Source of the DNA: a virus
Lineage: Duplodnaviria; Heunggongvirae; Uroviricota; Caudoviricetes
DNA length: 6,043 nucleotides
Virus record (IMG/VR): IMGVR_UViG_2737471819_000031
Coordinates: 1-6,043 of that record
Strand: one strand, 5' to 3'
The position numbers and the translations under genes are program-made. How positions within the stretch are numbered: position 1 is the stretch's first letter; each line of letters opens with the position of its first letter. This document shows positions 1 through 6,043 of this stretch, in pieces. The notes under the pieces are model-generated. The model saw nothing but the letters and a program-made list of their open reading frames with translations. It did not search any database and was not told the DNA's origin.

Positions 1-201
1 ATGACTACGACTATTGATAAAAATCAATGGTGTGGACAATTCAAGCGATGCAATGGATGCAAGCTGCAATCGGAATGCATGGTTAAGCCTGAAGAAATGT
101 TTCCTGTAATGGAAGATGGGAAATATGTCGATAAATGGGCAATACGAACGACGGCAATGATTGCCAGAGAACTTGGTAAACAGAACTACAAGGCTGCCTG
201 A
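1..201 (+). CDS. ral: Ral-like restriction-alleviation protein (66 aa)
   Basis: Complete 201-nt ORF starting at window position 1. The protein (MTTTIDKNQWCGQFKRCNGCKLQSEC...) matches my recollection of phage lambda Ral in sequence and length, has four Cys in the N-terminal third, and lies upstream of a cIII-like gene as in lambda. Identity is from memory and not verified. Confidence 0.55.
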   Translation: MTTTIDKNQWCGQFKRCNGCKLQSECMVKPEEMFPVMEDGKYVDKWAIRTTAMIARELGKQNYKAA

Positions 202-218
202 TGGTGGCCTTTATTTTT
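190..218 (+). terminator. Intrinsic terminator with the ral stop codon in the hairpin loop
   Basis: RNA stem AAGGCUGCC / GGUGGCCUU (9 bp including two G-U pairs), loop UGAU containing the TGA stop at 199..201, followed by UAUUUUUG. Confidence 0.5.
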
Positions 219-259
219 GTCCGTAAATAATTTCATGCTTATTACAATCAAGGTGATAT

Positions 260-709
260 ATGGAAGAACAAGCAAACAAGATTCTCGTAGAACTACTGCA
301 AAAAGCCAGCAATGGAATAGATGCTGCTGTTTCATTTAGCCAAGCACAGATTCCTGATGTTGTTCATCAGTTGCTGCTATGGAATATGGTTGACAGTCTG
401 ATTAAAACATTAATAGCCATTCTAACAATCCCACTGGTTTTCTGGTTTATGAAGAAGCAGTGCCAAAGAGTTGAGACAGGTAAAATCGGTGATGAAGGAT
501 ACTCATGGGAGAGGGGAAATCCCAAATACAGGCCGACAATGGTTTGGGATAGCAAAGGAGATGTTAACCTTCTTATCATGCCATTGGTTGGAGTTTTGAC
601 TCTGTGGGGGATTTTTATTATTGGTGTAGTAACCAATATGACTTGGTTAAAAATTTGGCTGGCCCCAAAACTTTACCTTATCGAATATGCAGCATCATTG
701 GTTAAGTAA
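260..709 (+). CDS. Small two-TM inner-membrane protein of unknown function (149 aa)
   Basis: ORF with SD-like AAGGTG 4-5 nt upstream of the ATG. Two strongly hydrophobic segments (LIKTLIAILTIPLVFWFM and LLIMPLVGVLTLWGIFIIGVVT) flank a charged ~40-aa loop. Terminators lie on both sides. Confidence 0.6.
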   Translation: MEEQANKILVELLQKASNGIDAAVSFSQAQIPDVVHQLLLWNMVDSLIKTLIAILTIPLVFWFMKKQCQRVETGKIGDEGYSWERGNPKYRPTMVWDSKGDVNLLIMPLVGVLTLWGIFIIGVVTNMTWLKIWLAPKLYLIEYAASLVK

Positions 710-713
710 TTTC

Positions 714-740
714 AGGCCGCATAGTCGGCCTTTATTTTTG
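714..740 (+). terminator. Intrinsic terminator
   Basis: Perfect 6-bp stem AGGCCG / CGGCCT with 6-nt loop, followed by TTATTTTTGG, 5 nt after the stop of ORF 260..709. Confidence 0.65.
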
Positions 741-768
741 GCATAAACAACAGAATAAATACTGCACT

Positions 769-796
769 GTGTATTCATTCCAACGAGTGAATACAC
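769..796 (+). repeat. Perfect 9-bp inverted repeat (GTGTATTCA-N10-TGAATACAC)
   Basis: Arms are exact reverse complements with a 10-nt spacer, in the non-coding stretch between the membrane-protein terminator and the cIII-like gene. Could be a protein-binding site or RNA hairpin; function unknown. Confidence 0.45.
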
Positions 797-858
797 GGAG
801 CAATGTCGCTCGTAACTAAACAGGAGCCGACTTGTTCTGATTATTGGAAATCTTCTTT

Positions 859-884
859 GCCCTCCAGTGTGAGGGCCTTTTTAT
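859..884 (+). terminator. Intrinsic terminator
   Basis: 6-bp stem GCCCTC / GAGGGC with 6-nt loop followed by CTTTTTATAT; only the + strand gives a U-tract. Confidence 0.5.
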
Positions 885-948
885 ATGCATACCAATAATG
901 CTTCACCAGAGGCATTTTCGTTATGCAATCAAACAGAAGGAGCATCCT

Positions 949-1119
949 ATGCAACAGTTCGCTATTGCAGGGGCGGCATCGGTTCGCCCTTTCAACCCGA
1001 TTTTATCGGTACAGCATTCACGAAAAAACATTTTAACCGGAGCAGACTTTAAACAACCAAGAATGAAAAGTTTGCTCGAAAAGCTTTGGGATATTTTGAA
1101 ACAACAAGGCCGTCCATGA
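949..1119 (+). CDS. cIII: CIII-like protein (56 aa; FtsH-inhibitor family in lambda)
   Basis: Strong SD AAGGAG 6 nt upstream of ATG 949. N-terminus MQQFAIAG resembles lambda CIII MQYAIAG as I recall it; C-terminal SLLEKLWDILKQQG resembles the CIII amphipathic region; size and position fit. The longer six-frame ORF from 844 lacks an SD and spans the terminator at 859..884. Confidence 0.5.
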   Translation: MQQFAIAGAASVRPFNPILSVQHSRKNILTGADFKQPRMKSLLEKLWDILKQQGRP

Positions 1120-1286
1120 GTTTTACAGATAACTGGTCAGACGAAGAATTCATTCGTCAGATGAAAGAATTAATCGGTAGCGAAGGAGATATTCATGTCA
1201 CTTGCAACCACAGTGAAGGAGAGCAAGTTACAGAGACGCATGTACACGCAGCAGGCGTTAATGTATCGCCAGAAGGGAGATCGTGA
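1116..1286 (+). CDS. Hypothetical small acidic protein (56 aa) at the kil position
   Basis: ATG 1116 overlaps the cIII-like stop as ATGA (translational coupling) with a weak AAGG SD 6 nt upstream. Sequence not recognised; 'kil position' is by synteny only. Confidence 0.35.
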   Translation: MSFTDNWSDEEFIRQMKELIGSEGDIHVTCNHSEGEQVTETHVHAAGVNVSPEGRS

Positions 1287-1365
1287 AGGTGTTCGCGTAT
1301 TTTTAAATGCGGCAAAGACTGAAGTATTAAATCAGCGTTATTTACTTGGGTCATGTCCATTCTGA
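1240..1365 (+). CDS. Hypothetical small protein (41 aa, or 34 aa from ATG 1261) just upstream of erf
   Basis: ORF below the six-frame track threshold (MYTQQALMYRQKGDREGVRVFLNAAKTEVLNQRYLLGSCPF). It fills the otherwise non-coding 1287..1375 gap and ends 10 nt before the erf start. It overlaps ORF 1116..1286 in another frame and the SD is weak, so one of the two may be spurious. Confidence 0.3.
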   Translation: MYTQQALMYRQKGDREGVRVFLNAAKTEVLNQRYLLGSCPF

Positions 1366-1375
1366 GAACAATCAT

Positions 1376-1981
1376 ATGAGCAAAGAATTTTACGCAAGAC
1401 TGGCAGCTATTCAGGAGAATCTGAACGCGCCAAAGAACCAATACAACTCATTCGGCAAATATAAATACAGAAGCTGCGAAGACATTCTTGAGGGTGTTAA
1501 GCCGTTACTGAATGGCCTGTTTTTATCAATCAGCGATGAAGTTGTGTTGATTGGTGATCGGTATTACGTGAAAGCCACGGCAACTATTACCGATGGCGAA
1601 AACAGTCATACGGCAACCGCACTAGCACGAGAGGAAGAAAGCAAGAAAGGAATGGATTCTGCACAAGTTACGGGAGCTACAAGCTCTTATGCACGTAAGT
1701 ATTGCCTCAATGGTTTGTTCGGCATTGATGATGCGAAAGATGCAGATACAGACGAGCATAAACATCAGCAGAACGCAGCAGCAAAGCAATCAAAACCATC
1801 ACCTACACCTGAACAGGTTCTAAAAGCATTCACTGACGCAGCAATGCAGAAAAACACCGTAGAAGAGCTTAAACAGGCGTTCGCCAAAGCGTGGAAGATG
1901 CTCGAAGGCACACCGGAGCAGCACAAAGCGCAGGACGTTTACAACATCAGACGAGACGAATTAGAAGGAGCGGCTGCTTAA
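1376..1981 (+). CDS. erf: Erf-family single-strand annealing protein (201 aa)
   Basis: Protein from ATG 1376 begins MSKEFYARLAAIQENLNAPKNQYNSFGKYKYRSCEDILEGVKPLL, which matches the P22 Erf N-terminal domain as I recall it; length is close to P22 Erf (~204 aa). The six-frame ORF starts 30 nt earlier at 1346, but neither start has a strong SD; 1376 is chosen on the homology. Confidence 0.75.
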   Translation: MSKEFYARLAAIQENLNAPKNQYNSFGKYKYRSCEDILEGVKPLLNGLFLSISDEVVLIGDRYYVKATATITDGENSHTATALAREEESKKGMDSAQVTGATSSYARKYCLNGLFGIDDAKDADTDEHKHQQNAAAKQSKPSPTPEQVLKAFTDAAMQKNTVEELKQAFAKAWKMLEGTPEQHKAQDVYNIRRDELEGAAA

Positions 1982-2364
1982 TGGCACATTCGATTACTGT
2001 AAGACTAAACAAGCCCGCAAGAGAGTTTCAGGGCGGGGAAAATATCGGATTCAACATCCGTGCTGGCGTTCAGTATTACGATCGCCAGACAAAAAAGAAA
2101 GAATGGACAAACTACAGCGCCGTTGTATTTGCCAAGCCGGGAGCGCAAGCGGATTACTACCGTAGTGTTCTTGTTGAAGGTGGCATTGTAGAAATTACCG
2201 GAGAAAACATCAGGGTTGATGTTTATCAGGGGCAAAATGGTCAATCAATCACTCTTGAATTACTGAATGCAAAGATTGGATTTGCAACTTCAGGAAACAG
2301 CCAACAGCAGCAAAGTAGCAATCATCAAAATCATCCTGAATATGACGATTCCATCCCATTCTGA
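1981..2364 (+). CDS. ssb: Phage single-stranded DNA-binding protein, SSB-like (127 aa)
   Basis: ATG 1981 overlaps the erf stop (TAATG) with AGGAG upstream. C-terminus ...EYDDSIPF is the acidic SSB tail (E. coli SSB ends DDDIPF). The core EWTNYSAVVFAKPGAQADYYRSVLVEGGIVEITGE parallels the E. coli SSB OB-fold segment [31 protein letters not shown]. A Gln-rich linker precedes the tail. Confidence 0.7.
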   Translation: MAHSITVRLNKPAREFQGGENIGFNIRAGVQYYDRQTKKKEWTNYSAVVFAKPGAQADYYRSVLVEGGIVEITGENIRVDVYQGQNGQSITLELLNAKIGFATSGNSQQQQSSNHQNHPEYDDSIPF

Positions 2365-2387
2365 TTTAGAAAAATAAGGATTTAATT

Positions 2388-2684
2388 ATGCCAGCGCCTT
2401 TGTATGGTGCGGATGACGCGCGCCGCTGTTCCGGCAATTCCGTATCGGAGGTGCTGGATAAATTCAGAAAAAACTACGACCTGATAATGTCGCTACCGCA
2501 GGAAACGAAAGAGGAAAAGGAGTTTCGCCACTGTATATGGCTTGCAGAGAAAGAAGAACGCGAGCGAATTTGCCAGACATCAATCCGACCATTCCGCAAA
2601 GCCACATATACCCACTTCCCTGAATATATCGACCCGCGCCTGCGTAATTACCGCTCACGCTATGGCGCTATCAGTAATGACTGA
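2388..2684 (+). CDS. Hypothetical protein (98 aa)
   Basis: SD AAGGA 7 nt upstream of ATG 2388. Basic/acidic soluble protein, not recognised. Confidence 0.55.
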
Positions 2685-2694
2685 GGAATTTACC

Positions 2695-2859
2695 ATGAGA
2701 GGACTTGCATACAATCCCGGCATTCTTCCGGCAGAAATGATTATTCGCCAACGCGTAAAGCCAATGCCATCGAGAGAGGAATTGCTTAAGAGAAACTCGT
2801 TTCCATCAGTGAATCAAAACAAATATCTGAATGCGATGTGGCGGAGTGGGAAGAAATGA
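2695..2859 (+). CDS. Hypothetical small basic protein (54 aa)
   Basis: SD GAGGAA 5 nt upstream of ATG 2695. The longer six-frame ORF from 2542 would overlap the preceding gene by 143 nt and lacks an SD, so the internal start is preferred. Stop overlaps the next start (ATGA). Confidence 0.45.
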
Positions 2860-3371
2860 AACAAATGACACTAATTGAGATGGATGGATTTCTGAAAGGT
2901 AAATGCATCCCATGTGATTTAAAGGTTAACGAAACAAATGCTGAATATCTGGTGCGTAAATTTGCTGAAGCGGAGGCCAAGATTTTGGCTCTGTCCGAAG
3001 ACCAACAGAAAGCGATTGAGTCAATTAAGCAGGCTGATGCAGCTGTTAAGTTGGCACACGAGAAGTTTTCGGCGCTGGCGGCGGAGAATGCGGGGCTGAA
3101 GTCTGGCGCTATGGACGAAATCAAGGTTATCAACCGTGGAGGTCAGGCATATTGCGTAAAAGATGGAGTGCAAGTTAATCCCATGTATGCAAGAGGGTGG
3201 AATGACTATCGCGCAAAGTCTCTGCAATCAGACACCCCAGCCACCGATGCTTTCCTGGCTGATGTACGGGCACAGGGGGTAGAGATGTTTGCTGACCATC
3301 TGTTGTGCCCAGACCTTGATGACACTATCCGTGACTTTGCTGCCCAGCTTCGCAAAGGAGTGCGGTCATGA
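2856..3371 (+). CDS. Hypothetical protein with central coiled-coil region (171 aa)
   Basis: ATG 2856 overlaps the upstream stop (ATGA); GGAG 9 nt upstream. Ala/Glu/Lys-rich predicted helical segment ([47 protein letters not shown]). Six-frame start at 2838 is also possible. Confidence 0.5.
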
Positions 3372-4045
3372 GCAACATCGACAAACGCGCATTACGTCAT
3401 AGCGCAGAAAGCATAATCGGCATTCTGGAAAACATTGCCGGGTTCGAACCATCTGATATCGACGGCGACTCTGTAGAGCTCCGCTTTGAAACTGAGGACG
3501 GTTTCGATACTGGTTGTGACGTTAGCATTGTTGACCAGTGCCAGAAAACCGCTGATGTAGTTCGGGCGATGCTGGATGAGCTGGAAAGAAACCAGCAGTA
3601 CATCAAATCCCGCGACCAGGAGAACGAGGATATTGCGCTAACGGTAGGGAAGCTGCGTGTTGAGCTGGAAGCCGCAGAGAACAACCTTATTGATAGTGAG
3701 TGCCATGTTGCTGAACTGGAAGAAGCGCTACGCGATAAGCAGGCGTTACTTGAAGCATCAGAGAAGCGCATAGCAGAACTGGAAGCTCGGGAAATAAAAC
3801 CAGCCAAAGGTGAAGTTCTTGTCGTTGTTTCTGGTTTTACTGGTTGCGGAAAAAGCGCCATTGCCGGGGAAATAGAAATCGCGATGAAGGCTATTGGTGT
3901 ACCGGTTCAGTGGACTAATGGCGATGCGGAAAAGCGCATGACAGGAGCTGACTGGCTGACAGCGATTGAGATGTACAAACCAACAGTGCGCATCGTGGAA
4001 GTTAATGTGCCACGCGCCGCTGGCATTCGCATCAAAGGAGAGTGA
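3368..4045 (+). CDS. Ead/Ea22-like coiled-coil protein (225 aa)
   Basis: ATGA overlap with the upstream stop; SD AAGGAG 7 nt upstream. N-terminal [10 protein letters not shown]..., a long heptad-like acidic coiled coil ending ...EKRIAELEAREIK and C-terminus ...AAGIRIKGE resemble Ea22-like proteins of enterobacterial lambdoid prophages as I recall them. Synteny fits (between recombination genes and xis). Confidence 0.5.
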   Translation: MSNIDKRALRHSAESIIGILENIAGFEPSDIDGDSVELRFETEDGFDTGCDVSIVDQCQKTADVVRAMLDELERNQQYIKSRDQENEDIALTVGKLRVELEAAENNLIDSECHVAELEEALRDKQALLEASEKRIAELEAREIKPAKGEVLVVVSGFTGCGKSAIAGEIEIAMKAIGVPVQWTNGDAEKRMTGADWLTAIEMYKPTVRIVEVNVPRAAGIRIKGE

Positions 4046-4046
4046 T

Positions 4047-4547
4047 ATGACCACTATTACCAAAGAGCGACTGCTGACAATCAGGCAGTGGCGCGAAACA
4101 TACGGACCTGGTAGCAACGTTGTACTGCCAGCAGAAGAAGCGGAAGAACTGGCACGGATTGCTCTGGCATCGCTGGAAGCAGAACCGGTGGCGTGGAAGG
4201 TAACTTTCACGCAAATTGACCGTGAATATAACACGTTCACTGGTATGTATTCTGACAAAGCAGAAGTCGAACGGTGGGTGCGGCTGCATAAAGCATGTAA
4301 TTTTCTGGCAGATATAACACCGCTTTATACCGCCAAGCCAGTGCCGGTAACTCCGGATGGTTGGATAAGCTGTAGTGAGCGAATGCCGGATAAGTTAATT
4401 CCGGTAATGGTCATGTATGAAGACGGTGAGATGTGGTCTGCAATGTGGAATGGCAATCGCTGGGATGATGGCACCGAATATCCGGATCCGCACTCAGTTA
4501 CGCACTGGTGTGAAATGCCAGCAGCACCGCAGCAGGAGGTGAAGTGA
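4047..4547 (+). CDS. DUF551-like phage protein (166 aa)
   Basis: SD AAGGAG 6 nt upstream of ATG 4047, which lies 1 nt after the upstream stop. C-terminal region WISCSERMPDKLIPVMV...WDDGTEYPDPHSVTHWCEMPAAP matches the DUF551 signature (W-I-S-x-x-D-R-L-P ... V-T-H-W-M-P-L-P) common in the ead region of lambdoid prophages. Confidence 0.6.
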   Translation: MTTITKERLLTIRQWRETYGPGSNVVLPAEEAEELARIALASLEAEPVAWKVTFTQIDREYNTFTGMYSDKAEVERWVRLHKACNFLADITPLYTAKPVPVTPDGWISCSERMPDKLIPVMVMYEDGEMWSAMWNGNRWDDGTEYPDPHSVTHWCEMPAAPQQEVK

Positions 4548-4831
4548 TGGACTCCTTCGCGAAATATACGATTATTGACTGGATAGCATTCCTTCAGGTT
4601 TTGCTCATCTGGTTTTATATGGCTTACAGGAGTGGGCAGTGGATTGTCAGTGTAGCCTGTAGCAAGGGATGGCGTTGGTGGAACCGAAAGAATAAAAAAG
4701 CGCTGGCCTTGGATTCGTTTTACGAAGCATTCAATCTTAACAGCCTTCAGCCTGGTTCTGTCATTGTTGTCACCACTCAAAGCGGCATGACGATACAAAT
4801 TCACAAGCCAAAGGAGGAAGGTCGTGGCTAA
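4547..4831 (+). CDS. Hypothetical small protein with N-terminal hydrophobic helix (94 aa)
   Basis: ATG 4547 shares one base with the DUF551 stop (TGATG); SD AGGAGG 8 nt upstream (six-frame start is GTG 4544). N-terminal IIDWIAFLQVLLIWFYMAY is TM-like, followed by a Trp/Arg-rich stretch (KGWRWWNRKNKK). Confidence 0.5.
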   Translation: MDSFAKYTIIDWIAFLQVLLIWFYMAYRSGQWIVSVACSKGWRWWNRKNKKALALDSFYEAFNLNSLQPGSVIVVTTQSGMTIQIHKPKEEGRG

Positions 4832-5108
4832 CCTGCAACTTGCCGTAAAAGGTGAATACTTCGATGCCATGATTCGCAGAGAGAAAACGGAAGAGTATCG
4901 CCTGTGTAATGACTATTGGAATAAGCGCCTCATTAACCGTAAGTATGACCGCCTGATTATCACAAAGGGATATCCGAAGCGCGACGACTCCAGCCGCAGA
5001 ATTGATGTTCCGTATGACGGATATGAAATCAAGACAATCACACATCCCCACTTCGGCGATAAACCGGTAAAGGTATACGCGATAAAGGTGAATATCGGCA
5101 ATGAATAA
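4824..5108 (+). CDS. ASCH/PUA-like small protein (94 aa), GTG start
   Basis: GTG 4824 is preceded by a near-perfect SD AAGGAGG at 6-nt spacing and overlaps the upstream gene by 8 nt. N-terminal KGEYFDAMIRREKTEEYRL fits the ASCH pattern (compare E. coli YqfB FQDDILAGRKTITIRD as I recall it). Family call is tentative. Confidence 0.5.
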   Translation: MANLQLAVKGEYFDAMIRREKTEEYRLCNDYWNKRLINRKYDRLIITKGYPKRDDSSRRIDVPYDGYEIKTITHPHFGDKPVKVYAIKVNIGNE

Positions 5109-5112
5109 CAAT

Positions 5113-5137
5113 CCTCGCACTCGCGGGGATTTCTTTT
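5113..5137 (+). terminator. Intrinsic terminator ending the coupled gene run
   Basis: RNA stem CCUCGC / GCGGGG (6 bp, one G-U) with loop ACUC, followed by AUUUCUUUUAUC, 5 nt after the stop at 5108. Confidence 0.45.
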
Positions 5138-5180
5138 ATCTGAACTCGCTACGGCGGGTTTTGCTTTATGGAGATGATAA

Positions 5181-5348
5181 ATGCACTTCCGAGTCACAGG
5201 TGAATGGAATGGAGAGCCATTCAACAGAGTTATCGAAGCGGAGAACATCAACGACTGCTACGACCACTGGATGATATGGGCGCAGATAGCACATGCAGAC
5301 GTAACCAATATTCGAATTGAAGAACTGAAAGAACACCAAGCCGCCTGA
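5181..5348 (+). CDS. Hypothetical small protein (55 aa), absent from the six-frame track
   Basis: ATG 5181 with GGAG 7 nt upstream; translation MHFRVTGEWNGEPFNRVIEAENINDCYDHWMIWAQIAHADVTNIRIEELKEHQAA. Its TGA stop sits in the loop of the terminator at 5341..5361. The antisense six-frame ORF 5166..5372 has no such signals. Confidence 0.5.
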   Translation: MHFRVTGEWNGEPFNRVIEAENINDCYDHWMIWAQIAHADVTNIRIEELKEHQAA

Positions 5349-5361
5349 TGGCGGTTTTTTT
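5341..5361 (+). terminator. Intrinsic terminator with a stop codon in the hairpin loop
   Basis: Stem CCGCC / GGCGG with loop TGAT (TGA stop at 5346..5348), followed by a 7-T tract. Confidence 0.65.
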
Positions 5362-5375
5362 ATTGGAGACAAGAA

Positions 5376-5720
5376 ATGTCAGATTTGGCTATGAAGGTTT
5401 TGGAATGGCAATCGACTGGCGATGTCGGCATCAGTAGCGCAACTCTTGCCTCAATCGCATGTGGACTGAAAAAGAATATCTATGGTCATCACTTCGGCGC
5501 TCCACATGACGCAGCAGATTTCCGACGATGCGTTGCACTTGTTGAGCAGATTCCAGAAATCAGAGATTCATTCGACAAGGTTGCAAAGCGCGTTCCGGCA
5601 TTCAAAGGAATCCTCAACGAATGGGATTCACTCGTTGCTCTGTTGAAGTCTGAAATGAAGACGTACGGGAACAAAGCACCAGAGACTTACAGAAGAATCA
5701 GCGAGCTACGCAAGGACTAA
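5376..5720 (+). CDS. Hypothetical protein (114 aa) at the ea8.5 position upstream of xis
   Basis: ATG 5376 with GGAG 7 nt upstream, directly after the terminator T-tract. Soluble, probably helical protein, not recognised. Followed by two tandem terminators. Confidence 0.55.
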   Translation: MSDLAMKVLEWQSTGDVGISSATLASIACGLKKNIYGHHFGAPHDAADFRRCVALVEQIPEIRDSFDKVAKRVPAFKGILNEWDSLVALLKSEMKTYGNKAPETYRRISELRKD

Positions 5721-5723
5721 CCC

Positions 5724-5752
5724 GCCTCACACTCGATGAGGCATTTTCATTT
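5724..5752 (+). terminator. Intrinsic terminator
   Basis: Perfect 6-bp stem GCCTCA / TGAGGC with 7-nt loop, followed by ATTTTCATTT, 3 nt after the stop at 5720. Confidence 0.5.
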
Positions 5753-5777
5753 ATCAAGATATCCAGACCTACCATCG

Positions 5778-5800
5778 CCGCATCAATGCGGTTTTTTATT
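5778..5800 (+). terminator. Intrinsic terminator (second of a tandem pair)
   Basis: Stem CCGCA / TGCGG with loop TCAA, followed by TTTTTTATT. Confidence 0.55.
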
Positions 5801-5842
5801 GCCTGATTTGCAGGTTCGATTCCCTATTCGGAGATAGCACTC

Positions 5843-6043
5843 ATGCAACACGAACTACAGCCTGATTCACTGGTTGATTTGAAATTCATCATGGCCGATA
5901 CTGGCTTCGGTAAAACCTTCATCTACGACCGGATTAAGTCCGGCGATCTGCCAAAAGCCAAAGTTATCCACGGACGAGCAAGATGGTTATATCGTGACCA
6001 TTGTGAATTCAAAAATAAGCTCTTAAGCCGCGCCAATGGGTAA
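5843..6043 (+). CDS. xis: AlpA-family DNA-binding protein, putative excisionase (66 aa)
   Basis: GGAG 9 nt upstream of ATG 5843; complete ORF ending in TAA at the last base of the window. LVDLKFIMADTGFGKTFIYDRIKSGDLPKAKVIHGRARWLYRDHCEF matches the AlpA/excisionase-type winged-helix family as I recall it. It is the last gene of the co-oriented operon, where lambdoid phages carry xis ahead of int. Confidence 0.6.
   Translation: MQHELQPDSLVDLKFIMADTGFGKTFIYDRIKSGDLPKAKVIHGRARWLYRDHCEFKNKLLSRANG

What the first reader, a model, noticed from the sequence alone, without database searches (positions are those of the whole stretch)
188..741. Terminator-bracketed two-TM membrane protein in the ea10 slot between ral and cIII
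ORF 260..709 (149 aa) has two strongly hydrophobic segments separated by a charged ~40-aa loop. Hairpin plus T-tract terminators lie immediately upstream (190..218) and downstream (714..740), and their 3' tails share the 14-nt string GGCCTTTATTTTTG. In lambda the interval between ral and cIII holds ea10, a soluble protein as I recall; here a membrane protein occupies it, which looks like a moron-type swap in a known accessory hotspot. Small membrane proteins in this part of lambdoid genomes are often superinfection-exclusion or abortive-infection factors, but I do not recognise this one. It is my top candidate for an undescribed defence or exclusion function.
Basis: partly seen in the sequence, partly recalled or inferred. 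Interest (0 to 1): 0.6.

Follow-up and report, generated by a model that had tools for sequence, protein, structure and literature searches.

The report
Mobile phage membrane-protein gene cassette
A real, horizontally shuffled gene-plus-terminator cassette in the early-left operon of a lambda-like E. coli prophage encodes a two-helix inner-membrane protein from a very large phage family that nobody has characterised; it is a reasonable but unproven candidate for an envelope-level exclusion or lysis-related function.

Summary
ORF 260-709 is a purifying-selected gene (dN/dS 0.17) for a 149-aa protein with two hydrophobic helices. Terminator-like hairpins lie at 190-211 and 714-731, and their tails share GGCCTTTATTTTTG (206-219, 727-740).

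- It is not an ea10 swap. Lambda, HK140 and mEp506 lack exactly 220-740. Lambda ea10 sits at a different junction about 140 nt downstream, and 23 of 80 relatives carry both genes.
- The upstream terminator belongs to ral. Only the downstream one travels with the gene.
- No promoter was found. In other phages the gene starts 9 nt after N, so here it is an N-antiterminated early lytic gene, not a classic prophage-expressed moron.

The protein belongs to PHROG 3054 (at least 1,883 clusters at 50% identity). The family occurs in temperate and virulent phages of Proteobacteria and has no Pfam, PADLOC, PDB or literature assignment. Its N- and C-terminal helices are conserved and predicted periplasmic, while the TM hairpin and loop vary and are swapped as a block within the gene. 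In 13 of 37 species-level prophages a homologue directly follows the lysis genes.

Function is open. I favour an Imm-like envelope or exclusion role (about 0.3), with a lysis accessory role close behind (about 0.25).

The parts
1..201 (+). ral (restriction alleviation) gene, the upstream neighbour in the pL operon
   Evidence: The 66-aa ORF is about 97% identical at DNA level to lambda and HK140 ral. PGAP names it an antirestriction Ral family protein in an E. coli genome with the same layout.
190..219 (+). ral's own intrinsic-terminator-like hairpin (190-211) plus T tail; the ral stop codon TGA (199-201) lies in the loop; contains copy 1 of the 14-mer (206-219)
   Evidence: It is present at the empty sites of lambda, HK140 and mEp506, so it is not part of the inserted unit. 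The same 'Ala-Ala-stop in the loop' design ends other genes.
220..740 (+). The mobile cassette: leader and SD, ORF149, and its own terminator (521 bp), absent from empty-site phages
   Evidence: The alignments show a precise indel bounded by the 14-nt direct repeat. GC is 39% against 46% for the window.
251..256 (+). Shine-Dalgarno-like AGGTGA, 3 nt before the ATG
   Evidence: Read directly from the sequence. It is conserved (AGGTGA or AGGGGA) in relatives whose upstream flanks are unrelated.
260..709 (+). ORF149, a PHROG 3054 two-TM membrane protein
   Evidence: The AF2 model has mean pLDDT 88.7.
260..385 (+). Codons 1-42: conserved acidic N-terminal helix (family motif F..AQIPDV..QLL.W), predicted periplasmic
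   Evidence: Conservation. dN/dS is 0.07. The family mean net charge is -4. This stretch is 94% identical at DNA level to Sf6 gene 34.
386..451 (+). Codons 43-64: TM1
   Evidence: Hydropathy peak of 2.0. It continues the helix that spans residues 2-73 in the model.
452..565 (+). Codons 65-102: variable K/R-rich loop, predicted cytoplasmic
   Evidence: K/R counts near the TM ends are higher on the loop side than on the termini side in 92 of 101 family members and never lower. Loop length ranges from 21 to 69 aa across the family.
566..637 (+). Codons 103-126: TM2
   Evidence: Hydropathy peak of 2.45. dN/dS is 0.75. The centre of the gene (386-630) is only 42% identical at DNA level to the Sf6 allele, although the flanks are 94-100% identical.
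638..706 (+). Codons 127-149: conserved aromatic amphipathic C-terminal helices (WLKIW.APKLYLIEYAA; Y143 invariant)
   Evidence: dN/dS is 0.06. The model has helices at residues 128-134 and 136-148.
714..740 (+). The cassette's own terminator-like hairpin (714-731) plus T tail; copy 2 of the 14-mer (727-740)
   Evidence: The same hairpin follows the gene in nearly all of the 80 close relatives, and 54 of 80 have the exact 14-mer.
741..885 (+). Highly conserved non-coding block ('bsq4 boundary sequence' plus tL2A in the Sf6 record): a 14-bp perfect hairpin at 767-798 and a terminator hairpin at 859-876. ORF149 lies before it; lambda ea10 lies after it.
   Evidence: The block differs from lambda at only two positions over 741-868. 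It averages 97% identity in 74 of 80 relatives. It folds to -47.8 kcal/mol, z -6.1. There is no Rfam match.
897..916 (+). A further terminator-like hairpin just upstream of the cIII-like gene; with the two above it forms a tL2-type terminator cluster
   Evidence: It is conserved in lambda and HK140.
949..1119 (+). cIII-like gene, the downstream neighbour
   Evidence: ORF. Its HK140 counterpart is annotated 'CIII anti-termination'.

Best explanation
What it is (shown). Window 220-740 is a self-contained cassette that moves horizontally. It consists of an SD, a 149-codon gene and the gene's own intrinsic terminator. It is inserted immediately after the ral terminator in the pL (early-left) operon of a lambdoid or P22-like E. 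coli prophage. It probably arrived by recombination between look-alike terminator tails, the 'boundary sequences'.

When it is expressed (inferred). No promoter was found, so it should be transcribed from pL by N-antiterminated polymerase. That makes it an early lytic gene that is silent in the repressed prophage.

What it encodes (shown, topology inferred). The product is a PHROG 3054 inner-membrane protein with two TM helices. By the positive-inside rule the K/R-rich variable loop is cytoplasmic. The two conserved parts then sit together on the periplasmic face next to the membrane: the acidic N-terminal helix and the aromatic C-terminal amphipathic helix.

How it most likely works (inferred, low confidence). 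This conserved periplasmic collar acts on a conserved host envelope component at the outer face of the inner membrane. It changes the infected cell's envelope so that later-arriving phage DNA cannot enter. This resembles T4 Imm in function but not in ancestry. The hairpin and loop serve mainly as an exchangeable anchor.

Confidence. About 0.9 for the cassette, gene and family statements, about 0.65 for the topology and about 0.3 for the exclusion mechanism. The overall figure given is for the mechanism.
For: Cassette and mobility:
- The precise 521-bp indel is missing from lambda, HK140 and mEp506 and is bounded by the 14-nt repeat.
- The downstream terminator travels with the gene.
- Upstream genes vary: N-like, ral and several unrelated small genes.
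- The gene is present in 239 of 5,426 E. coli genomes.

Real gene:
- PHROG 3054, E 5e-64; 1,883 cluster representatives; dN/dS 0.17.

Early expression:
- No promoter-like site upstream.
- The gene starts 9 nt after N-like genes in at least 10 relatives.
- Homologues lie among early or replication-type genes of virulent N4-like phages, and among unannotated small genes in phi92.

Topology:
- The family N-tail has net charge -4 and K/R density 0.05, against 0.17 for the loop.
- K/R counts near the TM ends are higher on the loop side in 92 of 101 members and never lower.

Conserved N and C termini, variable centre:
-.

Envelope or competition role:
- It is a small accessory inner-membrane protein restricted to phages of diderm Proteobacteria.
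- It sits in classic moron positions elsewhere: alone on the opposite strand inside structural operons in Vibrio, Pseudomonas and Rahnella phages.
- It lies among anti-host genes here: ral, cIII and kil.
Against: - There is no sequence or profile similarity to any known exclusion protein: P22 SieA and SieB, T4 Imm and Sp.
- There is no PADLOC hit.
- Structure searches give only generic helical hairpins.
- In 13 of 37 species-level prophages the homologue follows the spanin gene directly on the same strand, sometimes overlapping it. That implies late expression there, which suits a lysis role better than exclusion.
- A target conserved from Vibrio to Achromobacter is unusual for exclusion proteins, which tend to be specific to phage groups (own knowledge).
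- The topology rests on a charge rule only.
- The promoter scan is a crude consensus scan.
- No experiment exists for any family member.
Confidence: 0.3

Rival explanations
1. Lysis-associated accessory factor. The protein works with holin, endolysin and spanin at the envelope, for example by setting lysis timing or helping envelope disruption through its periplasmic collar. It would be harmless when made early from pL.
For: - In 13 of 37 species-level loci the homologue lies directly downstream of endolysin and/or Rz-like spanin genes on the same strand.
- In 10 of these an Rz-like match ends within about 135 nt of the homologue's start, and in Proteus and Providencia the two genes overlap.
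- The lysis cassettes involved are of at least four different types: Phage_holin_3_1 with GH24; holin_8 and 3_7 with M15; holin_3_2 with M15; phrog_873 endolysin.
- The adjacency persists down to 30% identity between homologues.
- The family is restricted to diderm hosts.
- There is precedent for unsuspected extra lysis factors: Lcc6 of LambdaSo (10.1101/2024.01.23.576932) and LysZ (10.1101/2025.06.24.661397).
Against: - In this window and in all 80 close relatives the gene is in the early-left operon, far from lysis genes.
- In N4-like, phi92 and Vibrio phages it is not next to annotated lysis genes.
- Most lambdoid phages lyse without it.
- The slot after the spanin gene and before the terminase genes is itself a known accessory-gene site. 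Lambda bor is an example (own knowledge), and KilA-N-like genes share the slot here.
- Holins and spanins are too diverse to be the target of such a conserved motif.
Confidence: 0.25
2. One reading: a prophage-expressed defence or abortive-infection moron that protects the lysogen against other phages.
For: - Presence is variable.
- The gene has its own terminator.
- In other phages it has the classic moron layout, alone on the opposite strand inside late operons and flanked by hairpins.
- Small membrane proteins are common effectors of exclusion or abortive infection (own knowledge).
Against: - No promoter-like site lies between the ral terminator and the start codon.
- The gene is fused 9 nt behind N in relatives, so it should be repressed with pL in a lysogen.
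- Homologues are common in strictly virulent phages.
- There is no PADLOC match.
- Strong conservation of the extramembrane parts across very different hosts is not typical of arms-race effectors.
Confidence: 0.15
3. Counter-defence or host-takeover factor. This would be an early membrane protein that neutralises a membrane-located host or prophage system or inhibits a host inner-membrane protein. Analogies are T4 rII against Rex, or P22 gene 17, which lies in the same ral-c3 interval.
For: - The gene lies among pL anti-host genes: ral, cIII and kil here, and anti-RecBCD genes in relatives.
- P22 carries gene 17 ('allows growth on phage Fels2 lysogen') in the same interval.
- Expression is early, and the family occurs in virulent phages.
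Against: - There is no homology to gp17.
- No partner or target can be inferred.
- The post-spanin and opposite-strand placements in other phages are not explained.
Confidence: 0.15
4. Not a functional gene: a chance ORF between two terminators.
For: None beyond its small size and lack of annotation.
Against: - Full-length PHROG match.
- 1,883 cluster-level homologues.
- dN/dS of 0.17, and about 0.06 in the conserved ends.
- Confident AF2 model.
Confidence: 0.01

Closest known systems
Shigella phage Sf6 gene 34 protein (AAQ12224) and the rest of PHROG 3054 (also phi92 gp220, HF4s g00037 'TM helix-containing protein', Bas60 bas60_0108)
   Same: These are true homologues. Sf6 gene 34 sits in the same place after ral, with the same flanks (96-100% DNA identity) and the same terminator, boundary block and tL2A downstream. 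The two-TM architecture and the N- and C-terminal motifs are shared across the family.
   Different: None of them has a known function. The Sf6 allele has an unrelated central TM1-loop-TM2 segment (42% DNA identity, 49% protein identity overall, 140 aa). phi92 and the N4-like phages are virulent and carry the gene in other genomic contexts.
T4 Imm (immunity to superinfection), an early small inner-membrane protein
   Same: Both are small, hydrophobic, early-expressed phage inner-membrane proteins that are dispensable for growth. Imm serves as the model for the favoured mechanism, a block of DNA entry at the inner membrane (annotation; own knowledge).
   Different: There is no detectable homology (hhalign probability 0.3%). 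Imm has 83 aa and lacks the long conserved N- and C-terminal helices. Function has not been tested for ORF149.
Lambdoid morons (lambda bor and lom, HK97 gp15; Juhala et al. 2000, own knowledge)
   Same: It is a single accessory gene with its own terminator, present or absent between otherwise collinear phages. In Vibrio, Pseudomonas and Rahnella phages, family members are lone opposite-strand insertions in structural operons.
   Different: Here no promoter was found and the gene is embedded in the pL operon in the operon's own orientation. It would therefore be expressed in lytic growth rather than from the prophage.
Lambda tL2 terminator cluster and 'boundary sequences' of lambdoid mosaics (Luk & Szybalski 1983 and Clark et al. 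2001, own knowledge; Sf6 record features bsq4 and tL2A)
   Same: The hairpins at 190-211, 714-731, 859-876 and 897-916 and the conserved block 741-885 correspond to this known terminator and linker region between ral and cIII. Insertion at look-alike terminator tails fits the boundary-sequence model.
   Different: The cassette adds one more terminator to the cluster. The exact 14-nt repeat at its two junctions is specific to this insertion.
Lambda Ea10
   Same: Ea10 is also an optional single-gene-plus-terminator cassette in the ral-cIII interval.
   Different: The protein is unrelated and the insertion point differs, lying after rather than before the conserved block. The two genes often occur together (23 of 80).
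Newly found extra lysis factors (LambdaSo Lcc6, Mu releasin, corynephage LysZ)
   Same: These are small phage membrane proteins next to lysis genes whose role was missed for decades. They are the analogy for the lysis rival.
   Different: No homology is claimed or tested. Lcc6 has 65 aa, and LysZ is from phages of Corynebacteriales. ORF149 itself is not in a lysis cassette.

Membership tests
PHROG 3054 (uncharacterised phage membrane proteins) | Full-length match to the family profile | tested here: met
   E 4.8e-64, residues 1-149 against profile positions 1-137 of 137. All 101 aligned relatives hit the same PHROG.
PHROG 3054 (uncharacterised phage membrane proteins) | Two hydrophobic helices plus the conserved N-terminal (AQIPDV..QLL.W) and C-terminal (APKLYLIEYAA) motifs | tested here: met
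   98 of 101 members have two segments with a Kyte-Doolittle score of at least 1.5.
Moron (autonomous accessory transcription unit in a phage genome) | Present or absent between otherwise collinear relatives | tested here: met
   Lambda, HK140 and mEp506 lack exactly 220-740. 239 of 5,426 E. coli genomes carry the gene.
Moron (autonomous accessory transcription unit in a phage genome) | Own terminator | tested here: met
   Hairpin 714-731 plus T tail. The same hairpin follows the gene in nearly all 80 relatives, and 54 have the exact 14-mer.
Moron (autonomous accessory transcription unit in a phage genome) | Own promoter | tested here: inconclusive
   The consensus scan finds no sigma-70-like site upstream. 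Relatives start 9 nt after N. A weak or non-consensus promoter cannot be excluded.
Moron (autonomous accessory transcription unit in a phage genome) | Expression from the repressed prophage | not testable with these tools
   This needs RNA-seq or 5'-RACE of a lysogen.
Lambda Ea10 | Sequence homology | tested here: not met
   hhalign probability 0.4%.
Lambda Ea10 | Same insertion point, as mutually exclusive alternatives | tested here: not met
   The junctions differ, and both genes are present in 23 of 80 relatives.
Known superinfection-exclusion proteins (P22 SieA, P22/lambda SieB, T4 Imm, T4 Sp) | Sequence or profile homology | tested here: not met
   hhalign probabilities of 0.1-0.35%.
Known superinfection-exclusion proteins (P22 SieA, P22/lambda SieB, T4 Imm, T4 Sp) | Blocks DNA entry or development of a superinfecting phage | not testable with these tools
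   This needs expression and phage-challenge assays.
P22 gp17 (occupant of the same ral-c3 interval) | Sequence homology | tested here: not met
   hhalign probability 0.1%.
Catalogued anti-phage defence systems (PADLOC-DB 2.0) | Match to any defence-protein model | tested here: not met
   0 families at E up to 1.
Holins | Match to a Pfam holin family | tested here: not met
   No Pfam hit for the protein. The table of the 25 most-matched families for the 101 relatives contains no holin family.
Holins | Position in a lysis cassette with the endolysin | tested here: not met
   Here the gene is in the pL operon. In the 13 of 37 relatives that are near lysis genes, it lies after the spanin gene and the cassette already has its own holin(s).
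Intrinsic (rho-independent) terminators | G+C-rich hairpin followed by a T tract | tested here: met
   190-211 and 714-731.
Intrinsic (rho-independent) terminators | Termination in vivo and read-through by N-modified polymerase | not testable with these tools
   Inferred from homology of the region to the lambda tL2 cluster and from the Sf6 annotation.

The most novel reading that the evidence does not exclude
PHROG 3054 is a previously unrecognised and very widespread class of phage envelope effector. A membrane-anchored periplasmic 'collar' would be built from a conserved acidic N-terminal helix and an aromatic C-terminal helix. It would target a host envelope component conserved across Gamma- and Betaproteobacteria. 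It would act either as a broad, Imm-unrelated superinfection-exclusion device or as a fourth component of Gram-negative phage lysis. The interchangeable TM-hairpin and loop cassette would tune specificity.
Probability: 0.3. Interest if true: 0.65.

Novelty: new member of a known kind. Interest (0 to 1): 0.4.

Why it matters
The exact protein is already in databases as 'hypothetical' (WP_024239865, seen on 282 contigs), and the cassette architecture fits the known mosaic and boundary-sequence picture of lambdoid phages. As an element it is therefore ordinary.

What makes it worth a bench test is the family. It has at least 1,883 clusters at 50% identity. It occurs in temperate and virulent phages of very different types. 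Its juxtamembrane motif is strikingly conserved. The gene moves between early operons, the position after the spanin gene, and opposite-strand moron sites.

A single-gene, plasmid-expressible protein with natural presence/absence pairs (Sf6, HF4s and Gally against HK140 and lambda) is an easy route to a function for a large block of phage 'dark matter'. The result would bear either on superinfection exclusion or on the still incomplete parts list of Gram-negative lysis.

Tried and rejected
Family and structure searches that gave nothing:
- Pfam, NCBIfam and PADLOC scans of the protein: no hits.
- Pfam scan of 101 relatives: only scattered chance hits to unrelated membrane families.
- Profile search of PDB sequences: nothing meaningful.
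- Foldseek against PDB: no match. Against BFVD: only uncharacterised phage proteins.
- The afdb50 library was not available.
- hhalign of the family profile against P22 SieA, SieB and gp17, T4 Imm and Sp, and lambda Ea10: all negative.

Literature and names:
- Searches on Sf6 gene 34, phrog_3054, lambdoid exclusion, early membrane proteins and lysis-cassette extras found no characterisation.
- The phage L, epsilon34 and Hf4s genome papers do not discuss the gene.
- Source names of cluster members are only 'hypothetical', 'Phage transmembrane protein' or 'TMhelix containing protein'.

Other checks:
- Rfam scan of the window: no hits.
- The idea that the gene replaces ea10 was rejected on alignment and co-occurrence.
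- The idea that both terminators belong to the cassette was rejected.
- Base composition gives no clear sign of foreign origin: 39% GC against 42% for ral.
- No conserved partner gene was seen across contexts.
Full report
**Setting**

The window is the early-left (pL) operon of a lambdoid or P22-like prophage, read in the direction of transcription. The gene order is:
- ral (1-201)
- ORF149 (260-709)
- a cIII-like gene (949-1119)
- a kil-like gene (1195-1365)
- an ERF-type recombinase (1376-1981)
- an SSB-like gene
- Ea22-like, DUF551-like and ASCH-like genes
- an excisionase-like gene at the end

A complete E. coli genome (OkiPb01680) has the same order: repressor, N, Ral, this gene (100% identical over 220-713, 'hypothetical protein' WP_024239865), cIII-like, kil-like, ERF. 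Stx2a phages Stx2_EH2086 and Stx2_EH2085 match 1-942 at 98.8%.

- ORF149 has an AGGTGA Shine-Dalgarno sequence.
- It has two hydrophobic segments, with Kyte-Doolittle peaks of 2.0 at aa 46-64 and 2.45 at aa 106-124.
- The loop between them is charged, with 8 K/R and 6 D/E.
- Hairpin-plus-T-tract sites lie at 190-211 (-13.9 kcal/mol) and 714-731 (-9.7 kcal/mol).
- The string GGCCTTTATTTTTG occurs at 206-219 and 727-740. None of 200 shuffles gave two copies.
- Lambda does carry ea10 between ral and cIII.

**The ORF is a real gene under selection**

- It matches PHROG 3054 ('unknown function') over its full length, E 5e-64.
- It has 516 close relatives in the 5.8-billion-protein collection, all unnamed.
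- It has 1,883 relatives among 50%-identity cluster representatives at E up to 1e-3.
- Among 54 distinct 149-codon alleles dN/dS is 0.17. By segment it is 0.07 in the N-terminal 42 codons, 0.06 in the C-terminal 23, 0.20 in the loop and 0.75 in TM2.

**What the inserted unit is**

Alignment with phages that lack the gene is decisive.
- In lambda, HK140 and mEp506 the ral hairpin and its tail (...GGCCTTTATTTTTG) run straight into GCATAAA(C/T)AACAGAATAAA, which is window position 741 onward.
- Window 220-740 (521 bp) is therefore a precise indel bounded by the 14-nt direct repeat.
- The upstream hairpin is ral's own terminator. The ral stop codon sits in its loop.
- Only the downstream hairpin belongs to the cassette. 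Among 80 close relatives from IMG/VR the same downstream hairpin follows the gene almost always (exact 14-mer in 54), whereas the exact upstream 14-mer is present in only 16.
- The upstream neighbour varies. It is ral in 14 loci, N-like antiterminators with only a 9-nt gap in at least 10, and several unrelated small genes in others (HF4s; Gally).

**It is not an ea10 swap**

- Downstream of the cassette lies a 145-nt block (741-885) that differs from lambda and HK140 at only two positions over 741-868.
- The Sf6 record annotates this block as 'bsq4 boundary sequence' plus terminator tL2A.
- ORF149 is inserted before this block. Lambda ea10 is inserted after it, following the hairpin at 859-876.
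- In 23 of 80 relatives ea10 follows ORF149 by 196 nt.
- The two proteins are unrelated.
- The ral-cIII interval is thus a string of optional gene-plus-terminator cassettes separated by look-alike terminators. P22 has orf78, orf87 and gene 17 there, and Sf6 has genes 34 and 33.
- Several different genes end with the same design: ral, lambda ea10, Gally gp31 and the window's own ORF 5181-5348. Each ends in AAG GCY GCC TGA (Ala-Ala-stop) placed in or at the edge of a hairpin loop.
- This fits the boundary-sequence model of Clark et al. 2001 and the tL2 cluster of Luk and Szybalski 1983 (own knowledge). Recombination between similar terminator tails is the likely way the cassette moves. This last step is inference.

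**Expression**

- The consensus scan finds only two promoter-like sites in the whole window and none near 220-259.
- By eye the leader has no credible -35/-10 pair upstream of the SD.
- Taken with the N-adjacent arrangement in relatives, the gene should be transcribed from pL by N-modified polymerase that reads through the ral terminator.
- That makes it a delayed-early lytic gene that is silent in a repressed prophage. This is inferred, not shown.

**The protein**

- AlphaFold2 with a 101-sequence alignment gives a confident model, mean pLDDT 88.7. It has one long helix (residues 2-73) that runs from the N terminus through TM1, a less confident loop, TM2 (106-125) and two short C-terminal helices (128-134, 136-148).
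- Across the family the conserved parts are the N-terminal 45 residues and the C-terminal 23. Nearly invariant residues include F26, P32, V34, Q37, L38, L39 and W41 in the first, and I132, A135, P136, K137, L140, E142 and Y143 (invariant) in the second. The TM helices and the loop are variable.
- The N-tail is acidic, with family mean net charge -4 and K/R density 0.05. The loop is K/R-rich at 0.17.
- K/R counts within 12 residues of the TM ends are higher on the loop side in 92 of 101 members and never lower.
- By the positive-inside rule (established knowledge) the loop is cytoplasmic. The two conserved segments then lie together on the periplasmic face next to the membrane.
- This is a prediction from charge only.

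**Mosaic structure within the gene**

- The Sf6 allele (gene 34) is 94% identical at DNA level over the first 126 nt and 96-100% in both flanks.
- It is only 42% identical, which means unalignable, over the TM1-loop-TM2 centre.
- Many E. coli genomes match the gene only at its two ends.
- The centre therefore behaves as an exchangeable cassette between conserved ends.

**Distribution**

tblastn finds the family in 177 phage records.
- Temperate P22-like and lambda-like phages: Sf6, CUS-3, HK633, SPN9CC, HF4s, Gally.
- Strictly virulent phages: phi92 and its relatives, N4-like Salmonella and Vibrio phages, and many other Vibrio phages, plus Pseudomonas and Rheinheimera phages. Among the N4-like phages the gene lies among early or replication-type genes. 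In phi92 it lies among unannotated small genes upstream of an ATPase and an endonuclease.
- In Vibrio phage 120E34-1 it is a lone opposite-strand gene between tail-completion and head-closure genes.
- In Pseudomonas lundensis and Rahnella prophages it is a lone opposite-strand gene between the portal gene and the gene upstream of it, which is probably the terminase. It is flanked there by hairpin-plus-T sites.

A one-genome-per-species scan found 37 loci in Enterobacterales, Pseudomonas and Betaproteobacteria, plus a few MAGs assigned to other taxa.
- In 13 of them the homologue follows endolysin and/or Rz-like spanin genes on the same strand.
- In 10 an Rz-like match ends within about 135 nt of the homologue's start, and in two the genes overlap.
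- The lysis cassettes involved have four different holin and endolysin combinations.

In E. coli the gene is accessory. It occurs in 239 of 5,426 complete genomes, whereas 4,326 match some part of the window.

**What it is not**

- No Pfam, NCBIfam or PADLOC model matches.
- No PDB sequence or fold matches beyond generic helical hairpins.
- BFVD returns only uncharacterised phage proteins.
- The family profile does not match P22 SieA, SieB or gp17, T4 Imm or Sp, or lambda Ea10.
- I found no paper that characterises any member.

**Mechanism**

The shown facts constrain the answer to an autonomous, mobile, accessory inner-membrane protein of phages that infect diderm Proteobacteria. Its constrained parts are extramembrane juxtamembrane helices, probably periplasmic. 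The target is therefore likely a conserved host envelope feature rather than a fast-evolving phage protein.

I favour an envelope-modifying, exclusion-type role during infection, at about 0.3. This resembles T4 Imm in function but not in ancestry. The reasons are:
- Small accessory inner-membrane proteins outside lysis cassettes most often turn out to be exclusion factors (own knowledge).
- The gene is early here and in virulent phages.
- It occupies moron sites elsewhere.

The strongest rival, at about 0.25, is a lysis-associated accessory role. It rests on the recurrent position after the spanin gene, and recent work shows that extra lysis factors are still being found. Against it, the post-spanin slot is itself a common accessory-gene site. 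KilA-N-like genes share it in these same loci.

Each gets about 0.15.

**Verdict**

The 'ea10 slot' and 'terminator-bracketed moron' descriptions need correction. The defence or exclusion idea remains an untested but reasonable hypothesis. As an element it is a new member of a known kind, an accessory cassette in the lambdoid pL mosaic. Its protein family is large, conserved and entirely uncharacterised, which gives it moderate interest.

Noticed in passing
window 741-885: This non-coding block differs from lambda (between ral and ea10) and HK140 at only two positions over 741-868. It averages about 97% identity in 74 of 80 relatives, although synonymous divergence in the adjacent gene is about 0.25. 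It folds very stably (-47.8 kcal/mol, z -6.1), with a perfect 14-bp hairpin at 767-798 and a terminator hairpin at 859-876. There is no Rfam match. It also holds a 31-codon ORF (803-898) with a GGAG SD. The Sf6 record calls it 'bsq4 boundary sequence' plus tL2A. Whether it is an RNA element, an RNase III site, a small gene or only a recombination linker is open.
   Followed up: partly
window 5337-5366 (end of ORF 5181-5348); also window 190-219; L012 (lambda) ea10 end; L003 (Gally) gp31 end: Unrelated small genes share the same 3' design. The last codons, AAG/CAA GCY GCC TGA (Ala-Ala-stop), form the left arm of a terminator hairpin, with the stop codon in or at the edge of the loop. This looks like a reusable gene-end and terminator linker, and a likely substrate for cassette shuffling.
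   Followed up: partly
window 386-637 compared with L001 (Sf6) 2886-3110: Mosaic structure within the gene. The central TM1-loop-TM2 segment of ORF149 and of Sf6 gene 34 cannot be aligned at DNA level (42% identity), while the first 126 nt and both flanks are 94-100% identical. Many E. coli genomes match only the two ends of the gene.
   Followed up: partly
L102, L111-L116, L119, L121, L122, L128, L131, L133 (prophages of Pantoea, Buttiauxella, Dryocola, Pseudocitrobacter, Proteus, Yersinia, Providencia, Xenorhabdus): Homologues of ORF149 lie directly after the Rz-like spanin gene of four different kinds of lysis cassette, sometimes overlapping its stop codon. In some loci a KilA-N-like gene shares the slot.
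   Followed up: partly
L094 (Vibrio phage 120E34-1) 3001-3405; L109 (Pseudomonas lundensis) and L110 (Rahnella) about 5001-5500: Homologues occur as lone opposite-strand genes inside structural-gene operons. In the Vibrio phage the gene lies between tail-completion and head-closure genes. In the other two it lies between the portal gene and the probable terminase gene. Hairpin-plus-T sites flank it. This is the classic moron layout, unlike the arrangement in the window.
   Followed up: partly
window 4544-4831: A 95-aa ORF in the ea region has a hydrophobic N-terminal segment (MMDSFAKYTIIDWIAFLQVLLIWFYMAY...). It is another small candidate membrane protein in the same operon and was not examined.
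   Followed up: no
window 5110-5161, 5724-5742, 5777-5792: There are further terminator-like hairpins between small genes near the xis end. The window has 17 terminator-like sites against 6.4 expected from shuffles. This suggests that many pL accessory genes are separate gene-plus-terminator units.
   Followed up: no
L080 about 3000-4182 (IMG/VR contig 2541047816_000006): In one relative the ORF149 match starts only at residue 21. Immediately upstream is an ORF whose sequence looks like an IstB-type IS helper ATPase (my reading of the sequence, not tested). This would be an IS insertion into the gene.
   Followed up: no
L135 (E. coli OkiPb01680) 921-1861: A HigB-family toxin gene and an HTH gene lie between the prophage repressor and N. 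This is a separate accessory insertion next to the immunity region of a prophage with the same N-ral-ORF149 layout as the window.
   Followed up: no
NZ_CP130669.1 (E. coli SM107, 111-kb plasmid) 35927-36419: A 95%-identical copy of the gene lies on a 111-kb plasmid record, possibly a phage-plasmid.
   Followed up: no

Follow-up and report, generated by a model that had tools for sequence, protein, structure and literature searches.

The window, a stretch of 6,043 nucleotides of phage DNA, is the early-left (pL) operon of a lambdoid phage or prophage, written in the direction of transcription. An earlier note on this sequence had drawn attention to a long non-coding spacer before cIII that contains an inverted repeat and a terminator. 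The observation was correct, and the element is an already known one: the spacer carries the gene of the small RNA PreS (LPR1) with terminator tL2a, followed by the cIII leader with tL2b. We are confident that the interval is the ral-to-cIII segment of the pL operon with PreS and tL2a, and that the hairpin at the 5' end of the sRNA is most likely the signal for a cut that would free PreS from its transcript. The structural conservation of this hairpin and the modular shuffling of hairpins and seeds go beyond the PreS literature that we found.

PreS and its surroundings

The features of the region are listed in Table 1. A Pfam search with the membrane-protein gene gave no match, and at the position of the first of the two small ORFs behind cIII (1116-1286) the HK022 record annotates Kil. 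Further downstream, an erf-type recombinase, Ea-type genes and xis are encoded on the + strand. The membrane-protein gene appears to be a moron that was inserted between ral and the PreS module, and a 14-nt direct repeat, GGCCTTTATTTTTG, flanks it on both sides (204-217 and 727-740). Either copy of this repeat comprises the T-run and the 3' half of an intrinsic terminator. The ral terminator of lambda and HK140 continues directly into GCATAAATAACAG.

Table 1. Features of the spacer and of the neighboring genes, in window positions
Feature	Position	Strand	Detail or basis
ral	1-201	+	Pfam PF11058, E = 9e-48
Membrane-protein gene, 149 aa, function unknown	260-709		phrog_3054
Spacer, 239 nt	710-948		between membrane-protein ORF end (709) and cIII ATG (949)
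Terminator closing the membrane-protein gene	714-741	+	stem AGGCCG/CGGCCT, then TTTATTTTTGG; scan, fold
A/C-rich, G-poor linker GCATAAACAACAGAATAAATAC	742-762	+	alignment with lambda, HK140, mEpX1
Upstream hairpin	763-802	+	17 pairs, conserved A-A mismatch 766/799, loop CAAC
PreS (LPR1) homolog	798-883	+	primers, probe, alignment, lambda coordinates
PreS seed core TGTTCTGATTATTGGAAA	833-850	+	exact match to the 18 nt deleted in the lpr1 seed mutant
tL2a terminator, PreS 3' stem-loop and U-tail (Hfq-binding module)	859-884	+	scan, fold, published 3' end
cIII leader hairpin	886-927	+	core stem 897-904/909-916, then TTTTCGTT; scan, fold, alignment
Shine-Dalgarno GGAG and ATG of HK022-type cIII	939-942, 949-951	+	sequence, ORF list, phrog_550
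HK022-type cIII	949-1119	+	PHROG phrog_550 "CIII", E = 1e-22
Two small ORFs	1116-1286, 1195-1365		phrog_2123, phrog_1723

The estimate of about 240 nt of non-coding DNA before cIII proved accurate (239 nt). The spacer had also been called unusually long, on the grounds that lambda has only a short gap at this junction, and this did not hold. Lambda has a 182-nt gap between ral and ea10 and a 72-nt gap between ea10 and cIII, with the same sequence. The first of these gaps corresponds to window positions 721-886 with 96.4% identity, the lambda match adjoining ral, and the second aligns with 887-948. According to these alignments, the "long spacer" is the two intergenic regions of lambda joined together, with ea10 absent, and this ea10-less arrangement is common to HK140, HK620 and many other phages. 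A BLAST search against phage genomes found the interval in about 380 records, lambda included, mostly with 95-99% identity, and positions 776-874 are identical in lambda, HK140, mEpX1 and HK022. The linker in front of the hairpin is shared with the region just downstream of lambda ral; in other phages it is replaced, and many of them still keep a ..GAATAA motif right before the hairpin.

The ral-ea10 region of lambda encodes an Hfq-dependent sRNA that was named LPR1 and later renamed PreS (Silverman et al., bioRxiv 10.1101/2024.10.31.621285). An RNA of about 88 nt and a stronger processed form of about 68 nt were detected, the RNA was enriched with Hfq, and its 3' end was found to be terminator tL2a (bioRxiv 10.1101/2024.10.31.621285). 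PreS is made in the lytic cycle only; lysogens lack it, and it becomes visible within 10 min after induction (bioRxiv 10.1101/2024.10.31.621285). In lambda, the gene lies at 34011-33924, between ral and ea10. By its sequence, the segment 798-883 of the window is a copy of this known sRNA. From 798 to 876 the sequence is that of lambda, and all differences lie in the tail past the terminator stem, where the window has CTTTTTA and lambda has GATTTTTTA, giving lengths of 86 and 88 nt, respectively. The published +1 cloning primer (Table S5) matches exactly at 798-817, the northern probe has an exact minus-strand match at 825-858, and the 3' primer aligns at 861-885 with three mismatches, all of them in the U-tail. 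Because these published oligonucleotides map there, 859-884 can be identified with tL2a and thus with the PreS 3' end, and a 31-codon ORF at 803-898 on the + strand comes to lie inside the sRNA. LPR1 was regarded as conserved when it showed at least 92% identity to lambda with at most three gaps (bioRxiv 10.1101/2024.10.31.621285), and the window copy is within these limits. It also has the location of PreS, in the pL operon, downstream of ral and on the transcribed strand, with the 450-nt moron interposed, and it ends in a GC-rich stem-loop with a U-tail of the tL2a type. The suggestion that the spacer might form a regulatory RNA structure was therefore right in kind and undersold the interval, which is a complete sRNA gene that has been characterized experimentally as PreS/LPR1.

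Window and lambda PreS agree in sequence, seed, tL2a, place downstream of ral and complementarity to the dnaN leader. Apart from the U-tail and the length, they differ in that a membrane-protein moron separates ral from the sRNA in the window, and in that ea10 is lacking there, so that the sRNA is located directly upstream of an HK022-type cIII. The prophage sRNAs AgvB/AsxR, the Pas sRNAs and HnrS were considered as well and rejected; all of them are encoded in the late or PR' region and are unrelated. An Rfam search with the window and eight related loci gave no family over the spacer, and Lambda_thermo was matched only in phages with a lambda-type cIII. Our literature search on tL2a and RNase III processing near ral, whose scope did not extend to the older lambda papers, yielded the PreS preprint alone, and the lambda record J02459 carries no tL2a or processing-site feature.

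A scan of 1.5 kb for terminators, with shuffled sequences as control, gave five sites, as compared to 1.0 +/- 1.1 in the shuffles. Three terminator-like hairpins lie within 240 nt (714-741, 859-884 and 897-924), each consisting of a G+C-rich hairpin and a T-run. The intrinsic terminator that had been proposed at 859-884 was recovered (stem 859-876, then CTTTTTAT); its stem, 859-864/871-876, has five G-C pairs and is followed by CUUUUUAU. The other two are absent from the earlier note. One of them (714-731, with a T-run to 741) stands right behind the membrane-protein gene. A comparison of 181-230 with 701-750 showed that GGCCTTTATTTTTG, the 3' half of this terminator, is a repeat of the ral terminator at 204-217; in mEpX1 the terminator behind the membrane-protein gene is present behind a different gene. 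The other one (897-916), the cIII leader hairpin, is homologous to the ea10-cIII intergenic region of lambda. The GenBank record of HK620 labels the hairpins homologous to 859-884 and to the cIII leader hairpin tL2A and tL2B, respectively.

A cluster of lambda terminators, tL2a-d, was reportedly described by Luk and Szybalski in Virology in 1983. The hairpin at 859-884 corresponds to tL2a and that at 897-924 to tL2b; in lambda ea10 stands between the two, whereas in the window they are 13 nt apart. Termination at tL2a and at the tL2b-like hairpin that follows would keep cIII and kil dependent on N antitermination. A further terminator-like hairpin at 1282-1307 (CGTGAAGGTGTTCGCG followed by TATTTTTAAA) was noted inside the ORF 1195-1365, and it may be the counterpart of tL2C/tL2D, which are annotated inside kil and hkaM of HK620.

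Two observations concern cIII itself. An Rfam search of the window at E <= 1 gave no match, including none to Lambda_thermo (RF01804), the cIII thermoregulator, a model that scores 84-88 bits in lambda, HK620, S135 and Oslo, all with a lambda-type cIII. The start region of the HK022-type cIII (936-1000) is thus without a Lambda_thermo match, while lambda-type cIII genes behind the same conserved leader do match. In the GenBank record of mEpX1, a 276-nt "putative cIII" (1631-1906; window equivalent 844-1119) starts from a TTG inside PreS and runs through tL2a, and the record marks a terminator within this same CDS. The "putative cIII" is probably an over-extended gene call.

Pairing with the dnaN leader

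In lambda, PreS activates the translation of dnaN by opening its ribosome-binding site, which was confirmed with compensatory mutants, and it represses alaS (bioRxiv 10.1101/2024.10.31.621285). An 11-nt target motif is complementary to the unpaired seed, and deletion of the seed or of the full sRNA lowers the phage yield 2- to 4-fold in an Hfq-dependent manner (bioRxiv 10.1101/2024.10.31.621285). Judging from the identity of sequence and context, this function is presumably carried over from lambda to the window. The seed at 833-850 would then pair with the dnaA 3' end and the dnaN leader and activate translation of the beta sliding clamp, and dnaN activation and alaS repression together would support phage DNA replication. 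The predicted duplex of the window PreS with the E. coli dnaN leader has an energy of -40.9 kcal/mol; 500 shuffles averaged -21.2 +/- 4.0 kcal/mol, and none of them was as good. Seed pairing was also computed with the leaders of 11 enterobacterial species.

The seed sequence is 100% conserved, and diverged variants keep the complementarity to dnaN. P22-like phages of Salmonella (epsilon34, S135, S149, SEN22 and Oslo) have a diverged "type 2" PreS whose sequence contains a 13-nt insertion and whose terminator is different. This variant keeps the core GUUCUG(G)UUAA, and the second half of its seed, UCGAAAAAUC, is perfectly complementary to GAUUUUUCGA, the Salmonella-specific version of the dnaA 3' end. 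Where Salmonella has a G in this sequence, E. coli has an A, and the lambda-type seed fits the E. coli version. The type-2 seed forms a predicted duplex of -27.6 kcal/mol with the Salmonella sequence, as compared to -23.3 kcal/mol with that of E. coli. This suggests that PreS seeds track the dnaA-dnaN junction of the host (E. coli versus Salmonella), and such tracking would speak, on independent evolutionary grounds, for dnaN as the target that is conserved.

In the predicted 87-nt fold, the PreS 5' end GAGCAA pairs with UUGUUC of the seed (798-811 and 832-837), and in type-2 variants the stem next to this pairing has a compensatory change from A-U to G-C. The processed form of about 68 nt would start near 816, in the single-stranded, AU-rich UAACUAAAC. 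Because this form would lack the 5' segment that pairs with the seed, trimming of the 5' end may unmask and thereby activate the seed.

The hairpin at the PreS 5' end

The inverted repeat described in the earlier note, GTGTATTCA-N10-TGAATACAC at 769-777/788-796, is indeed a perfect 9-bp repeat and the sole one in the window, yet as a bare repeat it is weakly significant, since 12.7% of mononucleotide shuffles contain at least one. The repeat extends to arms at 763-780/785-802, with 17 pairs, one A-A mismatch and a 4-nt loop, and the resulting hairpin folds with -22.8 kcal/mol (z = -8.3 against shuffles). Its 3' arm overlaps positions +1 to +5 of PreS (the +1 being taken from the published cloning primers), so that G798, G800 and C801 are part of the stem base.

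Alignment with related loci, which had been proposed as a check, was carried out with 120 more loci retrieved from IMG/VR by a 19-nt PreS pattern; 131 occurrences were analyzed in all. A hairpin is found at the PreS 5' end in 130 of these, the exception being HK022. There are four unrelated sequence versions with one shared stem structure, which we designate type A (lambda and the window), B (Oslo type), C (epsilon34 type) and D (SEN22 type). They share the stem base alone, GCAC...GnGAGC with the conserved A-A mismatch, and their arms align without gaps. Standard pairs occupy 91.5% of the alignment cells, as against 25-51% for slid controls. Changes on both sides of a pair are seen in 8 of the 17 pairs, and the covariation amounts to 0.551, compared to 0.157 in shuffles (none of 500 as high), although these counts overstate the number of independent events, as the four types represent perhaps three replacements. 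Owing to recurrent G-U pairs, the + strand of each type folds more stably than the - strand, and in all four a constant 12-13 nt separates the loop from the +1.

Hairpins and sRNA bodies occur in the type combinations A1, A2, A3, B1, B2, B3, C2 and D2, and a hairpin is always kept. In other phages, BLAST breakpoints mark both ends of the module formed by hairpin and sRNA (window positions 764 and 882/886), and similarity to the Salmonella types begins exactly at 798. The extended stem and the covariation indicate that the palindrome is more than a chance repeat: it is a strand-specific RNA hairpin of which the structure is conserved and the sequence is not. Hairpin and sRNA behave as a two-part module, with selection acting on the first part through its RNA structure, which excludes a DNA operator and speaks against a mere scar of recombination. 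The proposal of a mosaic junction was half right: breakpoints do cluster at the borders, but the module between them is itself conserved and is no scar.

In HK022 (1521-2444, about 2470), an IS903 located immediately upstream has removed the 5' arm of the hairpin and left PreS and tL2a intact. The hairpin could be dispensable, or the HK022 copy could be defective.

Our scan found no sigma-70-like site in the spacer, in line with the earlier note, which had seen no convincing sigma70 promoter. As there is no promoter-like sequence and the RNA, missing in lysogens, arises within 10 min after induction, PreS would have to be cut from the pL transcript. The hairpin would most likely mark the place at which an endonuclease cuts this polycistronic, N-antiterminated transcript to set free the 5' end of PreS; the ral/moron mRNA upstream would then end in a hairpin as well. 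The 3' end of PreS would be set by termination or trimming at tL2a and by the binding of Hfq. If UAACUAAAC were cut too, near 816, the short form would arise, and the seed portion that is paired with the PreS 5' end would become free.

RNase III is the leading candidate for the cut at the 5' end, because a stable stem, a conserved mismatch next to the cut and a fixed distance from loop to cut suit a double-strand-specific endonuclease. RNase III processing hairpins are known from phage transcripts such as T7 R1.1 and the lambda N-leader and sib sites. The hairpin resembles these as a stable stem-loop in a polycistronic transcript with a mismatch next to the presumed cut, and the downstream RNA starts at the base of the 3' arm. 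The assignment is weak in view of the dimensions of the candidate site: 13 pairs lie above the presumed cut and no more than 3-4 positions below it (C767 pairs with G798, and A766-A799 is the mismatch), and the whole stem has 17-18 bp, whereas RNase III normally covers about 22 bp (PMC6212723). We consider the chances of RNase III being the enzyme to be roughly balanced, and those of the hairpin determining PreS 5'-end formation by whatever enzyme would appear somewhat better. Tentatively, and with slightly more doubt than conviction, we propose a wider picture in which the hairpin is a swappable biogenesis module that guides an endonuclease, most likely RNase III, in which hairpin and seed cassettes recombine independently in lambdoid and P22-like phages, and in which the seeds track the host. 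The PreS preprint mentions neither the hairpin, which is present in lambda as well, nor a promoter, RNase III or 5'-end mapping, and it gives no account of cassette recombination, host-tracking of the seed or a role of the hairpin in biogenesis (bioRxiv 10.1101/2024.10.31.621285).

Several other explanations were weighed against a hairpin that serves to release PreS. The hairpin might act as RNA for a different purpose; it could stabilize the 3' end of the ral/moron message, serve as a sib-type entry site for decay or insulate the fold of the sRNA. In several Salmonella phages, it begins right behind the stop codon of the upstream gene (..GAATAA), and the stem is short for a canonical RNase III site. 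In the lambda-type linker, CAGAAUAA can moreover pair with the seed in a predicted 220-nt fold, which an insulating hairpin might prevent. However, the hairpin travels with PreS, with breakpoints at 764, while upstream genes and linkers differ, and its 3' arm overlaps the +1 in the same register in all four types. The pairing between linker and seed is not general either, and as a general feature this long-range pairing was rejected, being absent in loci with other linkers or seed types. We therefore regard a role apart from PreS as unlikely, though it is the most serious of the competing explanations.

If the interval were a terminator cluster and nothing else, tL2a and tL2b would make cIII and kil N-dependent, the RNA would be a mere by-product with no activity, and the palindrome would have come about by chance through mosaic recombination. 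The three terminator-like hairpins within 240 nt, where 1.0 is expected in the whole 1.5 kb scanned, the annotation of tL2A and tL2B in HK620 and the mosaic breakpoints flanking the module all fit this description. An inert RNA is nevertheless hard to reconcile with the published deletions, which cut the yield 2- to 4-fold in an Hfq-dependent manner, with the compensatory mutations that confirm dnaN regulation, and with a fully conserved seed whose diverged variants keep the dnaN complementarity; nor would an accidental hairpin keep its structure through complete replacement of its sequence. We thus consider it very improbable that the cluster is all there is.

Similarly low is the probability that PreS has a promoter of its own, hidden in the hairpin DNA as -35/-10 elements. 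The authors of the preprint do treat G798 as +1 and express the sRNA from that base. But besides the negative scan of the spacer, the -10 and -35 positions would fall into stem segments that differ completely between types A-D, and absence from lysogens with appearance within 10 min of induction is what is expected of a pL product.

The earlier note had also considered a protein-binding operator, and a perfect 9-bp inverted repeat with a 10-bp spacer does have the classic shape of a site for a dimeric phage or host regulator. Yet four unrelated sequences with the same stem geometry occupy this place, with no conserved half-site that is symmetric on both strands. G-U pairs work in the + strand RNA only, as a G-T pair becomes an A-C mismatch on the other strand, and the + strand fold is the more stable one in every type. 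In addition, contiguous arms of 17-18 bp around a 4-nt loop look more like a hairpin than like a pair of half-sites, and the palindrome is about 2 kb or more away from the immunity region, so that an operator is hardly credible. Least of all do we believe in a small protein encoded by the 31-codon ORF (803-898), rightly called poorly supported before: it has an open frame and an ATG with a nearby GGAG, and hypothetical proteins are annotated across the stretch in some GenBank records, but the GGAG is only 2 nt from the ATG, the ORF runs through tL2a, there is no Pfam or PHROG match, and in the type-2 variants of Salmonella phages the ATG is changed to ATA and the 13-nt insertion breaks the frame, so that we judge it not to be a gene.

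Related systems, prevalence and annotation

A similar arrangement is that of DicF, an sRNA of the dicB operon of the Qin prophage that was reportedly described by Faubladier, Cam and Bouche in 1990. Like PreS, DicF is an sRNA embedded in an early operon of a prophage, directly in front of a gene for cell division or host killing, and it ends at an intrinsic terminator; DicF is freed from a polycistronic transcript by RNase E and RNase III. The two are not related in sequence or by Rfam (no DicF match in the window at E <= 1), and they differ in their targets, ftsZ for DicF and dnaN for PreS, which activates its main target. VpdS of vibriophage VP882 and other Hfq-dependent phage sRNAs (reviewed in PMC12197685) are similar to PreS in that an sRNA of a temperate phage retunes host mRNAs in the lytic cycle; in sequence, host and targets they are unrelated to it.

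The segment 763-884 was found in 2,237 of 5,426 complete E. coli genomes (41%), with up to six copies per genome, and the hairpin-plus-PreS module occurs at 20 plasmid locations in these genomes. No annotated feature lies under the module in the eight RefSeq matches listed from complete E. coli genomes, and Rfam 15 has no model for PreS. Several records of Salmonella phages place hypothetical proteins across PreS.

What seems to be an unannotated gap of 240 nt is a characterized phage regulator of host DNA replication. With PreS annotated, prophage annotation would gain in quality, and strains in which induced prophages can raise DnaN would be recognizable. The 5' hairpin, conserved in structure, offers a testable handle on the question of how an sRNA within an antiterminated operon acquires defined ends.

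Follow-up and report, generated by a model that had tools for sequence, protein, structure and literature searches.

Coding constraint on two overlapping small ORFs between the cIII-type gene and erf of a lambdoid phage

Gene order and the starts of the two small ORFs

The window, the whole stretch of 6043 nucleotides that was analysed, carries a run of five ORFs whose order was read directly from the sequence: a cIII-type gene (949-1119), ORF1 (1116-1286), ORF2 (1195-1365), erf (1376-1981) and an SSB-like gene (1981-2364). The features of this region are listed below.

949..1119, plus strand: cIII-type gene, 56 aa; phrog_550 'CIII', E=1e-22; its TGA stop (1117-1119) overlaps the ATG of ORF1
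1116..1194, plus strand: constrained part of ORF1, codons 1-26, MSFTDNWSDEEFIRQMKELIGSEGDI; phrog_2123; changes by codon phase 16/10/47; dN/dS 0.2-0.4
1183..1188, plus strand: putative Shine-Dalgarno sequence of ORF2, AAGGAG, 6 nt 5' of ATG 1195 and inside the ORF1 codons S-E-G
1195..1286, plus strand: ORF1 tail, codons 27-56 plus stop, in a frame one base behind that of ORF2; changes 58/24/12; dN/dS 1.0-6.5
1195..1365, plus strand: ORF2, 56 aa, MSLATTVKESKLQRRMYTQQALMYRQKGDREGVRVFLNAAKTEVLNQRYLLGSCPF; phrog_1723; changes by codon phase 24/12/58 and 20/7/56; hairpin in the AF2 model
1376..1981, plus strand: erf, strand-annealing protein; Pfam ERF PF04404, E=2e-44; start 10 nt after the ORF2 stop
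1981..2364, plus strand: SSB-like gene whose product ends ...EYDDSIPF; phrog_44 'single strand DNA binding protein', E=3e-29

The original prediction had placed the two small ORFs between cIII and erf, and the profile matches of the flanking genes (phrog_550 upstream, PF04404 downstream) confirm this position. The cIII-type ORF at 949-1119 gave no match to Pfam Lambda_CIII; it is preceded by AAGGAG 7 nt 5' of ATG 949, and its counterpart is labelled cIII in the annotation of HK542. The SSB-like gene at 1981-2364 had no Pfam match. An Rfam search of the whole window also returned no match, so no RNA element explains the conservation described below. The interval had been expected to hold small proteins that could not be named, and two small genes, of families phrog_2123 and phrog_1723, were found there. 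At the level of genes, it is very likely that both are real, ORF1 by virtue of its head and ORF2 over its full length. Both would belong to the early-left (PL) operon of lambdoid phages, directly ahead of the recombination genes. The module is present in 1110 of 5426 complete E. coli genomes, about a fifth.

ORF1 extends from an ATG at 1116-1118 to a TGA at 1284-1286 (56 codons) and has an ATGA in common with the cIII stop at 1117-1119, exactly as first described. Residues 1-52 aligned to positions 1-52 of the 52-position profile phrog_2123 (E=6.1e-39), a match which places ORF1 in the HK97 gp42.1 / Sf6 gp30 / HK022_42.1 family. Copies of gp42.1 of the HK022 type are 94-98% identical to ORF1 and have a like position, the ATGA start and an overlap with the next gene; ORF1 differs from the majority copy in having S rather than N at residue 22, and the remaining copies show a few additional differences. 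The annotations of HK022 and Sf6 show the same start/stop overlap and the same 3' end running into the gp42-type gene. Here ORF1 lies directly after cIII, as in HK542, whereas in the HK97/Sf6/HK022 type it follows kil.

In 102 of 102 loci the start of the ORF1-type gene shared an ATGA or GTGA with the stop codon of the gene before it, and three different genes occupied that upstream place. An upstream TTG at 1086 was rejected as the ORF1 start, as the upstream sequence varies with the neighbouring gene while the ATGA is constant. Translation of ORF1 would be coupled, via the start/stop overlap, to whichever gene precedes it. Indels in ORF1-type sequences were in frame (deletions of 3 nt and 15 nt, and 21-nt repeats). 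Compact homologues with stops of their own were found at 35 aa in HK140 and SEN22, where no ORF2 is present, and at 36 aa in Buttiauxella, where the stop falls exactly at the ATG of the next gene. In the AF2 model of ORF1 a helix was predicted at residues 9-20, with an overall pLDDT of 59. The functional part would be the first ~26 residues, forming one amphipathic helix with the motif WSDEEFIRQM.

ORF2 had been described as a 41-codon ORF at 1240..1365, overlapping ORF1 by 47 nt and ending 10 nt before erf. That frame exists, and the gap to erf is 10 nt, but the start was misplaced. Residues 1-15 encoded upstream of ATG 1240 are kept across the family (M..a.T...S...R), Met16 (ATG 1240) is replaced by L, V, I, S or H in relatives, substitutions from 1203 onwards are synonymous in the ORF2 frame, and a 56-codon form is annotated by RefSeq (WP_000050554.1) and in HK022 and Sf6; ORF2 is therefore best read as 1195-1365, with 56 codons from ATG 1195. 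ATG 1240 was rejected as a start since Met16 is not conserved and codons 1-15 are under purifying selection. The 'SEGG' codons at the proposed ORF2 Shine-Dalgarno sequence are kept in Enterobacter-type relatives. The ORF1 head is short (26 codons), and its last four to five codons also serve as the ribosome-binding site of ORF2; some of the conservation of the head is therefore not its own.

Residues 1-56 of ORF2 aligned to positions 3-58 of the 58 in phrog_1723 (E=2.4e-32), a profile that HK620 HkaM also matches (E=3.6e-33), and hhalign gave a probability of 96.5% for ORF2 against the HkaM type. These data indicate that ORF2 belongs to the HK97 gp42 / Sf6 gp29 / HK620 HkaM family. HkaM represents a 62-aa subtype ending S-E-L-P-F, with about 32-36% identity to ORF2, whereas ORF2 is of a 56-aa subtype ending G-S-C-P-F; both lie directly 5' of a strand-annealing gene and both end in Pro-Phe. 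The search returned 120 protein clusters of the ORF2 family, those named being from Enterobacterales genera, and ORF2 without ORF1 was found in Erwinia, Salmonella, Kluyvera, Serratia and other prophages. In loci read to the next gene, the ORF2 family lies 1-12 nt 5' of an Erf, Rad52-type or Sak4/AAA_24 gene, the exception being an inserted HNH gene.

An alignment of 73 ORF2-family sequences showed conservation of A21, R25, G28, L37, E43, N46, F50, L51 and P55-F56, all of which are present in the window except that L replaces F50. The AF2 model (pLDDT 91) has helices at 7-27 and 30-51, with residues 52-56 outside them, and ORF2 is confidently predicted to be a helical hairpin with a short free C-terminal tail. 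Searched by fold against the PDB, the model matched nothing more specific than helical hairpins of a generic kind (ESCRT-III, rubrerythrin, designed binders), with no hit at E<=0.001. A reading of 'QRYFL' as a beta-clamp-binding motif was dropped, since the HkaM subtype does not keep the Q and these residues fall within helix 2.

Codon-phase constraint and the nature of the overlap

A first scan of viral sequences gave only near-identical copies, and divergent queries were then used to collect relatives; a narrower alignment query of the genome collection gave 8 loci. Changes at codon positions 1/2/3 were counted by Fitch parsimony on an NJ tree of 59 distinct 250-nt homologues, and dN/dS was calculated by the Nei-Gojobori method for 15 pairs of diverged representatives. 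Codons 2-26 of ORF1 (1119-1193) showed 16/10/47 changes in the ORF1 frame (chi-square p=9e-8), with dN/dS of 0.2-0.4 in the head against 1-2 in control frames. Within the overlap the changes were distributed 24/12/58 in the ORF2 frame (p=1e-8), the same changes reading 58/24/12 in the ORF1 frame, and dN/dS was 0.15-0.5 in the ORF2 frame against 1.0-6.5 in the ORF1 frame. The part of ORF2 downstream of the overlap gave 20/7/56 changes (p=8e-11) and dN/dS of 0.04-0.3. The overlap holds 11 variants among 49 close haplotypes; each lies at an ORF2 third position and is synonymous in ORF2, while 10 of the 11 alter the ORF1 protein, one being Q37stop.

This comparison of codon positions had been proposed with the original prediction and proved decisive. 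The constrained reading frame switches exactly at 1195, being in the ORF1 phase upstream and only in the ORF2 phase from there on. The prediction had left it that either both ORFs were real or only one was; ORF2 is constrained over its full length, and ORF1 in codons 1-26 but not in its tail, which is an unconstrained, neutrally evolving read-through into ORF2. An antisense ORF at 1193-1441 (82 aa) was rejected, as its third positions coincide with the second positions of ORF2, where variation is lowest (12 and 7 changes).

With the ORF2 start at 1195 the overlap in the window is 92 nt. The position of the ORF1 stop is variable among relatives, giving overlaps of 80, 86, 92 or 137 nt, the tail is missing from the 35-36-aa homologues, and its pLDDT in the AF2 model is below 60. 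When ORF2 was recoded synonymously 20 000 times, the ORF1 frame stretched over 80 nt or more without a stop in 30% of cases and over 92 nt or more in 18%. An overlap of this length is not beyond chance, and what had been called an unusual overlap is an ordinary one. Spurious ORFs of 50-180 aa are also common in the window, so the lengths of ORF1 and ORF2 do not exceed chance either; what does exceed it is the comparative signal, not ORF length or overlap. Because the stop of the compact forms is missing from the lineage of the window, the ribosome would read 30 more codons until the first chance stop, and the ORF1 tail may be regarded as evolutionary noise.

Other readings of the locus were weighed against the same data. 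RefSeq PGAP annotates ORF2 alone, and this could be the only gene, with ORF1 spurious and 1116-1194 kept as an untranslated leader of ORF2 or as its ribosome-binding region. Such a reading would fit the several lineages that carry ORF2 without ORF1, the coincidence of the last codons of the ORF1 head with the ORF2 Shine-Dalgarno sequence, the weak Shine-Dalgarno sequence of ORF1 itself (AAGG) and its poor AF2 model (pLDDT 59). It is, however, quite unlikely given the three-base periodicity in the ORF1 phase over 1119-1193 (16/10/47, p=9e-8; dN/dS 0.2-0.4 against 1-2 in other frames), the in-frame indels (3-nt and 15-nt deletions, 21-nt repeats) and the ATGA/GTGA overlap maintained in 102 of 102 loci behind three unrelated upstream genes. 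It is also at odds with the ORF1 homologues that occur without ORF2 (35 aa, HK140 and SEN22) or stop at the next ATG (36 aa, Buttiauxella).

Conversely, both ORFs could be functional over their full length, the 92-nt overlap then being a dual-coding segment under double constraint. In most relatives, even those with about 64% nucleotide identity, the ORF1 frame does run uninterrupted through the overlap, and every lineage has an acidic or polar tail, the non-overlapping form in HK140 included. An open frame of at least 80 nt nevertheless arises by chance in 29-42% of the synonymous recodings, and the acidity of the tail is explained by the purine-rich codons used for the basic N-terminus of ORF2. 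As the changes in the overlap concentrate at ORF1 first positions (58/24/12; dN/dS 1.0-6.5), the stop moves (overlaps of 80, 86, 92 and 137 nt), a Q37stop haplotype exists and the tails of three lineages are unalignable, dual coding is highly improbable. A programmed +1 ribosomal frameshift in the overlap, yielding an 82-aa ORF1-ORF2 fusion as the functional product, is in turn extremely improbable. ORF2 is in the +1 frame of ORF1, and fusion proteins of 81-82 aa are present in public protein sets, one of them on 36 contigs; the fusions, however, change frame at many positions, as would result from independent single-base indels or sequencing errors. Furthermore, ORF2 has a strong Shine-Dalgarno sequence and ATG of its own, several lineages have ORF2 without ORF1, and 58 changes over 25 ORF2 third-position sites in the overlap leave no room for a conserved shift site. 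The preferred reading remains that of a constrained ORF1 head followed by a full-length ORF2.

Comparison with Kil and Arf

Lambda-type Kil prevents assembly of the FtsZ ring and makes cells filament. Its gene lies directly after cIII with overlapping start and stop codons and its product is a small helical peptide, and in these respects the ORFs resemble it; the original prediction had named kil as one of the genes of this interval in P22-like phages. The Pfam and PHROG Kil profiles (PF06301, phrog_2055/3924) did not match ORF1 or ORF2 at E up to 1, and hhalign gave 3-6% probability for the ORF2 family against lambda-type Kil and 0.1% for ORF1. Lambda-type kil was found as a separate third gene between cIII and ORF1 in 68 related loci, including HK022, HK446 and Sf6, and no kil is present in the window or in HK542. 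Taken together, the profile searches, the hhalign comparisons and the separate kil of the relatives indicate that neither ORF is Kil, contrary to the expectation.

A related possibility is that ORF1, ORF2 or both are Kil-like killing or division-blocking peptides that replace the kil absent from the window. This was considered for the position after cIII with the start/stop overlap, the small helical proteins, the lack of kil in both the window and HK542, and the resemblance of ORF2 'ALMYRQKGD' to Kil 'AVIARFIGD' (hhalign P=0.006-0.014 over 10-15 columns). It is very unlikely, since kil coexists with both ORFs in the 68 loci, which argues that they are not substitutes for it; in addition, no Lambda_Kil or PHROG Kil match was obtained at E up to 1, hhalign reached only 3-6%, and the position of ORF2 is fixed beside the annealing-protein gene, not beside cIII. 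A homology of ORF2 to Kil drawn by eye from 'A..YR..GD' and 'A.IARFIGD' was rejected on the same 3-6% over 10-15 columns.

The expectation of arf in this interval fared better in part. P22 Arf is likewise a small protein encoded in the same interval, with an N-terminal [F/W]SDEEFI motif (WSDEEFI in ORF1) followed by an acidic stretch. Three ORF1-type queries matched the Arf profile phrog_2445 weakly over residues 5-26 (E=0.071, 0.062 and 0.04). In hhalign comparisons of ORF1 with Arf the probability was 17-30%; the score of 19.4 (P=5e-4, probability 30%), over only 20 columns, was reached by 0 of 200 column-shuffled controls. The C-terminal half of P22 Arf (NLAAERQNP..W.EFAGYYS) is, however, absent from all ORF1-type sequences, and P22 arf overlaps erf by 4 nt whereas ORF1 is set apart from erf by ORF2. 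One public record (P0122) names an ORF1 homologue 'accessory recombination function protein', and Arf aids recombination (PMC12315714). ORF1 appears Arf-like at its N-terminus, where it has the motif, but the evidence, with 20 columns and E=0.04-0.07, does not suffice to place it in the Arf family.

The Pro-Phe end, proposed function and annotation

Across the 73 aligned ORF2-family sequences F56 is invariant and P55 is conserved in at least 90%. The 60/62-aa subfamily ends ...[DE]LPF, while ORF2 of the window ends LLGSCPF and so has no acidic residues ahead of the Pro-Phe, unlike the canonical SSB tip. Known SSB tips are DDDIPF in E. coli and NDYPPF in the SSB of HK620 (PMC5928155). The ORF2 family resembles such tips in having a free tail with a nearly invariant Pro-Phe, preceded by an acidic residue in the 60/62-aa subtype; outside this tail the protein has no relation to SSB, and the likeness is one of sequence ends. 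At the loci ORF2, the annealing-protein gene and the SSB gene form a cassette.

These observations point, tentatively and with considerable doubt, to a role for ORF1 and ORF2 in the phage recombination module, where both would serve as small accessory proteins or adaptors. ORF1 could be an Arf-type cofactor of that module. ORF2 could be a hairpin that binds other proteins by inserting its C-terminal Pro-Phe tip into a partner's pocket; the likeliest pocket would be one of those recognizing the ...IPF end of SSB, whether carried by the phage annealing protein or by DNA-repair enzymes of the host. A more specific version, that the ORF2/HkaM family mimics the SSB C-terminal tip and that the Pro-Phe tail of the hairpin plugs the SSB-tip pocket of genome-maintenance enzymes, is unlikely; its targets might be host ExoI, RecQ, RecO or PriA, or the phage's own annealing protein. 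In HK620, recombineering with sak4 and ssb alone was as efficient as with the complete module, hkaM included, so HkaM adds nothing in that assay, and it is dispensable for Sak4 oligonucleotide recombineering (PMC5928155). There is no correspondence between ORF2 subtype and the kind of annealing protein, a point against a specific partnership of the two. Literature on gp42, gp42.1, HkaM and SSB-tip mimics contained nothing on function beyond PMC5928155 and PMC12315714. Taken as a whole, gene picture and functional inference together, the explanation given here is considered likely.

The feature is real and ordinary, and both genes are already annotated in lambdoid phages. Some records give the gp42-type gene as 41 aa, mislabelled 'gp42.1'. 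The present analysis settles a recurring ambiguity of annotation, in that the gp42-type gene starts at the upstream ATG; the gp42.1-type gene is real, though it is usually omitted by RefSeq, and their long overlap is not subject to coding constraint in a second frame. For the name 'recombinase', which PHROG gives to phrog_2123 and phrog_1723, there is no foundation. Current understanding is unchanged by these results.

If true, mimicry of the SSB tip would tune the access of the annealing protein to SSB-coated DNA and would explain why an ORF2-type gene always precedes the annealing-protein/SSB pair, whatever the annealing family; the Arf-like ORF1 peptide would then be a second, separable cofactor of the module. 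The fixed position of the HkaM-type gene before three unrelated kinds of annealing protein, together with its invariant Pro-Phe end, offers leads toward Arf-type and HkaM-type roles.

Gene content of the window and the start of ORF2

Judged by its gene content, the window is a segment of a lambdoid early-left (PL) operon, with two small frames, ORF1 and ORF2, between the cIII-type gene and erf.

Genes identified in the window
1-201: ral (Pfam Ral, E=9e-48)
260-709: ORF of 149 aa (phrog_3054)
949-1119: cIII-type gene, 56 aa (phrog_550 at E=1e-22; no Pfam match)
1116-1286: ORF1, HK97 gp42.1/Sf6 gp30 family (phrog_2123, E=6e-39)
1195-1365: ORF2, HK97 gp42/Sf6 gp29/HK620 HkaM family (phrog_1723, E=2.4e-32)
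1376-1981: erf (Pfam ERF, E=2e-44)
1981-2364: SSB-like gene (phrog_44; no Pfam match; C-terminus ...EYDDSIPF)
2388-2684: abc2 (Pfam, E=7e-61)

ORF1 was found as originally predicted, with its ATG at 1116, an ATGA common with the cIII stop, 56 codons and a stop at 1284-1286. The second frame had been predicted as 41 codons (1240-1365) overlapping ORF1 by 47 nt; the frame is present, but it is open from an ATG at 1195, with AAGGAG lying 6 nt upstream (1183-1188). This makes ORF2 56 codons long (1195-1365) and its overlap with ORF1 92 nt rather than 47. Its stop lies 10 nt before erf.

Positions 1116-1400 are 98-99% identical to many phages, and of 5426 complete E. coli genomes 1110 contain the stretch. 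Annotation of both genes dates back to the genome papers of HK97, HK022 and Sf6. Certain NCBI E. coli records hold the shortened 41-aa form of ORF2 (P0014, P0015) that the prediction had chosen, under the label 'putative gp42.1', a name that belongs to ORF1.

Existing annotation of the two genes
HK022 (updated record): ORF1, HK022_42.1, 171 nt, hypothetical; ORF2, HK022_42, 171 nt, hypothetical
Sf6: ORF1, gene 30, 'similar to HK97 gene 42.1'; ORF2, gene 29, 'similar to HK97 gene 42'
HK542, HK446: one of the two listed, as 'recombinase' (PHROG label); ORF2 not listed
RefSeq E. coli genomes: ORF1 not listed; ORF2, 56-aa form, WP_000050554.1

The 56-aa cIII variant (MQQFAIAGAASVRPF...SLLEKLWDILKQQGRP) was missed by Pfam Lambda_CIII and detected by phrog_550 only; it also occurs in HK542, HK140, SEN22, SPN9CC and phiKp_30. 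The end of the SSB-like product is a copy of the bacterial SSB tip, and the HK022 counterpart of this gene is labelled only 'likely analog of P22 Abc1'. Between 150 and 1500 there are five terminator-like hairpins (0.9 expected from shuffles), at 190-211, 714-731, 859-876, 897-916 and, weakly, at 1282-1297, the last in ORF2 where ORF1 stops. The other four, which flank ral and the 149-aa ORF ahead of cIII, resemble the annotated tL terminators of HK620. The 149-aa ORF has long hydrophobic stretches, no Pfam match and possibly encodes a membrane protein; its position between two hairpins, and between ral and cIII, gives it the look of an inserted accessory ('moron') gene.

Selection on the two frames and the nature of their overlap

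Homologues were gathered from phage records, IMG/VR and one-genome-per-species contigs, and 59 distinct 250-nt sequences of canonical geometry were kept, with nucleotide identity to the window down to about 63%. Substitutions were counted by Fitch parsimony on a neighbour-joining tree, with chi-square tests, and dN/dS was calculated by the Nei-Gojobori method for 15 pairs of diverged representatives, in agreement with the parsimony counts.

Changes at codon positions 1/2/3 and dN/dS, by region and frame
ORF1 head (counts, codons 2-26), ORF1 frame: 16/10/47 (p 9e-8); dN/dS 0.2-0.4
ORF1 head, two control frames: dN/dS 1.0-2.0
Overlap, ORF2 frame: 24/12/58 (p 1e-8); dN/dS 0.15-0.5
Overlap, ORF1 frame: 58/24/12; dN/dS 1.0-6.5
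ORF2-only part, ORF2 frame: 20/7/56 (p 8e-11); dN/dS 0.04-0.3

In the overlap the ORF1 frame showed a reversed coding pattern across the 59 sequences. Among 49 near-identical haplotypes, all 11 overlap variants fell at ORF2 third positions and were synonymous in ORF2, while 10 of the 11 altered the ORF1 protein; the haplotype at locus L069 carries Q37stop, giving a 36-aa ORF1 product. Codon-position conservation in each frame had been proposed as a check with the original prediction, and these data together show that position 1195 is exactly where the constrained frame changes from that of ORF1 to that of ORF2.

ORF1 is a real gene whose tail is meaningless. That its head (codons 1-26, 1116-1194) is a gene is supported by codon periodicity and dN/dS in its own frame, and by indels that all keep the frame: phiKp_30 has lost 15 nt and several contigs 3 nt, and a Salmonella copy carries a 21-nt repeat in triplicate. 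In all fetched loci the start codon shares bases with the preceding gene's stop, always as ATGA except for one GTGA. This arrangement holds invariantly for three different preceding genes (kil at 68 loci, the 56-aa cIII at 26, another gene at 8), which again argues for a gene, as do homologues without ORF2 or with a clean stop. The form in HK140 and SEN22 has 35 aa (MSFTDNWSDEEFIRQMNKMLNQHKEQEKDDDSDSE) and is followed by a different gene and by RecT or exonuclease VIII. Buttiauxella and a related contig (L282, 2894-3004; L283, about 2895-3004) carry a 36-aa form (...WSDEQFVRLMKDMGVPVKLPEPQKEEA) whose stop codon (TGA) overlaps the start (ATG) of an HkaM-type gene of 60 aa, the compact, non-overlapping form of the gene pair.

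The tail is unlike between lineages and its stop position shifts. ORF1 of the Sf6 type has 52 aa and overlaps ORF2 by 80 nt, the Enterobacter type 53-54 aa and 86 nt, the HK022 type 56 aa and 92 nt, and one contig 71 aa and 137 nt. The overlap is ordinary, of a length expected by chance: when ORF2 was recoded synonymously 20 000 times, 30% of the recodings left the ORF1 frame open over at least 80 nt and 18% over at least 92 nt. AlphaFold2 predicted a single helix in ORF1 (residues 9-20, pLDDT about 70-79), with the rest disordered.

Several unusual forms were also seen. ORF1::ORF2 fusions of 81-82 aa occur in public protein sets (P0010, P0012, P0013, P0094, P0098, P0104, P0108 and P0113), with the frame switch at differing points of the overlap, as independent single-base indels would give; any +1 shift within the overlap yields 26+56 = 82 aa. 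P0098 is present on 36 contigs, so at least one fusion may be a real circulating variant. Of the proteins P0131 and P0149, one is a Salmonella Chester ORF1 copy with an in-frame triple EFIRQMK repeat, on 7 contigs, and the other joins an N antiterminator N-terminus (PF11438) to ORF1 from W7, which implies deletion of everything between N and ORF1. An Sf6-type copy of the enterobacterial phage module on a 3.9-kb contig of an 'Actinomycetes bacterium' MAG (L096, JAFADF010000066.1) is most likely a binning contaminant.

Relation to kil and arf

The two frames had been placed at the kil/arf position. The kil assignment was wrong: neither ORF1 nor ORF2 matched a Kil profile in Pfam and PHROG searches, hhalign of the ORF2 family profile against that of lambda-type Kil gave 3-6% probability, and kil is a separate gene in relatives. 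In HK022, HK446 and Sf6 a lambda-type kil of 50 aa sits after cIII and before ORF1, overlapping each of them; kil is absent from HK542 and the window, where cIII joins ORF1 directly.

The arf assignment is at best partly right. The N-termini of P22 Arf (MQHEFSDEEFIALIS...) and ORF1 (MSFTDNWSDEEFIRQM...) share a motif, and three ORF1-type queries gave weak matches to the Arf PHROG (E=0.04-0.07, residues 5-26). An ORF1-core alignment compared by hhalign with 24 Arf variants scored 19.4 (P=5e-4, probability 30%, 20 columns), a score reached by 0 of 200 column-shuffled Arf profiles (null 8.3 +/- 2.1, maximum 17.6). However, the remainder of Arf is not common to ORF1, and Arf abuts erf whereas ORF1 does not. 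The likeness was treated as a shared motif rather than family membership, and possibly reflects distant homology. One public record calls an ORF1 homologue (P0122) 'accessory recombination function protein'.

The ORF2 family and its neighbourhood

ORF2 is a real gene starting at 1195. It stands alone, with no ORF1, in Erwinia phage vB_EhrS_59, Salmonella phage ABTNLsp11242, Kluyvera, Serratia and Yersinia prophages and one group of IMG/VR contigs. A profile search recovered 120 protein clusters, those with a named source all from Enterobacterales genera and none with a Pfam domain of its own family. The 62-aa HkaM of HK620 belongs to the same PHROG (E=3.6e-33; hhalign probability against ORF2 96.5%). 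This gene was called 'arf' by position in the first annotation and later termed an orphan of unknown function (PMC5928155). AlphaFold2 confidently predicted a two-helix hairpin for ORF2 (helices 7-27 and 30-51, mean pLDDT 91) with a C-terminal tail of five residues beyond it; Foldseek against the PDB returned generic hairpins only. Across 73 sequences A21, R25 and F56 are invariant, and conservation reaches at least 90% at T6, S10, R14, G28, L37, E43, N46, F50, L51 and P55.

The ORF2-type gene ends 1-12 nt before a strand-annealing gene in every locus read to the next gene, apart from those with HNH endonuclease genes. The annealing protein is Erf of several subtypes (PF04404), Rad52-type (PF04098) or a Sak4-type ATPase (PF13479), and ORF2 subtype does not track its type. 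An SSB gene follows the annealing-protein gene in all loci with enough flank, the window included; P22, in contrast, has Arf and Abc1 and neither ORF2 nor SSB. The HNH genes, the sole breaks seen in this adjacency, are inserted either upstream of erf, after the ORF2-type gene, or downstream of it, ahead of ssb, in certain prophages of Salmonella, Buttiauxella and Pantoea (L012, 979-1449; L282, 3192-3662; L280, 3791-4429).

The stretch thus holds two small, translationally arranged genes: ORF1, coupled to the gene upstream and functional in a head of roughly 26 residues, and ORF2, which has its own ribosome-binding site inside ORF1 and encodes a helical hairpin that ends in a conserved Pro-Phe. 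We infer, with low confidence, that both may serve the recombination module in an accessory or adaptor role. The best lead to ORF2 function is its free C-terminal tip, [DE]LPF in the 60/62-aa subtype and G.CPF in the window. SSB proteins have a similar partner-recruiting tip (...IPF or ...PPF), and the ORF2 tip may likewise recruit a partner. Sak4 stimulation requires the last six residues of HK620 SSB (NDYPPF) (PMC5928155). Against an adapter or SSB-like role, the window's copy, unlike the 60/62-aa subtype, has no acidic residues ahead of Pro-Phe, and HkaM had no added effect in an oligonucleotide recombineering assay, in which the level of the whole HK620 module, hkaM included, was reached with sak4 and ssb alone (PMC5928155). 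Both predicted ORFs are real, the start of ORF2 needing correction, and what remains of value is this correction to the annotation together with a lead to HkaM-family function that can be tested.

Follow-up and report, generated by a model that had tools for sequence, protein, structure and literature searches.

A tightly packed seven-gene block of a P22-like E. coli prophage as part of a mosaic ea/exo-xis-type accessory region

Seven small genes, packed end to end, lie between the recombination genes and xis in the stretch of prophage DNA analysed here (hereafter the window; 6,043 nucleotides, IMG/VR record IMGVR_UViG_2737471819_000031). We conclude that the interval very probably lies within the long early-left (pL-type) operon of an E. 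coli prophage of the P22-like/lambdoid kind, and that its genes 2–7 assort individually. The region is of the already known "ea"/exo-xis accessory type. Its gene content would arise by recombination at gene boundaries and inside the genes for coiled-coil proteins, so the seven-gene combination is a recent lineage and not a selected functional cassette. An earlier note on this DNA had described the interval from the recombination genes to xis as variable cargo, and this holds: erf and xis/TorI lie on the same strand and enclose mosaic content. The overall gene order appears to be ral, a membrane protein gene, small ORFs, erf, an SSB-like gene, abc2, ea-type genes, two small genes and xis (TorI).

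Genes of the block and their packing

The features of the block and its surroundings are as follows.

1195–1365, + strand: orf, ending with a 10-nt gap before erf
1376–1981, + strand: erf (annotated as PF04404 ERF in sibling loci)
1981–2364, + strand: SSB-like gene (phrog_44, single-strand DNA binding protein, E 3.2e-29)
2388–2684, + strand: gene 1, Abc2, anti-RecBCD protein 2, 98 aa
2695–2859, + strand: gene 2, DUF2737 protein, 54 aa
2856–3371, + strand: gene 3, EaE/HkaH-like mosaic protein, 171 aa
3368–4045, + strand: gene 4, Ead/Ea22-like protein, 225 aa
4047–4547, + strand: gene 5, protein with a C-terminal DUF551 domain, 166 aa
4547–4831, + strand: gene 6, DUF4752 protein with an N-terminal hydrophobic segment, 94 aa
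4824–5108, + strand: gene 7, predicted small ASCH/PUA-like protein, 94 aa, GTG start
5110–5139, + strand: terminator-like hairpin 1 and T-tract (9-bp stem, tetraloop, then TTTCTTTT)
5142–5169, + strand: terminator-like hairpin 2 and T-tract (8-bp stem, 5142–5161), conserved with gene 7
5181–5348, + strand: small gene 3' of the hairpins
5376–5720, + strand: small gene 3' of the hairpins
5843–6043, + strand: xis/TorI, product 100% identical to K-12 TorI over 66 aa

The open reading frames confirmed the seven genes and their tight packing as first described, all on the + strand, with junctions from gene 1 to gene 7 of +10, −4 (ATGA), −4 (ATGA), +1, −1 (TGATG) and −8 nt. Public assemblies that carry an identical gene 4 contain matching gene calls made independently, and in relatives variable sites are about twice as frequent at codon position 3 of the + frame. 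The junction geometry fits translational coupling, yet each of the seven genes also carries its own SD-like motif 6–9 nt 5' of the start (AGGA/GGAG up to AGGAGGT). Stop-start overlaps together with these motifs suggest a compact and possibly coupled translation.

Two long antisense open reading frames were considered. The one at 4770–5120 (−) has a PHROG match, but codon-position variability favours the + frame, and it was taken as a shadow ORF. The other, at 3397–3861 (−), also matches a PHROG and was likewise taken as a shadow ORF; its third positions coincide with those of gene 4, so that the codon-position test cannot discriminate there. Searches of the whole window with Rfam (E ≤ 1) and with a tRNA scan found nothing, and NCBIfam gave just noise far below cut-off.

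The earlier note could offer a family-level guess for only two of the seven genes. This proved wrong, as each of the seven matches a PHROG family (E 1e-38 to 1e-59) and five of them, Abc2 included, a Pfam family. The product of gene 1 aligns over its full length to PF11043 (residues 1–98 on profile positions 1–97 of 97; E 7e-61, 202.9 bits against a cut-off of 25), belongs to phrog_656 'abc2 anti-RecBCD' and matches the chain 'Anti-RecBCD protein 2' of PDB entries 8B1T and 8B1U (E 3.6e-55, residues 1–98 against 1–97). These matches identify gene 1 as Abc2, close to the P22 protein that was solved in complex with RecBCD. Pro68, which in the cryo-EM structure sits in the active site of PpiB (PMC9836394), is retained in the sequence of the gene 1 product. 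As a close homologue of P22 Abc2, this protein would bind the RecC subunit and convert RecBCD, a nuclease that degrades the phage, into an aid to recombination by Erf; gene 1 would functionally be part of the recombination module. The host takeover or counter-defence role proposed earlier for the block thus stands for one gene, which homology marks as a genuine factor of both kinds with RecBCD as its target, and is not supported for seven genes acting as a unit.

Genes 2–7 would be accessory genes of the ea/exo-xis type, presumably non-essential, encoding in order a DUF2737 peptide, an EaE-like coiled coil, an Ea22-type scaffold, and DUF551, DUF4752 and ASCH/PUA-like proteins. Gene 2 matches PF10930 (E 2.6e-31, 107.7 bits against a cut-off of 25) and phrog_1117. 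Gene 3 matched no Pfam family; it belongs to phrog_614 (E 1.6e-58), with further partial matches to five other PHROGs, and its closest phage matches are annotated as EaE / ST104 orf9. The N-terminal 60 amino acids of its product are 54% identical to K-12 YfdS. Recombination breakpoints fall within gene 3 near 2950–2975 and 3225–3275.

Gene 4 probably encodes an Ea22-type coiled-coil scaffold that bears an exchangeable C-terminal domain. Residues 2–139, comprising an N-terminal segment and the coiled coil, align to positions 1–139 of PF13935 (E 5.2e-22, 79.3 bits against a cut-off of 27), and the C-terminal domain (about residues 148–225, ~78 aa) is found joined to many different N-termini. This domain contains GFTGCGKS, which fits the Walker A motif GxxxxGK[ST], and G-x-T-G-x-G-K-S is invariant in 26 aligned homologues. 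Its likeness to P-loop ATPases is at the level of the motif, and ~78 aa is short for that fold. No Pfam match of the domain reached its cut-off (APS_kinase, E 0.01, 16.3 bits where 21.1 is needed), and its profile matched PDB chains over beta1 and Walker A alone (UvrA, ArsA, FtsY; E ≥ 0.012). The sequence search of the domain against solved structures gave spurious or weak matches and returned no Ea22 entry, and an AlphaFold2 model built from the 26 homologues was unreliable (pLDDT 46.6). Judged by its sequence, the domain is a Walker-A-like module that probably differs from the NMR-solved lambda Ea22 type. A shared match to phrog_368 raised the possibility that genes 3 and 4 are paralogues; direct BLASTP found no similarity between them (E 12), and the shared match is attributed to coiled-coil or mosaic composition of the PHROG.

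In gene 5, residues 105–162 match PF04448 (DUF551; E 4.8e-17, 63 bits against a cut-off of 22). The gene belongs to phrog_60 while its N-terminal part matches separate PHROGs, and breakpoints lie within it near 4175 and 4325–4375. Gene 6 matches PF15944 (E 2.7e-36, 123.9 bits against a cut-off of 27) and phrog_667; residues 8–26 of its product form the 19-residue window of highest mean Kyte-Doolittle hydropathy (1.78). Gene 7 is, on its predicted fold, a small ASCH/PUA-like protein: the model is a PUA-like beta-barrel that resembles solved ASCH proteins. Against Pfam, the ASCH model included, gene 7 matched no family even at E ≤ 10, and the profile of its homologues retrieved no ASCH chain from the PDB by sequence. 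The ASCH/PUA-like fold elsewhere binds or processes modified bases in nucleic acids, and the gene 7 product is a possible binder or hydrolase of modified bases if the model is right.

Mosaic gene content and co-occurrence

The co-occurrence sample was drawn from a single collection of viral contigs, from which the 80 best matches were taken for each of two anchor proteins. A gene counted as present if tblastn gave a match at E ≤ 1e-5 over 30% or more of the query, a threshold under which highly divergent alleles count as absent. Among the 85 distinct Abc2-to-xis intervals, which come from related viral contigs and whose statistics ignore kinship, 25 of the 32 possible presence/absence patterns of genes 3–7 occur, and all seven families are found together in just two. 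No pair among genes 3–7 showed a significant association (Fisher p ≥ 0.08, uncorrected for kinship), the highest-ranking being a weak positive trend between genes 6 and 7 (p = 0.08). Around 140 different architectures were seen in 162 related loci, with gene order kept.

The same picture emerged outside this sample. Of 5,426 complete E. coli genomes, 3,571 contain parts of the block, but no genome has 80% or more of it; nor does any of the 593 matching phage records. The earlier note suggested that the seven genes may act as a unit, and had itself named independent shuffling as the outcome that would speak against this; genes 3–7 do shuffle independently, and neither the rarity of complete sets nor the lack of any record with at least 80% of the block agrees with seven genes that travel together.

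Breakpoints occur at gene edges and inside genes 3–5. The identical gene 4 allele keeps the same neighbours, but the right end takes four different forms: three have different integrases, and the fourth ends at TorI next to host genes. In one sibling locus that has this allele, AntA stands in place of gene 7. An identical block does recur, beside differing integration modules, in about 30 assembly blocks; the proteins are 96–100% identical across those loci, and the recurrence is therefore explained by recent common ancestry.

Smaller functional pairs within the block are unlikely, although they fare better than the other alternatives. One would be Abc2 with DUF2737, an accessory to recombination or to the anti-RecBCD function; the other would join DUF4752, a small protein with a hydrophobic segment, to the ASCH-like protein, a putative binder of nucleic acids, through translational coupling at their 8-nt overlap. 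DUF2737 follows Abc2 in 85/85 distinct intervals, and the 8-nt overlap of genes 6 and 7 is identical in phages HF4s and ST104, which, with the trend noted above for these two genes, leaves room for small sub-modules that may exist within the block. The reverse relation fails for the first pair, however: Abc2 is absent from 13 of the 55 DUF2737 loci, in locus L090 DUF2737 adjoins a RecT/Gp157 module, and Abc2 and DUF2737 are often split by a 301-nt insertion. As for the second pair, DUF4752 is present in only 11 of 73 eligible loci anchored on the ASCH-like gene, and several loci (e.g. L165) carry it without the ASCH-like gene. Adjacency alone can yield such weak linkage.

Hairpins and transcription context

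The earlier note also described a terminator after gene 7. A hairpin with a T-tract is indeed there and is conserved; as the end of a transcription unit it is unlikely, given the same-strand xis downstream and a lambda-N-type antiterminator gene located upstream in a sibling prophage (L163). The stem-loop of hairpin 1 spans 5110–5131 (MFE −14 kcal/mol) and is kept beside gene 7 in most relatives, with compensatory stem changes in one locus (L071). Both hairpins travel with gene 7, and a mosaic junction lies just 3' of hairpin 2: past ...TTTATGGAGA the sequences of the relatives part in at least three ways. The window as a whole is enriched in terminator-like sites (17 against 6.4 ± 2.3 in shuffles), + strand hairpins among them.

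Packing upstream of the block is equally tight, with gaps of 10, −1 and 23 nt between orf, erf, the SSB-like gene and gene 1. A scan for the sigma-70-type consensus found no promoter-like site before 2388 or inside the block, and co-oriented genes (the two small genes, of phrog_676 and phrog_1229) and xis follow it. This does not agree with the seven genes as a self-contained operon. Their co-expression would probably come just from sharing one antiterminated early transcript, presumably from pL. The tandem hairpins would stop unmodified RNA polymerase, and an N-modified polymerase would read through both towards xis.

It is improbable that some of genes 2–7 are instead 'moron'-type genes, expressed from the prophage to protect the lysogen by superinfection exclusion or defence and not early in lytic growth. 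Terminator-like hairpins do bracket genes in the region, and YfdS, the DUF551 protein of a related cryptic prophage, is linked to host H2O2 tolerance in passages cited in PMC10834534 and PMC4776307. Against this, the hairpins individually bracket the two small downstream genes only and not genes 1–7, the block has no promoter-like site in or before it, and the PADLOC defence-system models gave no meaningful match, the sole one being Avs2 (E 0.004, 12.7 bits) over a coiled coil.

That the seven genes together make up a dedicated cassette under joint selection, with products that cooperate in host takeover or counter-defence, is the least probable reading of all and largely refuted by the co-occurrence data, since the tight packing with stop-start overlaps, the conserved 3' hairpin, the recurrence of the identical block beside different integration modules and the presence of one counter-defence protein (gene 1) are set against free assortment of genes 3–7, the lack of any phage record or complete E. 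coli genome with 80% or more of the block, intragenic breakpoints, replacement of gene 7 by AntA, and packing that continues upstream with no predicted promoter of its own.

Relation to known systems and what the mosaic implies

An internal section of an early-left operon with individually assorting genes agrees well with the 'ea' region of P22-like phages (P22, ST104, HK620, HF4s: erf, abc1/abc2, eaE/hkaH, ead/hkaG ... xis-int), which has the same position and orientation. The families follow one another as they do there, namely Abc2, DUF2737 (ST104 orf10), EaE/orf9, Ead/Ea22 (orf8), DUF4752 (orf7) and ASCH (orf6), and the ATGA and 8-nt overlaps recur. The allele combination of the window differs from that of these phages, and in DNA sequence the best phage record extends over only 55% of the block. 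The window also has an SSB-like gene at the position of abc1, a DUF551 gene, the Walker-A-like Ea22 C-terminal domain and a TorI-type xis.

In lambda and Stx phages the exo-xis region (ea22, ea8.5, orf60a, orf61, orf63, orf73) is also variable and located between recombination genes and xis. There too the Ead/Ea22-family protein is made up of an N-terminal segment, a coiled coil and a C-terminal domain that can be exchanged. Lambda and Stx phages transcribe the region early, and DUF551 is known there as a portable domain, among the exchangeable C-terminal domains of the mosaic Ea22 (PMC10834534). Ea22 of lambda and Stx phages is reported to be tetrameric and to have a pro-lysogenic effect (PMC7093339, PMC10834534). 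The window differs in that its recombination module is Erf/Abc2 and not Red/Gam, and its Ea22 C-terminal domain appears unrelated to the solved lambda domain. In the Pfam searches, the window proteins matched no family named for the other exo-xis proteins.

The right end of the window resembles that of the cryptic K-12 prophage CPS-53/KplE1, which reads yfdQ-yfdR-yfdS-yfdT-ypdJ-torI: TorI is identical, and the last 320 nt of the window are 93% identical to K-12. A sibling contig has dsdC-dsdX adjoining, as in K-12, and the prophage type beside dsdC occupies the CPS-53/KplE1 position. K-12 YfdS is a DUF551 protein, and it is its N-terminus that resembles that of gene 3. The K-12 element is, in contrast, a decayed remnant with other accessory genes (yfdQ, yfdR, yfdT), and genes 1, 2 and 4–7 are unmatched there.

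Screens of phage accessory regions likewise describe a hypervariable cluster of small genes that includes known counter-defence genes; Abc2 and Ral served there as known counter-defence controls, and abc1, which adjoins abc2, triggers a P4-encoded abortive system (bioRxiv 10.1101/2023.04.06.535777). By analogy, one or more of the uncharacterised members of the block could act alone as a new counter-defence factor or as the trigger of a host abortive system, a suggestion that we put forward tentatively. The prime candidates would be the Ea22-type scaffold with its Walker-A-like mini-domain, the ASCH/PUA-like protein, and DUF2737 for its constant place after Abc2.

The result matters chiefly as a negative one, in that what looks like a seven-gene operon is one momentary state of an accessory region that recombines, and experiments should therefore aim at single genes and not at the whole block. 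It is nonetheless worth searching the region, with its one anti-RecBCD protein and six widespread families, for individual host-interaction genes.

Anatomy and limits of the block

The seven open reading frames of the block (genes 1 to 7 in order) were found where the earlier note had placed them, in a window whose reading strand is + throughout.

Features within and around the block
1–201, +, 66-aa ORF at the window start; its counterpart in sibling loci is the gene for Ral (restriction alleviation, PF11058)
260–709, +, 149-aa protein without family match; hairpins at 190–211 and 714–731 on either side
1195–1365, +, ORF
1376–1981, +, erf
1981–2364, +, SSB-like gene, 127 aa, phrog_44
2388–2684, +, gene 1
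2695–2859, +, gene 2
2856–3371, +, gene 3
3368–4045, +, gene 4
4047–4547, +, gene 5
4547–4831, +, gene 6
4824–5108, +, gene 7, GTG start
5181–5348, +, small downstream gene, 3′ of the hairpins
5376–5720, +, small downstream gene, 3′ of the hairpins
5843–6043, +, xis, 3′ of the hairpins

The junctions from gene 1 to gene 7 measure +10, −4, −4, +1, −1 and −8 nt, and public assemblies holding an identical gene 4 carry identical gene calls. An SD-like motif (AGGA/GGAG up to AGGAGGT) lies 6–9 nt 5′ of all seven starts, all seven products have PHROG matches (E 1e-38 to 1e-59), and in aligned relatives position 3 of + frame codons is about twofold richer in variable sites (31/21/65 by codon position in gene 7). 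On this evidence the seven genes are real. Two long antisense ORFs, 4770–5120 (−) over gene 7 (phrog_20945, E 3.9e-57) and 3397–3861 (−) over gene 4 (phrog_13760, E 4.8e-36), also have PHROG matches; codon-position variability is on the side of the + frame for the former and fits either frame for the latter, and both look like shadow ORFs that entered the PHROGs via automatic annotation.

The anatomy of the proposed seven-gene operon stands, but its limits do not: tight packing starts 5′ of 2388, with the 1195–1365 ORF, erf and the SSB-like gene (junctions of 10, −1 and 23 nt), co-oriented genes lie past the hairpins, and a scan for sigma-70-type promoters found no site upstream of 2388. The SSB-like gene starts on the last nucleotide of the erf stop codon. 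In L163, a sibling prophage with an identical block, the genes upstream encode a lambda-N-type antiterminator, Ral and, after these, a protein of 149 aa; an integrase lies downstream.

A 9-bp hairpin at 5110–5131 (−14 kcal/mol), followed by TTTCTTTT, and a second hairpin at 5142–5161 are both kept directly 3′ of gene 7 in most related loci, regardless of the next gene, with compensatory stem changes in the related locus L071. Terminator-like hairpins number 17 over the whole window, where 6.4 ± 2.3 would be expected. This arrangement is typical of early operons that depend on antitermination. In lambda-type N systems, pL transcripts are known to read through such hairpins, and by analogy they would also read through those of the window. 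Terminator-like hairpins at 5110–5161, 5338–5357, 5724–5742 and 5777–5792 (+) flank both small downstream genes. The mosaic junction 3′ of gene 7 is immediately past the second hairpin, at ...TTTATGGAGA, beyond which relatives show at least three different continuations.

Identities of the genes

Gene 1 encodes Abc2 (Pfam PF11043, E 7e-61), matches the P22 Abc2 chain of PDB 8B1T/8B1U over its full length (E 3.6e-55) and keeps Pro68. By cryo-EM, Abc2 sits on RecC, and a hijack of RecBCD for Erf-dependent recombination was proposed (PMC9836394). Given this match and this role, gene 1 would belong functionally to the erf module and not to a cargo of unknown function. Abc2 and Ral are reference counter-defence genes in screens of phage accessory regions, and abc1, adjoining abc2, sets off a P4-encoded abortive system (bioRxiv 10.1101/2023.04.06.535777). 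The SSB-like gene, for which no Pfam match was found, sits between erf and abc2, the abc1 position in P22/ST104.

Gene 2 is a DUF2737 gene, gene 6 encodes a DUF4752 protein with a hydrophobic segment at its N-terminus, the C-terminal end of gene 5 is DUF551, and gene 4 has an Ead/Ea22 N-terminal and coiled-coil part. Gene 3 is EaE/HkaH-like, with no Pfam family found. With genes 1, 2, 4, 5 and 6 thus in Pfam families, the earlier note's count of just two members with a family-level guess is too low. Genes 3 and 4 align to positions 2–140 and 200–276 of phrog_14548 (378 positions), and this suggests that segments like them are fused into one protein in some phages.

The motif GFTGCGKS lies within a portable C-terminal mini-domain of gene 4 (~78 aa, residues ~148–225, window 3806–4045, +), joined to many unrelated Ea22-type N-termini via a conserved AELEAREIKP linker. 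Its Walker-A-like residues are invariant and IVE(V/I)N is conserved. Similarity to P-loop ATPases is at the motif level only, the mini-domain seems to fall short of the length of a complete P-loop fold, and its AF2 model was unusable (pLDDT 46.6). Some sources label proteins with this type of domain ‘ATP-binding’.

Assortment of the genes among relatives

A DNA search gave partial matches to the block in 593 phage records; the best of them covers 55% and none as much as 80%. Pieces of it occur in 3,571 of 5,426 complete E. coli genomes, and coverage of at least 80% in none of the 5,426. All window proteins were scored by tblastn (E ≤ 1e-5, ≥30% of the query) in 160 viral contigs, the 80 best matches to each of two anchors, Abc2 and gene 7, in one collection. 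About 140 different architectures were seen; content varies and gene order is nearly always collinear. Of the 32 presence/absence patterns that genes 3–7 could show, 25 occur across 85 distinct complete Abc2-to-right-end intervals; all seven families are together in just two of these intervals, and no pair among genes 3–7 was significantly associated in the Abc2-anchored set (lowest Fisher p 0.08, genes 6/7). Genes 3–7 thus shuffle independently, the outcome that the earlier note had named as refuting its idea, and the proposal that the seven act as a unit in host takeover or counter-defence is not supported.

Breakpoints in DNA similarity cluster at gene edges (~2375, 2675, 4800 and 5350) and within genes 3 (2950–2975, 3225–3275), 4 (3550, 3650–3675) and 5 (4175, 4325–4375), in agreement with the published mosaicism of Ea22 proteins, whose C-terminal domains are exchangeable and in which DUF551 is portable (PMC10834534). 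Abc2 is followed by DUF2737 in 85/85 intervals; DUF2737 occurs without Abc2 in 13 of 55 DUF2737 loci, and in the related locus L090 a RecT/Gp157 module precedes it, with two small genes in between. In many loci, 301 nt are inserted between abc2 and DUF2737.

The exact gene 4 allele recurs with the same neighbours in ~30 assembly blocks (proteins 96–100% identical). At the right end, loci with identical gene 4 come in four arrangements: in three of these an integrase is present, a different one each time, and the fourth stops at TorI next to host genes. One locus with identical gene 4 (L165, 7820–8443) has an AntA/P22_AR_C antirepressor-like gene in the place of gene 7. That the identical block recurs reflects recent common ancestry and exchange of its flanks, and does not speak for a selected cassette. 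In L164, also with identical gene 4, an IS (DDE_Tnp_1 transposase; 3626–4834, −) lies between the SSB-like gene and abc2.

Source prophage and meaning of the block

The xis product, like that of 10311–10511 in the related locus L171, matches E. coli K-12 TorI, the recombination directionality factor of the cryptic prophage CPS-53/KplE1 and a TorR inhibitor, at 100% identity. Over its final 320 nt the window is 93% identical to K-12. In sibling contig L167, xis/TorI is directly followed by dsdC-dsdX-dsdA, as in K-12 (dsdC-dsdX), with no integrase after; this suggests that the prophage lies at argW/dsdC and, like KplE1, has its int at the opposite end. The TorI identity, the K-12 match and dsdC-dsdX in L167 point to an intact relative of CPS-53 as the source of the window. 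The yfdQRST-torI end of CPS-53 is a decayed version of the window's region, and YfdS is a DUF551 protein (PMC4776307).

The block is an ea/exo-xis-type accessory segment of the lambdoid early-left operon, a feature already known, and the six genes after Abc2 belong to widespread families, each assorting individually. What interest remains attaches to individual genes (gene 4 for its Ea22 Walker-A-like domain, gene 7 for its ASCH-like protein, and DUF2737) rather than to the block as a whole.

Follow-up and report, generated by a model that had tools for sequence, protein, structure and literature searches.

The closest relatives of the two adjoining phage genes analysed here are GKER-type ASCH proteins, E. 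coli YqfB and DUF3850 for the second gene, and only DUF4752 itself for the first. GKER-type ASCH proteins (T. thermophilus TthASCH, 2DP9; Z. mobilis ZmASCH, 5GUQ; human EOLA1; the ASCH domain of TRIP4) have a small beta-barrel PUA-like fold and an N-terminal strand-helix with the octapeptide G-x-K-x-x-E-x-R, in which Lys and Glu are conserved. In a preprint, all 19 ASCH proteins assayed removed N4-acetylcytidine (ac4C) from tRNA, and the octapeptide's Lys and Glu proved indispensable in every GKER-type protein that was mutated (bioRxiv 10.64898/2026.02.27.708502). YqfB, an N4-acetylcytidine amidohydrolase (9KYF), is encoded by a chromosomal housekeeping gene, and DUF3850 (PF12961; e.g. E. faecalis NP_814290, 3IUW) is a phage-enriched ASCH-like domain. 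The literature on ASCH in prophages or on DUF3850 gives no function for the mini-ASCH family phrog_625, to which the second gene belongs, and we found no paper naming DUF4752. At the level of the operon, the comparison is with the exo-xis region of lambda and Stx phages and the 'ea' genes of P22 and HK620 (ea22, ea8.5, orf60a-73, eaA-eaI, hka), which are small, non-essential, mosaic accessory genes expressed early from pL; they occupy the stretch from the recombination genes to xis/int. The exo-xis literature has experimental work on neither DUF4752 nor the ASCH-like gene.

The window, that is, the whole 6,043-nt stretch of DNA analysed (IMG/VR record IMGVR_UViG_2737471819_000031, positions 1 to 6,043), comes from a P22-like/lambdoid enterobacterial prophage, whose early-left (pL) operon it represents; it corresponds to the 'ea'/exo-xis accessory region that ends at xis/int. 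Pfam and PHROG matches gave the gene order ral, cIII-like, erf, ssb-like, abc2, DUF2737, ea22, DUF551, DUF4752, ASCH-like, two small ORFs and xis, and the same order is annotated next to xis/int in phage ST104 and in an E. coli prophage. As in the exo-xis and 'ea' regions, the site lies between the recombination genes and xis/int, and ea22 and DUF551 adjoin DUF4752. The window is a mosaic: parts of it match 633 phage records, no single one of which reaches a coverage of at least 80%, the best matches being HF4s, vB_EcoP-720R6, Stx phages, CUS-3 and HK022. A search of the window with Rfam found no RNA family. The features around the gene pair, from the family scan, are as follows.

1-201: Ral
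260-709: two-helix membrane protein, phrog_3054
within 844-1119: cIII-like ORF
within 1086-1286: small phrog_2123 protein
1346-1981: Erf
1981-2364: SSB-like protein
2388-2684: Abc2 anti-RecBCD
2692-2859: DUF2737
2838-3371: protein without a family name
3368-4045: Ead/Ea22
4047-4547: DUF551
5181-5348: phrog_676
5376-5720: phrog_1229
5843 to the window end: excisionase-like HTH ORF (weak HTH_17 match)

Within this operon, DUF4752 and the ASCH-like gene are likely to be two separate accessory ('moron-like') cassettes. Their products would be made early after infection or induction, and both genes would be dispensable and gained or lost independently. The features of the pair and its immediate surroundings are as follows (Shine-Dalgarno sequences are abbreviated SD).

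4535-4549, plus strand: DUF551/DUF4752 joint TGATG, with SD GGAGG at 4535-4539 and the DUF551 stop TGA at 4545-4547 overlapping by 1 nt the ATG at 4547-4549 (sequence)
4547-4831, plus strand: DUF4752 family gene, 94 aa, predicted single-pass small membrane protein (PF15944, phrog_667, RefSeq boundaries, pN/pS)
4571-4627, plus strand: hydrophobic helix IIDWIAFLQVLLIWFYMAY, residues 9-27, predicted transmembrane segment (Kyte-Doolittle, AF2)
4664-4699, plus strand: juxtamembrane Trp/Arg-rich motif KGWRWWNRKNKK, residues 40-51 (invariance in homologues)
4811-4817, plus strand: SD AAGGAGG of the ASCH-like gene, within the last DUF4752 codons (sequence)
4824-4831, plus strand: 8-nt overlap joint GTGGCTAA, with the ASCH-like start and the DUF4752 stop (sequence)
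4824-5108, plus strand: minimal ASCH-fold protein gene, 94 aa (phrog_625; RefSeq 'ASCH domain-containing protein' or 'RNA-binding protein')
4878-4901, plus strand: ASCH octapeptide position, REKTEEYR in the window allele, consensus GEKTEEYR (comparison of homologues and locus copies)
5110-5161, plus strand: two terminator-like hairpins (5110-5131 and 5142-5161) directly 3' of the ASCH-like stop (consensus scan only)

According to the ORF list and the raw sequence, the DUF4752 gene runs from an ATG at 4547 to a TAA stop at 4829-4831 and the ASCH-like gene from a GTG at 4824 to a TAA stop at 5106-5108, so that the two genes, each encoding 94 aa, share the 8 nt at 4824-4831. The SD of the second gene lies 6 nt 5' of its GTG. 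These are the coordinates and the overlap given by an earlier reading made from the sequence only, and the boundaries in RefSeq are identical: in E. coli prophages, RefSeq/PGAP annotates both genes at 285 nt each and overlapping by the same 8 nt, and in phage ST104 the pair corresponds to orf7/orf6, again 285 nt each with the 8-nt overlap. The GTG start behind AAGGAGG, also part of that reading, is confirmed by the sequence, and homologous loci in which the corresponding codon is ATG, with the same MANLQ N-terminus, lend it further support. Both genes are real and under purifying selection, not chance ORFs, with pN/pS values, taken against the window copy, of 0.06 (DUF4752, 57 unique alleles) and 0.20 (ASCH-like gene, 105 unique alleles). 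Minus-strand ORFs at 4325-4870 and 4770-5120 were rejected as genes on the basis of the purifying selection and the family-model matches of the plus-strand frames, and RefSeq annotates only plus-strand genes in that stretch. In the window the two genes are co-transcribed and physically coupled; the terminator-like hairpins at 5110-5161 would be read through under N antitermination. Since both proteins are 94-99% identical to proteins annotated under these names in thousands of enterobacterial prophages and in phages ST104, CUS-3 and HF4s, the gene pair is already known as an object.

Judged by its profile match, the first protein is an unambiguous member of DUF4752 (Pfam PF15944: E=2.7e-36; 123.9 bits, cut-off 27; residues 8-91 aligned to positions 2-84 of the 84-position profile). 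It also matches phrog_667, and RefSeq names near-identical proteins 'DUF4752 family protein'. The family occurs in Enterobacterales prophages only and forms 47 clusters at 90% identity with a single-sequence query or 118 with a profile; almost all of the full-length members listed, from Escherichia, Enterobacter, Citrobacter, Edwardsiella and Cronobacter, are 94 aa long. The usual Kyte-Doolittle cut-off for a membrane helix is about 1.6, and the top 19-residue window in the IIDWIAFLQVLLIWFYMAY region reaches 1.78. The AF2 model, of low overall confidence (pLDDT 66, but 80-84 across residues 11-30), consists of one long helix at residues 9-45, another helix at 50-61 and a beta-hairpin at 72-86, and a fold search with this model returned generic long-helix matches only. 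Among 10 homologues, down to 48% identity, G41, W42, R43, W44, W45, N46 and R47 of the Trp/Arg-rich motif are invariant, as are D11, W12, I21, W22, F23 and M25 in the hydrophobic stretch and P69-G70, T77 and S79-G80 in the C-terminal part. The protein had been described from the sequence as membrane-anchored and Trp/Arg-rich; the motif and its invariance are borne out, and the membrane anchoring is plausible given the hydropathy and the AF2 helix. By the positive-inside rule, the positive cluster that follows the helix suggests an N-out/C-in topology. DUF4752 would then be a bitopic inner-membrane protein with an 8-residue periplasmic N-terminus and one transmembrane helix (topology from hydropathy and charge only), with GWRWWNRK serving as an interfacial anchor at the cytoplasmic side and with a cytoplasmic domain of about 45 residues, made up of a helix and a beta-hairpin, through which it would probably contact a protein of the host or the phage at the membrane.

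The second protein matches phrog_625, a family of 646 clusters at 90% identity (668 at 50% identity) whose members occur in the early regions of prophages in Enterobacterales and as far afield as Alpha- and Betaproteobacteria. Its AF2 model is a small beta-barrel with two helices (pLDDT 78.3), a PUA-like/ASCH fold as anticipated by the sequence-only reading. The ASCH-like N-terminal pattern noted in that reading also holds at the level of the family consensus, G19-E-K21-T-E-E24-Y-R26, which conforms to GxKxxExR and to the broader ASCH octapeptide G-x-K-x-x-[E/T/S]-x-R. GEKTEEYR is carried by 230 of 270 homologues and by 156 of the 181 copies of the locus; residue 19 is Gly in 171 of these copies and Arg in 10. 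The window allele, REKTEEYR, is therefore a minority form that keeps Lys, Glu and Arg and replaces Gly by Arg. K21 shows no variation among relatives at 39-59% identity, and E24 and R26 reach at least 90% conservation there.

Curated sequence models gave a different picture from fold and motif. Pfam, including PF04266 (ASCH) and PF12961 (DUF3850), gave no match to the protein at E<0.1, and only three of 45 distant relatives matched each of these two models, weakly (best E 0.003 and 0.0017, respectively). The sole match of the ASCH-like protein across Pfam, NCBIfam and PADLOC was to the sub-threshold NCBIfam model 'FRAT-87' (E 0.077, 13.4 bits versus a cut-off of 50), neither the single protein nor a profile found more than chance-level matches among PDB sequences (e.g. 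27 residues of 3iuw, E 0.5), and hhalign of the family profile with the YqfB sequence aligned only 16 motif-region columns, with a probability of 0.2. No informative domain fusion was found among longer homologues. One longer homologue has an Ea22 N-terminus and is probably a fused gene call. Because the thresholds of PF04266 and PF12961 are not reached, ASCH membership rests on fold and motif, and together the model and the octapeptide support the identification of the window protein as a minimal ASCH-fold protein. It shares the small beta-barrel PUA-like fold and, as a family, the N-terminal strand-helix octapeptide and its Lys and Glu with GKER-type ASCH proteins. In contrast to them, it is only 94 aa long, is phage-borne, lacks a PF04266 match and carries Arg for Gly in the window allele. 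YqfB differs in having Thr where this family has Glu (GKTR versus GKER) and in its chromosomal location, as opposed to a prophage cassette; and, compared with DUF3850, the ASCH-like protein does not match the Pfam model and carries no ParB-CTPase fusion.

The sequence-only reading had, speculatively, combined the two proteins into a two-component sensor/effector or modification-sensing module. In such a unit, a membrane partner would recruit or regulate a nucleic-acid or modified-base reader, and the overlap would enforce stoichiometric co-expression. Translational coupling is indeed present, with an SD inside the first gene and the 8-nt overlap, and the pair is not rare among DUF4752 loci: ASCH lies downstream of DUF4752 in 54 of the 80 closest IMG/VR DUF4752 loci, and, of 5,426 complete E. 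coli genomes, 546 contain DUF4752, 1,526 the ASCH-like gene and 267 the joint (genomes in which at least 80% of a joint-spanning query was covered). The pair also recurs in Kosakonia at 52% and 80% identity, in a different phage region, the nin region next to NinE/NinG. However, the genes occur independently in both directions, and the coupled-module reading therefore fails on co-occurrence. The ASCH-like gene is mostly found without DUF4752, which is immediately upstream in only nine of the 80 closest IMG/VR ASCH loci, elsewhere in the locus in two and absent from 69, and is found in none of 15 ASCH loci from GTDB species representatives (including Brenneria, Citrobacter, Kluyvera, Polaromonas and Rhizobium), whose neighbours, where scanned, are prophage early genes (DnaB, NinB, YqaJ-like recombinase, integrase). 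DUF4752 in turn lacks ASCH in 26 of its 80 loci, standing alone or with unrelated downstream genes. Nor does the partner state track DUF4752 relatedness, since the Citrobacter type (68% identical) is without ASCH whereas the more distant Kosakonia type (52%) has it. Across the 80 plus 80 IMG/VR loci, the E. coli genomes and the 15 GTDB loci, each gene is thus commonly seen without the other, and an obligate two-gene system, whether of the sensor/effector or the toxin/antitoxin type, was rejected on co-occurrence. We consider a functional two-component unit improbable. A facultative interaction between the two proteins is possible, because about half of the E. coli DUF4752 copies precede ASCH and the pair recurs in Kosakonia.

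The overlap itself is common to many unrelated neighbours. The same -8 overlap with the upstream gene occurs in 59 of the 80 ASCH loci, only nine of which have DUF4752 upstream; the upstream gene is usually a DUF551 variant or another unrelated protein. These unrelated proteins 5' of ASCH share only their last five or six residues, ...QEVNRG before the stop, encoded by CAGGAGGTTAACCGTGGCTAA. Another 18 of the 80 loci have a TAATG joint at the ASCH start, and GGAGG is found at the equivalent position in most of the 80, irrespective of the upstream gene. The 3' end of DUF4752 behaves in the same way: RTG[GC]CTAA is kept in every lineage examined, with four different downstream partners, namely ASCH in E. 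coli and Kosakonia, a 267-aa ParB-like protein in Edwardsiella, the 112-aa phrog_536 'transcriptional regulator' in Citrobacter-type loci, and a 24-26-aa hydrophobic micro-ORF or truncated remnants in Enterobacter-type loci. Some 94-aa copies of DUF4752 have kept the joint and lost ASCH, and a 92-aa form ending in ...KPKEEK before the stop has neither joint nor ASCH. At the 5' side, the joint CAGGAGGTGAAGTGATGGAC recurs in nearly all of the 80 DUF4752 loci and, as GGAGGTGAAGTGATGG within the DUF551 end, is as conserved there as the 3' joint. Each cassette's ribosome-binding site thus sits in the last codons of the preceding gene, and short overlaps chain the genes. The same joints of about 20 nt turn up between unrelated genes, and the overlap is therefore a sign of generic chaining and of the exchange of cassettes, not of a dedicated partnership. 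The joint is probably also a preferred site of cassette exchange, which echoes the older 'linker sequence' idea of modular phage evolution. Unlike the exo-xis and 'ea' genes, the DUF4752 and ASCH cassettes sit in the nin region in some prophages, across several genera.

Alternatively, DUF4752 might act on its own at the membrane, for superinfection exclusion, as a modulator of a host membrane protein or in a toxin- or holin-like manner, with the ASCH-like gene merely adjoining it. The single hydrophobic helix with its invariant cationic, Trp-rich interfacial motif, the strict 94-aa length across the five genera in the full-length members listed, the strong purifying selection and the occurrence of DUF4752 without ASCH are all in line with a lone effector, and early-operon neighbours in such phages include the small host-directed proteins Kil, cIII and Ral. 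Against this, searches of Pfam, NCBIfam, PHROGs and PADLOC (the last at E<0.01) matched neither DUF4752 nor the ASCH-like protein to a family of holins, toxins or defence proteins, so that the comparison with holins and small toxins proposed along with the sequence-only reading yielded nothing for either protein. The DUF4752 gene also stands outside any lysis cassette, Rfam detected no antisense RNA family in the window, and the fold matches of DUF4752 are generic. A holin was rejected because DUF4752 belongs to the early-left operon, where it is encoded between DUF551 and xis, and matches no holin family in Pfam, PHROGs or NCBIfam, and a type I toxin was rejected on context and absent family matches. 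Overall, we rate a solo membrane effector as rather unlikely.

For the ASCH-like protein, the choice lies between catalysis and binding. It would be a minimal ASCH beta-barrel with the Lys/Glu pair of a GKER-type octapeptide, and its most likely ligand would be RNA or a modified cytidine, bound in the octapeptide cleft. Like other GKER-type ASCH proteins, for which this activity has been reported, it may act on tRNA as a deacylase of N4-acetylcytidine. Given the findings on 19 ASCH proteins and on the octapeptide Lys and Glu (bioRxiv 10.64898/2026.02.27.708502), tRNA ac4C deacylation is the most concrete testable activity. The protein could instead be a non-catalytic binder (RNA chaperone, regulator or modified-nucleotide reader) and no ac4C deacylase, an account that would suit the missing octapeptide Gly of the window allele, a length of 94 aa that is below that of characterised ASCH enzymes (YqfB 103, TthASCH 121) and the name 'RNA-binding protein' in some records. 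Yet the invariance of K21 and the near-invariance of E24 and R26 at 39-59% identity form the pattern expected of a catalytic pair, and the removal of tRNA ac4C by 19 of 19 ASCH proteins also argues for activity, which leaves the non-catalytic account possible but on the doubtful side. On our analysis, a pure reader or binder role and ac4C deacylation would be about equally likely, and in the window allele, judged from its R19, catalysis, if any, may be weakened or abolished.

Given the reported erasure of tRNA ac4C, the phage-borne mini-ASCH, widespread (1,526 of 5,426 complete E. coli genomes) and with its catalytic-type Lys/Glu motif intact, is a candidate that can be tested cheaply. As a long shot, phrog_625 mini-ASCH might be a phage eraser or reader of an RNA modification (e.g. 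ac4C34 in host elongator tRNA-Met), used early to retune host translation or to blunt RNA-modification-dependent defence, with DUF4752 tethering or gating it at the membrane in the minority of phages with the pair, and, separately, the joint of SD and RTGSCTAA might be a short-homology linker that drives exchange of ea/nin cassettes. An RNA-modification eraser or reader, optionally membrane-tethered, would be of moderate to high interest if true. The locus is also a clean example of how short SD-containing overlap joints permit swaps of unrelated accessory genes in lambdoid early operons; because these joints let unrelated genes swap, gene overlap alone is no evidence of functional partnership.

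Adjacent genes of the window's operon are joined through short overlaps or gaps of 1 nt, as at three successive joints:

3365-3372, joint between the ORF at 2838-3371 and ea22, with a shared ATGA
4030-4050, joint between ea22 and DUF551, with the ea22 stop, a 1-nt gap and then the DUF551 ATG at 4047
4535-4549, joint between DUF551 and DUF4752, with a shared TGATG

Because of this tight chaining, automatic ORF calling starts DUF551 too far upstream, at a TTG at 3966. At the 3' end of DUF4752, which encodes a small predicted single-pass membrane protein, the start of the ASCH-like gene overlaps it by 8 nt. In homologous loci from Edwardsiella and of the Citrobacter type, the identical 8-nt overlap couples DUF4752 to wholly different downstream genes:

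2778-3581 of L181-L183 (Edwardsiella), 267-aa ParB-like protein, phrog_1033
2778-3116 of L185-L187 and L218-L223 (Citrobacter type), 112-aa Arg-rich and Cys-rich protein, phrog_536 ('transcriptional regulator')

Enterobacter-type loci (L188-L212) carry an unannotated hydrophobic micro-ORF of 24-26 aa, MPNPFDAVMFVLLVIGALQGIGWLPW, at approximately nt 2775-2855 of each locus. It begins where DUF4752 ends, at the 8-nt overlap joint ATGCCTAA, the same joint as in the window, and had no match in PHROG. Of the 25 loci, 11 carry the micro-ORF intact; its frame reaches 60 aa in one other (L197), and the remaining 13 have frames of 7-22 aa from the same start. The micro-ORF may encode a genuine small membrane peptide, or it may be a remnant in decay.

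The ASCH-like gene of the window is itself an unusual allele, with Arg replacing the near-invariant Gly of the ASCH octapeptide at codon 19 (window 4878-4880), to give REKTEEYR versus the usual GEKTEEYR. Only a minority carry this Arg allele, 10 among 181 locus copies and 8 among 270 homologues, and the substitution could affect function.

Further ORFs lie on either side of these genes in the window:

260-709, + strand, 149-aa protein with two hydrophobic segments, directly 3' of ral; sole match phrog_3054
844-1119, + strand, ORF upstream of erf whose C-terminal part holds a cIII-like reading frame, phrog_550
1086-1286, + strand, ORF upstream of erf whose residues 11-62 are a small phrog_2123 protein labeled 'recombinase'
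5181-5348, + strand, conserved 55-aa phrog_676 ORF between the ASCH-like gene and xis
5376-5720, + strand, conserved 114-aa phrog_1229 ORF between the ASCH-like gene and xis

The 149-aa protein matched no Pfam family, and its position is that of sieB-type exclusion genes in lambdoid phages. No kil-like gene was recognized within the window. The phrog_676 and phrog_1229 ORFs are present or absent independently among related loci, and both are followed by terminator-like hairpins, the stem of the one at 5338-5357 passing directly into TTTTTATT.

In prophages of Enterobacter, Kosakonia, and Citrobacter (L178-L180, L184-L187), DUF4752 lies in the nin accessory region, 3' of the replication genes and 5' of NinB/NinE/NinG, and in Kosakonia the entire DUF4752-ASCH pair is found there. 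In the window, by contrast, DUF4752 and the ASCH-like gene occupy the ea accessory region, adjoining xis. These cassettes therefore move between both accessory regions.

Follow-up and report, generated by a model that had tools for sequence, protein, structure and literature searches.

The question raised by this locus is why a small gene of a lambdoid early region should lie between several terminator-like hairpins directly in front of an excisionase gene. The gene is an ATG-initiated open reading frame at 5376-5720 on the + strand (stop codon ending at 5720, 114 residues), near the end of the 6,043-nt stretch of DNA that was analyzed (the window). The initial annotation, made from the sequence alone, described it as an unrecognized protein insulated by terminators, and suggested that its expression is tightly gated because the product is toxic or stage-specific. 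The comparisons presented here favor another explanation, in which this homologue of ORF114 of phages 434 and HK022 is likely an optional, delayed-early accessory gene of the pL operon, carried in a cassette between two terminators together with a captured relic of an xis gene.

Every recognizable gene in the window is encoded on the + strand, as follows.

1-201, + strand: ral
260-709, + strand: membrane-like ORF (phrog_3054)
949-1119, + strand: cIII
1195-1365, + strand: small phrog_1723 ORF, labelled 'recombinase'
1376-1981, + strand: erf
1981-2364, + strand: ssb
2388-2684, + strand: abc2
3368-4045, + strand: Ead/Ea22-like protein
4047-4547, + strand: DUF551 protein
4547-4831, + strand: DUF4752 protein
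4824-5108, + strand: 94-aa ORF, with counterparts annotated as ASCH-domain proteins in HF4s, Emek and E. coli VCSW5
5181-5348, + strand: homologue of lambda orf55 (lambdap35) and 434 ORF55, 55 aa (phrog_676, E 6.6e-40; alignment)
5376-5720, + strand: ORF114 homologue, 114 aa, 12.7 kDa, pI 8.6 (ORF call, homology and model)
5843-6043, + strand: TorI-type excisionase of the KplE1/HK620 type (phrog_66; weak HTH_17 match)

Together, these genes form the leftward early (pL) operon of a lambdoid phage or prophage of E. coli that resembles P22. Its best overall relatives, HF4s, 720R6, CUS-3 and HK022, are mosaic, each accounting for no more than 65% of the window. The counterpart of the excisionase gene in the closest chromosome, that of E. 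coli VCSW5, is annotated by PGAP as 'response regulator inhibitor TorI', and the counterparts in HF4s and Kapi1 are annotated as excisionases; TorI is a recombination directionality factor of the KplE1/HK620/Sf6 type (PMC2951348). A search of the entire window against Rfam found no known RNA. The region from the 94-aa ORF to the excisionase gene contains these additional sites, with fold energies and z-scores computed for the five hairpins.

5110-5140, + strand: predicted tL4 terminator, hairpin 5110-5131 followed by TTTCTTTTATC (scan; -13.1 kcal/mol, z -5.0)
5142-5172, + strand: second hairpin of the tL4 region, 5142-5161, GAACTCGCTACGGCGGGTTT with a T-rich tail leading into the orf55 RBS (scan; -11.0 kcal/mol, z -3.0)
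5338-5361, + strand: predicted lambda-type terminator after orf55, stem AAGCCGCC/GGCGGTTT with a T7 tract (scan; hairpin 5338-5357, -13.2 kcal/mol, z -3.1)
5365-5368, + strand: RBS GGAG, 7 nt 5' of the ORF114 ATG (read from the sequence)
5722-5773, + strand: relic of the 5' end of a P22-type xis, 52 nt, start codon lost (aligns with the start of the SPN9CC xis)
5724-5742, + strand: hairpin within the xis relic (-9.1 kcal/mol, z -3.8)
5777-5797, + strand: predicted 434-type t'I, stem GCCGCA/TGCGGT with a T6 tract (scan; hairpin 5777-5792, -8.3 kcal/mol, z -1.5)
5799-5811, + strand: TTGC-N5-TTGC, at the position of the pI CII box in lambda, 434 and HK022 (alignment)

A megablast search with 5100-6043 matched 371 phage records. 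The segment 5100-5811 is 94-96% identical in nucleotide sequence to HK022 and 434, and homology to both phages stops at about 5811. The 434 record M60848 is annotated in the order t-L4, ORF55, ORF114, t'-I, xis and int, and the synteny tL4 - ORF55 - ORF114 - t'I is the same in the window. The 434 ORF114 (M60848, AAA67902) and its unnamed HK022 homologue (X51962 / AF069308) also consist of 114 residues; the protein encoded here is about 95-98% identical to these counterparts (94.7% to the M60848 ORF114 by tblastn), differing in 6 codons from 434 ORF114 and in 5 from the HK022 protein. It matches phrog_1229 over residues 1-114 with an E-value of 2.7e-51. The description of the protein as unrecognized thus holds for the curated models, since searches against Pfam, NCBIfam and PADLOC gave no match, and does not hold for phage records: both the gene and two of its terminators are already known, as GenBank annotations for 434 and HK022.

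The upstream orf55, the tL4 hairpins, the xis relic and the downstream t'I are common to 434, HK022 and the window. The differences lie at the far end, where the cassette joins a TorI-type excisionase here and a lambda-type xis in 434 and HK022, where the CII box of the two phages (TTGC-N6-TTGC) is replaced by TTGC-N5-TTGC, and where the T-tracts 3' of the hairpin 5724-5742 and of t'I are more U-rich in the window. Within the window, the stretches leading into ORF114 (5355-5378) and into orf55 (5160-5183) are 71% alike (repeat D2).

The frame at 5376-5720 could in principle have arisen by chance between regulatory hairpins, and the fact that its relatives are annotated only as 'hypothetical protein' would fit such an origin. 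However, a profile search returned 2,972 family representatives at E <= 1e-3 and 716 at E <= 1e-10, these being clusters at 50% identity (about 3,000); homologues occur in phages of Proteobacteria and Actinobacteria; some residues are invariant among members that are 28-60% identical; and the frame has a proper RBS and a confidently predicted fold (see below). A chance frame is therefore so improbable that it can be set aside, and the ORF is, on every comparison made, a homologue of ORF114 of 434 and HK022 and a real gene.

Terminator-like sites are enriched in the window as a whole, with 17 sites compared to 6.4 +/- 2.3 in shuffled sequences (about 2.7-fold). Five of them lie on the + strand in the intergenic spacers between 5110 and 5797, and a G+C-rich stem-loop followed by a U-tract, the pattern of a predicted terminator, is present at 5110-5140, 5338-5361 and 5777-5797. 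The hairpin at 5110-5131 aligns with the annotated t-L4 of 434 (M60848) and tL4 of HK022 (X51962), and is also found in lambda, SPN9CC and Emek. The hairpin at 5142 is identical in 434, HK022 and lambda, and its sequence is listed among the predicted lambda terminators (PMC4195576 Table 4). The next hairpin, 5338-5357, with its T7 tract, was matched in folding energy by 0 of 200 shuffled sequences; the initial annotation had placed the gene directly after a terminator at this position, and the hairpin at 5338-5361 and the ATG at 5376 agree with that placement. Its stem is identical to the stem after orf55 in lambda, which we take to be the classical t'I of the older literature (Benedik et al. 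1983). The same lambda stem is the ARNold-predicted terminator t5 of that phage (PMC4195576 Table 4).

Downstream of the gene, two tandem terminators had been proposed. The distal one, at 5777-5797, stands as a predicted terminator: it aligns with the t'-I of M60848 and with the terminator of OL657226, the complete 434 genome (the record cites PMID 6305007), where a CII box and pI are annotated directly after the terminator. Its stem is nevertheless weak, with a z-score of -1.5 compared to -5.0, -3.0, -3.1 and -3.8 for the hairpins at 5110, 5142, 5338 and 5724. The proximal one, at 5724-5752, is instead the hairpin of the xis relic. The tail of this hairpin, ATTTTCATTT, is mediocre and marginal for the terminator scan, and in 434 and HK022 the corresponding hairpin has no U-tract behind it, the sequence there being CTGTTCATT. 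A similarity between one arm of this hairpin and an arm of tL4 (repeat D1) was also considered as a sign of terminator duplication, and was rejected because the origin from xis explains the hairpin better.

Placing the gene relative to lambda had led to the suggestion that the equivalent slot is occupied there by ea8.5. The lambda gene order is ea22 - ea8.5 - orf55 (lambdap35) - xis, which is also the order given in PMC8614690, so that orf55 and not ea8.5 adjoins xis. Lambda can be aligned with the window through both hairpins of the tL4 region, orf55 and the stem GCCGCCTGATGGCGG. After the stem, lambda continues through TTTTTTCTTGCGTGTAATTGCGGAGAC into xis, whereas the window continues through TTTTTTTATTGGAGACAAGAAATG into ORF114; nothing lies between orf55 and xis in lambda, and the position of ORF114 is empty there. 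BLASTP gave no alignment between ORF114 and Ea8.5. An equivalence with ea8.5 was thus rejected on both position relative to xis and similarity. The window has its orf55 homologue as a separate gene (5181-5348); lambda Orf55 has been modelled as three β-strands and one helix (PMC8614690), while the ORF114 model is all-helical. What these genes share is their character, as lambda orf55, Ea8.5 and P22 EaC (DUF5420) are likewise small, non-essential proteins of unknown function encoded in the distal exo-xis or ea region. In lambda, the terminator after orf55 runs straight into the CII box, pI and xis, and thus holds the same position before xis as in the window. Here, unlike in lambda, the ORF114 cassette splits this terminator from the xis leader, and a second terminator, 81% similar, adjoins xis.

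The two terminators at the edges of this cassette, 5340-5360 and 5777-5797, are 81% alike over 21 nt and lie 437 nt apart (repeat D3). Both contain GCGGTTTTTTATTG, and the fuller shared stretch is GCGGTTTTTT(T)ATTG. The P22-like phages HF4s and Kapi1 contain orf55 and the same TorI-type xis without ORF114, and in both the orf55 terminator stem is joined directly to TTTTTTATTGCCTGATTTGCAGG, the sequence that in the window is 3' of the t'I stem; the TTGC-N5-TTGC sequence also follows the orf55 terminator in these two phages. In the context of a lambda-type xis, the cassette is present in 434, HK022, 720R6 and Gally and absent from lambda, with 720R6 and Gally showing lambda-type flanks around an insertion of ~448 bp. 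Among phage records, a contiguous orf55-ORF114 junction occurs in 41, and orf55 is joined directly to a TorI-type xis in 18.

The origin of the 52-nt relic is indicated by Salmonella phage SPN9CC. In this P22-like phage, the homologue (SPN9CC_0005, 62% identical protein) is preceded by the same tL4 pair and takes the position held by orf55 in lambda; orf55 is missing, and the gene is followed directly by an intact P22-type xis, with no terminator in between. This xis is an unannotated ORF that begins 3 nt after the stop codon of the homologue; it shares 97.8% identity with xis as annotated in P22. Over its first ~55 nt it can be aligned with 5722-5773, as well as with the corresponding spacer of 434 and HK022, and the relic reads LTRLTLDEAFSFIKISRPT in the frame in which Xis reads MESHSLTLDEACAFLKISRPT. 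The hairpin at 5724-5742 is formed by the codons for L-T-L-D-E-A and is present inside the intact xis too. Phage Emek contains an xis fragment that retains the ATG, ends at another breakpoint and is fused to the leader of a TorI-type xis, evidently a second, independent junction of the same fragment.

These observations suggest a cassette of ~437 bp (roughly 5358-5797) composed of the RBS, ORF114, the 52-nt xis relic and a t'I-type terminator, with the orf55 terminator as its left edge and t'I as its right. From the relic it would follow that the cassette was captured from an arrangement 'ORF114 - P22-type xis - int', which is still extant in SPN9CC, and recombination or microhomology-mediated deletion between the short terminator repeats may then account for its gain or loss.

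The predicted terminators are best read as the ordinary set of a pL operon (the tL4 pair and t'I), not tailored to ORF114, because lambda, HF4s and Kapi1 have the upstream stem but lack ORF114, because t'I precedes pI and xis in 434 and HK022, and because the middle hairpin is a fragment of the xis gene. The insulation would appear doubled because the cassette sits between two terminator copies, and larger still because the xis fragment forms an extra hairpin.

As for expression, a search for σ70-like promoters found none in or around the 27 nt that separate orf55 from ORF114, or in the 3' part of orf55; the best candidates of a relaxed scan in 5200-5375 reached 3-4 bits, compared to 9.5 for the top sites in the window. 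The gene is located at the far end of the pL operon, behind the terminator-like hairpins at 5110, 5142 and 5338. The distal pL genes of lambdoid phages are read only by antiterminated polymerase, as established for lambda N. Antiterminated read-through for int and xis is summarized in PMC2951348. By analogy with lambda, where both effects are established, the terminators of the pL operon would make all distal genes in the window depend on antiterminated transcription, and t'I would shield the excisionase gene from unmodified read-through. Since it has no promoter of its own, ORF114 is probably a delayed-early product that appears only after infection or induction and depends on antitermination.

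To that extent, the proposal of tight gating is retained: with no promoter and three hairpins in front, the gene is stage-specific in the generic sense that applies to its neighbors. The stronger version, that the terminators exist for ORF114 and gate a toxic or strictly stage-specific product, could also draw on Mannheimia phage 1152AP2, in which a distant homologue is likewise bracketed by terminators directly before xis. It is unlikely, however, for several reasons in addition to the origin of each hairpin described above. In 434, the stem upstream of ORF114 has a central mismatch (GGAGG). The SPN9CC homologue is followed by nothing terminator-like. The homologues of Yersinia phage P840 and Haemophilus phage SuMu lie in runs of early genes with no terminators annotated, in records that annotate coding genes only. 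Regarding toxicity, nothing in support was found: the protein matches no toxin or defense model, and intact, full-length copies are present in 915 of 5,426 complete E. coli genomes.

The 1152AP2 homologue is 33% identical to the protein encoded here and lies directly upstream of xis-int, with hairpin terminators of unrelated sequence on both sides. This bracketing could mean that the insulation of ORF114 homologues is itself selected, although several neighboring genes in that phage also have terminators.

The presence of the gene is variable among related phages and prophages. It was found in 279 phage records, in all of which it is labelled 'hypothetical', and the hosts include Escherichia, Salmonella, Yersinia, Klebsiella, Vibrio, Mannheimia, Haemophilus (phage SuMu) and Arthrobacter. 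In complete E. coli genomes it is found in 963 of 5,426 (18%), Stx prophages included. Shortened forms of 55-76 residues occur in O157 Stx prophages, one 76-aa form being present on at least 1,000 contigs. ORF114 is thus dispensable, because it is absent from lambda, HF4s and Kapi1 and because copies in O157 Stx prophages are shortened. A word-indexed search returned enterobacterial 'hypothetical proteins' only, with many chimeras joined to Kil, Erf, Ea22 or DUF550 that mark deletions within prophages.

Morons have been described for the lambdoid phages HK97 and HK022, and like them ORF114 is an optional gene that lies between conserved neighbors, is bounded by a terminator and has been passed between unrelated phages by recombination. 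Its presence or absence between conserved flanks, the terminator on its 3' side and its frequency in E. coli prophages would all suit an autonomous unit that is expressed from the prophage and aids the lysogen, by lysogenic conversion or superinfection exclusion. We consider such a role very unlikely. Unlike the morons of HK97 and HK022, ORF114 has no promoter of its own, with nothing promoter-like in the 27 nt before it or in the 3' part of orf55, and is co-oriented with and embedded in the early pL operon. The all-helical, soluble model contains no signal peptide or membrane segment, and homologues occur in early regions without a nearby integrase, including those of SuMu and of Salmonella and Vibrio phages of 55-60 kb.

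The same distribution bears on a possible function in site-specific recombination, such as modulating excision or integration, which would explain the frequent adjacency to xis. The gene lies directly upstream of xis or int in E. coli, Salmonella and Mannheimia phages, next to three types of excisionase, and ORF114 moved together with a piece of xis. Against this, most distant relatives have no nearby integrase and are instead adjacent to replication, recombination and nin genes, as seen in SuMu, P840 and the IMG/VR loci. In the Mu-like SuMu, the homologue is in the early region between gam and gemA; in P840, it makes up the C-terminal portion of a longer ORF that is flanked by recombinase and exonuclease genes. 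An analysis of 22 distant loci (16 non-redundant), from a search based on a narrower sub-clade than the 42-member alignment described below, revealed no recurrent neighbor or partner. Moreover, lambda, HF4s and Kapi1 excise without ORF114, and the pL operon is simply variable at this end, the gene before xis being eaC in P22 and orf55 in lambda. A dedicated function in recombination is accordingly improbable.

The initial annotation proposed structure prediction as a check on the protein. The AlphaFold2 model is a compact domain of seven helices, predicted with confidence (pLDDT 92.6). Most members of the family are stand-alone proteins of 105-135 residues; some carry unrelated extensions as fusions, and one member is duplicated in tandem. 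Conservation was assessed from an alignment of 42 diverse members, 28-60% identical to the query. Residues W11, S20, P43, D45, D48, R51, C52 and W83 are invariant, G18, S21, L55 and P60 are nearly so, and the resulting motif (W11, G18-x-S20-S21, P43-x-D45-x-x-D48-x-x-R51-C52, P60, W83) is complete in the protein encoded here. The Gly/His-rich segment YGHHFGAPHD, which had been singled out as a notable feature, is located in a variable loop (residues 29-45), and P43 and D45 are the only residues of the segment that are conserved; His38, His39 and His44 vary within Enterobacteriaceae and are absent from distant members. An HD-type or other histidine-based metal site was thus rejected, as the histidines are not conserved. 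A helix-turn-helix or other DNA-binding interpretation of the helix with the G-x-S-S-x-T sequence was also rejected, as basic residues are missing from this helix and members of the family are mildly acidic, with a median pI of 5.8. The mildly acidic character likewise disfavors a general role in nucleic acid binding.

Searches beyond the single protein gave no further assignment. A Pfam scan of the 42 diverse members at E <= 1 returned only scattered noise, and sequence searches of the PDB with the single protein and with a profile returned nothing. In longer homologues, the fused parts gave no match to Pfam or to any additional PHROG family, and for two of these parts the PDB contained no relatives. 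A search of the available literature, which included the exo-xis papers and an accessory-gene screen, found no study of the ORF114 protein.

The size, context and dispensability of the protein suggest, as a guess, that its most likely activity is to bind some factor of the host or the phage in early development, as in host takeover or counter-defense, and we hold this tentatively. The invariant S20, D45, D48, R51 and C52 could instead be the signature of an enzyme or of a ligand site, and not of a binding scaffold. It is also possible, though doubtful, that the family represents a structurally new class of phage early protein directed at one conserved target or ligand, such as a counter-defense or host-takeover factor. 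The features cited for such a class are the occurrence in phages of both Proteobacteria and Actinobacteria, the D-x-x-D-x-x-R-C motif, and the fact that neither a Pfam model nor a solved fold was detectable.

The apparent insulation of ORF114 is, in summary, the normal terminator pattern of the distal pL operon of lambdoid phages, and in this respect the finding is an ordinary one. The locus is a clean example of lambdoid mosaic assembly, in which near-identical terminators bound a cassette that contains a fossil xis, and from this fossil, left from the previous host genome, the breakpoints and the arrangement in the donor can be pinned down. In E. coli, ORF114 represents a large phage family that has a confident, unmatched predicted fold and no curated model. 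If the family does form a new class, the E. coli copy in the model phages 434 and HK022 would provide a handle for finding its function, and a function assigned to the ORF114 family would annotate thousands of phage genes at once.

The terminator-like hairpins flanking ORF114 were read in the initial annotation as heavy insulation of this gene; this arrangement is shared by a second region of the window, where four more terminator-like hairpins on the + strand are clustered within 190–916. An ORF of the phrog_3054 family is flanked on both sides by hairpins of this cluster, and is in this sense "insulated" to the same degree as ORF114 or more.

Features of the window considered here
190–211, + strand, terminator-like hairpin
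260–709, membrane-like ORF between ral and cIII, 149 aa, phrog_3054, function unknown
714–731, + strand, terminator-like hairpin
859–876, + strand, terminator-like hairpin
897–916, + strand, terminator-like hairpin
5181–5348, homologue of lambda orf55
5843–6043, + strand, excisionase of the TorI type, from the recombination module of KplE1, HK620, Sf6 and CUS-3

The hairpin upstream of ORF114 differs in phage 434 (L001, M60848; locus ~540–560, aligned to window 5351–5354) by a central C-to-A change, such that the stem reads GGAGG in place of GGCGG. Judged from the sequence, this change should weaken the hairpin, for which M60848 carries no terminator annotation. The gene before ORF114 also varies: SPN9CC and Emek are without orf55, and their ORF114 homologue takes its place directly after the tL4 hairpin pair. 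Orf55 has been modeled with a T7 Gp2-like fold, and modulation of RNA polymerase was offered as speculation in the same study (Donaldson, PMC8614690).

Downstream of ORF114, window 5799–5811 reads TTGC-N5-TTGC, with the same spacing in HF4s and Kapi1, whereas the CII box of pI at this position in lambda, 434 and HK022 is TTGC-N6-TTGC. PtorI is described as uncharacterised (PMC2951348). In the E. coli VCSW5 chromosome, the excisionase is named "response regulator inhibitor TorI" by PGAP, and the next genes 3′ of it are a small DUF4942 gene and then cscB, with no integrase annotated; this prophage end may therefore be degraded. Salmonella phage SPN9CC contains a P22-type xis gene (L033, 2854–3204) that encodes 116 aa and shares 97.8% DNA identity with P22 xis; this gene overlaps the annotated integrase start and was left without annotation in the RefSeq record (NC_017985).

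The Ead/Ea22-like protein (window 3368–4045) carries a Walker-A-like motif, GFTGCGKS, in a C-terminal extension; the protein has weak matches to P-loop families (APS_kinase, AAA_16, ParA and AAA_18) and a weak PADLOC match to Avs2.

A similarity search with the ORF114 protein identified many database proteins in which ORF114 fragments are fused to Kil, Erf, Ea22 or DUF550 (dATP/dGTP pyrophosphohydrolase) sequence (e.g. P0015, P0017, P0030, P0032, P0051, P0052 and P0063). ORF114 truncations of 55–76 aa are found in O157:H7 Stx2 prophages, and one truncated form of 76 aa is present in at least 1,000 contigs. The chimeras presumably mark places where decaying prophages have undergone in-frame deletion across the pL operon.
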